From positions 62,001 to 126,000 of the forward strand of contig MU619243.1 in assembly GCA_025201805.1 (NCBI GenBank): a stretch of 64,000 bases of DNA, written 5' to 3'. Origin of the DNA: Parasitella parasitica NRRL 2501. Its lineage: Eukaryota > Fungi > Mucoromycota. The position numbers were made by a program, and so were the translations under genes. The notes under the pieces are model-generated. The model had not been told where the DNA came from, searched no databases, and was given only the letters and a program-made list of their open reading frames with translations. Within the stretch, counting starts at the first letter, position 1. Each line of letters opens with the position of its first letter. Shown in pieces: positions 1 to 64,000 of the stretch.

Positions 1-749
1 AGATGCTCTCACTTTGCCAAGTAATATCTGTGCATCAGCCTCGCCAACTTGGTCCACAATTGTCTTGTTCATTGCGGACCAAAACTCGGGGTTCGACAAT
101 TTTTGTTCCGCTTGAGCAGATATGCCAAAGCGACCTGTTGCGACGTTAGGAGGAAAAGCAGGAGAAGTAGAAGATGAGGAAGAAGTTGCTGCTGCTGCCG
201 GGGCTGCTGCGACCATGAGATGAATGACAGCATCTGGTTGAATGGAGAGCTCTCTAAGGGTCTTTTGATCAGGCAAAACTTTGCCCTTTATCAATAAACG
301 TTGGCGGTTGACAGCAAGTGAGCTTTGTTGTTGGTAAATGCGTTTTTTCAGTTGAGATACTGTGCAGCTCAAGGATAATCCGCCAATGGTGAACTGTGAC
401 GAAGGCTTCAGTACCTTGATAGTTACCTGGAAAGTGTCGTTATCCACAGCGGCATGATTGGCAACATTGGAGGTGGGCGCTGATTCTAGAGAGGAGTATT
501 AGCACAATATACGCGTGAAATTGCAGATCAAGTTACCCTTCTCACCGATAACAGCAGGTTGAAGCGGAACTCTCTGTAATAATTTTTAACATCTGGCAGT
601 GGATATAAGCAGATAAATTCAATTACCTTGATTCTCAAAGGAGAGGGAAAAGTGCGCGCCATGTAATCATCGCCATAACGAACAGATTTAGAAGAAAGAT
701 TTTCTAAATAGAGATTGATAAAGTCGAGTTCGGTTTGAGCAGATTGCAT
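1..749 (-). CDS. GET5: Get5/Mdy2 (UBL4A-like) ubiquitin-like domain protein of the GET pathway; 3 exons, 3' end runs off the window
   Basis: Exons 749-627, ~573-546 and ~485-1. The N-terminus FINLYLENLSSKSVRYGDDY resembles the Get5 Get4-binding segment. It is followed by a UBL domain (TVSQLKKRIYQQ..VNRQRLLIKGKVLPDQKTLRELSIQPDAVIHLMV) and a C-terminal LSNPEFW helix. Confidence 0.8.
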
Positions 750-1724
750 GCTGTCGTTGGTGTTGTAATGATAATCAAGGAGTGTAAAAAAAAAAAAAGA
801 AAGTGGGTGGGTAGGTCTGGTTTGATTCGCTTAAAAACAATTCAAAACCACCAATTTGCTTGATTCGTCAAAAAAAGGAAAGACAGGCAAGGCTCTCGAG
901 CACCTAGTAGTATAATCAAAAGGAGAAGATAAATAAACAATCAGGGAGCTTAAAGCGCTGAATGGCTTGTAGTAAGATTAGTATAATTTTGAACGTTTTG
1001 TTCTGAATGCAAACATAAGGAGATAGTCTTCTAATTCCTTTCAACCTTGTCAAATAGATACAGGTGCTAGCATTGGATGTACATTTCACTCCACCAAACA
1101 TCTATTCCATCTTGTAGCCGCTGAAATTTTATAGAAAATTAGCAGCGAGCTGTTTCTCCTTACAAAGTGGCGTTTCCTCAGATCTCCTTAAAAAAGCGCA
1201 ACGAGCCTTTTTAACCACTCCTATGTATCATGCTGCTGATACTTTGTGAAATGTTTGCATTTGCTAGATATTCTGTAACGTGTATGACTCTCCCTAAACT
1301 TTGCAGGGTAACACGCACAGCCAAAGTTGTAAAAGGCATTGCAATTGCAACCAGCAAAAGGGTGTCGAGGCAGTAACATGTAGCTGTTTTATATAGCTGG
1401 CCAAGAGCGAACCATTGCTGGGCTTTGTTACACTCGTCAAGGAGTAGGTTCTGTTTGTATGCTTTTGATTAAATTTCATAAAACCCGCCATGATGAAAGT
1501 TGACATTGATCTACACTGTTGGATATATCTGTCCCCTTTTTCCTTCATAAATAGAAAAAAAAAAGGCTGTTTGGAAAATAGTAGTTTCCAAATCGATTTG
1601 CATGCTTTATATTTTTGGTCATTTATAAACAGAGTGAATGCCATGTATTGCGCATGGAAGGTTTTTTCCCCTCCTCCTTCTCCTTATCCACTTTTTTTTT
1701 TTTACCTATTTTCTTTTTTCTCTC

Positions 1725-3242
1725 ATGGATAACAGTACAGTAGCGAATACAGACTCGATGCTTGGTTATGGTAGAGCAAATCCAGACAAGCTGGAAATTG
1801 CGTCCGAATTAACATCATTGGCATGCATCACCGTATTGGCACTGGCATTTGGTGCCAAGACGTATGGTGAAAAGCTAAAATCTTTAAATTATGGCCGTCT
1901 ATTGGTCTTACTGCTGTACGCTTGCTCCTGGGCATTTGCAGCGACATCCATCGTTGTAGTGTCTACTAATAATAGTAAAAAATCAAATAAAAATTATGAT
2001 TTGCACGATGATTATATTGACAAAAAAAAAAAATAGATAATTTGGTTTCGTGTACAATTGGCATGCTTGCTTGCGATGTCTTTTATTCTGGCAGTAAAAT
2101 TATAATTTACGCATGGTTAGTTGTATACTGAATCTGTCAATACTGCTTGTAATTTATAATAGCTCATTCATATTCATAGGCTTATCGAACGTGTTCATGT
2201 AGTCACAGCAGTAAAAACCACTCGCCTCAAGACAAACCAATACAGATTTCATATCCTCTTGCTCTGTCCGTACATTATCATTGCTGCATTAATGGTAAAT
2301 GAACACATCATATGAGCAAATATTATGAAATGTTTGGGCTAAATAACTTGTAATTAGCTGAGCTTTAGAAATATCTATTTAGAGCCTGATGGATCGTGTA
2401 CTATTGGGTTGCAACTTATTGCCAGTGTTCCCTTGTTGGTAAGTGCTTTTTTTTTATAAAGCATATATAAAACTAAACTGACCCCATTTGTTCATATTAG
2501 GTGTATGATTTTGTATGTTGTATCATAATGTTAGTGATTTGGCGTATTTTTCTGATTTTTTTTGGCTTGGTTAGATTTTTAACTTTTACCTGACATGGCT
2601 CTTTATAAAGCCGCTAAGGAAAATCGGGCGAAATTCCCGTCAAGACTGGAAATCGTCCAGATTGTACAAATTATCAAAGAGAACTCTAGTAGCCTCTATC
2701 GTGTGCTTGTCAGTCTCTTTTATTAACGTGCTGTTTGTGGTGCTGACCCATGGTCATGAAAGAGGGCTGGTCTGTCTAACCATGTGCACTGTGGATGTAA
2801 CTGTAAGTTGATTGAAATGCAATGATTTACAATACTTGAATGGGCATATCAAAGCTGACTGTCTATCTCCTATTATCTCCACTCTTGACCCCCCCAAAAA
2901 AAAGGTAAATGTTGTCACTGTTCATTGGGTAAGTTGCGTATTCTACCACTACTATGTGTGCTAGTGTTAATTAGCAATGAGATGTGTATATTGACAGCAA
3001 ACTATAATTAGGTTACTACGAGTGGTCCAATGTTTGGTTTAAAAAAAAACCGAACAAAATTACATAATGATGAGCCCCCGACAGCCGAAATGACATTTGA
3101 TGGTGCTCCTAATCATGAAAAAGCAACAAGATATGATATTCAGATGGTAGAACCAGACATCGTGGACGATGAAGATGACAGCATCATATCTGCCAAGGAT
3201 TCGCAATCAAGCGAAAACCCCATCAACCAGCGTTACAACTAA
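1725..3242 (+). CDS. Multi-pass (7TM, GPCR-like) membrane protein; 8 exons
   Basis: Exons 1725-1974, 2037-2115, 2180-2294, 2358-2438, 2501-2512, 2575-2802, 2905-2928 and 3012-3242 join in frame through GT-AG introns. About 7 hydrophobic helices, ending VDVTVNVVTVHWVT plus an acidic tail. Confidence 0.75.
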
Positions 3243-3537
3243 ACTACGTTTGTCAATAAAACGAAAAGCATACCTTTGTTTGTTGTAAACTAGTACGATT
3301 TGACAAGATTATGTTATTGTCAATTAAATTTAAATATGCCTCAAGTATGGCATTATACGTTCATTATAAAAATATCTACCAAGAATCATTTTTAGACTTG
3401 CATAAATGCCATATGTCTTGTTTATCGTAACATGATGCATCCATTTGTATGGGTACAAAAAGGCATAAAGACACCCGTCTATGGCATAGACACAAGAATT
3501 TTTATTTTTACTTTTATTTATTTATTTTTTTTGGCAT

Positions 3538-4230
3538 TTAGTATAAACGGGTTATTACAGCATTTTTGTCCATAGGGTTATTATTGTGATATTGCATTAG
3601 TCTTTCATATCTTGTTTTGATTTCATGTTCATTTTTTTTGGCTATAGCTAGTTCATCACGAAGATTCATCACTTGTGTGGCAAGCTGCATAATTCGGTCC
3701 TGCATTGCATGTGTCAAGGCTTGCTTCTTGGCTCGATATTTGGCTGAGGCCAACTTATTTCTTGCTCGCCTTGTCGCTAATGCGTCAGATTTATTGCTAA
3801 ACGACCTTGGCCTGCTGCCTTCAAAGGCAGCATCGAAATTTGAAAAGAGAGAATTCTGTCTGCTGTGTTGGTACGGATGATGCTGCTGATGTTGATGGTG
3901 GAGATCATCTTCTTCATGATCTGAAGAGTGTGCAGAAGAAGACGAAAACGATGGCGAGGATAATGACAAGGAGTGGTATCTTGAGCGATTTGATAAGGAG
4001 GCCGATGATGTGGTGCGCACCATTGCATGCGTAGGATACCGATCCGAGACATTAGTATCATTACTGCTGCTGCTGTGAAGCCAATGGCCGACTGACACTG
4101 GCTGTTGTTCGTGAGAAAGGGCAGAGTCAGCAATGCTGCAAAGAGGCGGTAAATTGTATTCGGCCTTTGTAGAGCATGGAGATGTAATGGCACCAATTGA
4201 CATGACACTGGTAGACTGTGTAGAGAGCAT
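3538..4230 (-). CDS. bZIP transcription factor
   Basis: Intronless 230-aa ORF with basic region RRARNKLASAKYRAKK, a leucine-zipper heptad and a Ser/His-rich N-terminus. Confidence 0.9.
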   Translation of the reverse strand: MLSTQSTSVMSIGAITSPCSTKAEYNLPPLCSIADSALSHEQQPVSVGHWLHSSSSNDTNVSDRYPTHAMVRTTSSASLSNRSRYHSLSLSSPSFSSSSAHSSDHEEDDLHHQHQQHHPYQHSRQNSLFSNFDAAFEGSRPRSFSNKSDALATRRARNKLASAKYRAKKQALTHAMQDRIMQLATQVMNLRDELAIAKKNEHEIKTRYERLMQYHNNNPMDKNAVITRLY

Positions 4231-5968
4231 TTTTTTATATTTTGTATGGATTTTTTTTTTTTATGTATAGAAGGAAAACAATGAGAAAGAGGAACGAAGA
4301 AGAAGAAAAAGAGCTAAACATAGTTATCCTTTATATATTCTTTTTGCCCTCATGATGTAATATGCTTTATAGAATTCTCTCAACATGGAGGGCCTATGTA
4401 TGGTATGTATGCATCTAATTTAGGGATTTTATGTTTCGATATCTCAAGTAATCATCTCCTGAATCGCGGTAAAAACTACCCGCTTCCTCAAATGTTGAAT
4501 AATGTAGTCGACTTGGCGTCATGGAGGGAGAGATAGAGAGAGCTATAGACAGATTGACAGGCAGAAATACAGACAGGCAAAGCGAGAGAGGGCAATCAAG
4601 GCGTATTTGATCGCAGGGTAAAAGAGATGTACCGTACATGTTACCGATTTTCAAATAAAAGTTTTTTCTATTTACAGAAAACTGTCTATCAGCTTACTAT
4701 CAATCAAATCGATTGTCATTATTTAGATTGAATCATTTCGTTTATTACAACATCTCTTTCCACCGGTGAGAATCTCGGCGTATATTATGTACATAAACAC
4801 AGAGACTTGTGCTGTATATGTAGCTCGATGTTATTCATGCCTTGGGTCCAGCAAAACTTTATTCAATTTAAAGTTATCACATACACGACGCACACACAAT
4901 CCAAAAAGATGTTCTATATCTAGTCTTTTCCGTTTTAGAAAAGGGTATGCCGGTTAGAACCAAAAACCCCAGTTTATGGTTACTGAATAGAAGGAATTAG
5001 AAGAAAACTACTGTTGGCACGTTAATTTGTATCGTCTGTTTCTATAACTCGGTCGTTTAACATAATCTTTCGATCAATAAATCTCTTATGCAACAATGTA
5101 TATAACTAGCATAATACCATCATCATAAATGAGATTTTGATCTTCATCGTGATATCTAGCATAAATCGTTGATCGCATTTTTTTTAATACGTCCACAAGC
5201 TTAAGTTGGCTCTTGGAAAAGGAGACGTTTTATGTATCTCTATGTGGTGTCATTTCTTGTCCATGTGCGGGTGTATACGTGCTGGTTGATCCAATTCTAA
5301 ACAAGAGGGCATATTTAATATACATAGACCAGCTATAATATAATGTACAATCGAGGGCATCATCAATCATATCCACATGACTGCATTAGATTGACTACAA
5401 GTGCTAGTAATTATTAATAAGACAATATTTATATTAATTGAGTCCAGTTACAATGCTCGACAGTGCAGTACAATAAAGTTCCTAGATTAACTGCATGTGT
5501 TTCAACTTGTTCCCCCGCCCCCTTTCCCTCGCTACACATTGCGTTCGCAAATATCTCATTGCAGCAGGCATTTCTTTGATCCAATACCATACTAGCTGCA
5601 GTATTTGAATGGCATGTGGAAGAGTCTTTTTTCCTCCTCGCCTAAAAGAGAGCATTAGAACAGCAATCGACGCTCCTTCCTTGTTCTTTAATTCAATCTA
5701 AATCTCGACTAATACACATATTTAATATGCACTTGAGCCTTTGAAAATTGAATAATGATTTATAACAGTCCATTGTATAAAGGCTATTACACATGTATAT
5801 GTGGTTTCAAGATCATCACCATTACTGGGAAACAAACATGGATTTATGCATTTATCAAGTTTTAGCCAAGATTTTAAGACAATTATCAATATGTGTATCT
5901 TTGTGTATATAACGCCTTCACCCCCCCCCCATTCCCCCACCCGCCCTGACCCCAACCCCTCGAGACCC

Positions 5969-7228
5969 TTAGAAATCCGTCCATTGATAGCCTTCACACT
6001 CTCTTGCGCGTGGAAGCTCCTGAACCATCTTTCTAATTGTTGCAGATGATAGTCCATAGTATTCCGTTCCTGAAACAGTGTTTTTGTATACTTTCTTCCT
6101 CAATATATTGGATCTTCTAAGGACCTCTGCCCATGCATCAGTAGGAGTGAGTTTGCGAATTTCAATCTCGGGTGCGTCTTCACCTTGTATACAAAACTAA
6201 AGTTTGTTTAGCCAAAAATAAGCTTTGTCCTCCCTCGCACGTACTTACCACAGGCTTATCATTTTCTTCATCTCTCTCAATGGTGCATGTATACATTGTA
6301 AATACATCTTCTTGTACCATACTTCTAAAAGTTCTGGTGTATATATATACATCCGTTAGTCCTAAAATGAGATAATGCATCCTCCTAACCATTCATCTAC
6401 AAAATACCTTTGTATCGCATAGCCAACAGGGAATATATGAGTTTGTGAATAAAAGGATGGCTCGGGTATGATTTCACCTAATGAAATCAACTTGACTCTT
6501 CCCAGTTGCACTGGAAGGATGTAGTTGCCATGCTCATCTTTTTTGACGTCAACTGGCTTATTCGATCTCTGCCGTTTGGGCTGTCCTGTCTTGTCTTGCG
6601 AAGAGGAGCCTGCTCCTGCTCCTGCTCCTCCTGCCATCTTTTTGCGTTTCACAGCTGGTGCATGCTCTGCCGGATCCTCTTCCCTCAAGTGTCTCTTTTT
6701 GGATGTAGCAGTAGTGGTAATGTGGGCATCATCATCATCAGAAACGATGTCAGAATCTATGTCACCCGGAGATAAGTCACTATCGTCATCGTCGTCATCT
6801 GCATAGTCGTTCTTGTTGGCTTTCACGATAACATCCAGTAATACGCTGTATAGACACGTAAATATCAACTCTGTTGTGCCATCATATTGACTTTGCCATT
6901 GAAGTACCTCCTTTGCTTCCTTAATCTGGATATTTTTAGCAATGAGCTCTCTAGTTGTTTTGTGAGTTCAGCATTTCTCTAAATCAATGGCACAAAGAGT
7001 TAGAACCTCAAATGTATAAGCGGACTCACTGAAGAAAATGAGAAGGAGAGTAGATGAGATCATAGTTTATACCTCTAATAGCCTTTCGACGTTTGATTCT
7101 AATGCTTCAGCGGTGGTATCAGGATTGTTGGATGCGCGCTTGGTTTGTTGCTGCTGCTCCTTTAAACCATTCAATGGTTTCTTCGCGAGTTCTACCAAAG
7201 AATGTTGTGGGATTGAATGGTTGTCCAT
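5969..7228 (-). CDS. FYRN/FYRC (TBRG1-like) chromatin-associated protein; multi-exon
   Basis: ATG at 7228 (MDNHSIPQ...), then coiled coil ELTKQLESSLLKISRLRKQRSVLLD. FYRN: LPVQLGRVKLISLGEI...IFPVGY...YTCTI. FYRC: PTDAWAEV...SGTEYYGLSSATIRKMVQELPRAREC. TAA at 5969-5971. Confidence 0.85.
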
Positions 7229-7706
7229 ACAAGTATTCGCTCAAAATGATGCACCTTGATATTTCAAAGGAAAAGGCAGAAAAAGAGTTTTTTTTTTCAG
7301 TGATACCGTCAGGCCCCAGTTTTAAAAACGCGCTTCTGGTATACCAAGCGAGTAAACGATATTCAGGGAACCCTATCTCAAGCGCGCTGGCCTTTGCCAA
7401 GCGTATCAATTGGAGCTCAAAGACTTGTTTATGTTTGGATCATCCCAGAGCGAGTCTAAAATCATTCAATACACTAATAATCAAAATTCGATTGCGAAAC
7501 AGCATTTATTCTTTCACAAAACTACAATCGCATAGCACGAGAGCCTCTCCCTTCCATGTCTTTGATGCATTAAACTTTTTTACACACATACCATCAGGGC
7601 AGTATACAGCCAAACTTTTAGCTGCTCTGAAATATAGATTCCAAGCACCACCGCTTTGCGCAGTATTAGCGATATGTTATAGTAATAATGTGCCATAGTT
7701 TAATCA

Positions 7707-8768
7707 TTAAGAGTAGTAGAATGTTGATGGGGCAGAAGCATTTGCTGAAGACACATAGGCTCCTGGTATGGTACTAAGCAGTGGGTGTTGGCGCGCAAGT
7801 ATCGAATAGCAATCTACTTGATGTCTACTTAATTGATTGCCATGACTGTAACTTTCGGGTAGCTCTAATTTCTCAATGTGAGGCGTTATAGGTGCTGCGT
7901 ATTTCTTTGCTGCGTGTGCTCTATTTGAATTTCTACTCGTACGACTGGACGATAGTTTCCATGCATCTTTCGCATTGTCGTTTGGTAGCAGTAGAGTGAT
8001 GTTATCAGAGATTTTCTTGTTGGGCTGTATCATGCAGGCGCTTACAACGAGAATAATCCATAAAACACACACAACAACAGAGATCACATATGTGCCATCC
8101 ACCAAAAGGCATCTTTATTTGTGTGCAGTACTAACGGGTTAGCCACGTATACTCTTGCCAACTGGCAAATTGTAGACAGATTTATACCTTTGCATCAACA
8201 GCGGGTATGTCGCGTCATGCTCTTGATCTAACATGGAGCAATGGGTAATAAACCCTTTTGCTGGCTCCTTGAATTCTACAATGCCATGTGTCCAAGGCTC
8301 TTGATTGCTCAGGAATGTATTTGCGATAATTATTATAATTAAAACGACAATATTGACTGTACCCAGGCATTTGTCTCCACGTAAAATATGTCCTCGTTTA
8401 CAGCATGTAGCATGTGCACATACTGCTAGTGCGCTCATTACTGATAAGCTAAATAGAATGTACCAAGCTAAATACTAAGGTAATACTTGTGAATATGGCT
8501 ATGCAATGATCGATGTGAAATATTCAACACAATACACATACCTGCCAATGCCCTGCTGCAAACCAATTTGGTATATTTGTCTACACTCCAAATGTTGTTG
8601 AATGAATTTATGCATGTAATCTCTATGATTGAGTCGAATCCAAGTTCTTACCTTGTCTTGGTACACATTCAACAAGGTGCACTGCGCAAAATGGCAGCCC
8701 AAACCAATGAAACTGAACAATAATGTCAAAAATCGTAGTGCGTTGATGTATTTTATTGAGTTTTTCAT
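7707..8768 (-). CDS. Hypothetical 4-TM (MARVEL-like) membrane protein; multi-exon
   Basis: ATG at 8768 (MKNSIKYINALRFLTLLFSFIGLGCH). Successive hydrophobic exons match ORFs 8499-8816, 8139-8438 and 7707-8105, separated by GT-AG introns. Confidence 0.6.
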
Positions 8769-10109
8769 GGAGTATAGATGATATAAACTAAAAGCGAAAA
8801 AGAGGAATGCAGACAATTTTTGTTTGATTCATGCTTACCGAGGTTACGCACCATTCGAATTTAAGGAGCTGCACATATACTTAAACACTGATATGAGACA
8901 GAGGGAGTTCATTGCTTTATATATTATTATTACCATTAAACATATTCATATCAACTAAAATGCAATAATTATAGTACAAGATAAAAACTCTCCTTCCTCA
9001 TGTTATAAATCCAAAAGTATGAGGAGGATATCACTCAAGTACCATAAATGTCTATGGGATACAGCAAATCTAATTGCCAAGATGTGTACTTTGGTCGAAA
9101 ATACGTACAAGTACATGCGCACGACTTGGGAATGCATACATGTGTATATGCATAATATCTATTAGGTTTAAGAGTAGTTGTACACTGTAAATGACTTTGT
9201 GCGGAACACCCATTAATACATGTGTCTGTAATCGCAAATAAGGGGTAGCTATAGTTACAATCGAAACTAATAAGCATTCTTGATTTAACTTTTCCTATGG
9301 AATTACGAGCAACAATAATGTAGCGCATTACAAGATTCTCTATCAAGCTCCATAGTCTAATACGTATAGGTAAATGTGTTAAACTCTCTTTAAATGCTTA
9401 GATAGTGTTATTGCTCTCCATGTATAAAAAAAAAAAAAAAGAAAATGAATGCATTTTCCAGCTGTCAAAAGTAACAATCTTATCATTCTTTATTGCAAAC
9501 ATTCTGCTCTAGATCATTGTTTGCGATGACAAAATTTCGAACCTGAAATCCAACAATATTGTATATGACACCGTTGAAAAACTTATTGCTTCAAATTATC
9601 ATAGGTAAGAATGATAAGCGAACATACGTAGAGCTGATTGTAGAAATCTAGACCCTTCTTCTGGTTAGGATAATAAAAAAGATAGATAGCCCTTAATCTG
9701 AAGGAATCTTGTTGAATAAGTTTGCCGAAGTGTAACTTTTTTTTATGCTTTTATGCGCATTCATCAATTACCTAATGAGATTGCTTCCAGTATACAAAAT
9801 TCTGAGTTAGTCAATTATATTCACGTTAGCGAGCTACCCTCTATATATTATATGCTTATCCATATGTTAAGATGGGGACATTTAAGATTCCCAATAATAA
9901 AGTAGCACTACTGTGATGAGCAGCATAATCTGCCAAAACTATCTAATGATTGACCGACTAAGCTCCATATGGTATAATATACTCAATTGGTGGGTGATCA
10001 AAAGTCTGCCCTTCAACGAAACAACAACTGAAAAAAAAAGCCCAACAACCAAAATACTATTAATTCACTTGCACAAAAGTTTTATAAGTTTAAACAAAAA
10101 GTAGTTAAT

Positions 10110-10760
10110 TTAAACCTTTGATGCTTCTTTGAAGTAGTTGGCAAGGGTACCTCTCTGGGGAACAAACTTGACATAACAACCGTCAGGTCTGAGAGAACCA
10201 GCAGCACGAGCCTCAACATATTCAGCACGAGTAAGAGGAGTGAAACCCCACTTCTTGGAGATGATGATCTTTTGTTGACCAGGGAACTTGTACTTGCAAC
10301 GTCTCAAAGCTTCAATAACGACAGCCTTGTTGGAATCCTTAGTACGAACAGAGAAGATGATCTGACCAATGTTGACACGAGCGACAAGGCCGTTGGGCTT
10401 ACCGAAAGCACCACGCATACCAGTTTGCAATCTATCGGCACCAGCACAAGACAACATTTTGTTGATACGGGTGACATGGTAAGGGTGGACACGAATACGC
10501 ATGTGGAAAGAGTCCTTGCCGGAAGTCTTGGACATGTACTTGTTGGCACAAATACGGCCAGCTTCGAGAGCTTCGGCAGACAATTGTTCGTATTCATTAG
10601 AGACCAAATGGACACAAAGAGGGAAATCGTCAACAGATGCCTTCTTACGACCTAAATCGTAAATTCTGAGCTTGGCATCAGGGACACCACGACAGTATCT
10701 GGACTTGGGGTAAGGCTTGTTCTTACAGTAACGATAACAACGAGCAGGACGACGACCCAT
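10110..10760 (-). CDS. RPL10: 60S ribosomal protein L10 (uL16/QM)
   Basis: [28 protein letters not shown]...[23 protein letters not shown]; strong codon bias. Confidence 0.99.
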
Positions 10761-10768
10761 TTTTTATT

Positions 10769-11028
10769 CTATATAAATAAAAGTGTTTAGAGACTAATGG
10801 TTTCTTTTTCAAGTATTGCAATGAGTATTTCAATGCGGATCAAAGGAATTAAGATATAGGATAATAATTCAAAGACTGAAGTTCGAGCAAGCTGATTTGG
10901 CATCCATGAAATTTCTTGATTATCATTGATCCGATGAAGCATTCATCAACTTGGCTGTTCACATGTCTCTCCATTAATCATATTCAATGATGCTGAAATA
11001 TCACTGCACTACTAGATGGATGTATTAC
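10769..11028 (-). other. Predicted 260-nt 5'-UTR intron of RPL10
   Basis: Donor AAG/GTAATA at 11028 follows a pyrimidine-rich leader (CTCTTCTCTTCAACACAAAG). Acceptor TATAG lies 8 nt before the ATG. Confidence 0.7.
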
Positions 11029-11330
11029 CTTTGTGTTGAAGAGAAGAGCTTGTTACTCTATAGGAGGATGTGTGAACCTCATCAAGCTCATCGTTGGGAA
11101 TCAGAAACCGAGTCCATCGCTGTTAGCCGGTCCGGACGCTCTGTGACAAGTGCACACCGATCCATCATGCATTTGATGACAATCCCATGGGAAAACAAGC
11201 AGGGAAGCAATCAATCGATTAAACAAGGTCTCCAACTATACAGCAAATTAAAAGTGATAAAAGGCATAAGTTGCCGTTGGCTTTAATATATTTTAAAAAA
11301 CAGAAATAAATTCATATCGAACAAACAGAT

Positions 11331-12035
11331 TTATTCGCGGGTACCACGACCTAAACATATATCAAAAGCTCAATTATCGTTTCCAACATCAAAACTAGCA
11401 CAACATACCAAGACCACCACGGAATTCAGGCTTGAAGTCACCATCAGCACCTTCCTTGCGTCTGTAATCACCACGATCACCACGAGGACCACGGTTCTCG
11501 CGACCTTCACCGCCGACTACATTATAAATAAGATTAATGTACATGTTGAAATCATCTCTATTTTAGCCGAGACTTACAGGCACGACGAGGAGCAGCAGGA
11601 CGAGCAGATTTCTTCAAGGTAGCAGGAACAATTTCTTGGGGCAAGTGGAGGTCTACAAAAATTCGAATCGTTGGTATGAAATTTTAGTGATTTACTCTTA
11701 TAGCAAGCTTACATTCACGGAGGTAATCGATACCCTCATCAGTGAGAGTATAATAATACCATTGCCAAGAGAATTGAGTCTTGACGAGTCCCTTGGAAGT
11801 TAAAGATTGCATGAGCTTGATGACTTCGAGGTTAGGAACATCGAGGTCAGCGTGCTTGGGAAGGTTGTAGTCCTTGGGAGCAACTAAAGCACCGTCTAAA
11901 ATAAATCAAATATCAATATCTCTGTCTGCTTGATGCTTCAAGGCATTGAGATTTCTTTTTGGTTTCTAAAACTGTAAAATTACCCTTGAAGAGAGCTTCG
12001 TAGATGACCTTTCTGTTTTGCTTAGAGACAAGCAT
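11331..12035 (-). CDS. RPS10: 40S ribosomal protein S10 (eS10); multi-exon
   Basis: MLVSKQNRKVIYEALFK / GALVAPKDYNLPKH..VPNLEVIKLMQSLTSKGLVKTQFSWQWYYYTLTDEGIDYLRE / LHLPQEIVPATLKK ... RGDYRRKEGADGDFKPEFRGG. TAA at 11331. Confidence 0.97.
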
Positions 12036-12046
12036 ATTTGTGCCTT

Positions 12047-12326
12047 CTAAGTTTGAAAGAAATAGACATGTCAATATCGGCCGATTCGATAAACGTTGTA
12101 TGTATTCCACTCTGTCTCTCTATCTATATCTATTTCTCTGGTTTCTCTCTCCTCCCACTCCCATCTCATTTGACATTTTACGAATTGTTTTTTTTTAAAA
12201 AAAATAAAAGATAATCCCTCTTATATTTATAAACTAATCCATCCATCTAAATCTATGTAATTCCATCATGTCTCTCGCTTTCCTTCCCTGTCCTGCAATA
12301 TCCCATTCTAGATGTACTCTACTTAC
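12047..12326 (-). other. Predicted 280-nt 5'-UTR intron of RPS10
   Basis: Donor GTAAGT at 12326 follows TATAAA and CCTTCTCTCATCACC. Acceptor TTAG lies 11 nt before the ATG. Confidence 0.7.
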
Positions 12327-12553
12327 AATATGGTGATGAGAGAAGGTTTATACCACTTGTGGATGGCGCTTCCCTAGATGATACTGATCGGGAGGTCTAC
12401 TTTCTGCCAGTTTACTTGGCCGAAAAGGCAAAGATTTGTGACTCCCAGTCCGACAATCGAGATGAATGTACTAGATTAACAGATTGAATGCTGAGCCGAT
12501 AATGGTATTTCATTTGTACAAAAGAGGTGTTGATTTTATTAAATATACATAAT

Positions 12554-13142
12554 TTAGGCATAGATGTCGGGTCCAGTAGGTGCCTGGTGGCCAGAAGTAG
12601 CCTCCAATTCAGGCATGTCATCTAATGACAAGTATATAATGATGACAGGCACCTTTTTATTCACTTGCACACTATACACTAATGAGAATTTTAAATTTTT
12701 CTTTGCAAATGCCCTCTCTATTTTTACCTGTCTAATTTCTCATCGTTGATAGCATCCCATTGTTCAATGACTGATACACTACCTACTTGGGTATATTGGT
12801 GCAAAGTGCCCTGCATTTTTCTTTTGACTATTTCTATCACGGTAACTGCTTTATTGACGAACTGGCCTTTTCCTACCACCACAATATACGCTTTGCTGTC
12901 CTTCTAATTATACCAGTATTGTCCATTAGATAATCATTATCAACACATATTACGAAACTCACCTGTAGCAGCTTGAGACATGTATCTACATAGACTGGAA
13001 TCTTACTATGGCTGATTCGAACCTCATTATCAGCAGGTGGCTTCTCTGCTTCTGTCTTGTCTACGTTTTTGTTCGTTCTTTTATATTCTTCCACTAGATA
13101 CAATTATTAAGTCTACTGGTTCAAATAATTCGAGATACACAT
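12554..13142 (-). CDS. Alba-domain protein (Rpp25/Alba-like); start exon uncertain
   Basis: EEYKR...DNEVRIS..KIPVYVDTCLKLLQ / YIVVVGKGQFVNKAVTVIEIVKRKMQGTLHQYTQV..EQWD..../ KKVPVIIIYLSLD matches the Alba/RPP25 signature. TAA at 12554. The ATG at 13142 assumes a 45-nt first intron. Confidence 0.8.
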
Positions 13143-15141
13143 GCAAGATTTTAAACAGATTCAGTGCTTAAGTGTTGTCTCATGCCAATTTCATCATAAA
13201 CGTTCTCTGTTACGAATTTACCACATTTGCAAGCGACGAATAATTGTCAGATGCTGAAAATCGACAGATTTCCTCATAATCAATGCAGAAACTATAGCTG
13301 ATTGACATATAGAAAGCATTTTGTTTTTATCTATCTTCTGTGAATCCACCCATGAGGTCCATATCACACGGATACTCGGGTTCAGTTCAAAAGAGTGTAT
13401 ATTATGTTGAGCCATCCTTTACCATCAATATGCTTGCTGCGACATAGGTGGTCTAACAACGACTACAAGAACGTGAAATAGCTCCACCTTCTCCTTGCTT
13501 AATCTATGTTCGGCCTTACGTTACTTTATTTCATAACTATTAATAAAGAACAAGATTTCGAACAGTTGTTTGAATTGTCGGATGAACAATAAAGTCGACT
13601 TGCAAAATGTGATTGTAAAGAACAAACCCGAGAACATGATTGAAATGAAAGCTCGAACCTTTTACGTCTTCATCATGTGCTGTCTAAAATCTTGCCATAA
13701 CGGTATCTTTACTTACTTTTTTTTTCTTTACATGTACAGCGCACTTTTGCTTGCGTTCCAAAAAAAAAAACAAAAACCAAAACGATAAAGAAAAATTTTG
13801 AAGGCCAAACTCTACCGTCACGTTAAACGGGCCAGATTTACAGGACGTCGATATACAGTTCGCAACCCTCACCCCTCATTCGACCAGCACAATTGACGCT
13901 GCTATTACGCCATCGTTGTATTTTCAATACGTAGATATACAACCACTCTTAGGCAAGCAAGCATTTAGAAAGGATTGCAGTTGTTAATGGCACAATTTCT
14001 CAAGTACATGTTCCTTTATCATGTTGGTAAATCAGTCCTATAGCAATCAGACATTTCAGGCACATTTTATTAGTTTGCATGACCTGACATACCACCCTTC
14101 GATACAGCAACAATCAAAGCCTCGGGCAAACACTTCAGTTTAATATTGAATATAGCTGTTCTCCTTGACAACATCAAATTTGCCACACTTTATATATCTG
14201 GATTAGGTGATACCCTCCTTGTAACCAACTCCTATTGAAGGAGGACTAGGAGGCCGAGGAGAAAGGGCGGCGTCAATGATTACTTGAGCATCTTGACAAA
14301 TGTATTTATATCAGCAGAATGTTATCCCAGTTTTTTGGTATCAGTTTTGCATCGTCTGTATTATCTTTCCGTTTTTCTTTGTAAGCATTATTGGAGATTT
14401 ATATCTTTACAAAAGGTATTGGACATTTCATCAATTGCATGCTTTCATTTTAAACAAGCTAGAGTAAAGATACATAATGCAGTTTTCCAAATTTTGTCGT
14501 AAGTTTATAGCCACGTGTGAATAGAATTGATGCAGATCTTGTTTACGCACACATACTACTAAATACGCTTCGTGATGATTGTTTTTCTTTACTTTACTTT
14601 TTGGGAGGTTTTCGTCACATCCGATTCGAGTTCATGAAACAAGATTATCCTCTTTTTTTATTTTTTTTTAATTTGTTAAATAGATATGTGTCTTGAATAA
14701 TTATTTTAAAAGAGATTGTAAATGGATCGATCTATAGTTCCTCCAGTTGCCATTTAGTGTGAAGAGCGATATTAGATTTCAGACACTTTTTTTTTTTTTT
14801 TTCCCCCATTGTTATTACGGCCTGACACACAGAAATGCTTCTGAAGAAGTAAACAAAACTGCAAATGATGAATTCACATCAGAAAAAGAAATAGTATAGT
14901 AGGCGATAGCATACATCAAGGATACAAGAAAAAAGAGGGAGTCTCTTGTCAAGTAAAGAATCATGTTCGCACTCACACATCAAGATCCAAAAATAACTGC
15001 CCCCCTGAATGGTGAAAGAGATATTTATATGAACAGAAAAAAAAGGTCAATCCTTTTTCTTTCTTTTCTCTCTGTATATATAATTTTTACTGTAGTTTAT
15101 TTTGTGTATTTATATTGTACAAATTCCATAAAAAAGATATA

Positions 15142-16855
15142 ATGGGTCAATCTGAGAGCAAAGTCAAAGGATCATACACATTCGCCTATCTGGATGACCA
15201 CAGCATCGCTACCACAACAATAATAAAAAAGCGAAAAGACAAAAGCTATAATTATACTCAAGATGCACTTCTTAGTCACCCTGAACTATACGCTCTAAGG
15301 TCACAATACTCATTTTTGCCACCTTCACTATCTTCATCGCTACCAAGTACATCATCATCTTCAGTGACATCTTTAGACTGTGCAATGACGAGCAAGAAAT
15401 TTCCTGAACGCCCTGATTCTGGATACATGTCACCTAGTTACGATGAAAGCATGCAACTGGCAAATGATTTGGACTACATTGACAGTACATATTATCCATT
15501 CACTGCTTCTGAATCCTGCTTGTTGGCAGATGAAGAATATACCACAACATACAAAAGCTGCACAGAAGCAGCAGCAAAAGAAGAAGCAAATAGAGCACAC
15601 CATATCCTTTCATTTACAGATGTGATGCTTGCTTCGCCCGATAAGACATTACATGAGGTGTATTTGCCAGGCAGATCCATCTATAGACTTAGTCCCAATA
15701 TGGCCATGTTGACAATGATTCGTAAACTAGATTTGTAAGTATAATATAAAACAAAAGAGTGTGATCAGGAGATATAGGAGCACATATATATGGATGCAGG
15801 GGATTCTGTGTACTTAACAGCACGAGGATAAAGATAGAAATTTATAGTGGCAAACTTCTAACCACGTCGTTTATAGGTCAAGTAATCATTTGACTGAATT
15901 GCCAGAGTCTATCGGATACATGCAAAACTTGGAGGCGTTATCAGTGGCAAAAAACGGCATCAAATCGCTGCCAGATACAATTGGATATCTGTCAAATCTT
16001 TTGGAATTAGACGTTTCGTTCAACAAATTAGGACAAGTGACACCATGTATAGGCTATCTCTCCAAATTAAAGACACTATCTTTCGCATTCAATCGCATCA
16101 AGCGTCTGCCGACTGATGTAAGTGGACTTGTGGGGCTGATCTCGCTCGATTTGACCGGAAACCCGCTTGCTGTCTTACCAGCTGAAGTATCCAAGTTGCC
16201 ATATTTACGCCGTATGCGACTAGAAGACTGCCCGTTCGACGGCGACTTGTCATATCCATTACGACATAATGCTCCAAGCCTGGTTGAGATATGTGCACGT
16301 ACAGTGATACGAAAACAGATCAAAATCGACCATCATCCGTTTCTGCCTCAACACATGGTTGACTATATTAAATCAGCAAAATCATGTACTTCCTGTCATG
16401 GTCCATATTATGAATCTTATGTCTTGCGCGGCAGGTTGATGGAGAAGACAGATGTGCATATTCCTTTGGAATATACTCTCTGTTCTGCACATTGGTCTGA
16501 TGCAGATGATCGCATTCTCAGCATGTTTAGCGCGCAACCTGATACAAGCAGCCAAGTAATTAATATGCCTTATCGTCCTATGTTGCCTTGTCCTCCAAAG
16601 CAAGCAAAGGAGAGAATGAGCATATTCACTCGCCGATCGCGTCATGCTTCTTGCTCTGCTTCTGCTGCCACCACTGGTGCCACTGCCAATACTAATACAA
16701 CTTCTGCAAATCTATCGAATGACAGCAATATTGAGACAGAAGATCGTGATAGTCAATCAACCCCAGCAGCCAAGATTCCTCTTGGCCATCAGTCCACACA
16801 ATCATCATTAGCAAAATTAACATCGAAATTGAAACGAACCAGTCTCGCTTGGTGA
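15142..16855 (+). CDS. Leucine-rich-repeat protein with N-myristoylation motif and C-terminal BC-box/Cys-rich region (LRRC58-like); 2 exons
   Basis: MGQSES start; LRRs (LxxLxLxxNxLxxLP) across one intron at ~15735-15877; PSLVEICARTVIR; CTSCHGPY...PLEYTLCSAHW. Confidence 0.85.
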
Positions 16856-17374
16856 TCAACGACCACAACCACAACCACAACCATTCGTTTTATTGATTAA
16901 AACACCATTATTTCATATATTATACATATCCAAAACCACTGCAATGAGTATTGCCACTGTATATGTACAAATGCAAGAGTTATGTTTTTTTTTTTTGCCT
17001 TCAAATAGTTAGTAATAAAAATGCTATAATAAATTATATTGTATATTTCAAAAATGCCATATAAACAAATGACTCACGTATGGAGGTGGGCAAGATGTTT
17101 ATGGTACAAATATAGGTACATGTTTTTCTTTGGGATTATAGTGCACCTGACGTAAGCTTAAAGTAGTTAAGTAGATATTTCGACGTCGACAGTCGGTAAA
17201 GAGTGATACATTTAGAATAAATACTCGCTTTCTCGGTGTGCATCCCCAATTATGTACGTAAATAAACCCCTTTATTGGCATCCACAATTCGCTTTTGTTA
17301 TTACCAAAGCTTGCTTTGATCATATTCAATATTCGTTTGTTATTCTTTTAGATTTTTCATTTCATTACGCGCAG

Positions 17375-17771
17375 ATGAGTATTGATTTTTTTAATGAAGA
17401 TGGGCGAAAAATTATTTGTGGATAAAGTAGGAAATGAGGCCGTAAAACGAGAAAGTCGATCCTTACAATCTTAGTACATTGACAACCTCGTCTCAGTACT
17501 GGGTTTCCCAAAGCCGCGTTCCTACTGAAACTATGGAAGAGTTTAATGTATAGACGGAGGAGCTAGCACAGGAACTAGCAGGTGGCAGAAATTATAATAT
17601 GTATTCTGATAGGTAAAGGCAGCTTCCTTTTACTTTAACAAATTCAGGTTATAGGACCGCTCCCTCAGCTCGTAAGTCTCCGGTTAATACGAGAACAGTA
17701 ACTCCTCATACCTAGTAGATCCCGCTTGAATTATTTATGATGTTGTATCCATAGAATACCATGGTTACCAC
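17375..17771 (+). mobile_element. Decayed, internally deleted Tc1/mariner-IS630-like transposase remnant (copy A)
   Basis: Frameshifted MSIDFFNEDG..VDKVGNEA..VDPYNLSTLT and GRNYNMYSD..SARKSPVNTRT resemble the N-terminal/HTH part of Mucorales Tc1-like transposases. Contains stops. Homologous to 18770-19370. Confidence 0.6.
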
Positions 17772-17778
17772 AATAGGG

Positions 17779-18017
17779 TAGATTGTATCTATTCCAAAAA
17801 TGTCATGTCATTGATATGTACGAATAGTTGCTATACAAGAATTTATTGATTATAAATTGACAGATAGTATGTTTGCCGACTGATGTGTCAATTTCCCAAC
17901 CGGAAGTCAAACTCAAGTAAACACAATCCTAAACACAATTCAGGAACATATCCCCATGGATCATGTTCCTTATTTATAACTCAACATGACATGTTCATGG
18001 ACAATAGATACAATCTA
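17779..18017. mobile_element. MITE-like element with terminal inverted repeats and TA ends
   Basis: TAGATTGTATCTATT (17779-17793) is the exact reverse complement of AATAGATACAATCTA (18003-18017). A second inverted pair is ATGTCATGT (17800-17808) / ACATGACAT (17984-17992). Confidence 0.55.
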
Positions 18018-18124
18018 TCGTTCTCTAAATCACACCATGTCTCACACTTGTATCTTATCCTCCCATCATCAGTCCACTTAGATTCACTAGTATATAAACC
18101 ATCATTTTTTCAATGTAATAAACG

Positions 18125-18289
18125 AGATCTTTACCTGATTAATTCACAACCGTTTTATTTGAATAATTTCTCATTCTGATAAATCACTCATCACCGAAAC
18201 TTTTATCATCACATCGTTTTTCTTAGTTGGTTAATAGTATTGAAACCCTCCATTTTGAATATAATAATCAGATCTTTACCTGATTAATT
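18125..18289. repeat. 20-bp direct repeat
   Basis: AGATCTTTACCTGATTAATT occurs at 18125-18144 and 18270-18289. Confidence 0.8.
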
Positions 18290-18446
18290 TCTATCAAGTT
18301 CTTTTCTAATAAACCAGCCTATTGTTATATTTAATCAGCCAATAACCACAACGAATGTGAATTATTCACCAGTTAGTTCGGCGTTGCAATTTAGATGATA
18401 TGTAAACTCAAAATAGATGGTTTCTTAACAAGAAAGACATTCCACT

Positions 18447-18672
18447 TGTTATATCAATAACATGCTATAAGGTTTGTAGTCAAATCAGGGGCTAAAGCCA
18501 ATGTGCGTAAGTAAATCAGGGATTTACACCGCATGTTCTATATAGTAAACCTTAGTTACAGTCGTGCCTTAGCACGCAATGTTGGTTCATATAAATACAT
18601 CCAAAAGATGCATTTCTAATAAGATTGTTACTCTTTGGCAGATTAGCTTTACTGACTGATTTTGACATAGCA
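18447..18672 (+). mobile_element. Solo-LTR-like repeat, copy 1
   Basis: Starts TGTTATATCAA and ends TTGACATAGCA (TG...CA, imperfect inverted ends). Internal TATAAATA and TAATAA. Colinear with 59107-59342. Confidence 0.7.
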
Positions 18673-18769
18673 CTATTGATTACTTCTATCTATAATGTAT
18701 ATTAATAACAGGTGGCATTTAACATTGGATCCGATCAGGAACAGTTGCGATGATAATTGGGTTAAAGTA

Positions 18770-19370
18770 GTAGTTATCATGGCATTCTATGGGTACAACA
18801 CAAAGATTGCAAGGTCGCTCTCTTTACAACGGTTAGATTACGTTCATTAAAATCAGAATTTCCAGCAGAGATTTCGTTCAAACGGGACTTCTCGAATGGT
18901 TCTGTTATGCTTGCCGCTTCCCGTTGCATCGTGCCTTGTTCCTGGAGGGAGTAGAGAGTCATTGAAGAAATCCAGAAGACGTCATTTGTGTTCTGCATGA
19001 ACGAACTACAAGGACTTTCAATTAAACAAAATCGCCATCTTCTCATATATAGTACGAGTGAGATCTTCTTTGAGGAGTAGCTGTTCCCACTTTAACCTGA
19101 AGAAATATACGAGCAGCGGAGGCGGCCTTCCATGACCTGATTCTGTTGAAGTAAAAGAAAACTGCTTTTCTTGACAGAATACACATTGTAATCTCTGCCA
19201 CTCCTTCCTCTGATATCTTCATCCACTATTAACTCTTTTGGAAGCTTCCCCATGTTTACATCAAACTCTTCCTTAGATTAAACAGGAACGTCGCTTTAGT
19301 ATGCCTGATACTGAAGCAAGATCATTAAGGTGCCAAGATTGTAACAATTGGCTTCGTCTTCTCGTTCATC
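18770..19370 (-). mobile_element. Decayed Tc1/mariner-IS630-like transposase remnant (copy B), inverted relative to copy A
   Basis: The minus strand reads GRDYNVYS..KAVFFYFNRIRSWKAASAAR and then ..EISAGNSDFNERNLTVVKRAT. It matches 17584-17608 at 22/25 nt and 17741-17771 at 26/31 nt. Confidence 0.65.
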
Positions 19371-20454
19371 CTAAAAAATTATCACTCTTATGAACTTAAT
19401 GAAAGATTTGAAATACTAAAAAACAAAATAGAATAAAACAACCTTGGGAGTGAATTACAGAGCTTTAAAAAAATGATTTTATTTCTGAGGAAAACGAGCA
19501 TTAGGGGTGGATCCTTTGTATCAGCCCAAAATGTAGATTACAGCATTTATGCCGTAAATCAAGTGGCAAAAGTATTCATATTAGTCTTTTAATGCAACAT
19601 CCGGATTATCCATTGCTGGATAGTAGTGAAATATGCATCGGTCGACTAAATTCATCTAGCATGCAATATAAATGGGTATCATTTGTGTTTTGATTGAGAT
19701 TGTATATCGATCGAAATAAATCATCCGTCATCGATATAGACATCAAACCAAAGGCATAAAGGAGAAAGTCGATGCTATTTTCACATAAATTTTACTTGTG
19801 TCTCCTTTAATTTAATTGTACAATATCATATGCCAAAAATGCCATTGTGCAACATATTTTCTGATGCTTTAAAACAATTATATGCATCGTTAGCATTTTT
19901 TACACTCACTCAAAAATATACATACGATATTATACAGTAAAAACAAACATGAGTTATGCCCATGAAAACATGCTGGTGTAAATATATTCTAGACGCTTTG
20001 TATACATTCAAATAGATCTAGAAAATACTAATTAGAACAATAAGAGATCTAGTGTAAATCACATCATTTATCCCTTAATCTACTCACTTCTTCTCCCTTG
20101 TCGCCAAGCTTCTATATTGTAATAATGATGTATAATACATATTCGTGTGAGTTTATTAATCGATCAATCATCTAGATATTTTGACTGTATTCCAGTTACA
20201 AAGAGGAATCGTCAGTCTTTGGACATCTAGCACGTTGAGAAGCCAAGGTTTCTTCTGTGTTACAGAAGTATAGTACAGTTTCCGCAAGCACAATATCGAA
20301 TCAAACTTTAGTTTGAACATTTAATACAGCAAAAGGAGAATTGTGCAAATTTGTGTCAGGAACATTAATAGTTGTGTAAAAACTATATAAAGGAACCTGA
20401 CAAATTTTGTAAACATGTTGTCAATTGTATTCTTTTATACACATATACAATAAG

Positions 20455-23056
20455 ATGCGGCACTGCTCAGTTTTGGCAGCATCTTTGCTTTTACTATCTA
20501 ATTTTCTTGTGGAAGCCATCAGCACTCCCACCGCTAACAATATGGCAACACTAAAAGCTCGCCGTTTACGAAACATTATTGATATTGGGGAAACATCCAC
20601 CGAAAATGTCAATACATGGTAAATATATAGTAAAATCTGCACTTGCGAGGATATACTTACATACAATATATTCTGCACGTTGATTATTTAGGAAATCTTC
20701 ATTGAAGTCTACTGGTACTTGGTCTGATGTTGATTACTCTGTAGGCTGTGATGCCAGGTGAATATATATATATGCATAAACGTAAACGTTTCATCGTTGC
20801 ATTAAATTAATGAAATTATAAATCCGTATACTGTAGAGTTGCTTCCTGGCCTGCTCAAACACATTTAGGCAGAACACGTAAGGCGAAAACTATTATATAT
20901 GGTATAGTACCAAAATTAATAAATCCTTTAATTCTATAGGTGCTCTTGCAGCGGCTTATGCCAAAACCCCCACAGACAGCACTCTTTTAGCCAAAGCTAT
21001 TTTGGCGCTAGATTATTGGTTAGACAACGATTTTACATCAAGTGATTGTATTGATTGGGGTGGCAAAAGTGCTGGAGACTGTCCTTGTGGTACGCCAGGT
21101 TTATGGAATAGAAATTGGTATGTACGCCTCCTAAAGGAATATAGTATATCTGTATCTAGCAAATAGACTAAAAAGGATCGGCCTAGGTATAACCAAATCA
21201 TTGGCACCCCCTCGTACATTGGCGGGATTTGTTTGCTGCTCCAGGAACAGTTAACATCAAACCAATTAGCAAGGTGTACAAAAATCCAGAAAAGATCTTA
21301 TGATACCATCGATACTGGTTTACGTACAGTGAGCAGTTATACCGGCGCAAATTTGCTTGACGTTGCATCTGTTGGCATAACTCTCGGCTTACAAAATCAA
21401 GATGCCGATACACTGAAAGCTGCATTGGAAGATTTCTATCGTGGGGTGGAGATCAGCTCCAAAGTAGCTGGCGATGGCATCCAAGCAGATGGCTCTTTCA
21501 TGCAACACGCTGGGTTGCTTTACAATGGTAATTACGGCAAGGACTACATCAACGATTTGCTGTCAGTCTTTATTGAAACCAAAGAAACCGATCTTGCCCC
21601 TCCTTCAAGCGCTCAAACCGCCTTTGAAACTCTGATAAGTGGGTCAGAATGGATGATAATTGCTGACACCAAGCTCAAGTCTCTTCTATGGCAATACAGT
21701 GTCATTGGACGTATGATTTCTTTCAGATATTCTGATAATCAGGCCAGCGGTGGTGTTTCAATTGATCTCAATAAAGTAGAAGAAAGCGCTGAAGGGTGGG
21801 AGAAAGAAGATGATATAGCAGCCATTACGAACCGTTTGCAAGCCCCCTCTACCGATGATGCCAACCAAGGCGATTTAGTTGGCACTCGCTATTTCTACAA
21901 TGCCGATTACATGGTTAGTATTTGTATATTTGTACATACAAGCGATTTAATGTCTTTTTTGTGAGCATAGGTTCATCGTGGTCCCTCTTACGTTGTTACT
22001 ATGAAGATGTATTCCTCCCGTACAATCAACTCTGAGTGTCTAAATGTTCAAAATCCCTTCGGTTTCCATCTTAGCGATGGTGCTATTCACAACTATCTAA
22101 GCGGCGATGAGTATGTAGATACATTTGGTGCTTGGGACTGGAATCTCGTTCCTGGTGTCACTGTGGATTATGGAGGGACTCCTTTGACTTGCACAACTGT
22201 CAAGAACAAGGGCAAGAAAGCCTTTGTCGGTGGCGTCACTGATGGAAACACAGGTATTGCTGTAATGGATTATTTGAACCCTCAAAATGGAAATCTAGCT
22301 TTCAAGAAAACAGCGTTTTTCTTTCCATGTGGCTATGCTGTTCAAGTTGGGCCTGTTACGTCCAAGAATAAAAATGCTCCTCTCATAACCGTGCTTGACC
22401 AACGCCGTCGCAATGGCGATATCTACGTTGCAGGCAAGCGAAAGAATACCGATAAAACGTACGCTACAGCCAAGACCAATAGCATCTGGCATGATAGAAT
22501 AGGCTATTACTTTCCTACTTCAGAAGCACTCTTTGTCAACTCTAGGCCCAAAGCTTCCAACTGGTCTGACATTGGTATATCTACTGGCAATGAAACTCAA
22601 CAATTATGGTCGTCTTATATCAAGCACTCTACCACTACCACAACCGGTCTCTTGACTCAATACGTTGTTCAGCCAGACATTTCTGCTTCTGCATTTAATG
22701 CCAAGGTTGATACCGGTAAAATCCCTATTGCTTTGGCGTTCAAGGCAAAATCCCCTCAGGTCAGTGCCGCTTATAGTGCTGCTGACAAGTCTATTGCCGC
22801 TGCGTTCTGGACAGCTGGTACCTATGCTACTCCTTGGAACTCTGTTACTATCACTACCAATAATCCATGTATCCTCACCTTCAGAAAAACATCTGCGACC
22901 AATTACCGCCTTACTGTCGCTGATCCTAGTCAATTATTGACAACGGTAAAGCTCGCTATCAAAGTTGGGTCTGTATCTAAATCAACTTCTGTTAATCTAC
23001 CTACTGGTGTCAACGCTGGTAAAAGTGTCGCCAAGTCAATGGTGTATTCCTCATAA
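20455..23056 (+). CDS. Secreted polysaccharide lyase family 8 (chondroitin AC/hyaluronate/alginate lyase-like); ~6 exons
   Basis: Signal peptide MRHCSVLAASLLLLSNFLVEA. PL8 motifs NW(W/Y)..IG.P, TGANLLD, GIQADGSFMQH..LYNGNYGKD, IGRMIS, ECLN.QNPFGFHLSDG and WDWNLVPGVT. Confidence 0.93.
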
Positions 23057-23737
23057 GACACACTCCTTTCAGCCTCTCTTGTTGTATCTCTAAATGTATT
23101 TTATAATTTTTATTTTTCGTATATTACTCTCCCTTCGTGAATAAAACGCCTTGGTGATGGTTAATTATTATCGCTGATCATAAAATAAACGCTTAGCGTA
23201 CTTACTCTGTTAAAATTTACTAAAATGTTTCCATGAAAATCCATCAGGGCAAATCGACTGATTTGCTCCTTTCTCTTGAAAGTCCAGTCTTTTCATTAGG
23301 TATATATTCGGCATTAATTAAAAATGATTCATATAAGATTTGACAGGGTATGTGGAGCTACCATTTTAGGTATTGTTTACTTCATCAATCAACAGACACG
23401 CATTTGCCTCCAATTTCTGGGCTACAGCGTGTTCCATTAAATGTGAATGAAATATAACAATCATAATTATGAAGTAACTTTCAAAAGTTAGGATGAAACG
23501 GTGATCAAATCTTCTAAACAATCTTCCAGACGCTTAAATCAAATGAGCAAAAATAAAATCATTTTAACAGAAGGTTTACGCTTGGAACATCAATCTTAAA
23601 GTCTTCAAGTTTTTTTTTTTTTCTTTTTTTTTTACAGGTATTGTTGAAATTACCGAACAAAAAAAAAAATACACTGAAGAGAAACATTAATGAATGCCAG
23701 GACAAAACCGGGTATAAACTGGAAAGCATTGGCATTT

Positions 23738-24800
23738 TCAGGATGAAATGATCAATTTTTGTAATTTACTACAGTCGTATCCATGTGCACGGATATCCTT
23801 TTTAGTTTCTGAAGGATCTTCCAAAGTTTGTTCTAAATAGAAAGCCTGGGAAATTGATTAAGAATCCTGCCCGCTCTCAAATTTTATGGATTCGCATTTA
23901 GCGCACATGTACGTACCAAAAATCCTTTCTTTGTTAGCCATCCCTGGTTATTTGCACCAAACCGTTGTCCCATATTCTCGATGAATGATGTCGGTGGATG
24001 TTGTCCATTTGTTGAAAATACAAATAAATCTAATTCTTTAGGGTTTAAACAATCATCATTATCCTCATCAAATCTGTTGAATATCTCAAGCAACACCCTT
24101 AATAACTCTGGCGACAGATTATCGTTGACTAATAGCGGTAGAATATTACTTTCTTCCTTATCACTCTCCATGATGCATAAAATCTTCTTTTCCAATTCTA
24201 AAAAAAAACAATCATGTACACTCATACATTAGCAGAAAATTGAGTACTACAATCGGTACAACACTCACGGTCAAATAGCTCGAATGACGAATCAACTAGT
24301 CTACCCATATCTATAACGTCCAAAGCATCCTCTAACTGATTCATAGTAAATAATATAAAGCTCAAAATATAGTAACATCCAGCATATCCAGGTAGAATAT
24401 CTATAAATATATTAGCAAGGTTAACGCTGGTTCTTCCCTCAGAAATTTAGACTTGTCTAACCAACCTAATATCCACAGCATTTTTGAGGCAACATGCACC
24501 AGTACAGAGTAGTTCATATCGTCTTGCAATGTGGTCAGTGATCTACGAGCGTCCTTGTATTCTTTGTTTCCCTGATCCCGCAAAATGTCACCATCAGCTC
24601 CATTAATTGATTCAGTTTTCGAAATGTAATATTCACGCCAATTCATGGGCTCCCGTTCAAACTTTTTTGACAGATCGTTCGATAATTCTAGACCTGTCGA
24701 TTTGACAAATAAATTGTATAAACGAAATAAATCACCAAAATCATGCATATATTTGCTATTGAAAAAATCAATGTTTTAGTTTCAATAAAATCACACAATA

Positions 24801-24831
<31 letters not shown>

Positions 24832-25071
24832 CCCCGTTCAGGTTTGCTTGTATAATATAATGTAAACCCCCTTTTTCTGTACTTGCTTGTCCCCTTTTTC
24901 TTTCTTTCTTTCTCTGTATATACATAGACTATACCTCTTCCAAAATTCGTCATTGAGAAATATATGGTTATATTGCGATCTAGAGCACAGTCCAAATTCT
25001 CTTATCTCTTTTGGCCGCAAGTAAAGAGCAATGCATTCAATGACATTTGGTGGCAATTTTGAAAAATACAT
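23738..25071 (-). CDS. F-box plus EF-hand protein; multi-exon
   Basis: N-terminal F-box FSKLPPNVIECIALYL..KEIREFGLCSR. EF-hand IFNRFDEDNDDCLNPKEL, then GWLTKKGFL/AFYLEQTLEDPSETKKDIRAHGYD. TGA at 23738. Confidence 0.8.
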
Positions 25072-25217
25072 TTCCCAATTATTGAAAAGGAATTAATTAT
25101 AAAGAAAGAAAATAAAGAAACTCTTTTATTTGGCAGATATATAAATGTCAAAACCGCCGCCGGAAATAATTTTGTATTTCCCCATCCACTTGTATAGGTG
25201 ACATTTTTTAGGATTTA

Positions 25218-26394
25218 TCAGTGACCAAGTAATGGTGTTCTTTCACCTAATCTGTTTGCCCAAGAGCTAAGTCTTCTATTGAAACGATCTAGCCAATTGG
25301 GAATCAAGGTTCGTGCTACTGCGCTAATAAGAATACCAACAACAATAAGTGAAGTAGTATGCGGAACTTCAGTCAGAAAGACGGCTGCACCCAGGAGGAT
25401 CCTAAAAAAACAACAGAAAATAAGGAACGATCAGTATTTTATTGGCCAAGACCAGGTGAGTAATAATGATAGTGGATGGAACTTGGGAGGTTGAAGGTAA
25501 ACCTGAGAAAGCACACTCCTCCTTCAACTCTTTTGTCGCCACGCTCATCATTATATACACTTACCATCCTGTAGTCAAAGCATAAACCCAATCTTTTCTA
25601 TGCGAGTAATCCACCAAATGAAGAGCAACAAAGCCAATAGCAATGATAATCAATGAAAGTACCTGTGTATATGTAAGTAATCATTACATCAGAGGGTCAA
25701 GCAATACCTACAATATCATTGTGCTTGGTTTGATCGCTGAATTGGAAAACTTGCCAGAGAACAATAAAGAAGGAATAAGCAGTATAGATTGAAAATGGTG
25801 CATTCACGAATGCGTGATCTGTACCGTTACGAGGAGGATAATCACGCAAACGATGATAAATGAACACCAAGGTTGCTAATTGCCAGAGGAGACCAACAAA
25901 TGCAAATATACTGAGATGAAAGAACTACACATTGTTAAAACATTGGTTACTATTGAATATTTTCTGAAGATTGTATATGTACCCATAAAAATGCGACTGA
26001 GCTATTAAGAAGAGCGACCAAGAGATACCAATATCCGATCGATTCAAACACATCTATACACACACACGCACACATGGGAATATTTTAAAACGGATTTAAA
26101 GTTATCTTATCATACTTGAAATACCTTTGGGAGCACTGGGAAGATATTGATAAATTGTGAATCCAATCAGTAATAATTGCAGGATACCAGTCAAAATGAT
26201 GATAAAGTCCTTTGGACCAAATTCATAAGAGTGACCCAGAAACCTAGTTTTAAGTTACGTTAAAACATACCAGTTAGTTAAAATAAGCAGCGCAAGCGGA
26301 ATTACCAGCCAGAATAACTAAACCCTTGAGATCCCACTAATAAAAGTGTGGCGATCGTGTTTGCAAGTTTGATTTTTATGTCAAGATTTGCCAT
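25218..26394 (-). CDS. Fungal multi-pass membrane protein (DUF1774-like); many short exons
   Basis: ATG at 26394 (MANLDIKIKLANTIATLLLVG). Hydrophobic exons include AFVNAPFSIYTAYSFFIVLWQVF and DWVYALTT. Ends GERTPLLGH-stop. Confidence 0.7.
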
Positions 26395-27734
26395 TTCTTG
26401 TGTAAATGGTAGAATAGAGGAGAAAAAAGAAACGGAAAATCTTGAAACGGAAAAGTTTTTAATCGTCTGACAAGACGGAAATACGAACAGTAGGCTTAAA
26501 ATTGAAATCAAGATTTATGCGATGCGATAAACTCGAGATTAATGTGTTTATGGTAATTCTTCTACGGTTCACGTACTGGTTACACTCTCAACACACAACG
26601 CCAAATGATGACTTAACTGTATTAATATATATATAGCGTACATATAATGAACTTTTCATTAAAAAACACTCTTGAACCAAACCAACGGCACTCTGTTTGG
26701 CAAACAGAGCGTCAATCTGACTCCAACTCCACTACAAACAAGCAAATTAAGAATTGACAGCATGTGCGCCACTTGACTGGAATACTGGAATTACTAGTTA
26801 TATACATTTGCCAACTAATTAAAAATTACAGAAAAAGAAGCAAAGCAAGACCCTTTGTACCCTGGATCAGAACATCCGAGAAAAGTCAAAATTGTAGAAA
26901 TTTACACAAAATGATTACCTCAGTATTAACATGTATGAAACAGCTATTTGGTTTTTATTCGTTATCTTCCATCTCAACTGCCTTGAAAATACTCAACAAT
27001 GAGAGTGAGTATAACAAGAGCATCAAGTTAGTCTTAATGTAGCGCTTGATCGATAGACTCAAACTGCAACAATTCAATTTGTATAGGGTTGGGGAATTAT
27101 AAATGCAATATTAGGAATCGACTCTTTTAACTTTTTTGCTGTCGCAAGGATCTGGTGACGGAAACGTAAAAATTCGCTGGATTCGTCAGTTACAACTGTT
27201 GAAGATGTGGATGACTCTACTGATATGTCCTGAACGGCCATTTTAGGGCGGCCAAGACTCATAGAAGCTGGCGCCACTGGCTGAACTGGTTAATCTATAT
27301 TTGTTCTACTTCATCATCAATGGCAATAAAGTGTCTTTTGCGACCATTCAGAGCGGATAAAATTTTAATAAAATAAAATTTTAATAGATTTCAGGGCTCT
27401 AATAATAAACGACACTTCCGATTTGGGTCGGATGTCACTCAGGACAAAGACTCCTTTACTCAATCATCGGCATCATTCACTCATCCATGATGTATTCTTT
27501 GTACTGTAGATATATATAGTCATCGCGGAAATTTCGAAAGCTCCATATGCTGGTGTACCTCTTTCAGCCTATTTTGTACAGTAGCACCTGTCCGGACATC
27601 AATAAATCCCACCTTTAGATTGTATACTGGTAAAATTTGACTCTCAAGGGCGGAGCAATCAATAAAGAAGCAGGATTTAATTTAATTTCTCGAATTCTAA
27701 AAGGGAGAGCCTTTCTTTCCCTTATTCAACATTC

Positions 27735-28365
27735 ATGTCGACTTCATTTAGATTACCTTATGGATATAGAGATGCGCCTGCTTGGCCTTCATTGTACTGG
27801 CCATTTGGATCAGACTTTGATCCTCTCAATCTAATAGCGGATATACCACATTCGCTATATTATCTTCACGGTTAGTTTATATACAATCATGCATGGAGGA
27901 TATAAAGAAAGAGGTCTCGGGAATGACACTTTACGATTGATAGACATTTGGCGATTCACCATGATCTGGTCACTGCTATTCTCTCTTGTCATCTACTTAC
28001 CAGCAGGTAAATTTGATAAATACAACTATATCAATATTGTTCACTCACACGAAATACAGGAATTTGGGCATTCATTATGCTAGCAAGATCCCGCACATTG
28101 AAATGGTATGTTTTGATTACGATACCCTTTATATTTGTTTTGGGAGGATCTATTGCGTCGTTTGTCATTGGAAGTATTATGGGTAAGGGTTAAAAAGGAA
28201 TTTTTCATACGCTCCAAAATTAATATAGTGGAAGGTGTGGCTCTTGCTTTTGTATATAATTCGGGTTTCTTTGTCATGTCTACTTGGATCCCATTCCTGT
28301 GGGCTCTAATCCATATCTTGGTAGTTGTCGTAGGCTCATACTCGACCATTACAGCTATTTTATAG
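27735..28365 (+). CDS. TMEM170-family (Tmemb_170) membrane protein; 4 exons
   Basis: PAWPSLYWP...LYYLH/DIWRFTMIWSLLF.../GIWAF.../GVALAFVYNSGFFVMSTWIPFLWALIHIL. Confidence 0.85.
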
Positions 28366-28727
28366 ATGATACCTTTTTCGTATTCAAATTATACCCTCAC
28401 TCCTTTTTCAATAGTCATGTTATCTGTGATCCATCTTGCAACAAGCATCAATAATTAAACAGGGTTGGCTGACCGTTCATTAAGAAAAAATTTATATAAA
28501 AGGTTGGACGCCTGCATAAGTTCCAGCCACTGCTCAAGTGTCTTGACTATCCACATTCTTCAGAAACTAATGACAGTTTTCAAAAATGGACATTTACAAT
28601 TAAGCGTTTGCACCGCATTTCGTTCGGAATACAAACTCCAAATGAGGACCCCCATCAATTATTGTACCCCTTCCTAAACAAAAACATTTTCACCATTTTT
28701 GTTTCTTTTCTGTCAAAGCACTTTATA

Positions 28728-30080
28728 ATGAACAGAACATGTGTATCAGTTAAAGGATTTCTATGCACCAGAGCCAATGCACCTGTGTTTTCTAAATACA
28801 TCAGTATCGACCGTCGTCAAGTACACGGCGGAGTCATGGATCCCTTGCAGTTGCGTTCAGCTCGTTACCCCGTTGAATTCCAAGAAAAGCTTCTAGCTGC
28901 TATTCGTAAAAGAAGCCCACCAGCTGTGTGGAAAGCCTACATGGAGATAAGCGACAGCAATCAACTCGGCAAGCTTCCTGCCGAATACCACACCATGACA
29001 TTGCAGACGTTCCAAATCAAGAACCTGGGCTCCTACAACCACGATGAAGTGAAATATTATCGCCAGTGTCTGATGCATGTGATGGAGACAATGAAGATGT
29101 ACAAGATCCAACCAGACATCCGTGATTACAACTTGATGCTCGACTTTTACGGACGCTCCAAAGACTTTGAGTTAGCCACTAAATGCTTCAACGAGATACC
29201 CCAGCCAAACGAGTACAGCTACAATTTGTACATTCGCGCCGCTTTCCAGACTAAAAGCTACGAGAACGTATTCAAAATTATTGCAGACATGAAGGATAAA
29301 GTTGGTTTAAACGAGTTTACGTACAACACGCTGATTGAAGTGAACGGCCGTATGGGTAACATCAACGAAGCCGATAAAGTGTTCTACGACCATTTTACAC
29401 CCAAAGTCGAAAGAAATTCGCTCATCTCCAGCCTCCTCAAGACAAAGCAATCAATGTTTCCGTCCTACATGTCAGCTGCTGCTCCGCTTGCCCGCAGTAT
29501 TCCTCATCCACAAACGACGGATGTATTGAAGCCATCAATAGAGACGTTCAATGCGCTGATCTCTGCTCATGGCTTCAACAAGAACACGTTGGGATTGCAC
29601 CATATCCATTCGAAAATGATGCCTGAATACGGCATTAAACCTAATTTAAAGATCTTCAATTCATTGATTGAATGGTATTGCCACAGTGACGACATTAATT
29701 CTGCTAGAAAGATATTTATCAGTATGGAAGCTGCTGGTATCAAGCCAAACGTGGTTACATTTAATCATCTTTTCCGTCATGAAGCATTAAAGAGAAATCG
29801 CCCAAAAGTTGCAGAGAATTTGATGGACTATATGAAGAAGGAATACGGCATTAGACCTCTTTTGACAATGTATAGAACCTTGATTAGAATTCACAACAAA
29901 CGCAACCGTGAGGACGAAGCAAAGAGGCTGGTTACAGAGTATGCTGCTTTCAAGGCAAATGCTCTTTCAAGAAGAGCTAAAACCGCTCCGGCTTTCACAA
30001 AACCAACCTCCACCGCTGCCAGTATCCCTATTTCTGCGCCGTCTGATCCTACCACCCTCGCAGCGACCGCTACTGAATAG
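28728..30080 (+). CDS. Mitochondrial pentatricopeptide-repeat (PPR) protein
   Basis: Intronless. Repeated PPR motifs ([49 protein letters not shown]). Basic presequence from the ATG at 28728. Confidence 0.9.
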
Positions 30081-31118
30081 ACTCACTCACTGCTATCAAT
30101 TATAGAACCCATCCACGTTTTGTTGTATTAAAAAAAAAAAGAAAAGAAAGGCATCCCAATAGAAAGATCATTGCAGACATGTATCTTATTTTTTTTTTGT
30201 TTTTTTTTCTTTTGGTTAACCACTTGATCCCTACTTCAAAACAAACAATCCAGACGTATCTTAATATACAACTACATTTTCTCTACAGACTCTCTCTTTT
30301 CGCATGAAATAAAAATGTATATATATATCAAAACATCTACAACAAGCATGGATAATTTGTGCACTGCGGGCTTTTAGAAAACAGATCCTTTTTAGCAGTT
30401 TTTGGACACCCAAAAACAGGGTTTCAAATATTATTGCGAAAACGCACATCGACAATCATCTTTCATACTATATATTCTAATACCTAATTTATTCCTCTAT
30501 CAAGTAAAGTTATTCGTATTAAAATCGACCGCTTACCAAACGAGATATTCCCTAAAAAGGTTAATGTCGTAATAGAAAAAATCTGGATCAAATAGATTTG
30601 TCAAATTTTTGCTTGTATTGCTTTGTGTAAATAGGTCCCTAGAGAACTATCAAGAGGCGGGTGCAATTGAGAAATTAAATATGGAAGTCAGTGAAAGATC
30701 TAAATATGAAAATGGACAGTGTTTAAAAATAGAGGCAAGGATTATAGCTGGTTATGTATTTTTACTTCGTCATGCATTTGAAGTAATTCTTCTTTGATTT
30801 GTTTGACTACCCTAGACAAAAACGTCGAAATTTTACTAATCCCCAAAGTGACCCAGAATAATAAAACAATGTTTAGGAAGAATAGTAGGCCTTGTTTCGA
30901 GTGATTTCAAGCTTTCATTTTGCTTGTAATAAGCAAAAAAGTGAACATCTGGAGAGACAAGCCATTGCAATGATTGCATGAAGCTCGTGGCGGTAAGGAT
31001 TCCTCTACAAAGACTGCTTTTCATTACAGTTTTCTGCATTCAAACCGTCATATATAAAAAAAAAAAATGGTAAAAGCAATTTGAACTGTTGTTTTCTCAG
31101 TAGAAGAAAGTATTGATA

Positions 31119-34100
31119 ATGAAGGACAATGCTATTCCTCTCGAGTTGAATACAGGCCAAGGTGCTAATAGGTTCAAGGTAAGGAAAATTACTGTGAGGA
31201 ATCTGTCAAAGCTTCAACGACGATTATGTAGTACCAAAATTTCAAAACAAGAGTTGAACTCCTCAAGGTCGATGTCGTCCGTAGATCAAGAGTGGTTGAT
31301 GACGAACCCGACGAACATGGCTCCTTCTTTTACGAGGCATTAATGGAATGGAAAGACTTGAATATGACCAGAAACTTTAAAGATTTTGCCCGAGAAATAA
31401 CACCACTTGTCAAATCATTACCTTCAATCATTTATCACAAAGATACTATTGTCAGCATTCTCGAAAAGCACCTTTTAGTCAAAGATAGTATGGCATTGGA
31501 TGGGCTGTTAGAGTAGGTTTTAAGAAAGTGAATCAATTGAGATGTTGAAAGTAACCAATTGTTTGTATCTTCAGCTTGGTCACTAAGCTTGCTAAGGATT
31601 TGGAAGGTGAATTTTATCCTTACTATCCCCGCATGCTTTCCTGTGTGTTGCCGTTAGTATATCATCAAGACATCAAACTTTTGGAGGTAAAATTAAACTT
31701 ACCACAGCATTCAACATATCCGTCGACTAACATCGAGCCGTAGAGTGTATTCAATTGCATCGCATATCTCTTTAAATTTCTCTCCAGACAGATTCTCCCA
31801 GATTTGGATCAAACATTCCAGTAAGTTGGGGGGGGGGAGTTTTTTTGACATAACAATATTCTTATTTTGCATCATTTGTAGTTTGTTGACCAAACTATTG
31901 GGTGAGGATAATCAAGCAAAGCCTTATATTCGACATTTCACAGCTGAAGCGTTTGCTTTTCTGCTGCGCAAGGCTCGAGGAACTGATTTAACAAAGATCA
32001 TTAAATGCATCATTGACGCCCTGAAAGCAGAGCCAGCGCCACAATTCGAGGAAGGTCTGGCCATGTTGTTTTTCGAGTCTATCAAGGTAAGTTTCAGCCC
32101 GCTTGTCTATGCCTCGTCGACATTAACCAGGCCATTGTGCAACAGCAAATCGACCACCGCATTCACTCCCGAGGCGAAGCTATATACAAGGAGTTATTAG
32201 TTCAATCGTGCAGCCAAGGCATTGCAGCTGATGACATAGAAAAAAGCCCAGTTCACAGCCTGTTGACGAAAACAACGCTGCTCACACTTCACCACACCTA
32301 CAGGCAACACTTTACACCCATAATCCAGATTGTTTTAAATGAATTAGAACGACAAACGAAGAAAATGGACGAAAACGTGATTGCTATTCCAGTGTCGCTT
32401 TTAACAATGATTGTCACTGTCCGCAAAGGGAGCCGTGTAGAGGACTTTAAGCCTATCATTGCTGCCATCCAGGACTTGGCAAAGCTTATTTTCAGCTCCA
32501 AAGCAGACACATATTCCAATTATTTGTATACTCAAGTGCTTTGCTCTGTTGTGGGCGCCCTGAGCCATGGATCTTTGGAAGCAGCAGCCAGTGGCGGTCG
32601 AGTCATCTTGGATACGCTCGACTCCTTTGACGATATCGAACTTATTTATGGCTTTTATCTTTCTTTAGCCAAACTAAAGTGGTCCAACTACACTCAAATC
32701 TGTTTACCGCACATCATAAAGTACAGCTCTACGCATTTCAGTAAGTATCCGTACGAGACCATCCTATTCTTGTCCGAGGTGCTCTCCACAGATGCACTTG
32801 CCTTGAACCCGGGCACTTTATCGTCTTCTCTTACTCCAGAAGGACTTTTGCGATTCCCCAATGTGGCCTCCAATGGTGGGAAGACCATCGTGGAAGGCAT
32901 ATTGGACTTGTTGGGCAAGGATTACGATTGGAAGACAGAAAGAGACAGATTAAATGCTACAGATATGAAGGTAAGAGGAGCCCTGCGTATATGTGTGGGT
33001 TTATTTACCAAACGTTTTTACCAGGCTGAAGAATCGACCATGTCTGCTATCACCATTCTGGCTTCTGCTCTTCGCTTGCTGCCTAAAGTCCATGTTTCTG
33101 TCGACAAAGTCTTTACCGTCAGCATGTCATTATTCGTCTCCCTTTCAGACTTTTTGAAAAAGAACGCCGGCAATAACGATTTGATAGAGACACCGTTTGT
33201 ATTAGCACACGAAAATTTCGTGCTGGAAACCTTGATGGGTCTTGTTCTTGAATCACTGGCTGGTATTGCCGCTAACAATGCAGCTGTGTTTAAGGAAATG
33301 AAGAATATCCATGGTAAGCTTGTGGACGAGGTTTTGGTGCAGCACTCTCGTAATGAGGTTGTTCTCTCTGGCATTTACCGCTATTTGGATTTGTTACATT
33401 CTGGGTATGCGTGTTTTTACTATTAGAATAAGGGGGGGCAACGCTTACTGATTTCCTCCATGTCAATAGAAATGCAGATAAGGAAAAGTTCTCACTGCAA
33501 AAGCTCGAAAAGCTCTACCCAGTCCTCAAGCTCAACTTGAGCTCTTACAGACGCAACTGTCGATTGAACACACTCAAGATTATCGCGCTGTTTGACCAAC
33601 CCATAATGAAAACAGATCAAGACCACAAGCTGCCGGAAGTGTCTGATATTGCTAGAATTGCACTCAACATGGAACAAGTCGATGCCAGTTTCAAAGATTA
33701 CCGCGATAAGGTTGTGCTTATTCAGAAGCTCAACTTGATCACCAGTAGCAAACGCACGCCCGACTTGTATGTTGAATTCGCTCCTCGATTAAGTTTGGGC
33801 ATCCTCACTGTCAATTTGCGTCCTCTGTGGGACGAAGCAAAGAAACTGCTTGTTACATTCTCTCAGGTCAATGCTGAATTGTATTGGGATTTGATGTATG
33901 GAGAGATTCTTAAATACAATGATGAAAAGAGCCTCGTGTGGGATGGATTTGCAAGAGACGTCTTGACCAAACTAAATTCGCCCGATGAACCAGAAAACAC
34001 CAACGCTACCAAGACTGGCAAGATTTCTTTTGAGTGCCCTACTTTAAATACCTTTACCCACATGGAGCATAGAGCTTGGAGCATTATAAAGACCGAGAAG

Positions 34101-37100
34101 GCGCAAAGCCTGGCCCTGTTGTTTGCTGGATTGAGCCAACAAGCGCAAGGTCATATGGATTTTTGGAATTACTACACTCTGATGCTGCTCACACTGAAGG
34201 AAACGCCCACCATCACTGAAGCCAGAGGCCGTAATTTGGTCGTGCTGTTTTTCCACTTTTTGGAAACTGAATTTACATCTGCTCCTGAAGACGAAGACGA
34301 AGACAATGAGGCAGATGAAGACAAGGATAGAGGTGATACAACACATTCGGGGCACCTCGAAATACTACCAAGAAACAGTAAAATCATAAAGAACAAAATG
34401 GCAAATTGGCTGGCTTTGTTTGCAGTATTCAAAAACACAAGGGCTGTATATAAATCACATGAACTGAATGCTGCTTTCATGCGCATCATTGCTATGGGTG
34501 ACGCCAAACTTCAGCTTGCTGCCATGGAGTGCCTCTTTACGTGGAAGGATCCCAACATTAAACCATACGCCGACAATCTGCGCAATTTGGTCGACGATAT
34601 CAAATTCCGCGATGAGCTTACCACATTTATTCAAAACGAAGAACAGGTTCTGATTGATCCTGCTCACCGACAAGGCTTAATGCCTGTTGTGATGCGTGTC
34701 TTGTATGGTCGTCTTATCCAGCGAAGCAAAGCATCCAGCAAGAGCAGCAAAAATGCACGAAGAAAGATCATCCTCGGCGGTATCTCATGCTGTAAGCCTG
34801 AAGAGATCAGAATCTTTATTGATCTCGCATTGGAACCGTTCAAGCCCATCTTGGAGCTGTCAGGCGTGGAAACTGATCAAGAGGGTAACGTCACGTCATT
34901 CGATTTCGCTCCTGAAGGCTATCATCTCATCGAGCAGATTGCTTGGAGAAAGCAGACTGGTCTTTTGAATATGATGGAAGATACCATCAAGCAATTCGCT
35001 ACACACATCTTGCCGTTCCTCCCTGACCTACTGAAGGTCCTTTTGTACATGATCAACTTTGCTCACGGCCGCAAGGCTAAGCACGATGAAGATGCTATGC
35101 AAGTAGATGAAGAGGCAGGCTCAGAACAGAGTAACAAGTCGAAGCAGGTAAAGGCTTTGGCTTTGAAGCGTATCGTAGACGTTTTCAAGATCAACGGCGA
35201 TTTCAACTTTACCCCGTTTATTCCTTGTCTGTTTTCCGCGTTTATTTCTGCCCGCCTTCCTACGTTGCCTACTGATGCCTCTCAGGATTTATCAACATTG
35301 GTCAATCTCTTCTTGGTCTGGTCCAAAAAGAGCACATACGCCCCTTATTTAGTCGATTACGATGACCGTGTCATTCCCCAGATTGTTGCGACGTTGTCTG
35401 TCAAGAGCTTAAGCGAACATGTACTGAATATATTGCTGGAAATCTTCGAGTCTCTCTTGAGCCTCTGTGATGATGAAATGGACATTGACGGCGAACACTC
35501 GTTGAAAGAAAAGCTAATCATCCCTCATGTTGATCTTATTTTGAACCATCTCAGGTTCCGTCTTACACAATCTAAAGACGACAAAAAGTTCAGCAGTGGA
35601 CGTTACTCTGTGCGCGAGATCTCCATCACTGCTCGTGTTGCTCCTTATACCAAGAATGGCGAGCAAGCGGCTACTATTATTGAGCTGTTGTTGCCCAGTC
35701 TGAAGAAGCCTTCTCGTACGATTCCCGAGAAAACCAAGCAGGATATTTTTACTATTTGGGCCAAATTTATCCGTATCGTCCCCGGGTTTGAAGCTGGTTC
35801 TCCACTTTATCATCACTACTATGTGATGGCTTCGTCCATTTTTGCCACTGCTTATTCTCGCGAGAGTCGTGTGGGCCTATTGGAGGTTTTCCATGCTTTT
35901 GCTATAGTGAATCCTGAACTTGCCAAAGTAGATGAGCTTTTGACCATGCTAAATGCGTATTCTCAAAAACGTATCGATGAACCCGACTACGATGCCATGC
36001 TGGATGCTTTGAGCGCCATAGGTGAAACCTATTATGACAAGTTTACTGTTCATCAATGGCTACCTATCTTGCATCAAATGTTCCACTGCATGCACAATGT
36101 CGAAGAAATGGCTATCCGTGGTACAGCCACGCATTGTATGTCTCAATATCTCAAGGCCACAGCGGAGCAAACTGACGAAGAAGAGAAACGCAAAATGCTT
36201 GGCTACGTGAACCATGTAGTGTACCCTGCCATAAAGCGTGGCCTCCGTTCTCGTGTCGAGCTTGTTCGTATGGAGTTTGTTAGCTTGTTGTGCGCCTGTA
36301 TCAAGAGGTTTCCTGAGTTGCCCATTTTCGAAGACATGGTTCCCTTGCTGGGCGATGGCAATGAGGAAGTCAATTTCTTCAACAACGTTTATCATATGCA
36401 GATCCATCGTCGTGTGCGTGCATTGCTTCGTCTTTCAGAATTTGTTGAAACTGGCAAATTAAAGGTTGCAACAATCAACAGCATCTTTATTCCCATCATT
36501 TCTGCGTTTTTCAAGGAAAGCGATCGTACAGTTGACCACAACTTGCTCCATCAGTGTACCTTGGCGCTCTCTTCTCTGGCCAAAGTGCTCCCCTGGAACC
36601 ATTATTACCGTCTGCTCCAAAACTACCTGGGCTATATCAAGGAGAACGACGAAAAGGAGAGACTCTTTGTTCGTGTGGTCATTGGCATTCTTGATGCTTT
36701 CCATTTCGATCTGCAAAATATTGAATTATCTGACGAAATCGTAAAGAAGATTATGGGCCGCCAGAAGGTCAGAATTGACTATCTTACCAACGAAGAAATC
36801 ATGAAGCAAGCTGCCAAAGATGCTGGCAAAGTGCCCGAGGAAGATGTCAAGAACGCTGAGCATGATGACGACGAAGATCAAGAACAAGTCGAAGCAGCTG
36901 ACACCGAGACTGAAGCAAAGGACAAGAACGAAAAAATCCATGACATCCTTGTTTCAAAAGTCATGCCTGAACTCAACAATCTTCTGAACAACAACAAGAG
37001 CAGAAGGTCTGTCATTGTGCGTGTTCCGCTTGCTCTTGGTATTGCTAAGCTCTTGTGCCATCTCCCTGAAAAGTCAAAGCGTGTCAACTTGCCTGGTCTT

Positions 37101-39878
37101 TTAACATCGGTGTGCCATATTATTCGCAGCAGAGCCCAGGATGTCAGAGATATTACTCGCGAAACACTTTTCAAAATCAGTGCTTTCTTGGGCGCTTCTT
37201 ACTTTAACTATATTGTAAAAGAACTTCGTGGCGCTCTCAAGAAGGGCTATGAGCTGCATGTGTTGGGCTACACTGTCAATGCTTTGTTGCTGGATATGAT
37301 GCCTCGTTTGAAGGTGGGCGATTTAGACTACTGTTTGCGTGACCTTGTCGATGTCCTTGTCAACGACATCTTTGGAGCGACCGGCCAAGAAAAGGACGCT
37401 GATGAGATGACACGCAAGATCAAGGAAGCCAAGAGTCGTCGCAGCCCTGCGTCGTTTGAGCTCATTGCCAAAATCACTCATTTCAAGAATGTGGGTCTAC
37501 TGCTTGTGCCTCTCAAGGACATTATGTCCAATACTGAGAGCAGCCGCATACTGCGCAAGGTCGAAGACTTACTTCGCCGCATTGCGCTCGGTCTGGTCAA
37601 TAATCCTGAATTTGAATCATTGGAATTGCTTGATTTCGCCTACAATCTGATCAACGAGAATCTTGATGATTTCAAGGCTCAACCCAAGACAAAGGTCAAG
37701 AAAACACAAAAGGAACTGAACTTTGAAGTGCAAATGAAGCGTGTCATGGTTGAGTCTGTTGATCACTACCGCACAAATGCTTTCCGCTTTGTCTACTTTG
37801 GCCTCAGTTTGCTCTCGTCTGCCATCAAAAAGACCAAATTCGACTTGGCAAACGATGAATACATTTCTCGCTTGAGAAAGCTGGTCAATGCCGTCGGTAA
37901 CACGCTATACGCTAGTCAATCTGCCAACGTTGTTCTTGCTGCGCGCATCATGTGTCACTTCATCCCCATGAAGATCCCCAATATCCAGTCCGCTGTTGCC
38001 GTCTCTATTGAGCGCTCGTTTGCCCTCATCAAGTCGTCTGGCGGCTCCCAAACAACTACTGTTCAAGCATGCCTGCGACTGATAACCGTTTGTATACGAG
38101 ACAACGATAAATCGTCGTTGAGTGAAGCTCAGCTGACCTATATCCTCAATTTCGTTCGCCCCGATATGGAAGAGTTGGAAAGACAGGGCATCATCTTTGC
38201 GCTGATCCGTGCCATCATTTCGCGCAAATTCATGGCTCCAGAGATATACGAATTGATGGACTCTGTGTCAAATGTGATGGTGACAAATCAAAGCAAGGAG
38301 ATCCGTGAGCAAGCTCGCTCGGTGTTCTTTATGTTCCTGATGGATTATCCCCAAGGCAAGGGTCGTCTCAGACAGCAAATGAGCTTTATCGTCAAGAATC
38401 TAGAGTATGTCTATGAAAGCGGTCGCGAGTCTATTATGGAGCTGCTGCATCATATTATCTCCAAGTTTGGCAGCGAAATTCTAGCAGACTACATCGACTC
38501 CATCTTCTTTGCCCTGGTTATGCGTTTGATCAACGACGAATCTTCCAAATGTCGCGAAATGGCTGCATCCTTGATCAAGTCTCTGTTTTCTCGCAGCACT
38601 GAACGGTTACCCACTTTCTATAAACTTCTCAACAAGTGGCTTGAACAAAGCAGTAAGCCCAACTTGCAGAGAGCTGCATGCCAAGTGTACGGCTTGGCTA
38701 TTGATACCTTTGGAACACAATTGCGTCCTCAAGCAGCCGGTTTAGTGCAACGCCTTGCAACTATTCTCCAAGCTAGTCGTGAGCGTGCTGACGAATTAGC
38801 TCAAGAATATGATGCAAAAGAAGAACAAGAACAAGAGCAAGAGCAAGAGAGTATGGACATTGACACTCAGTGGGAGGTGACATACTATGCTATCAATACA
38901 TTTGCAAAGATCACCAAGACATTTCCCAAGATTGTCTATGACCAAGAAACTGAATCTGTGTGGCGTGGTATGCAATACATGTTGCTATACCACCATTCTT
39001 GGATCCGCTCATCTTCTGCCAGATTATACGGCGTCTACTTTTCTGGAATTGATGCTGAAAGCCGCATGATCAAGGATACCACCACAAAGTGCACCTATTT
39101 GGACAGAGAAACACTTTGCACATTGGCTGCTGACTTTTTGGAACAGCTAAAGAGCAACCATGTCACTCAAGATCAGGCAGATCAAATCGTAAAGAATTTG
39201 TTTTTCATTGGCAAATGTTTCTATTACATGCCAGACAAAGAAGACGACCATGATGCCGAGGAGATCAAGATTGATGACGCTCGTGACGAAGTTTTAGACG
39301 AAGAAAAGGGTAGCAAGGCTGCTCAAGATGCTTTAGCCAAGATTGCGCAATCTGCTCATAAACGGTCTCTCAACTGGCTATTTAGAAAAGCATCGTTCGA
39401 TGCTCGCGGTGCCGCCATAAGAAAAATCAAGAGTGCAATTATCCTGGTAAGTTGACCTCCCCACCTTCCCCAAAAAAAAATCCATTATTAATGTTCGTAT
39501 CCAAATTTTCAGCGTTCCTCCATCTTCAAACTGTTTGCTGCCATTTGCAATACAATGACAGCAGAGGAAATCCCTCCTTATTTGATGCCTGTCATCGCTC
39601 CTATTTATCGCACTGTTAATGATGAACAAAACAAGGCCGCCGGTTTTGAGGCTCTTCAGCAGCTCGGCAACGAGGTTCTCAATCTACTTCAAAATAAGGC
39701 AGGTCCTACCATCTATTTTGCCGTATATCAGCGCGTACGCCAACAAGTCATCAAGAGTAGAGAAGAACGTAAATCAAAAGATGCTATTTTAGCGATATCA
39801 AACCCTGCTCTGGCGGCAAAACGTAAGCTTGATAAGCACCAGCGATCCCAAAACAAAAAGAAGCGGGCTCGCTTTTGA
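31119..39878 (+). CDS. UTP20: U3 snoRNP/SSU processome component Utp20 (HEAT/DRIM repeat protein); ~9 exons
   Basis: N-terminal RFK/FQNFKTRV..., SFFYEALMEWKDLNMTRNF..F, KPYIRHFTAEAF, FFNNVYHMQIHRRVRAL, LKKGYELHVLGYTV, FLMDYPQGKGRL, LEYVYESGRES and C-terminal PALAAKRKLDKH. Confidence 0.96.
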
Positions 39879-40029
39879 AGGAGAAAAATTAGTCAGAAAA
39901 TGAACGCACACTGTTCAAAAATGTATAGAATAAAGAACATCATAATTAATAATTGAGAAAATGCTTGATTTACATTATGTTTAAGAACCAAGTTGGACAT
40001 AGACACACGGTTTTATATATACAAAAAAA

Positions 40030-41060
40030 TACAATCTTTATTAATATATAAACATTAAAATAAAACTACATAACTATGCACTTCTTGGTTTTTATGGTAC
40101 TACATGTACCATAATACTAACACAATCAACCGCGAGAAGGTGAGTGCACATCTGATTGCAGCCCCCAGAACTCAAGACACCAGCTAGGAAAGGGTAATTA
40201 CTTCCCACATTTACCGGCATGGAGGACCAAACGCGCTATCTAACTAAGGTTAGGAGTAGAACAAGTTGAATTGTTCTTTTTAGTAAACCCTAACTAGTAC
40301 TAGTGCTGCCCGCCTACTTAAGTGCATTTACTAACATCAGCTCCAATCTGCGAGCCATATGTCTCCAGGGATAAGCCTACCTTCATTTCCCTGTAGTTTT
40401 TTCCGGCTGGCAGACAGAACACGAGCGGTAGATCTTCCCCTAAACCCTATAATGTTCGAAAAATGTGAGCATAAGGTTACTCGGATGGTAGGGCAGAGCC
40501 TTTCACCCGATGTTTGTGTTGGACAAACACTACTCGCATTATTTCAAGGGTTAGCTTTACAAGGGAGCCGACTCCAAGTAACCAGGTTGGATCTGTACAC
40601 ATGCATAGCCGGTCCTTTAGTCACGTTCTTGTAGATGTTTTCAGGCGTGGTAAAGAAGAAAAAGAAAAAGAAAAAGAAAAAGAAAAAGAAAAAAGAGGAA
40701 ATGGAAACTCATGGAATAACCACCCGTTTTTTCATGAAAACAAGTCTCTTTCCGCAGCCATCTTTGAATGTGCTATAGGTGTGGGTAAGGCGAGTAAAGA
40801 GCATTCATACTGCTGTCAGTTTGACTAGCGTTTAGATCTGTGTTATACAACGGCAGCTTTGACATCCACTATGGTTCCACATCTTTGATGCATTTGGTAG
40901 TAGAATGTTCTTTCTTTTAGCTCCTATCCAAAACAACCCTGTAATTCCTTCAGGATTGGTTCCGAAAACAAAGCTTGTTTTAACCAAGCAGATAGCTTGA
41001 AGGTGGCTCAAAGCAAAATGTATTTTGGGAGCACTCTTACTAGACCCATAGACTTGAAAG
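40030..41060 (-). ncRNA. Candidate ~1-kb structured long non-coding RNA (identity unknown)
   Basis: TATATAAAT at 41082-41090 and AATAAA at 40037-40042 on the minus strand. No minus-strand ORF of 60 aa or more in the ORF track. Many hairpins and long-range stems whose mismatches become G-U pairs only on the minus strand. Confidence 0.45.
40658..40693 (+). repeat. (GAAAAA)6 microsatellite
   Basis: Six tandem GAAAAA units. Confidence 0.9.
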
Positions 41061-41172
41061 CTGACACAATGAGAGTGTTGATTTATATAAGAATATTAGA
41101 TATCTTTGCTAATCATTGTGCACAGGTTAATTTTTTTTTTTTTAATAAATATTGCTTTTATTTCGTGGGTTA

Positions 41173-44100
41173 CTACCGCGAATCATCTTTTTTGACTGTG
41201 CGTCTCTTTTCTAGTGTCAAATTTGAAGAGTCTTGACTGCTGCCAGCCGATGGAGACAAAGCCAATATATTCGATGAGGCTGTCCTTCTTGTATCGGCTT
41301 GCAAAGCGCGGTCAAGAGATCGAAAAATCTCATCGTCAATGTAATACGCTTGAAACAATCGTTCCAGCGTGTAAATCCTTTCTTCGATGAGTGCCATTCG
41401 AAGTTCACTGCCTCTTTTGCCTGTCATTTCAGAAAAATCAACGATAGGCGATGGCGATAGCAGACAATTCTTGTTTTCCTTTTTATCTGTTGGAATGATC
41501 AGCGGATGAAGCCCATGTTTTGAGGTTGATGAAGCATTGTTTGGTTGATCAAAGTATTCAGTGTGCGCACTGATGTTTTGAGGTGTGTTAATAGAGGAAG
41601 ATATAGAGAAATCGCTCGTTTGGCGCTGCACTGGTTGTGCAGATGATTGTTGAGCAAGGGGCAGATGGGTTGAAAATGCTTTTATGGTAGACGGAAAGAA
41701 ATTAGTGTGGAGTCCATTCAAAAGCGACAATCTAAATTGACCAAAGGACCATCGATGCATATATCCCCATGGTGATCTCGGTCGATAGCCAAATAAGCAT
41801 GTTTGCAAGCTAAACAGTAGGCCAAATAGGCCACCAAAAATGCCAATTGCATTAATAAATGCAAAAGCTTTCTGCTCGCGCAGTACTTTTGTTTGATAGT
41901 TCGACGGAAATACGTGCAATGATCCAAACGGTTGCGCAGAACTTGCTAGAGGGTTATATTCCATCGCAAATGACTCGGAAGCTGTCATGGTGTCTATTTC
42001 ATAGTGAGTGGTGACAGCAGGGGCGATACCAATGTAATTCCATACGCTTGTTTTGAGTGAAATACGTTTGATCAGCTCAAAGCTGATGGTGCTCATCAAC
42101 TGTGTGCTTAGTCGGTATGCGTTTTTAGAGGCTTGTCCAGCAAGGTCGTATTCAGCGCGGTACATGTTTTCCTCCTCGATGCTATCCCACTGAAATGCTA
42201 AGGATGTTATATTTGGTATGGACTGGCTTAGCGTAGATTTGTATAGCTCCAAGTTGGGGTCGTGCAGCCTATTGTATAGTTCTATCTTCACCTGTCGCTT
42301 ATTGTCAAAAACTGCCGTTTTGTTTTTACTTGTACTGTAATAATCAAATTTAAGGAATGATCCTCTGCTGTTGAGTGTTCGTTTAGATAATTGGCCCAGG
42401 CTAAACATAGATGGTGCCCTGAACAAGGAGCAGGCAGTATGTGTTCCATCGGCATTCGTTTGTGTTGGTAGCTTGTACAAGAAATCAGAACATTGGGCTC
42501 CGAAATCAGTTGAGCATCGAATAGTAGGTTCATTAGCGTCCTCCAAGTTTTCAAAGCAGAACTTGACATCTATATACTTAGGATGAGACCTTTTTTTTTC
42601 TCGTGCACTGCAACACACAAGGAATTTTACCTGGGACATCAACTAGCATTTGTTCACTTGATTCGTATGACAGTTGATCTATGGTAGGGCTATTCAAGAC
42701 TTGGCTTGTCAGCGTGAATATCAGATAAATAAAGAGCATCAGAAACAGTGTCTTTAGTAATAGCCTGGCTGATTCAGCCCAGCCAGGTTCTCCTACTCTC
42801 GGTTGCCACACTTCTTTTTTCAAGCCTTTGTAAAATTGAATAACTTTTGCATGGAATCGCTTTAATCCAAAAGTCCATATTGCAATGATATACAAGAAGA
42901 TAAATGCTGACAAAATGCAACCAATAGCTATCCAAATCACGGCGCTCCTTAGGCTGCCATTTTTGTTGAAGATTGAATTTACAATTGCTTTCTCTCCCAG
43001 GCCTCTTGCTGTTGCTGGCGGCTCCCACATCTCTTTGGTTATGTCAAATACATGAAAATTATCGTAAGTCGTTTGATAGTTGATCCCTGTTCAAAACGAA
43101 ATCAATGGTCTGTAAGATTCTTGTTATGACAAGTGTTTACCGAAACCAAACACCACTTTTGTTGCGTTAACTAGGGATATAGAGGAATGCGATTGAGGAA
43201 GAGGCTGGAATATCGATGACTTTGGAACTCTCCATGTCCATGTATCTGTGTCAAGGATTGCTGCCATATTTTCTAGTTGACTTCTTTGACTTCCTATATA
43301 TGTGTGATATGGTGCCTGAACATCATTTTGACCTACAATAGTTACATTTAGTTTCATATAGAGACCTGAATCCTTGAATACTTGCCTCCACAGATGAAAA
43401 TACTATTATTTGATCCTAAATAAAACGATTAATCTTTTGTTGACGTTATTTTTTTTTTTTACCCTTTGTCAAATTTACCCAACACTATTGCGCTGTGAAA
43501 TGTCCTTTCTTTAGGTATATCTCCATTTACCGCGGGTGGGGCGTTCCATTTTGATGGAATAGTATCGAATACTGCTATATCATTCATGCTGAATAACTGA
43601 AAGTTGGCTTGATTTTTACCTTGAATTGCGCTAAAATCATTTGCTGCGCAGTCGTAGCCACCGATTATTACCATATTTCCATCACTTTGATGAAAAAAAG
43701 AAATAGTTAAGCGAAACATATATGTAAGCTGCTTCACTCGTATTTTACCTTAACATGCTTGCAGTATGTCCACAACGTGGTTTGATGCTAGTGGGAACAT
43801 ATAATTTCTTCCACATAGAGCTTGACAAGAAATACATCCAAAAATCATTTTGAGGGCTAGTAGTATTTCTACCACCAAATATATAAACATCATTGCTGTT
43901 CAGTGACGACAGCGCAACTGAATGTTCTTTTCTGTACAAGGGAATGTCTGTTGTTGTGGATTCAACCTTCAACCATCCGTTTTTAGTGCGCACATCAAAC
44001 TGAAAGACAGATAATTGAACTGGTATGCTGTAATTTCTGCCATTTTTGTCGCGTTGTTCATCCATTGCAGTTGTAAAAATAGCAATACCATCCAGCCTAT

Positions 44101-44446
44101 TTGCAGGTACTCCAAATGAGTCAGGAAGATATGGCTGGAAAGCACCGTTTTCCAGTGTTGGCTGCGTGTCATTCGTGGCCTGGTTATCCCAATTAGATGA
44201 AACAATGCTGCTAACTAGTGGTGTCAGGGGCGTGCCGGTGATTATCTCGTTTGAAGAAATTGGCCATACACTACTGGTGATATTTTTGTTTATCGTAGCT
44301 GTCTTTGATCTGCTAAAGCCATATAGGTAGATTGTGTTATTAATCGTAATTGCTGATGAGCTACCAATAATTGATATTCCCTTACTGGAGGCCGTGTTGG
44401 GATTTTCGTTACTTGACATCCATTTTGGTGATTGCTGGAACTCCAT
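41173..44446 (-). CDS. Kelch-repeat beta-propeller fused to a DEG/ENaC-like two-TM module (3 TM in total); ~6 exons
   Basis: Kelch motifs RKEHS...VYIFGG, PRCGHTA, MVIIGG, ERTFHSA, IFICGG and PQSHSS...VFGFG. Exons join in frame to TM0 (VIWIAIGCILSAFIFLYIIAIW), TM1 (LLLKTLFLMLFIYLIFTL), VPDVKFC and EQKAFAFINAIGIFGGLFGL. Confidence 0.8.
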
Positions 44447-44776
44447 TTTGAACGTGAAAGAGAGGAGATTTCAATAATTGAGGAGAAGAAACTCTGGTTG
44501 AAGAGGGAGTGAAAATCTCTATACATTGGAGTATGTGCAACTGCATAGAATTTCTAAAGATCGACATGAATAGGGGGTAAGAAAGAGATTCTATTTTTCT
44601 ATTTACTTTTTGAATGTTACAAAGGCTCTTGTTATTGTATTTGGAATATAGATCATCATCAATTGCCGTATCGTCAAAAATGTCTGCAAGAATCCAAAAC
44701 AATCGCAACTCTTCAATTCTTAAAAGGCTTATGTGTATAAAATGCAAACTACTCTTTTTTATTTTTATTTATACTA

Positions 44777-46473
44777 TTACTTTTTTGCGCGAGGGTATAC
44801 TTTGCCTATACGAGCAACACTCTCTGCAATTCCGACACTCTGACCACTGAATTGATAGACGAGATAAAAAGATCTAAAGAAGGGGCCGCCTAAAAACACG
44901 TTTACGTTGTCTGTTCCGCCAGTAATAGCTGAATAGCAGCTATCACTGCTAGCGCTGCTATTAGGTCTGTCATCTTCCAACTTGTAAATATACTGTTGCG
45001 GGGGGATTTCAGCGTCAATGCCTGCGCCGAATTGGAATACTAGCGATGGGGCTGTAGTGTATGCAGAGCATGAGATGGTATACAAATTCAGGGCCTCATT
45101 GTAAATTGCGCCAATGGCTTTGTTCATTGCGTCTGCAGTACTCCTAGGCACTGTGAGCACAGGGCTGCTAGAATACACCTTTCCATAAGCCCCTGATTGG
45201 AATGAAAATTGCTGATCTGTCTTTTCTGTCGAAGTGTTGGTCTGCTTGAATCTGAATCCCTGAATAGGAATCTTCCAAAATGGAGAACTAAGGTCGGAAA
45301 CAGGGGCTAATGGCAATTGATAAATAGGGCCTGTATACAATGAATCATCTATGCCTAGTATATGTTTGAATTAAATAACAAAATTTTCTGTTTCCAACAA
45401 GTGCATCGTAAATTACCTAAAATCCAAAAGAAAGAATTTAAAATAGAATCCAGAAAAGGGCCTCGTTTTCTAAAGTTTGCAGATCCAGTCGTGTCAGCTC
45501 CTGTAGAATAGCGATCTTCACCAGCTAATGTCATTTATGAGAAAATCTGCCGATTTTGATAGGTAAATGCTTTCTATATATCTACCTGCCCTTCTTGCTT
45601 TAAAAGCACCAGGAAACAATGCAGACGGTATTTCCTTGGGGTCCACATTGAATCTTGTTTTGGTCCAATCGATACTTCCAAAATCACCCATCCCGAGTCT
45701 TGCATCTATGTATTATACAAGAGCTTTTTTAATGCATATTGAATGTCGCAAACCAGTATATACATTACTAGCAGGAGGCAAATATCCCTTGGGATAATCT
45801 ACTTGATAGGCTTCAGCTATTAAATGAGGAGGAAAGGGAATGTTTTCAAATTGCATGACATCCTAACACGCACATATATATATACTAATTAGCACATAAA
45901 TTATGTCTATATCGCAAAGTGAACACCTACAAGTTCAGGCTTAAGTTGGACATGTGTACCATCAAGATAAGAAAGATCAACTCGAAGAGGAAATTTATAG
46001 TTTGTTGAAGATTGATTTGCATGGAATTTTGTATTGTCAGGTTCTGCTAAACAAGCACTTGACGTACATTGATCAGACATTACCCAAGTTACTGGGGACG
46101 CGGTATCAAAGATTCCAACAAAATCTTGTTTTGGTGTACCTAGATAGCCAGAGAAAATAGTCAATAATCGATGTCTTTTAGTATAAATAGGCTATTGGTT
46201 TTACCAATGGAAAAGGGCAATGTGGGCTATAATCATGAGTCAAAGTTAGAATTACGAGCAACTATATAAACTAGCACCAAAAAGACCTACCACTCCTCTA
46301 ACGTATTTCAAGGGAATTCGAGGTGGATGTATTCCATACTTTGGGAAATTGAATATTTGATCTTGGATGGTAGGAAATGCTGGAAATGTAACAGCTGCTG
46401 AAGATGATGAAATGATTGCTGAACAGGTTGCAATTATCCCAATTATCAAGGATTTGTGATTGATTTTGCTCAT
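44777..46473 (-). CDS. Secreted pepsin-family (A1) aspartic protease homolog, predicted catalytically inactive; multi-exon
   Basis: Signal peptide; SIGTPKQDFVGIFDTASPVTWV; GFLGF..FWILGIDDSLYTG; second lobe GKVYSSSPV in place of DTG; CYSAITGG..VFLGGPFFRSFYLVY. Confidence 0.85.
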
Positions 46474-47881
46474 AGACTTGTTATATTATACTGGATACTT
46501 TTTTCTTTTATTTTTGATGTTTTTGTGGAGAGAAAGAGTTAGTAATCAATGCAAAGAGCTTCTTGAATTTTTATCAAGATGATCCAAGAAAGCTTTGTGT
46601 TTAAATTCAGAACTGCTACAGTAAGGAAACCGAGTCTAAATCATGTCAGGGGAGAGTATACACTACATATGTAAGTAGTTTTACATGGCAGAGATACAAC
46701 ATAAATAAGAACTTGTTAGGAGGCATATCTACATACATCGTCGTTACACCTATACTTGAAAGATGTTCAAGATAAAGTATAGTAAAACGCTCCTACTCTA
46801 CCTCTCCCTTTTTTTTTTGTTTCACCCCGTAAACTTTAATTTCAGTTAATTTAGGCCATGTATGCATGTTTATTTTCTTCATGGTGCTCTTGCCCTTCTC
46901 ATAATAAGAAAGCGAAGTTGGTTTTTCTTTTATTTGAAAAAAAAAGTGGTGAAATCAATTCGGGATAAATCCACAAATACATATTAGATGTATCAGAAAT
47001 ATGGTTGGGTAACATGTACGTCTTCATTTAGTCATCCTAGTAAAAATAATACGAGTTGTCTTCACCCCCTCCGAATTATATGGTAAAAAAAAAAACTCAA
47101 CCTTCGCTTCGTCACGGTGATCTTTCCCACTTTCGTTCTAATGGGGGGTTCGCTGCTCGCGCATGCAGTTGGCTGTCTCTCGTAGCACAATACAAATCGA
47201 AGAGTTTTTTTTTTTTTTTTTTATTTTTTTTTAGGAAGATATTGTTATTTGTGTGTTCTTGAATTTGATAGATAGATTCATGTCACATTCCCTGCTAATT
47301 CTTCTCAAAAGACTGACCTTACATTCCGCAGGAAACAGCGTAACAGAATTTCGAAGCAGCAAGCCGATATTCAGTAGTATTTGTTGTATTGTTATGGATG
47401 CTATTGTTATTTTGACTTCGCTGATGTCATGAAAACCGTTCCTGGATCGGATCGTCTAAAACTGTCAGATGTCGGTAATCTTATTTGAACAATTGTCATG
47501 CATAGGTATAAGAAACCATCTATTTTGATTTTGCTTATTTTAAGCTTATTCATAGACGCATGACTCATCAAACATTCATATTGGTTAGCTGATTAAATAT
47601 ACAAGTTAATCTTGTTGTTAACAATTATGCAAAGAAAAAAAAGGTTTGCTCATAAATTTTGATAGACACGTCTCCCCGTGTAAATAAAGTATATTAATTA
47701 AAATAGCTCTGATCCTGTGTCAGCCTTACGTGAATCAATTCATATTTTGTTCTATATATATTTTTATGCTTTTTTTGATATGAAAGTTTGTGTTTTCTGC
47801 TTATGACTTTGTAAATATATATATATTAATATGATGACATTGATATTTCCGTGTAGGCAATTTGGATAATGGAATTGTAGG

Positions 47882-50501
47882 TTACAGATTCATTAGAGGT
47901 GTATGCTGTGTTCCTTTAGGGTATACTATTAGTGTGGCCAAGAATAGGCCGAGCGTAATACCTAAAAAAAAAAAAAAAAAAAAGTGTTAATATTCCGTTA
48001 TGCATTTTAAAAACAAAACACTTACCGATGGAAGCTTCGATCATGGCTAATGCAAAACCAGCACCTTGAGTTCCAACTTCATCTGTACCACTAAATAGAC
48101 CAATTGCAGCCTTCAAGCCCAAACTGCTAGGCACAAGATAAAATACACCTAGCAATACCGCGTCAAACGACATTTTGCCTGTAAACTTTGATAAGCAGTT
48201 GCCAATGAGGCCCAAGCCGAATGAAGGAACGACTTGAAGGATTTGAGATGGGGCATGTGCCCAGCATGCCAAAGAGTAATTGATTAAATAGCCACAAGCT
48301 GAGACGGAAGCCATGATAGGCCATCTTGGAGGACGTGCACGCAAGTAAACACAATAAGCAGTAGCAAATAGCGGAACCATGAGAAAGTTAAACCATTGAG
48401 ATTCACTCGAGATACAAGTAGTTGCACTGGATGCTAATTTGCAGACATCGCTTTGAGTTGTATTAGCAGATTTGTCCATAGTCATGTATAGCTCAGATCC
48501 CATAGAAACACCATAACCTAGCAAAAACGAATAAATGATGGCATACACCATACGAACGACACCGCTCACTAGTTGCCTAGAAACCAATTCAATGATCGCA
48601 ACTGCCATTGGGTAGCCTGGCAACACAATGATGAAAGAGGAAAATGCAATGGGTGTAAAGCAAAAGCCAAACTTCTGTATCCCTCGAGCGACAAATCCGA
48701 TTAATATACAGACAGTAATCTCCCAAATAGGTTGGAAACTAGAGATAGCAGCAGAAAAGATTTCATTTGAGGCAAAAACCACTGGTTAAACAAATAGTTA
48801 GATTTATACACAGACACATTTAGTAATAAGCGAAAACACTTACTGCCAAGAGCTGCTGCCACACCAGCTTCTTGCCATCTACCTCCGTAAAAAAGCACGC
48901 AGCCAGAGAATGCAGCTAGAGCATACACAAATGGGTGTAACCAAAGAGGGTAGATAGGCGGTTGATTGTATACTTTATCAATAAATTCCAAAGCTTCATC
49001 CACAGATACTTCGCCATGAGCAACCAATTTCTCCAAACGGTAAATATCTGCCAAGCGATGCATTTCGAACGTCTGCGATTGCCGAATAAAATGTGTTTCA
49101 GTAGTATGAGTGGTAGAATCTATAAACGTAACCAACATAACATTGGGTATAAAGACATATTCAGCATCCACGGCAAGTGTGCGAGAAACTTGACGCATGG
49201 CATATTCTAACCGATGAGCTGGACAGCCATAAAGCATCAAAGATTTACATAATTTGCGCAAAAACTCTTGCTTTTGTAGAATATTGGCAATTTCAAAGGT
49301 AATTCGAATACGATCTTCAAGCGTTATAGGTTCAAATTGAGATGCGGTGGTCAGCATGCTATCGTTGGAAGATCTACGAGAAAATGACGGTGCTACGGAT
49401 TTCTTTCGTTTTTCAAGACTAGGTACGACATATTTGGAAGAGGCTACACCCGCAAGCCAACTGCTAGGTCGATTCACTAATGGCGGGCGTTGCGGTCGAT
49501 GCGTTGGAAGAATATGGCCTGAGGCTTCTGATAAGGGATCAGTGTTGGAGTGGAGAGGGTAATTAAGTAGCGAAGAGGGTTTATTTTTCTTGTTACGTTT
49601 CATTTTTAACGCCTTCGTTTTTTCAACACAAAAATACAGTACGTGAGTATCAGTATACAAATTTAATATATTAAACATTGGTAGCCCAGCTTACATTTTT
49701 ACTCTTTCTACGTTTCTTCCTCTTTTCTCCATCTTGTCTTTTGACTTCTAATTTCATTAAACTGGCTAGAATACTACCACCACCTAGGCTATGATGAGGC
49801 GATTGTAATTCAACTTCTTCTTCATGCTCATGCTGAGTATGTCTACTATGCATTATCGTGCCAAGAGGATCAGGTGTGTGGTGCTTATGGCCTATTTTAG
49901 TACTCAGCATTCGTTGTACCAATGCTGCCGACTCAGCAACGTGGTCATGGAACCGAACATGACGATCTTTGGCTTCATCCTTATCTAAAGCTGCTTCGAC
50001 TAATGTATTGGCTGCAGAGTCATCCAAAGAAAATTCTGCTTTATGGTGATCATTATTCAAAGACGGCAATTGACTCATTGCCCTCGACGCATTGGGGCTA
50101 TCAAAAGACGCATCTCGATGGTAAGGATAAACGTTAACGGTAGCACTCTCGCTATCAGTATCGGTGGTAATGGTTTCATTATCGGTACTTGTAAAAGCTG
50201 CACTTTGTCTTTGCTGGCATTTGATATCTGGATGTAACATAGCTTGAGATGAAGAAACACTCGAAGGAACAGGAGACTGTGAGACATCTACAGGTTCAAG
50301 GACATGACATTCTGTACTGGTAGTCAAGGCTAGTTCGGGCAATCTAGGCCACGAACTTGAAGATTGCAATGTGTCTGGTCTGACAGGTGAGGCAGGAGTG
50401 TGGATGATTTCTTCATCAATGCCATTGCTTCTGTTACTGCTTTCATTGTCATTTCCCCGATTCTTCTTTTTGTTATTCTTTCGCTTGAAAAATCGATCCA
50501 T
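47882..50501 (-). CDS. PRM10: Prm10/DUF1212 (ThrE threonine/serine exporter family) membrane protein; ~4 exons
   Basis: GGSILASLMKL, RIRITFEIANILQKQEFLRKLCKSLMLYGCPAHRLE, VLPGYPMAVAIIELVSRQLVSGVVRM and GITLGLFLATL; about 10 TMs. Confidence 0.9.
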
Positions 50502-51069
50502 AGTAGACCAAGAAATGTGTTGTAAAGTTGAATATCCTAAACAAAAGCAGAAAAAAAAAAGATAAAAAGATTAAAAAGATTAAGGAAAAAAAAAATCATC
50601 ATCATCAGAGACATTTTATATGATTATATCTGATAACCGCAACACATTGATTCAGACAATTTGTATGATCAGTAGATTTATATCACCTAGTTTCTTATAA
50701 AAACATTTCTTTATTGTTTTGCCTCAAACGACAAGACTTACAATATTTTGAGACACATGAATTTACTACAGAAGTAAATATCATAATCATTGTCTGTGTC
50801 GCAGAAGTCCGCCATTTCCTCCTAGACTCCCTTCAAGATCAGCCCACTTTTTGGGCCCCCAAATCCTATCATGAAACATGTCTATTTTGACATATTCACC
50901 AATTAAATACATGCCCACGAACGTTGCAAAATGCTGTTGTTAATCAAAACTCACCATTTTACTTCATGAGTCTCAGTGAATGTAAACTCTCGAATTGTTT
51001 AAATCAAAACCAGTTATATTTACTAAATTTTATTACTTTTTAAAAAGCGTATAAAAATTGCTTGTCAAA

Positions 51070-54000
51070 TCACAGATAATAGCCTGGAGCCAACCAGTAG
51101 CAAGTAATTTCATCGGTATTCAAGGTATTGGTCATTGAGAGAGAAGCTATTGGCCTTTTATCAAATATCGATATTTGCTTAGAGCGTACTTTTCTTTGCA
51201 GCTTCCTAGCTATGATACGTTTTGATTCTACCAAGTACTTTAAGATGTGGTATAATTCATATTCTGTAAAGAAGCCTCGAAGTTTATCTCGTAAATTAGC
51301 CTAATAAGAATATATGTACGTTAGTCAGTGTGCATAGATCACAATGTGGTATTGCTTACAAATGTTATTCCCGGTCTTTGAAGAATATGGCTCATCGCTG
51401 CATTCGCACAACCCTCTAAAGCAATGGGTATAATGGCTCCAGTTGTGTCATTCCACATTAAAGGTGAAATACATCGTGTGCTGCTCTGTTTTATAAACCA
51501 ACTCGGAATAAACTCTGATGCTATATATCGTAAATGGTCGAACCCTACTATGTGAACAAGAGGTGGCCTGTGATTTTCCAGAACGTTCAACATTTCAAAA
51601 AAAGAGCATTTCTCATGCTCATGCTGGAGAGAAAATACATCTCTAATATCAGACGTCGACGCTCCTGTCTTTCCGAAAAATGCTATTATATCGTATAATG
51701 CCTTGGATAAGGGATATTTTGCATTGAGAGCAATTAAAGAGCGCCCGATTTCTTCTTGTGTTAAAATAGATGTTGCATCAATAGGCTCGACGAAAGTTTT
51801 AGCCTTGTGATTAGCAATCAAATTGCCATCTAAAGTGATACGGAGATCCAGGCCCTTGTATATGAATGCAGTACGCATACTAACTAAAAATATAGAATGC
51901 AGAGTGATACATACCAAAATCATATCTATTGCTAGAGAAACTTACCTGCCGATGCTCTGGGATAGTACACTGACTGTCTCAGCTTGATATATTTATCCAG
52001 GTTCTGAACGTTTATTGAAATCTACATGATTGTAAAAATAAGCATGCTACATGTTGATGTTGTTTCAATATCATCTTACTTGTCGTTGGGATGCGAGATC
52101 AAAACTTGCCGCCACAGTTCCACCATTCATATCAGATGTTTGCAGATCAGAGAAAGGATGAGCAGCTATCTTCTCATGAAAGCACTTTGCCTCTTTGAAG
52201 AATTCAAAAGGTAAAACACCAGAAGCCACGATAAGAAACCTTTGATGGACGACCGTATTTAGTTTACATTACCCTGTTAGCCACATATATAATTGTACTT
52301 ACTTTTCAGATACGTTAATATGACGTCCAGGGATGCGACCGTAACCAGCTTTGCCTTTAATAAGCAAACCTTCTGTTGTCAGAATTTCCACAGCTTGCTC
52401 AATGATTTCATCTGGAAATTTTCTCAGCAGCATGTACCCATCTTTGGAATCGTATACTTCATCTGGCGTAATTAGAATCATCTGTTACATGTTAGATGGT
52501 GGTAATTATGTCATCTATGAAATGTACCTTTATCAAAACGATCACTAAATGAATAGAAACTTTGTTTTCATCATAGTCCATGATACTATTGGATGGGATA
52601 TCATACATTGCTTCATCATAGCAGCGAAAGACATGGTTGTTACCCGCTTCTTCTTGGATGATACTAAACTTGGAATGGAATTCGCTCAGCTTCTTTGGTA
52701 AAGGTTCCATCTGCTGTGCTTGATTTTCTCTTTCTTGCAGTTTCAAGATAAAATATTCAAGAAAGGCAGGCAAATCGTATTCTTGTGTGTCCCATGGTGC
52801 CTCGTCTTTGAGTTCTTTATTAGAGATACCTTCCTGGTATATTTCAAGCCAGTCTGTTTTTAACTTTTTGATTGTATCTGTGGTATTAGGATCCAATACC
52901 ATCATGTAATGCAGAATGCGACGGCACTTTTCAGGGGTACAAGATGTTATCACCTTGGCAATTGGGCTCCAAAAAAAGAACGAGCCTTCCGATCTTGCTT
53001 TCATAATACTGTAGGCATGCAGAAGCACATCTTTTTCAACGTCATTCATAGGGTTTCGAGATTGCTTTGCTGCTGGTATCAAATGTCAGACAGTGATTTT
53101 AGACTATTTTATACGCAAATACGTACCATAGTTTCTTTTTGGAGATTTATAAGGTTCCACTGGAAGCCTCAGTCTTCGCAATTTCCTGCTTGCTATAAAC
53201 GTAGACTCAGTAAAAGGTACCTGTTGCTTCAGTTCAAACATAGCGGCGTCAATCTTGCGCTTCTCCATTGAAGCTTGCATTAGTTCGGCAATAGCAGGTG
53301 ATGCTGTCATACTATTTGTCTTTTGCAGTCTTCGTTCTCCCTTTTCCTTTTGAATGTTGTACTTTTTAAATGCCATAAGGACTGAATTGTAATATACCTG
53401 GACGCGCTTGGTAGTTAAATCCGATTTTTTAGCAATATAATTGCGCAATGATTTATCTTCAGCGGAAGGCACAGTTTTAGCATCGTAATCAACGAATGAG
53501 TCTAGTATGGTTTTCTGCTTCTTTGTCAGTAGTGTATTTGATCTCCACAGCCTGATTAAAACAATGTTGTAAAGTATATCATTCTCATCATGTATAGTAT
53601 CCGTCTTCAGCCTTCTTCTTAAACAGCACGTTTGCAAATCTCTCCAATATCGCTGCACATCGCTAATATCATTAAATTGTATTGTCTCTCGTACGGGATG
53701 CTCTTTAGCAGCATAGTCTTTGAGAACGCCTTGTTCAAGTAATCGAGTTTTTGGCGGAATTGTATATCCATCAATGGTATTCCCTTCAAATGAAACAAGT
53801 GATAGTGCGTGTAAAATTTGAAGTAGATGGATGATTCTAATTCGGATTCGAGGAGCTTCTTGAGAAATGATAGCTTTAATATCTGCGGGAAGGTCACATA
53901 TCGAAATATCTTTGTTCTCATTTGCTTGAATATATTCATCCAGTTTATGGTCATCGTAAGGCAGCAAACCATAGATTTTCATCAATGTGCGTAGAGGGAA

Positions 54001-56273
54001 TAACTTCAAGAAGTCTGCCATATCAACAACGCTGTGTGATATGCCCTTGTATTCAATATACCTAAACAATGCTTCATGTAACTCCTTTGCCCTCATCCAT
54101 TTAGACGAAATCCATCCATTTTCAATCGCTCTAATACGCCATGAATTGGGATTTTCCACCAGTGGTTTAGCCAAGATTTCAGTATCAGTGAAAGATGAGT
54201 GAGGCAAGGCTGGCATATTAACTACTTTCACTTCTTTTCGTTTTGAAACGCCATTCATAATAGGCCTTTGAACACTGTAATTGTCGATAAAATCTGTCAC
54301 TTGTGGACTATCACCGCTCAAGCTTGAGTGAAGAACAAATTTCTTGATCTCTGTCAAGCCATTGGCTTTTTTAATCGCACTTACATATATCTTGAGCTTT
54401 TTTTGATCATGCAATTCCTTTACTAAATCATCAAACGTCTTGCGTGCTACATTTTGACCTCCAGGAGTGTCCAGTTCGAGTCTTTTGAATTCATTCATCA
54501 TCTCCGGATTTAATTCTCGAATTTGAACCTTTTCTACCATGTCCATAATAATGCCGTATCGACGAGTTTTTGTGTTATTGCGTAATGAACTCTTTTTTGC
54601 TTTTTTCAGTGTTGATGGAGCAGTTGTTGTATCAGTACCATTGTTGTTGGGTCTTTTGCTGGGTATTTGAATGGGTTCGTTGTCTGCTTTCTTAACTGTT
54701 ACTTTCTGCTTTTTCGCAGCGTCTTTTCTAGCTAGATAGTTTTCCCTGTCGTAACGCTGACGCTTTTGTAAAGGCTTATTCAGAGTGAGAGCAATTTCAT
54801 CAATGAAATTAGGCTCCTCCAGAATTTCTGGCTTTGCGGGTCTGGGTGTGAGAATTGCAGGCTCTAGAGTCGCATTTGCGCTATTCTCGCTAAATGCTTT
54901 CCATCCATTCAAAGTATAATATCGAAACTGTCGGCTTCTTCCGACAAATTCATCAGTACGATGCAGGATAAATTTAGTGAAATCTGGATTTTTGGATGGT
55001 AGAGTAGCCGACTCAAAAAAGATGTTGAATTGAACAGGGTCAATCAAAGGGTATTTATCGATCAAGTCTTGTCGTAAAAGGCCTTTTTCTCCTGATGCTT
55101 CGATATCCTTGTAAAAAACATAATCAGACGGAAGGTCTCTAAAAATTGAATAATGCCTGTCATTTTGCGTTGTATACTGCAACTGGTGCGATTGGGAACT
55201 GCTCATTGTTGGTGTTGAAGCAACTAGTTTGACGCATTGTCTCATTTTCTTGCCGTCAGAGGCATTAAATTTCTCTATTTCGCCTTGTTCATGCATCTCT
55301 TGTATTCGAACTCGAGCCCATTTTTTTTCTGCAGAAGTGTCAAGTCCTAGTGCATCAATCAAATCAACTACAGGTATGATGTTGTCAGTCGCCTTTTCCA
55401 GCAAATTCTTTATATTGTCTTTGAATACGGGCAGGCGGTAAATCACCCCATCATGTTGCTGGCTTTCCTTAGTTCTAGCGTTAGGCATGCTGGCAAATTG
55501 CTTCAGAAATAATAATTTTGTGCACATGCGAGATATATAAGCATTTTCTTTGACTCTGCAAATAACAAGTTCAAGTTGAATGGGGTGTTTATAAACAGCA
55601 TGAGTTTTTCATCTTACATTAAACCTAGCTGATCTAGCTTTTTCAAATGATAAAAGACCGTTTTCGAATCCATGCTGAACATTTCGCCCAATTCATGTTG
55701 ACTGATACCCTGAGACCGACTTTTAGCAATGCTGTTAAGCATAAGTCTCTGTTTCTCTGTTAAGCCCTTTTTCTCGTGCTTGCATAGACAGCTTGAGTTT
55801 GAGATTTCCTTCTTTGAGTTCATTTCTTATCGATATACCTTTAAAGATCCATAAATTTTTCGATCCAATACGTCTTCTGTTGCCGAAATTGAGATATCCA
55901 AAGATTTCAGGTCGTTGTACGTCAAGTTAATGGGATTGATGGGAATTCCTCTCTAGTAGTGGGTGTGAGTCATATATTTTAGGCTATGTTTCTTTGGCCT
56001 ACCTCTGAAAACAACAACAGGCTATTCCCTTTGATTTGCTGCCATACATATGCCTTATAGCCATCATCGAACAGTAGTGGGTGATTGAGTTGGGTATCTT
56101 TTGAGACTCTTGCGATCAGAGTTTCAACAAGTGCAAAAAATTTATCAGCAGAGCAACCTGCGTGTTTGGATTTATTAAAGTTACAATAAAGCTATAAACA
56201 GGGGGATATTTCGTTTACCTTGGTGTCCTTCTAAAGCTACTTCATCTGCAATGCCGTCCAAGACCTTGTCCAT
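51070..56273 (-). CDS. TFC3: TFIIIC B-box-binding largest subunit (Tfc3/Sfc3/GTF3C1); multi-exon
   Basis: MDKVLDGIADEVALEGHQG/CS start; winged-helix IAKSRSQGISQHELGEMFSMDSKTVFYHLKKL; GWISSKWMRAKELH; RIPGRHINVSEK; PLMWNDTTG...ILQRPGIT. Confidence 0.88.
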
Positions 56274-56494
56274 TTGCAAGAGGTTTTGTAAATGAAACGG
56301 AAAGAAAAGTGGAACGTCAAACAGGATGATGCCTTTCAATTCGATCCTCTGTGACTGAGTGACAAGAAGCACATTAGTGTCTTGATAAAGAAATTGCAAA
56401 AGCACACTAATACAATATTCCCAAAAATAGCGAGATTTGTTGGTTATATGAAAAGGTTTACAATTTTATTTATATTTATATACAGGGTTAATGT

Positions 56495-57963
56495 CTAACT
56501 TGAGTCTTTTCTAGTTGGTAGATTTCTTGCTAATTGAATCAGTGCAGCCTGAGCTTCAGAGGGCGGTAGATGTTCAATTGCTGAAACCGCTAATTCTACA
56601 TGTTTGTTTGCTAATGCAAGTGTTTTTTTTAAGCCGCTACTTTGGTACACCAACAATCGTGCCTATATTTGCATGTCAGTATTTGTTCATGTCATGTATG
56701 TGTATGTGTGTGTGGAGGAAAAAAAAACGCACCCTTTCGGCATCGCCTTCGTTGCTAAATCCACGCTCAATCAAGGTTCCTAGTTCTGCGTGTTCTTCCC
56801 ATGCTAATAAAACTGGTGCTGTAATCCAACCTGAGTTGTGTTTCTTCTTCTTGTCGATATTTGCAGCACTCTGAGAGAAATCTCGTACATCACCAATAAG
56901 CTAATAAGCCAAGGTTAGATCTAGATTTTGACCTGGTGAGCTGATGTACTTATACCTGGAATGCAATGCCTAAATTCTTGCCGTAATTATATGCAATATT
57001 TGCAACATCGCTTGAACAGCCACCCAATACAGATGATGCCTTGCAGCTTTGAGCGATCAAACTACCAGTTTTCAAGTAGACCTTTTCTAAATAGTAGTTG
57101 AAAACTGCTTCCTTGTCCAAGTTTTTCTTATTGAGATCGTGCAATTGCATAAACTCTCCTTCTACAAGATTGGCAATGCAAGTAGCAAACAACTCAATAC
57201 ATTCAGCCTTCTTCAGCTGTGCCAATGCAAGGGAAGCACGTGCCAATAAGAAATCTCCTGCGAGCACAGCCATTTTGTTTCCAAAGCCTGGGTTGGTTGC
57301 CTGCTCGCCATTATCAATCACATCATAATGAAGCAACGAGGAGGTGTAGATCATTTCAGAAATCTCTGCTAATCGTCGCTGCGTAGGTAAAATGGGTATC
57401 TCCGCTGATGAAACTTGTAAATTGACATCTACATCTTCACTCAACAGTTGTTGGTTTGACTTTTTAGGCGTCTGCGAAGTTGCTTTTGCTATCAAGAGCA
57501 CTAAAAGAGGTCGGATTCGATTGGTGTCACCTTGAAAATAGTGGTTTTTGATGGTATTGATAAAGGGATGGCCAGACCCTAACAGACTTGTAATATTTCC
57601 TTTCAATTCCCAGAGATCCTTGCCAACAAGCTTGACAGGGTCAAATATGCGGTCTTGGTCAGCTGAATTAACTAGACTTTGAGCTTCTTTGACAGCTTGG
57701 TCCCAGCCAGTTGCTCGCCCGGTGAATGGCAATGACTCAATGTTGGGCCGAGTTACTTTACGAAGAGGTGTTACCGTCAATAAAGTAGATTTGATGACAT
57801 TGATGCCTTGGGCTAGTTTGTAAAAAGGAGAATCCTCGTCTTGCTGCTTCAATTCAGCCGCCTTTTTGTAATGTGTTGCTGCATGATGAAATGCAGCTAC
57901 AGATACCGGTCTAGTGACCAAAGAATGGTTTTTGGTTAATATCTTGATACTACGTGACAACAT
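56495..57963 (-). CDS. COQ1/Dps1-like long-chain polyprenyl diphosphate synthase paralog with degenerate catalytic motifs (Dlp1/PDSS2-like); 3 exons
   Basis: Mitochondrial presequence MLSRSIK; LLGSGHP, RIRPLLVLL, ILPTQRRLAEISEMIY, FGNKMAVLAGDFLLARAS, YLKTGSLIAQSC and YGKNLGIAFQ. FARM reads HYDVID and SARM reads LIGDVRDF. Confidence 0.9.
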
Positions 57964-59106
57964 ACTGTATTTGATAAGGGAAAATAATCCCTGGTTAATT
58001 TCGTATTTCATAAACTTTACCATTTTCAAATTCCCCCTTGTTTGACGTGGGCTGCTCCTCGGATGAATTTGCAGTCCATCATAAAGTACCACCACCGAGA
58101 CAAAAAGTGCTGTTGCCAAATTGCAGCAGTGGTAATCCTATTTCTAACAATTTTTGATCGTTCTACCTCATGCTATGTCGCTATCATAGATCGTTATTCA
58201 CACTATCATGTATACAAAAAGCATCTTAAAATATTGGGAATAAGCACTTTAAAAAGACCATATTAATGTACATTTTGTTTATCGAGTGGTCATCATATGT
58301 TTATTTCTTAATCATAGCTCAGTAGATAGTAAATAGTCTGGGTAAACTTGTGATATAATATGATGCAAGCAGCAACAGTCTTTATTAGTGGATCAAACAA
58401 AAACCATTCGATAGCTAATTTGTAGCTCTATGTTTGTGTTGCAACAAAGTTATCTTGAAAAACCTTTTGTCTCTCTGAAATTGTGAATAAATCAAGTCTG
58501 TATCCATTTGAAACTTGCACATCTACTAGAAGACTAAATCACAGACAAATATTGATAATAAATCGAAGTTAAATGACCTAATGGCTGTAGAGTAAAACTT
58601 AGCGTAAAAGGGCAAAATTACCTCAAGCCTGCTGTCGAGCTTCACCAAGACATGTTTGGTACCATTGCGTATATCAAAACGCACTTTACTATTTTACTTA
58701 GGGACTTGGGCACGTTGGTGCTTGTTTGTCATAAAACCATATGCTGTAATACCTGCAAAAACTTGATTTTGTAATATCTTTACAGCAAAGATAAATATCG
58801 AGAAATGAAAAAAGTGATGAGGTACATTTATCGTACTAGTTTTAAGATGTATACCTGGCTTCGACCACAAATCCGAACCTAAAAATGACCCTGAAGATCG
58901 ATCCAAATAAAGTCGAAAATTTTAAGGTTTGGGGTCCAAACAGAGCAAAATCTGGAAAATAGTCAGAAGTGAGAGTTATTTCTGTTTAGGATATAGATCA
59001 AATCGTAGCGGCAATGTATTATACCTAGTATAATACATCATAGATCGAGCATGAGTAGAATGCGTAGTAGAATAATAGGATGATGATGACTTCAGTTAGA
59101 CATGGT

Positions 59107-59342
59107 TGTTATATCAATAACATGCTATAGAGCTTGTAGTCAGATCAAGGGCTAAAGCCAATGTGCGTGGATAAAATCATCAGGGAAGTACACGACATAC
59201 TCTATATATAAATCTTGGATACAGTCGTGTATGACGACGTTAGCACATAGTATTAGTTTATATAAATACATCCAGAGGATGTATTTCTAATAAAAATGTA
59301 ACTCTTTGGTAGATTCATTTTACTGACTTATTTTGACATAAC
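59107..59342 (+). mobile_element. Solo-LTR-like repeat, copy 2
   Basis: TGTTATATCAATAACATGCTATA...GGGCTAAAGCCAATGTGCGT...TATAAATACATCCA...TTTTGACATA is shared with 18447-18672. Confidence 0.7.
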
Positions 59343-60755
59343 TATGCCAAAGAGACATGAGTGGTGCCATTGAATATCTGATCTTTATCACAGTACAGAG
59401 TGGTGGTATCCTACGGCATTTTTTTCTGAAATCTGCGTTTAATCCTGATGAATGTTCTTCCACTAAATCTGCTACGAAGATCATTTTATCCTTTATACGT
59501 ATCTGGGCTCTTGTCTTACACTGGTGATTCGTTAACTCTTACCCACCAAGCTCCTACGAATTGATTCAAGGCGTACCCAATTATCCCTCATCCTATCGAA
59601 ACGTAGATTAGCTTAAATCCTCATTCAATCTTGGAATAGCTAAACAAATATATTCAGTTCTAATTGTATTGTTTCTGTCTATATTTCGTTATTCTAAACA
59701 ATTTCGATATGAATAACAAATATTTCCAAAGACAATTTAATAAAGAGACTAGTAGCGACTATACCACGGAGAACGTAGAGTCTTATTAATGGTTGAAAGA
59801 GGAAGCCCGGATTGCTATGGTCCCGGTTTCTAAAAGTCTTTATACAGTTCCATTTGCGTGTCTGTTTCAATGTTAGAATAGAGATGAGGTTCAACCTCCA
59901 GTTAATAGGCAATACCATGCACTTCCCATTACAATTGATGATTGACACCATTTGCTTTCTTTATTTAAATTGTTGGCGTATTTTCTGTTATTTTTTCGAT
60001 TAAAGTCGTATGTTGACATACCATAAATACAATTATTAATAACGCAGCTACACAAAGAGCACAAGGGCTATGTCGAGGTAGTTAAGGAATGTTTCTTTAT
60101 AAGAATTACCATAATTACCCCTGATAATATTTTAGTGTGCTTGAACAGAGGAGGTTTTTTTTTTTTACAGTGTGAGCACTGTATGCTCGCAAAATGGCAC
60201 CATATAATGTCTATTCACCAAATCAACCACTTTTGTTACTTATATATATAATCATGCAATCTTTTCAAGTAGAAAATAAGATTACTTTGCATAATTTTGT
60301 TTTTTTAAAAAACGCGAGAGCTGAGAACCAGGTTAAAGCACTTGCCAGAACTTACTCTTATGTTTCGTTGCATTCTGGGAAAGCAAAAATCAATTGAATT
60401 TCGGAAATGAGGTTTATCATCAAGACATTTATAAGTCAAGAATTAGACAGTTGATACAAAATTACCATTTTGGGTACTGCATGATGTTGATGTTTGTTGA
60501 AAGACAAACATACATTTATTTGGATATTTCTAGAGATATAGCTGAATTGACGAAACAGGTCGAATCTAATCAGCCTGACAAAAATGAAGAAGAGAAATGT
60601 GGTGAAATATCGAGGTTTACTGTATAGCATTTAGAAGAATATACACATACGCAGCAATTGAACAGTCAAAAAGGACATTCTATGCTGTGAAACCGTAAAA
60701 AAGATGTGCAAGAAAGAGGGTCGACTTTGCTTTCTTCTACTAAAAATATTTCATA

Positions 60756-62951
60756 ATGACGGACAAAAAATGGGGTAAGCTACCTTTCGAGATCTTGCTC
60801 TGTATTATCCAATATGTACAACTCTACAACAGCCCAAAATCTAGTACATCCTATTCGTTTATTCGGGAAGCAGTTGACGATTTAATGGCTTGTCAGCTAG
60901 TCTGTAAAGGATGGTCCAGAGCAGCACAGAAAATTCTCTACAAAAACGTCGAACTAGGAACCAACACGCCAGGATTTGTTCGCACCATTACAGAGGACGC
61001 TCCACATCTCGCGAATCTTGTCAAAATACTAAGCTTTTTACCGAGATTCGTGGAACTTGTCGATTGTACTAGGTACGCGGAATCAGTCATAGCAAATTGT
61101 GCACAGGTGGAAGCTTTGTTCGTAACAGATAGCGAAACAGAACAATTGATATGGCCCTGGCTTCTAATGGAAGACACTAAACTTGAAAAGCTTGAAACCA
61201 TTGGGAATACGTCAAATGATGGTGTCGTGAATACTGCTTTATTTTCATTGCTTGCGCTAAAACTGAAAAGGACCTTGACCAGTCTTACTTTGCAAGTAGT
61301 CGATGCTACAAACCGACCTTTGAATCAGTTTGCCTATCCAAATAATCTCTCATCAAATTCAAACATAAGTCAAAAATTTGATTGTGTAATCAAACGCCTC
61401 AATACCTTCATTTCTTTGAAATCTCTGACGCTTACCAATTGCTACCCTTCAACATACAAGATTCTAGATCAGATTGTCAATGATTGCTCACCGACTACGA
61501 AAAATTTGACCATAACGATGTTAAAACTACTTGGATGGAACGACACACAGGAAGAGCATATTCTGCCAAATAACAGTATAACGAAATTGCACATCCAATC
61601 CACTACAATGGACGAATTGTCGCTTTTATATCTGATTCGCAAATTCAAAGCCCTCGATGTTTTGGAAATAAACTCGGTTCATTACAAACTCTCTCAAGCG
61701 AACCAAGATGGATATTGGGGTCAATTGTCACAGCTATGTCTATCCATGTCAAGCTTTGATGTTATGTTAGTATCACAGTTTGGATTCCCAATCATAGTGG
61801 AAAAATGCACGGAGATACTATGGAGAGCTGAGTGCGATGTGCGACATCTGAAAGTATCGTTTCTGGGAAGAAACGATCCCCTTCATCCGACTCAAATTCT
61901 GCCGGAACAACGATTTAGCTTGCGAATACGAAAATACAACTCCAAATCATGCGAAATAGCGATTTCCTTGTATTATCTACCAGGTGGGTCAAAAGAAGAG
62001 GCTTTACAAAACATTGTGAGCTGGATGCAACTCTTTTCTCCTCAAACTATGGACTTGGAAAATCTTGAATCATGTACGAGATATCATAACATGTTTACCA
62101 ATAATCCCAACAATGAATCACGTCTTAAACCATACTTTGACTTTGGTTGCGCCGGTGATGTCAAGCAGTTCTTTACAAAGGAGTGCAATTCTGTGAATTG
62201 GCAAGCCTTCGACAGTATCGTTTCTTTCGACAGCACTGAAAATTTAAAGTTTTGCAGCATGGTATTACCCAACAGCCCTCCTTTATCATCGAACGGTAGT
62301 GATGTGCAACAGGATACAGGCATTCGTCGACTGGAGATGAGTCAATCCATTCTTTATACAATGGCATTTCCAGAGATGTCCAAAAGACTGCCTATATTGC
62401 ACGAACTCATCTTGCATACAAATTGCTATTTGAAGGAAAACCGCTACTCATTAGAAATATTTTTGCCATCAACACAGCTAGACTTATTTTCTTTGATAAT
62501 CGCCCCAACTTGCAATGTTAATTCTAAGACAAACCGCAGAAATTCTTACGGCCTGCACCTGTCAAATTCTGACCATAACTCTGACTCTGATCCCGATTCT
62601 GATCACTACTATGACTCTGACACTGACTATGGCTATAGTTATGGTTATCGCTCAAGCCCTTATCATCGCCATTCGGTAAAGCAAGTCCAAAAATGTGCAT
62701 TGGAAAACCAGGAATTGCTCACAGCCATGACTTCAAATTACACACTGAAAATAGAAACCCAAACAAAAACACACATCTCAGAAAGAGAACAAGGAAATAT
62801 TGTTCAAAGATCCATAGATTCAGGCGTTCAGAATGCTATTACCGGAACAAAGGAGAACTTTTTGATCTGGGTAAAGTTTAAAGAATTGAAGAAATTCAAA
62901 ATTTGTAGCAATGCAGTTGCTGGATCAGAAGGCTATGAAGTGCTTGAATGA
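60756..62951 (+). CDS. Intronless F-box protein with divergent LRR-like repeats (Mucorales-expanded family)
   Basis: 731-aa ORF with N-terminal WGKLPFEILLCIIQYV...LMACQLVCKGWSRAAQKILYKNV, LxxLxL repeats and a DSD/YGY low-complexity insert. Confidence 0.85.
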   Translation: MTDKKWGKLPFEILLCIIQYVQLYNSPKSSTSYSFIREAVDDLMACQLVCKGWSRAAQKILYKNVELGTNTPGFVRTITEDAPHLANLVKILSFLPRFVELVDCTRYAESVIANCAQVEALFVTDSETEQLIWPWLLMEDTKLEKLETIGNTSNDGVVNTALFSLLALKLKRTLTSLTLQVVDATNRPLNQFAYPNNLSSNSNISQKFDCVIKRLNTFISLKSLTLTNCYPSTYKILDQIVNDCSPTTKNLTITMLKLLGWNDTQEEHILPNNSITKLHIQSTTMDELSLLYLIRKFKALDVLEINSVHYKLSQANQDGYWGQLSQLCLSMSSFDVMLVSQFGFPIIVEKCTEILWRAECDVRHLKVSFLGRNDPLHPTQILPEQRFSLRIRKYNSKSCEIAISLYYLPGGSKEEALQNIVSWMQLFSPQTMDLENLESCTRYHNMFTNNPNNESRLKPYFDFGCAGDVKQFFTKECNSVNWQAFDSIVSFDSTENLKFCSMVLPNSPPLSSNGSDVQQDTGIRRLEMSQSILYTMAFPEMSKRLPILHELILHTNCYLKENRYSLEIFLPSTQLDLFSLIIAPTCNVNSKTNRRNSYGLHLSNSDHNSDSDPDSDHYYDSDTDYGYSYGYRSSPYHRHSVKQVQKCALENQELLTAMTSNYTLKIETQTKTHISEREQGNIVQRSIDSGVQNAITGTKENFLIWVKFKELKKFKICSNAVAGSEGYEVLE

Positions 62952-63484
62952 TCTCTATTATACCCAGTCTAATAAAAATCTATATGCAAACAAAGTTTGC
63001 CTCAATTTTAGATGTTTTTGGAAGAATAACATTATTTAGATCACAAAAGAAATGTCGGGCAGAGTTATTGAGACCAGAGTTGTAAAATGAGTTTTGATAA
63101 TGAACCTGCGCAGTTTCATCTTTATAATTGTGATAATCATATACGATATTTTAGATAATTTCCTCTTTGTCATAGTTCCCTAGTCTTATTAAATACAAGG
63201 CACAATTTTTTTTGCAGGGAAAACCACCAATATCGGTTGGAAATTACCAGAATTAACCAAACGTGTTTCTGATATTGTCTACATTTAATAATTTCGAGAG
63301 ATAGCTTCCGATATGAATTGGAGTAATGTTTGATAATTACATTATAGTAGAGGATTGAAAAACTTCCCCCGAGAACACCCCGAAAACAATCACATTGTTG
63401 TTACCGGGTTTGCTATAAAAACAACCTGGTGTTTCACCCTTTATATCAATTTTCCTCACAGCAAAAGAAAAAAGTTGCATTACT

Positions 63485-63970
63485 ATGAGAGCTTATGTTT
63501 ATGATATCCAAGATCCTGCCGATCAGCGTGCTCCTCATGATTTAGGTATCGAAAAATCTCAAGCAGATTTGGAAAAGGTTGGTGTCCTATACTGGCGTAT
63601 TGAGGGAGACGGTGCTCTTGACAAAATCGATGAAATTGCTAAAGAAAGAAGCTACAAAAACAGAGATACAGTAAATATACACTCATAAAATGAAAATGCT
63701 CTTTCACTTAGTTTTTTGTGTGCTAGATTATTGTGTCTCCTGATGCTATGGGATCTAGCTATGGGGAAAAAGTCAAGTCTTTCTTTGCCGAGTGAGTTTC
63801 ATCGAAATTAATAATATTTACATACACGTAATATTTAAGATTCATGTAGGCACCTTCATGAAGATGAAGAAATTCGGTTTATTTTGGATGGCTCTGGCTA
63901 TTTCGATGTTCGCGATCAACAAGATGTTTGGATTCGTATTTACATGGACAAAGGAGACATGATCATTTTG
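63485..63970 (+). CDS. ADI1: Acireductone dioxygenase (ARD/MtnD), 5' part; continues beyond the window
   Basis: DQRAPHD...[20 protein letters not shown] / KVKSFFAE / [34 protein letters not shown] cupin motif. Confidence 0.95.
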
Positions 63971-64000
63971 GTAAGTGGGGTTTGCATTTCTGCCATGTCT

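Follow-up and report, generated by a model that had tools for sequence, protein, structure and literature searches.

Channels of the DEG/ENaC/ASIC type have cytosolic termini and form homo- or heterotrimers in which TM2 lines the pore, and they show an amiloride-sensitive sodium conductance. Their subunits carry an HG motif before TM1, a G-A-S belt in TM2 and a large ectodomain of ~370 aa, which contains thumb, finger and knuckle helices and ~14 conserved cysteines. ENaC/ASIC channels are regarded as an innovation of animals, and a tether model has been proposed for the animal degenerin mechanosensors. PAC (TMEM206) is a proton-activated chloride channel linked to ASIC by fold, not by detectable sequence, and a basic residue at the inner end of its TM2 sets anion selectivity. 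The Erv41p and Erv46p proteins (ERGIC2/3) are two-TM cargo receptors. Kelch propellers of the KLHDC2, KLHDC3, LZTR1, muskelin and attractin type are cytosolic adaptors, except for attractin. Reports of DEG/ENaC channels outside animals are limited to a small number of unicellular eukaryotes, and fungi yielded no candidate in a BLAST search of the same study (PMC10507113). A survey of pathogenic fungi reported no ASIC homologs either (PMC3410928). In the literature searched, the coverage of which was incomplete, we found no fungal protein described as having the ASIC/ENaC/PAC fold.

The 64,000-nucleotide stretch of Parasitella parasitica DNA analysed here (the window) contains a gene in which a Kelch propeller is joined to a channel-like membrane module. 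At slightly better than an even chance, its product would be a three-pass protein of a Mucoromycota family, the module representing a third family of the ASIC/ENaC and PAC fold and forming a putative pore with a tethered Kelch propeller.

Gene structure and protein layout

The coding region lies on the minus strand with its ATG at 44446 and its stop codon at 41173-41175, and the position given in an earlier note on this DNA (44446-41173) was correct. The exon set (Table 1) was checked for frame. For the six-exon join, only frame and length were counted locally; the searches and folding used single exons or the database proteins P0059 and P0011. The public model of the gene is P0059 (Parasitella parasitica BD408DRAFT_428407, 972 aa). 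Four introns are GT-AG; the fifth, behind the micro-exon, is of the GC-AG type (donor GCAAGT). The micro-exon is absent from both public models of the gene, and an hhhCGGQ Kelch motif was also found at its place in the relatives P0005, P0014 and P0036.

A contig of the public run X1, 100% identical, joins 42569 to 42631 and reads ...VDVPDVKFC..., which agrees with the splice proposed in the earlier note. The RNA evidence leaves 42972-43790 uncovered. The 43087-43140 intron, which is without RNA cover, is backed by its GT..AG ends, its frame and the annotated orthologs P0059, P0203 and P0005. The fusion of the Kelch part to the module is independent of any single splice call because exon 5 spans the last Kelch strand through TM1. 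The two parts thus belong to one gene, as had been proposed.

The Kelch repeat profiles matched above their cut-off, and the repeats make up a six-bladed propeller. It is followed by TM0, a basic loop with 8 lysine and arginine residues, TM1, an ectodomain of ~255 aa, TM2 and a tail. Three hydrophobic helices were found in P0059, and the residue numbers in Table 1 refer to this protein. The ectodomain cysteines C509, C523, C531 and C551 are each kept in at least 90% of 136 relatives, and TM2 is closely followed by the conserved arginines R767 and R769.

An upstream exon encoding a signal peptide was considered and rejected. An aspartyl protease gene ends at 44777, leaving 330 nt, the reading frame cannot be extended past 44446, and the N-terminus MEFQQSPKW is kept in Mucor orthologs.

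Table 1. Coordinates of the gene and of its encoded features within the window
Feature	Position	Strand	Description
Whole coding region	41173..44446	-	Six exons, ~992 aa
Exon 1	43749..44446	-	N-terminus MEFQQSPKW and Kelch blades 1-3 (Pfam Kelch families)
Exon 2	43479..43684	-	One Kelch blade
Micro-exon, 30 nt	43386..43415	-	Encodes (G)SNNSIFICG(G); precedes GC-AG intron 43385-43333; read from translation, without RNA cover
Exon 4	43141..43332	-	One Kelch blade
Exon 5	42631..43086	-	Last Kelch strand (YDNFHVFD), TM0, cytosolic loop, TM1 and first ectodomain strand, uninterrupted
Intron, 61 nt	42570..42630	-	Removal gives VPDVKFC; spliced contig of public run X1
Exon 6	41173..42569	-	
TM0	42869..42946	-	Residues 400-425; extra helix between propeller and channel-like module
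Basic loop, predicted cytosolic	42785..42868	-	Family motif W-x-P-R-x-G-E-P-x-W-A-E
Pre-TM1 helix and TM1	42695..42784	-	Residues 454-483
Ectodomain	41860..42688 (including the 61-nt intron)	-	Residues 486-741; mostly beta strands; four conserved cysteines
TM2	41791..41859	-	Residues 742-764; N-x-x-G-x-x-G-G-x-x-G face on predicted three-fold axis; Pfam ASC aligns here
Conserved post-TM2 motif, predicted cytosolic	41698..41790	-	FGYRPRSPWG..HRWS.G..R.SL
Conserved C-terminal helices	41266..41412	-	..EERI..LERLFQAYYIDDEIF..L

Sequence comparison with DEG/ENaC/ASIC and PAC

The Pfam ASC profile (PF00858) matched exon 6 with an E-value of 0.02 and 14.4 bits against a cut-off of 23.6 bits, at profile positions 370-442 only. 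The aligned stretch, REQKAFAFINAIGIFGGLFGL, is encoded at 41788-41880 and is the pre-TM2/TM2 stretch that the earlier note had likened to ASIC1. A paralog on contig C96 reached 18-20 bits (E 0.006) and was the only ASC match in the whole genome. ASC was the only Pfam family with repeated matches, which were obtained for 16 of the 50 members (best E 3.2e-4); all of these matches were below the curated cut-off and covered ~60 residues. All PDB chains were searched with exon 6 and with the 50-member profile, and no match was obtained at E up to 10.

The interpretation put forward in the earlier note was a DEG/ENaC channel, which would make the protein a true but very divergent ASC member by descent and an amiloride-sensitive sodium conductor. 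Several traits of DEG/ENaC do not bear it out, and we consider it improbable. There is no HG motif before TM1, where the fungal family has the consensus of the basic loop given in Table 1. The G-A-S belt is absent from TM2; the positions after GGxFGL vary and read LFSLQ in the P. parasitica protein, so the belt is indeed replaced as had been noticed. The motif P-D-[IV]-[KR]-F-C after TM1, which as VPDVKFC had been set beside FPAVTxC in the earlier note, is conserved in the fungal family but is not aligned to F-P-x-V-T-x-C by the ASC profile. The ectodomain is ~115 aa shorter than that of DEG/ENaC/ASIC, which leaves little of the thumb, finger and knuckle helices (no thumb or finger helix was found in the module), and it has four conserved cysteines instead of ~14. 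DEG/ENaC subunits have two TM helices only, whereas here TM0 is a third helix and a propeller precedes it. Moreover, no acidic residue was found in TM1 or TM2, which together with the conserved R-P-R at the inner end of TM2 argues against an ENaC-type sodium filter. The predicted pore may conduct anions or be unselective, either of which is compatible with the missing acidic residues and the R-P-R.

Another interpretation is a PAC/TMEM206-like anion channel, a minimal trimer of two-TM subunits in which the inner end of TM2 bears a positive ring. The fold is alike (PAC/ASOR/TMEM206; 7jna, 7sqg and 9lhm), but the sequence profile points elsewhere, and this interpretation is unlikely too. With E up to 10 allowed, Pfam TMEM206 (PF15122) was not among the 25 most-matched families listed for the 50 members. 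A six-frame genome search with TMEM206 also gave no match, which is weak evidence since none was obtained in the control genomes either. The weak sequence signal that exists favours ASC over TMEM206. Compared with PAC, the fungal protein has TM0, the Kelch propeller and a long conserved cytosolic tail in addition, as well as the four conserved cysteines of its ectodomain. The PAC structures matched are all from vertebrates (human, bovine and Xenopus), whereas the fungal family was found only in Mucoromycota.

Predicted fold and trimer

The AlphaFold2 model of the homolog P0011 (52% identical; 125-sequence alignment, no templates) had a mean pLDDT of 81.8 and a pTM of 0.70, with pLDDT above 90 from TM1 to TM2. 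In the model of P0059 itself (pLDDT 77.3, pTM 0.71) the elements follow one another in the same order. In both models the ectodomain of ~255 aa has three short helices. A fold search with the full-length 972-residue model gave Kelch matches only, as expected for that size, and the module was therefore judged from a separate model. Foldseek against the PDB placed PAC/ASOR/TMEM206 best (E 1.9e-9 to 7e-8), followed by ASIC1, BRTNaC and others from E 5e-7. The structural alignment covered 230 of 262 PAC residues and ~243 of 424 for ASIC (~57% of the ASIC chain), at a sequence identity of 9-14% to both.

The modelled module contains the TM1, palm/beta-ball ectodomain core and TM2 of DEG/ENaC/ASIC, and likewise the compact two-TM subunit with a beta-rich ectodomain of ~250 aa of the PAC type. 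The core fold is shared with ASIC1 (6ave, 9e4a), ENaC (6bqn) and FaNaC (7yvb), to which the fungal protein adds TM0 and the Kelch part. The TM1-ectodomain-TM2 module is thus confidently predicted to have the fold of the trimeric ENaC/ASIC sodium channels and the PAC chloride channel. In these models it is at least as close to PAC/TMEM206 as to DEG/ENaC/ASIC; the equal or better PAC scores also count against descent from DEG/ENaC. No solved structure exists and the identity is low, so the fold assignment could be spurious, with the module an unrelated membrane protein that structure prediction has misplaced. This is very improbable: pLDDT is high throughout the module in a template-free model, the P0059 run gives the same elements, the matches span TM1 to TM2 and outscore the next fold by 3 to 5 Z units, and the weak ASC signal falls independently at the matching place.

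The three-copy model of the module reached an ipSAE of 0.49, and the best of 3 controls reached 0.00. The runs shared at least 63% of contacts, with a partner pLDDT of at least 62. Contacts were formed on the axis by TM2 residues 744-755 and the post-TM1 strand 486-493. This test was run without an alignment and at a modest pLDDT (62-65), and its pass may reflect memory of the solved ASIC and PAC trimers. A palm/beta-ball-like fold and a trimer interface, the absence of which the earlier note had named as evidence against a channel, were both predicted, the homotrimer passing its controls with the reservation just given.

A protein of the same fold need not be a channel. It could be a trimeric surface receptor or wall-stress sensor signalling through its tail, or an early-secretory cargo receptor like Erv41/Erv46, and we regard such a role as quite improbable. 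Erv41p scored 7.9, well under the 10.8-13.2 of ASIC and PAC, and the Erv proteins are without a conserved glycine-rich TM2. The ERGIC_N and COPIIcoated_ERV Pfam profiles matched neither the window protein nor the 50 members. Every solved protein of the better-matching fold is a channel, and the TM2 glycine face, which lies on the predicted three-fold axis, is the most conserved membrane feature of the family. A shared fold does not in itself show a shared function, which was counted against the channel reading.

Topology, proposed mechanism and family range

A signal-peptide-like N-terminus was found in 38 of 86 full-length relatives. The clade of the P. parasitica gene, with its conserved MEFQQSPKW, is without one, and none is visible in the P. 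parasitica protein, as first described. Across the family, the ratio of observed to expected sequons was 1.44-1.59 in the propeller, 1.2-1.5 in the ectodomain and 0.8-1.0 in the tail, and the TM0-TM1 loop had 2 sequons against ~10.6 expected. The sequons N36 and N194 persist in 54-72% of relatives, whether or not a signal peptide is present. The propeller had been described as rich in sequons; this applies across the family but not to the P. parasitica protein (7 against 6.4 expected). Because of the signal peptides of the relatives and the distribution of sequons, the propeller is most likely extracellular, which agrees with the N-out topology proposed earlier. The four near-invariant cysteines of the ectodomain are in keeping with this topology. 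Unlike the cytosolic Kelch adaptors, the propeller would, by prediction, lie outside the cell, carry N-glycans and be tied to the channel-like module through TM0. Without a signal peptide, TM0 would have to bring a propeller of 400 aa across the membrane, which is unusual and counts against this topology.

Fold, trimer and topology are predictions, and the following mechanism is conditional on them. The six-bladed N-terminal propeller would be extracellular or lumenal. TM0 would lead the chain into the cytosol, where the short basic loop with its W-PR-GEP-WAE motif precedes TM1. A compact beta-rich ectodomain with two likely disulfides would follow, and TM2 would return the chain to the conserved cytosolic tail. 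Three subunits would meet around an axis through the small-residue face of TM2 (N744, G747, G750/G751, G754) and the first strand after TM1. This trimer would form an ion pore, gated by movement of the ectodomain. The stimulus would most likely come from the covalently tethered propeller, which could bind a ligand or wall polymer or pass on wall strain.

Only tentatively, and at well below an even chance, do we extend the favoured reading to a working trimeric channel that would be a third ancient branch of the fold, gated in most members by its covalent extracellular Kelch propeller. If so, the fold would be older than the split of animals and fungi, and propeller gating would amount to the tether model built into one protein. 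A large and diversified fungal family with the ASIC/ENaC/PAC fold would give this fold a much deeper history and might bridge ASIC/ENaC and PAC. Known channels show no such architecture, with a predicted outward propeller joined to the module by an additional helix. The fusion suggests a simple and testable way in which a receptor domain outside the cell could control the opening of such a pore. Agents of mucormycosis belong to the Mucorales, and a surface protein and putative channel of a lineage-specific family in this order is worth knowing as basic biology.

The family is so far restricted to Mucoromycota. Two profile searches of a 5.8-billion-protein set gave nothing outside this group, but scoring was limited to the 8000 candidates with most words in common, so the result has little weight for the true range of the family. 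The ESM Atlas search returned only the family's own Mucoromycota clusters, for which it gave no structure. A 50%-identity library contained at least 155 clusters of the family, and dozens of annotated proteins of Mucorales and Umbelopsis share the architecture of the P. parasitica protein. The family has five paralogs in the P. parasitica genome. Stand-alone two-TM relatives without TM0 and the propeller were found in Glomeromycota (Ambispora, P0235, and Dentiscutata) and in Cunninghamella (P0193).

Gene structure and transcript evidence

The gene under study runs on the minus strand from an ATG at 44446 to a stop codon at 41173-41175, in six coding pieces. When the exons are joined, a count of frame and codons gives 992 codons with a single terminal stop; searches were queried with single exons or database proteins rather than with this joined model. 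Four introns are GT-AG, and 43385-43333 is GC-AG with a strong GC-type donor, GCAAGT. The micro-exon encodes SNNSIFICG and restores the hhhCGGQ Kelch motif found there in Mucor homologs. It is omitted both from P0059, the hypothetical protein annotated for this gene in the mucoralean mycoparasite Parasitella parasitica (972 aa, last exon 100% identical), and from P0203, the ortholog from another strain (80% identical), and one Kelch blade is broken in these annotated proteins. At the 3′ end (41173-41185, minus strand), P0059 finishes ...DDSRKDI and the open frame of the window ...DDSR; the public model apparently has one more small 3′ intron, outside the RNA cover.

Parts of the gene were present at 100% identity in contigs of X1, a public sequencing run taken, as a guess, to be RNA. 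In one of these contigs 42569 is followed directly by 42631, removing a 61-nt intron (GT..AG on the minus strand) and giving VDVPDVKFC, so that the intron at 42570-42630 and the VPDVKFC motif proposed in an earlier note on the sequence were both borne out. Further contigs map to 41278-41807 and 42777-42946, and none lies over 42972-43790, a stretch that includes the micro-exon and the junction at 43087-43140. As that note had claimed, a single gene encodes the Kelch and channel-like parts, because exon 5 alone takes in the last Kelch strand, TM0, the loop, TM1 and the first ectodomain strand, and the fusion is likewise annotated in dozens of species.

Another X1 contig, over 43839-44138, skips 48 nt at 44023-44070, inside exon 1. 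On the plus strand the skipped stretch starts GTATGC and finishes TTGCAG, as a canonical intron does, and in the sense direction its ends are CT..AC. This suggests a spliced antisense transcript over Kelch exon 1; a strain deletion may instead account for the skip, which keeps the frame (16 aa).

The neighbouring UTP20, aspartyl protease and ThrE-like genes have no evident functional link to the gene under study. Downstream of it, the intergenic stretch 40514-40828 holds simple repeats that read as EKEKEK and KKKKK runs in different frames.

Features of the gene, its protein and its neighbours (nucleotides of the window; residues of P0059; conservation computed over 136 relatives)
Feature	Location	Strand	Evidence or motif
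UTP20	33537-39455	+	PF20416, E 3.4e-84
Exon 1	44446-43749	-	ORF listing and direct reading
Exon 2	43684-43479	-	ORF listing and direct reading
Exon 3 (30-nt micro-exon)	43415-43386	-	ORF listing and direct reading
Exon 4	43332-43141	-	ORF listing and direct reading
Exon 5	43086-42631	-	ORF listing and direct reading
Exon 6	42569-41173	-	ORF listing and direct reading
Pepsin-like aspartyl protease	44777-45340	-	PF00026, E 3.2e-17
ThrE-family membrane protein	47916-48782	-	PF06738, E 3.7e-17
TM0 helix	residues 400-425
Pre-TM1 and TM1 helices	residues 430-445 and 454-483
Beta-rich domain	residues 487-738
TM2 helix, tail helices after	residues 742-764
Conserved motif	before TM1		W-x-P-R-x-G-E-P-x-W-A-E
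Conserved motif	after TM1		S-P, then P-D-[IV]-[RK]-F-C
Conserved cysteines			C509, C523, C531, C551
Conserved motifs			D-P-N and W-N-Y-x-G
Conserved motif	TM2		R-E-Q-K ... G-x-x-G-G-x-F-G-L
Conserved motif	after TM2		F-G-Y-R-P-R-S-P-W-G
Conserved motif	C-terminal helix		L-F-x-A-Y-Y-I-D-D-E-V-F

Protein anatomy and topology

Pfam matched Kelch families in exons 1, 2 and 4, and hydropathy accorded with the placement of the three transmembrane helices. The TM0-TM1 loop contains eight K+R residues and the 15 residues after TM1 contain none. The earlier note had rested an N-out topology on the positive-inside rule alone; it remains the most likely topology, with added support from signal peptides in relatives, sequons and conserved cysteines. 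A signal-peptide-like hydrophobic N-terminus was found in 38 of 86 full-length relatives, including the Parasitella paralog P0219, and the propeller of those relatives must therefore be lumenal or extracellular. Sequons (N-x-S/T) in the propeller exceed the compositional expectation 1.44-fold with a signal peptide and 1.59-fold without; the ratio is 1.2-1.5 in the ectodomain and 0.8-1.0, no enrichment, in the tail. The TM0-TM1 loop has 2 sequons against about 10.6 expected. The sequons at N36 and N194 persist in 54-72% of relatives, with and without a signal peptide alike, and the ectodomain cysteines show little or no variation in either group. Family-wide, the sequences bear the marks of a propeller and an ectodomain that both face outwards. 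The sequon-rich Kelch part described earlier holds family-wide but not for the window's own protein, whose propeller has 7 sequons against 6.4 expected, not above chance.

The window's clade lacks a signal peptide, as the earlier note had found for this protein: the ORF cannot extend upstream, 330 nt separate its start from the end of the aspartyl protease gene, and Mucor orthologs share the MEFQQSPKW start. On a module tree (midpoint-rooted, root not established), the clades without signal peptides are nested in a wider set where they are common. In the window's clade, a propeller of 400 aa would have to be carried across the membrane without a signal peptide.

Predicted fold, trimer and family placement

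Sequence search found no solved protein. A structure was modelled for the natural homolog P0011, which has 439 aa, begins within TM1 and shares 52% identity with the window's protein; with a 125-sequence alignment the model reached a pTM of 0.70 and a mean pLDDT of 81.8, rising above 90 in blocks between TM1 and TM2. The best Foldseek matches in the PDB were PAC/ASOR/TMEM206 (E 1.9e-9 to 7e-8, target TM-score 0.45-0.52), followed by ASIC1, BRTNaC1, PDPNaC1 and ASIC2 from E 5e-7. These matches cover the whole module (TM1-ectodomain-TM2), well above background. The module is confidently predicted to have an ASIC/ENaC/PAC-type fold, including the palm/beta-ball-like fold on which the earlier proposal of a DEG/ENaC-like channel depended.

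Three copies of P0011 residues 1-310 gave an ipSAE of 0.49 (median of three runs; best of three controls 0.00), with contact agreement of at least 63% and partner pLDDT of at least 62; the run used no alignment, and solved trimers memorised by the predictor may account for the pass. In calibration, which used two copies, 21 of the 30 proteins solved as same-chain pairs attained the ipSAE mark and none of the 23 single-chain proteins did; for eukaryotic proteins the figure was 17 of 29, but just 1 of the 7 without an older solved relative. Confident contacts involve the strand directly after TM1 and TM2 positions mapping to N744, G747, G750/G751 and G754, which in the model form a single TM2 face on the axis, as expected of a pore-lining helix. 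The trimer score supports a likeness to ASIC/PAC-type channels rather than proving assembly. PAC has been called trimeric and "related" to ASIC (PMC9779784).

The ASC profile (PF00858; DEG/ENaC/ASIC channels) aligned with the window's pre-TM2/TM2 at profile positions 370-442 of 455, where likeness to ASIC1 had been noted, but below threshold (E 0.02; 14.4 bits, cut-off 23.6). When 50 family members were scanned singly, ASC matched 16 (best E 3.2e-4) and every other family at most 5; the 16 matches share a common motif and are not independent. A six-frame ASC scan of the whole 32.8-Mb genome gave a single match, a paralog on contig C96 (E 0.006), and the TMEM206 profile was not among the 25 families listed as most often matched by the 50 members and had no match in the genome, nor in any control genome. 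The ASC signal is real but sub-threshold, confined to about 60 residues. In a six-frame search of a control genome, Thermotoga maritima, the ASC profile matched above its curated cut-off; either an ASC-like sequence in this bacterium or a spurious match could explain it.

DEG/ENaC channels are marked by an HG motif, a GAS belt and about fourteen conserved cysteines. The fungal family has four conserved cysteines and lacks the HG motif; TM2 carries no acidic residue, the ectodomain falls about 115 residues short of the ASIC one, and the GAS belt, noted earlier as replaced in this protein, is missing from the family. For these reasons, and with the ASC score below cut-off, membership of DEG/ENaC was not upheld, and we file the fungal proteins as a separate family with the DEG/ENaC and PAC fold, under neither.

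Three subunits may assemble into a trimer with TM2 lining the pore; the ectodomain would gate it, and the propeller could act as a tethered sensor of ligand, wall polymer or strain. Two features speak against an ENaC-like sodium filter: none of the residues of the putative pore is acidic, and an R-P-R is conserved at its inner mouth.

Family range and origin of the fusion

The literature searched contained no published report of this fungal family. A DEG/ENaC phylogeny found non-animal homologs only in a filasterean relative and heterokonts, with no candidates from BLAST of Fungi (PMC10507113), and a survey of pathogenic fungi listed ASICs among absent channels (PMC3410928). The Parasitella parasitica genome has five paralogs. 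A full HMMER scan of 1.84 billion representatives gave 155 clusters at E ≤0.001, and all named clusters were from Mucorales, Umbelopsis or Glomeromycota; further profile searches were limited by a word index and do not bound the range outside these groups.

Stand-alone members of 420-580 aa, which have two TM helices but neither Kelch nor TM0, occur in Ambispora (P0172, P0235, P0236), Dentiscutata (P0192) and one Cunninghamella protein (P0193), and share the plain ASIC/PAC layout. They branch deepest on the midpoint-rooted tree (root not established), which hints that the Kelch-TM0 fusion arose later than the stand-alone form.
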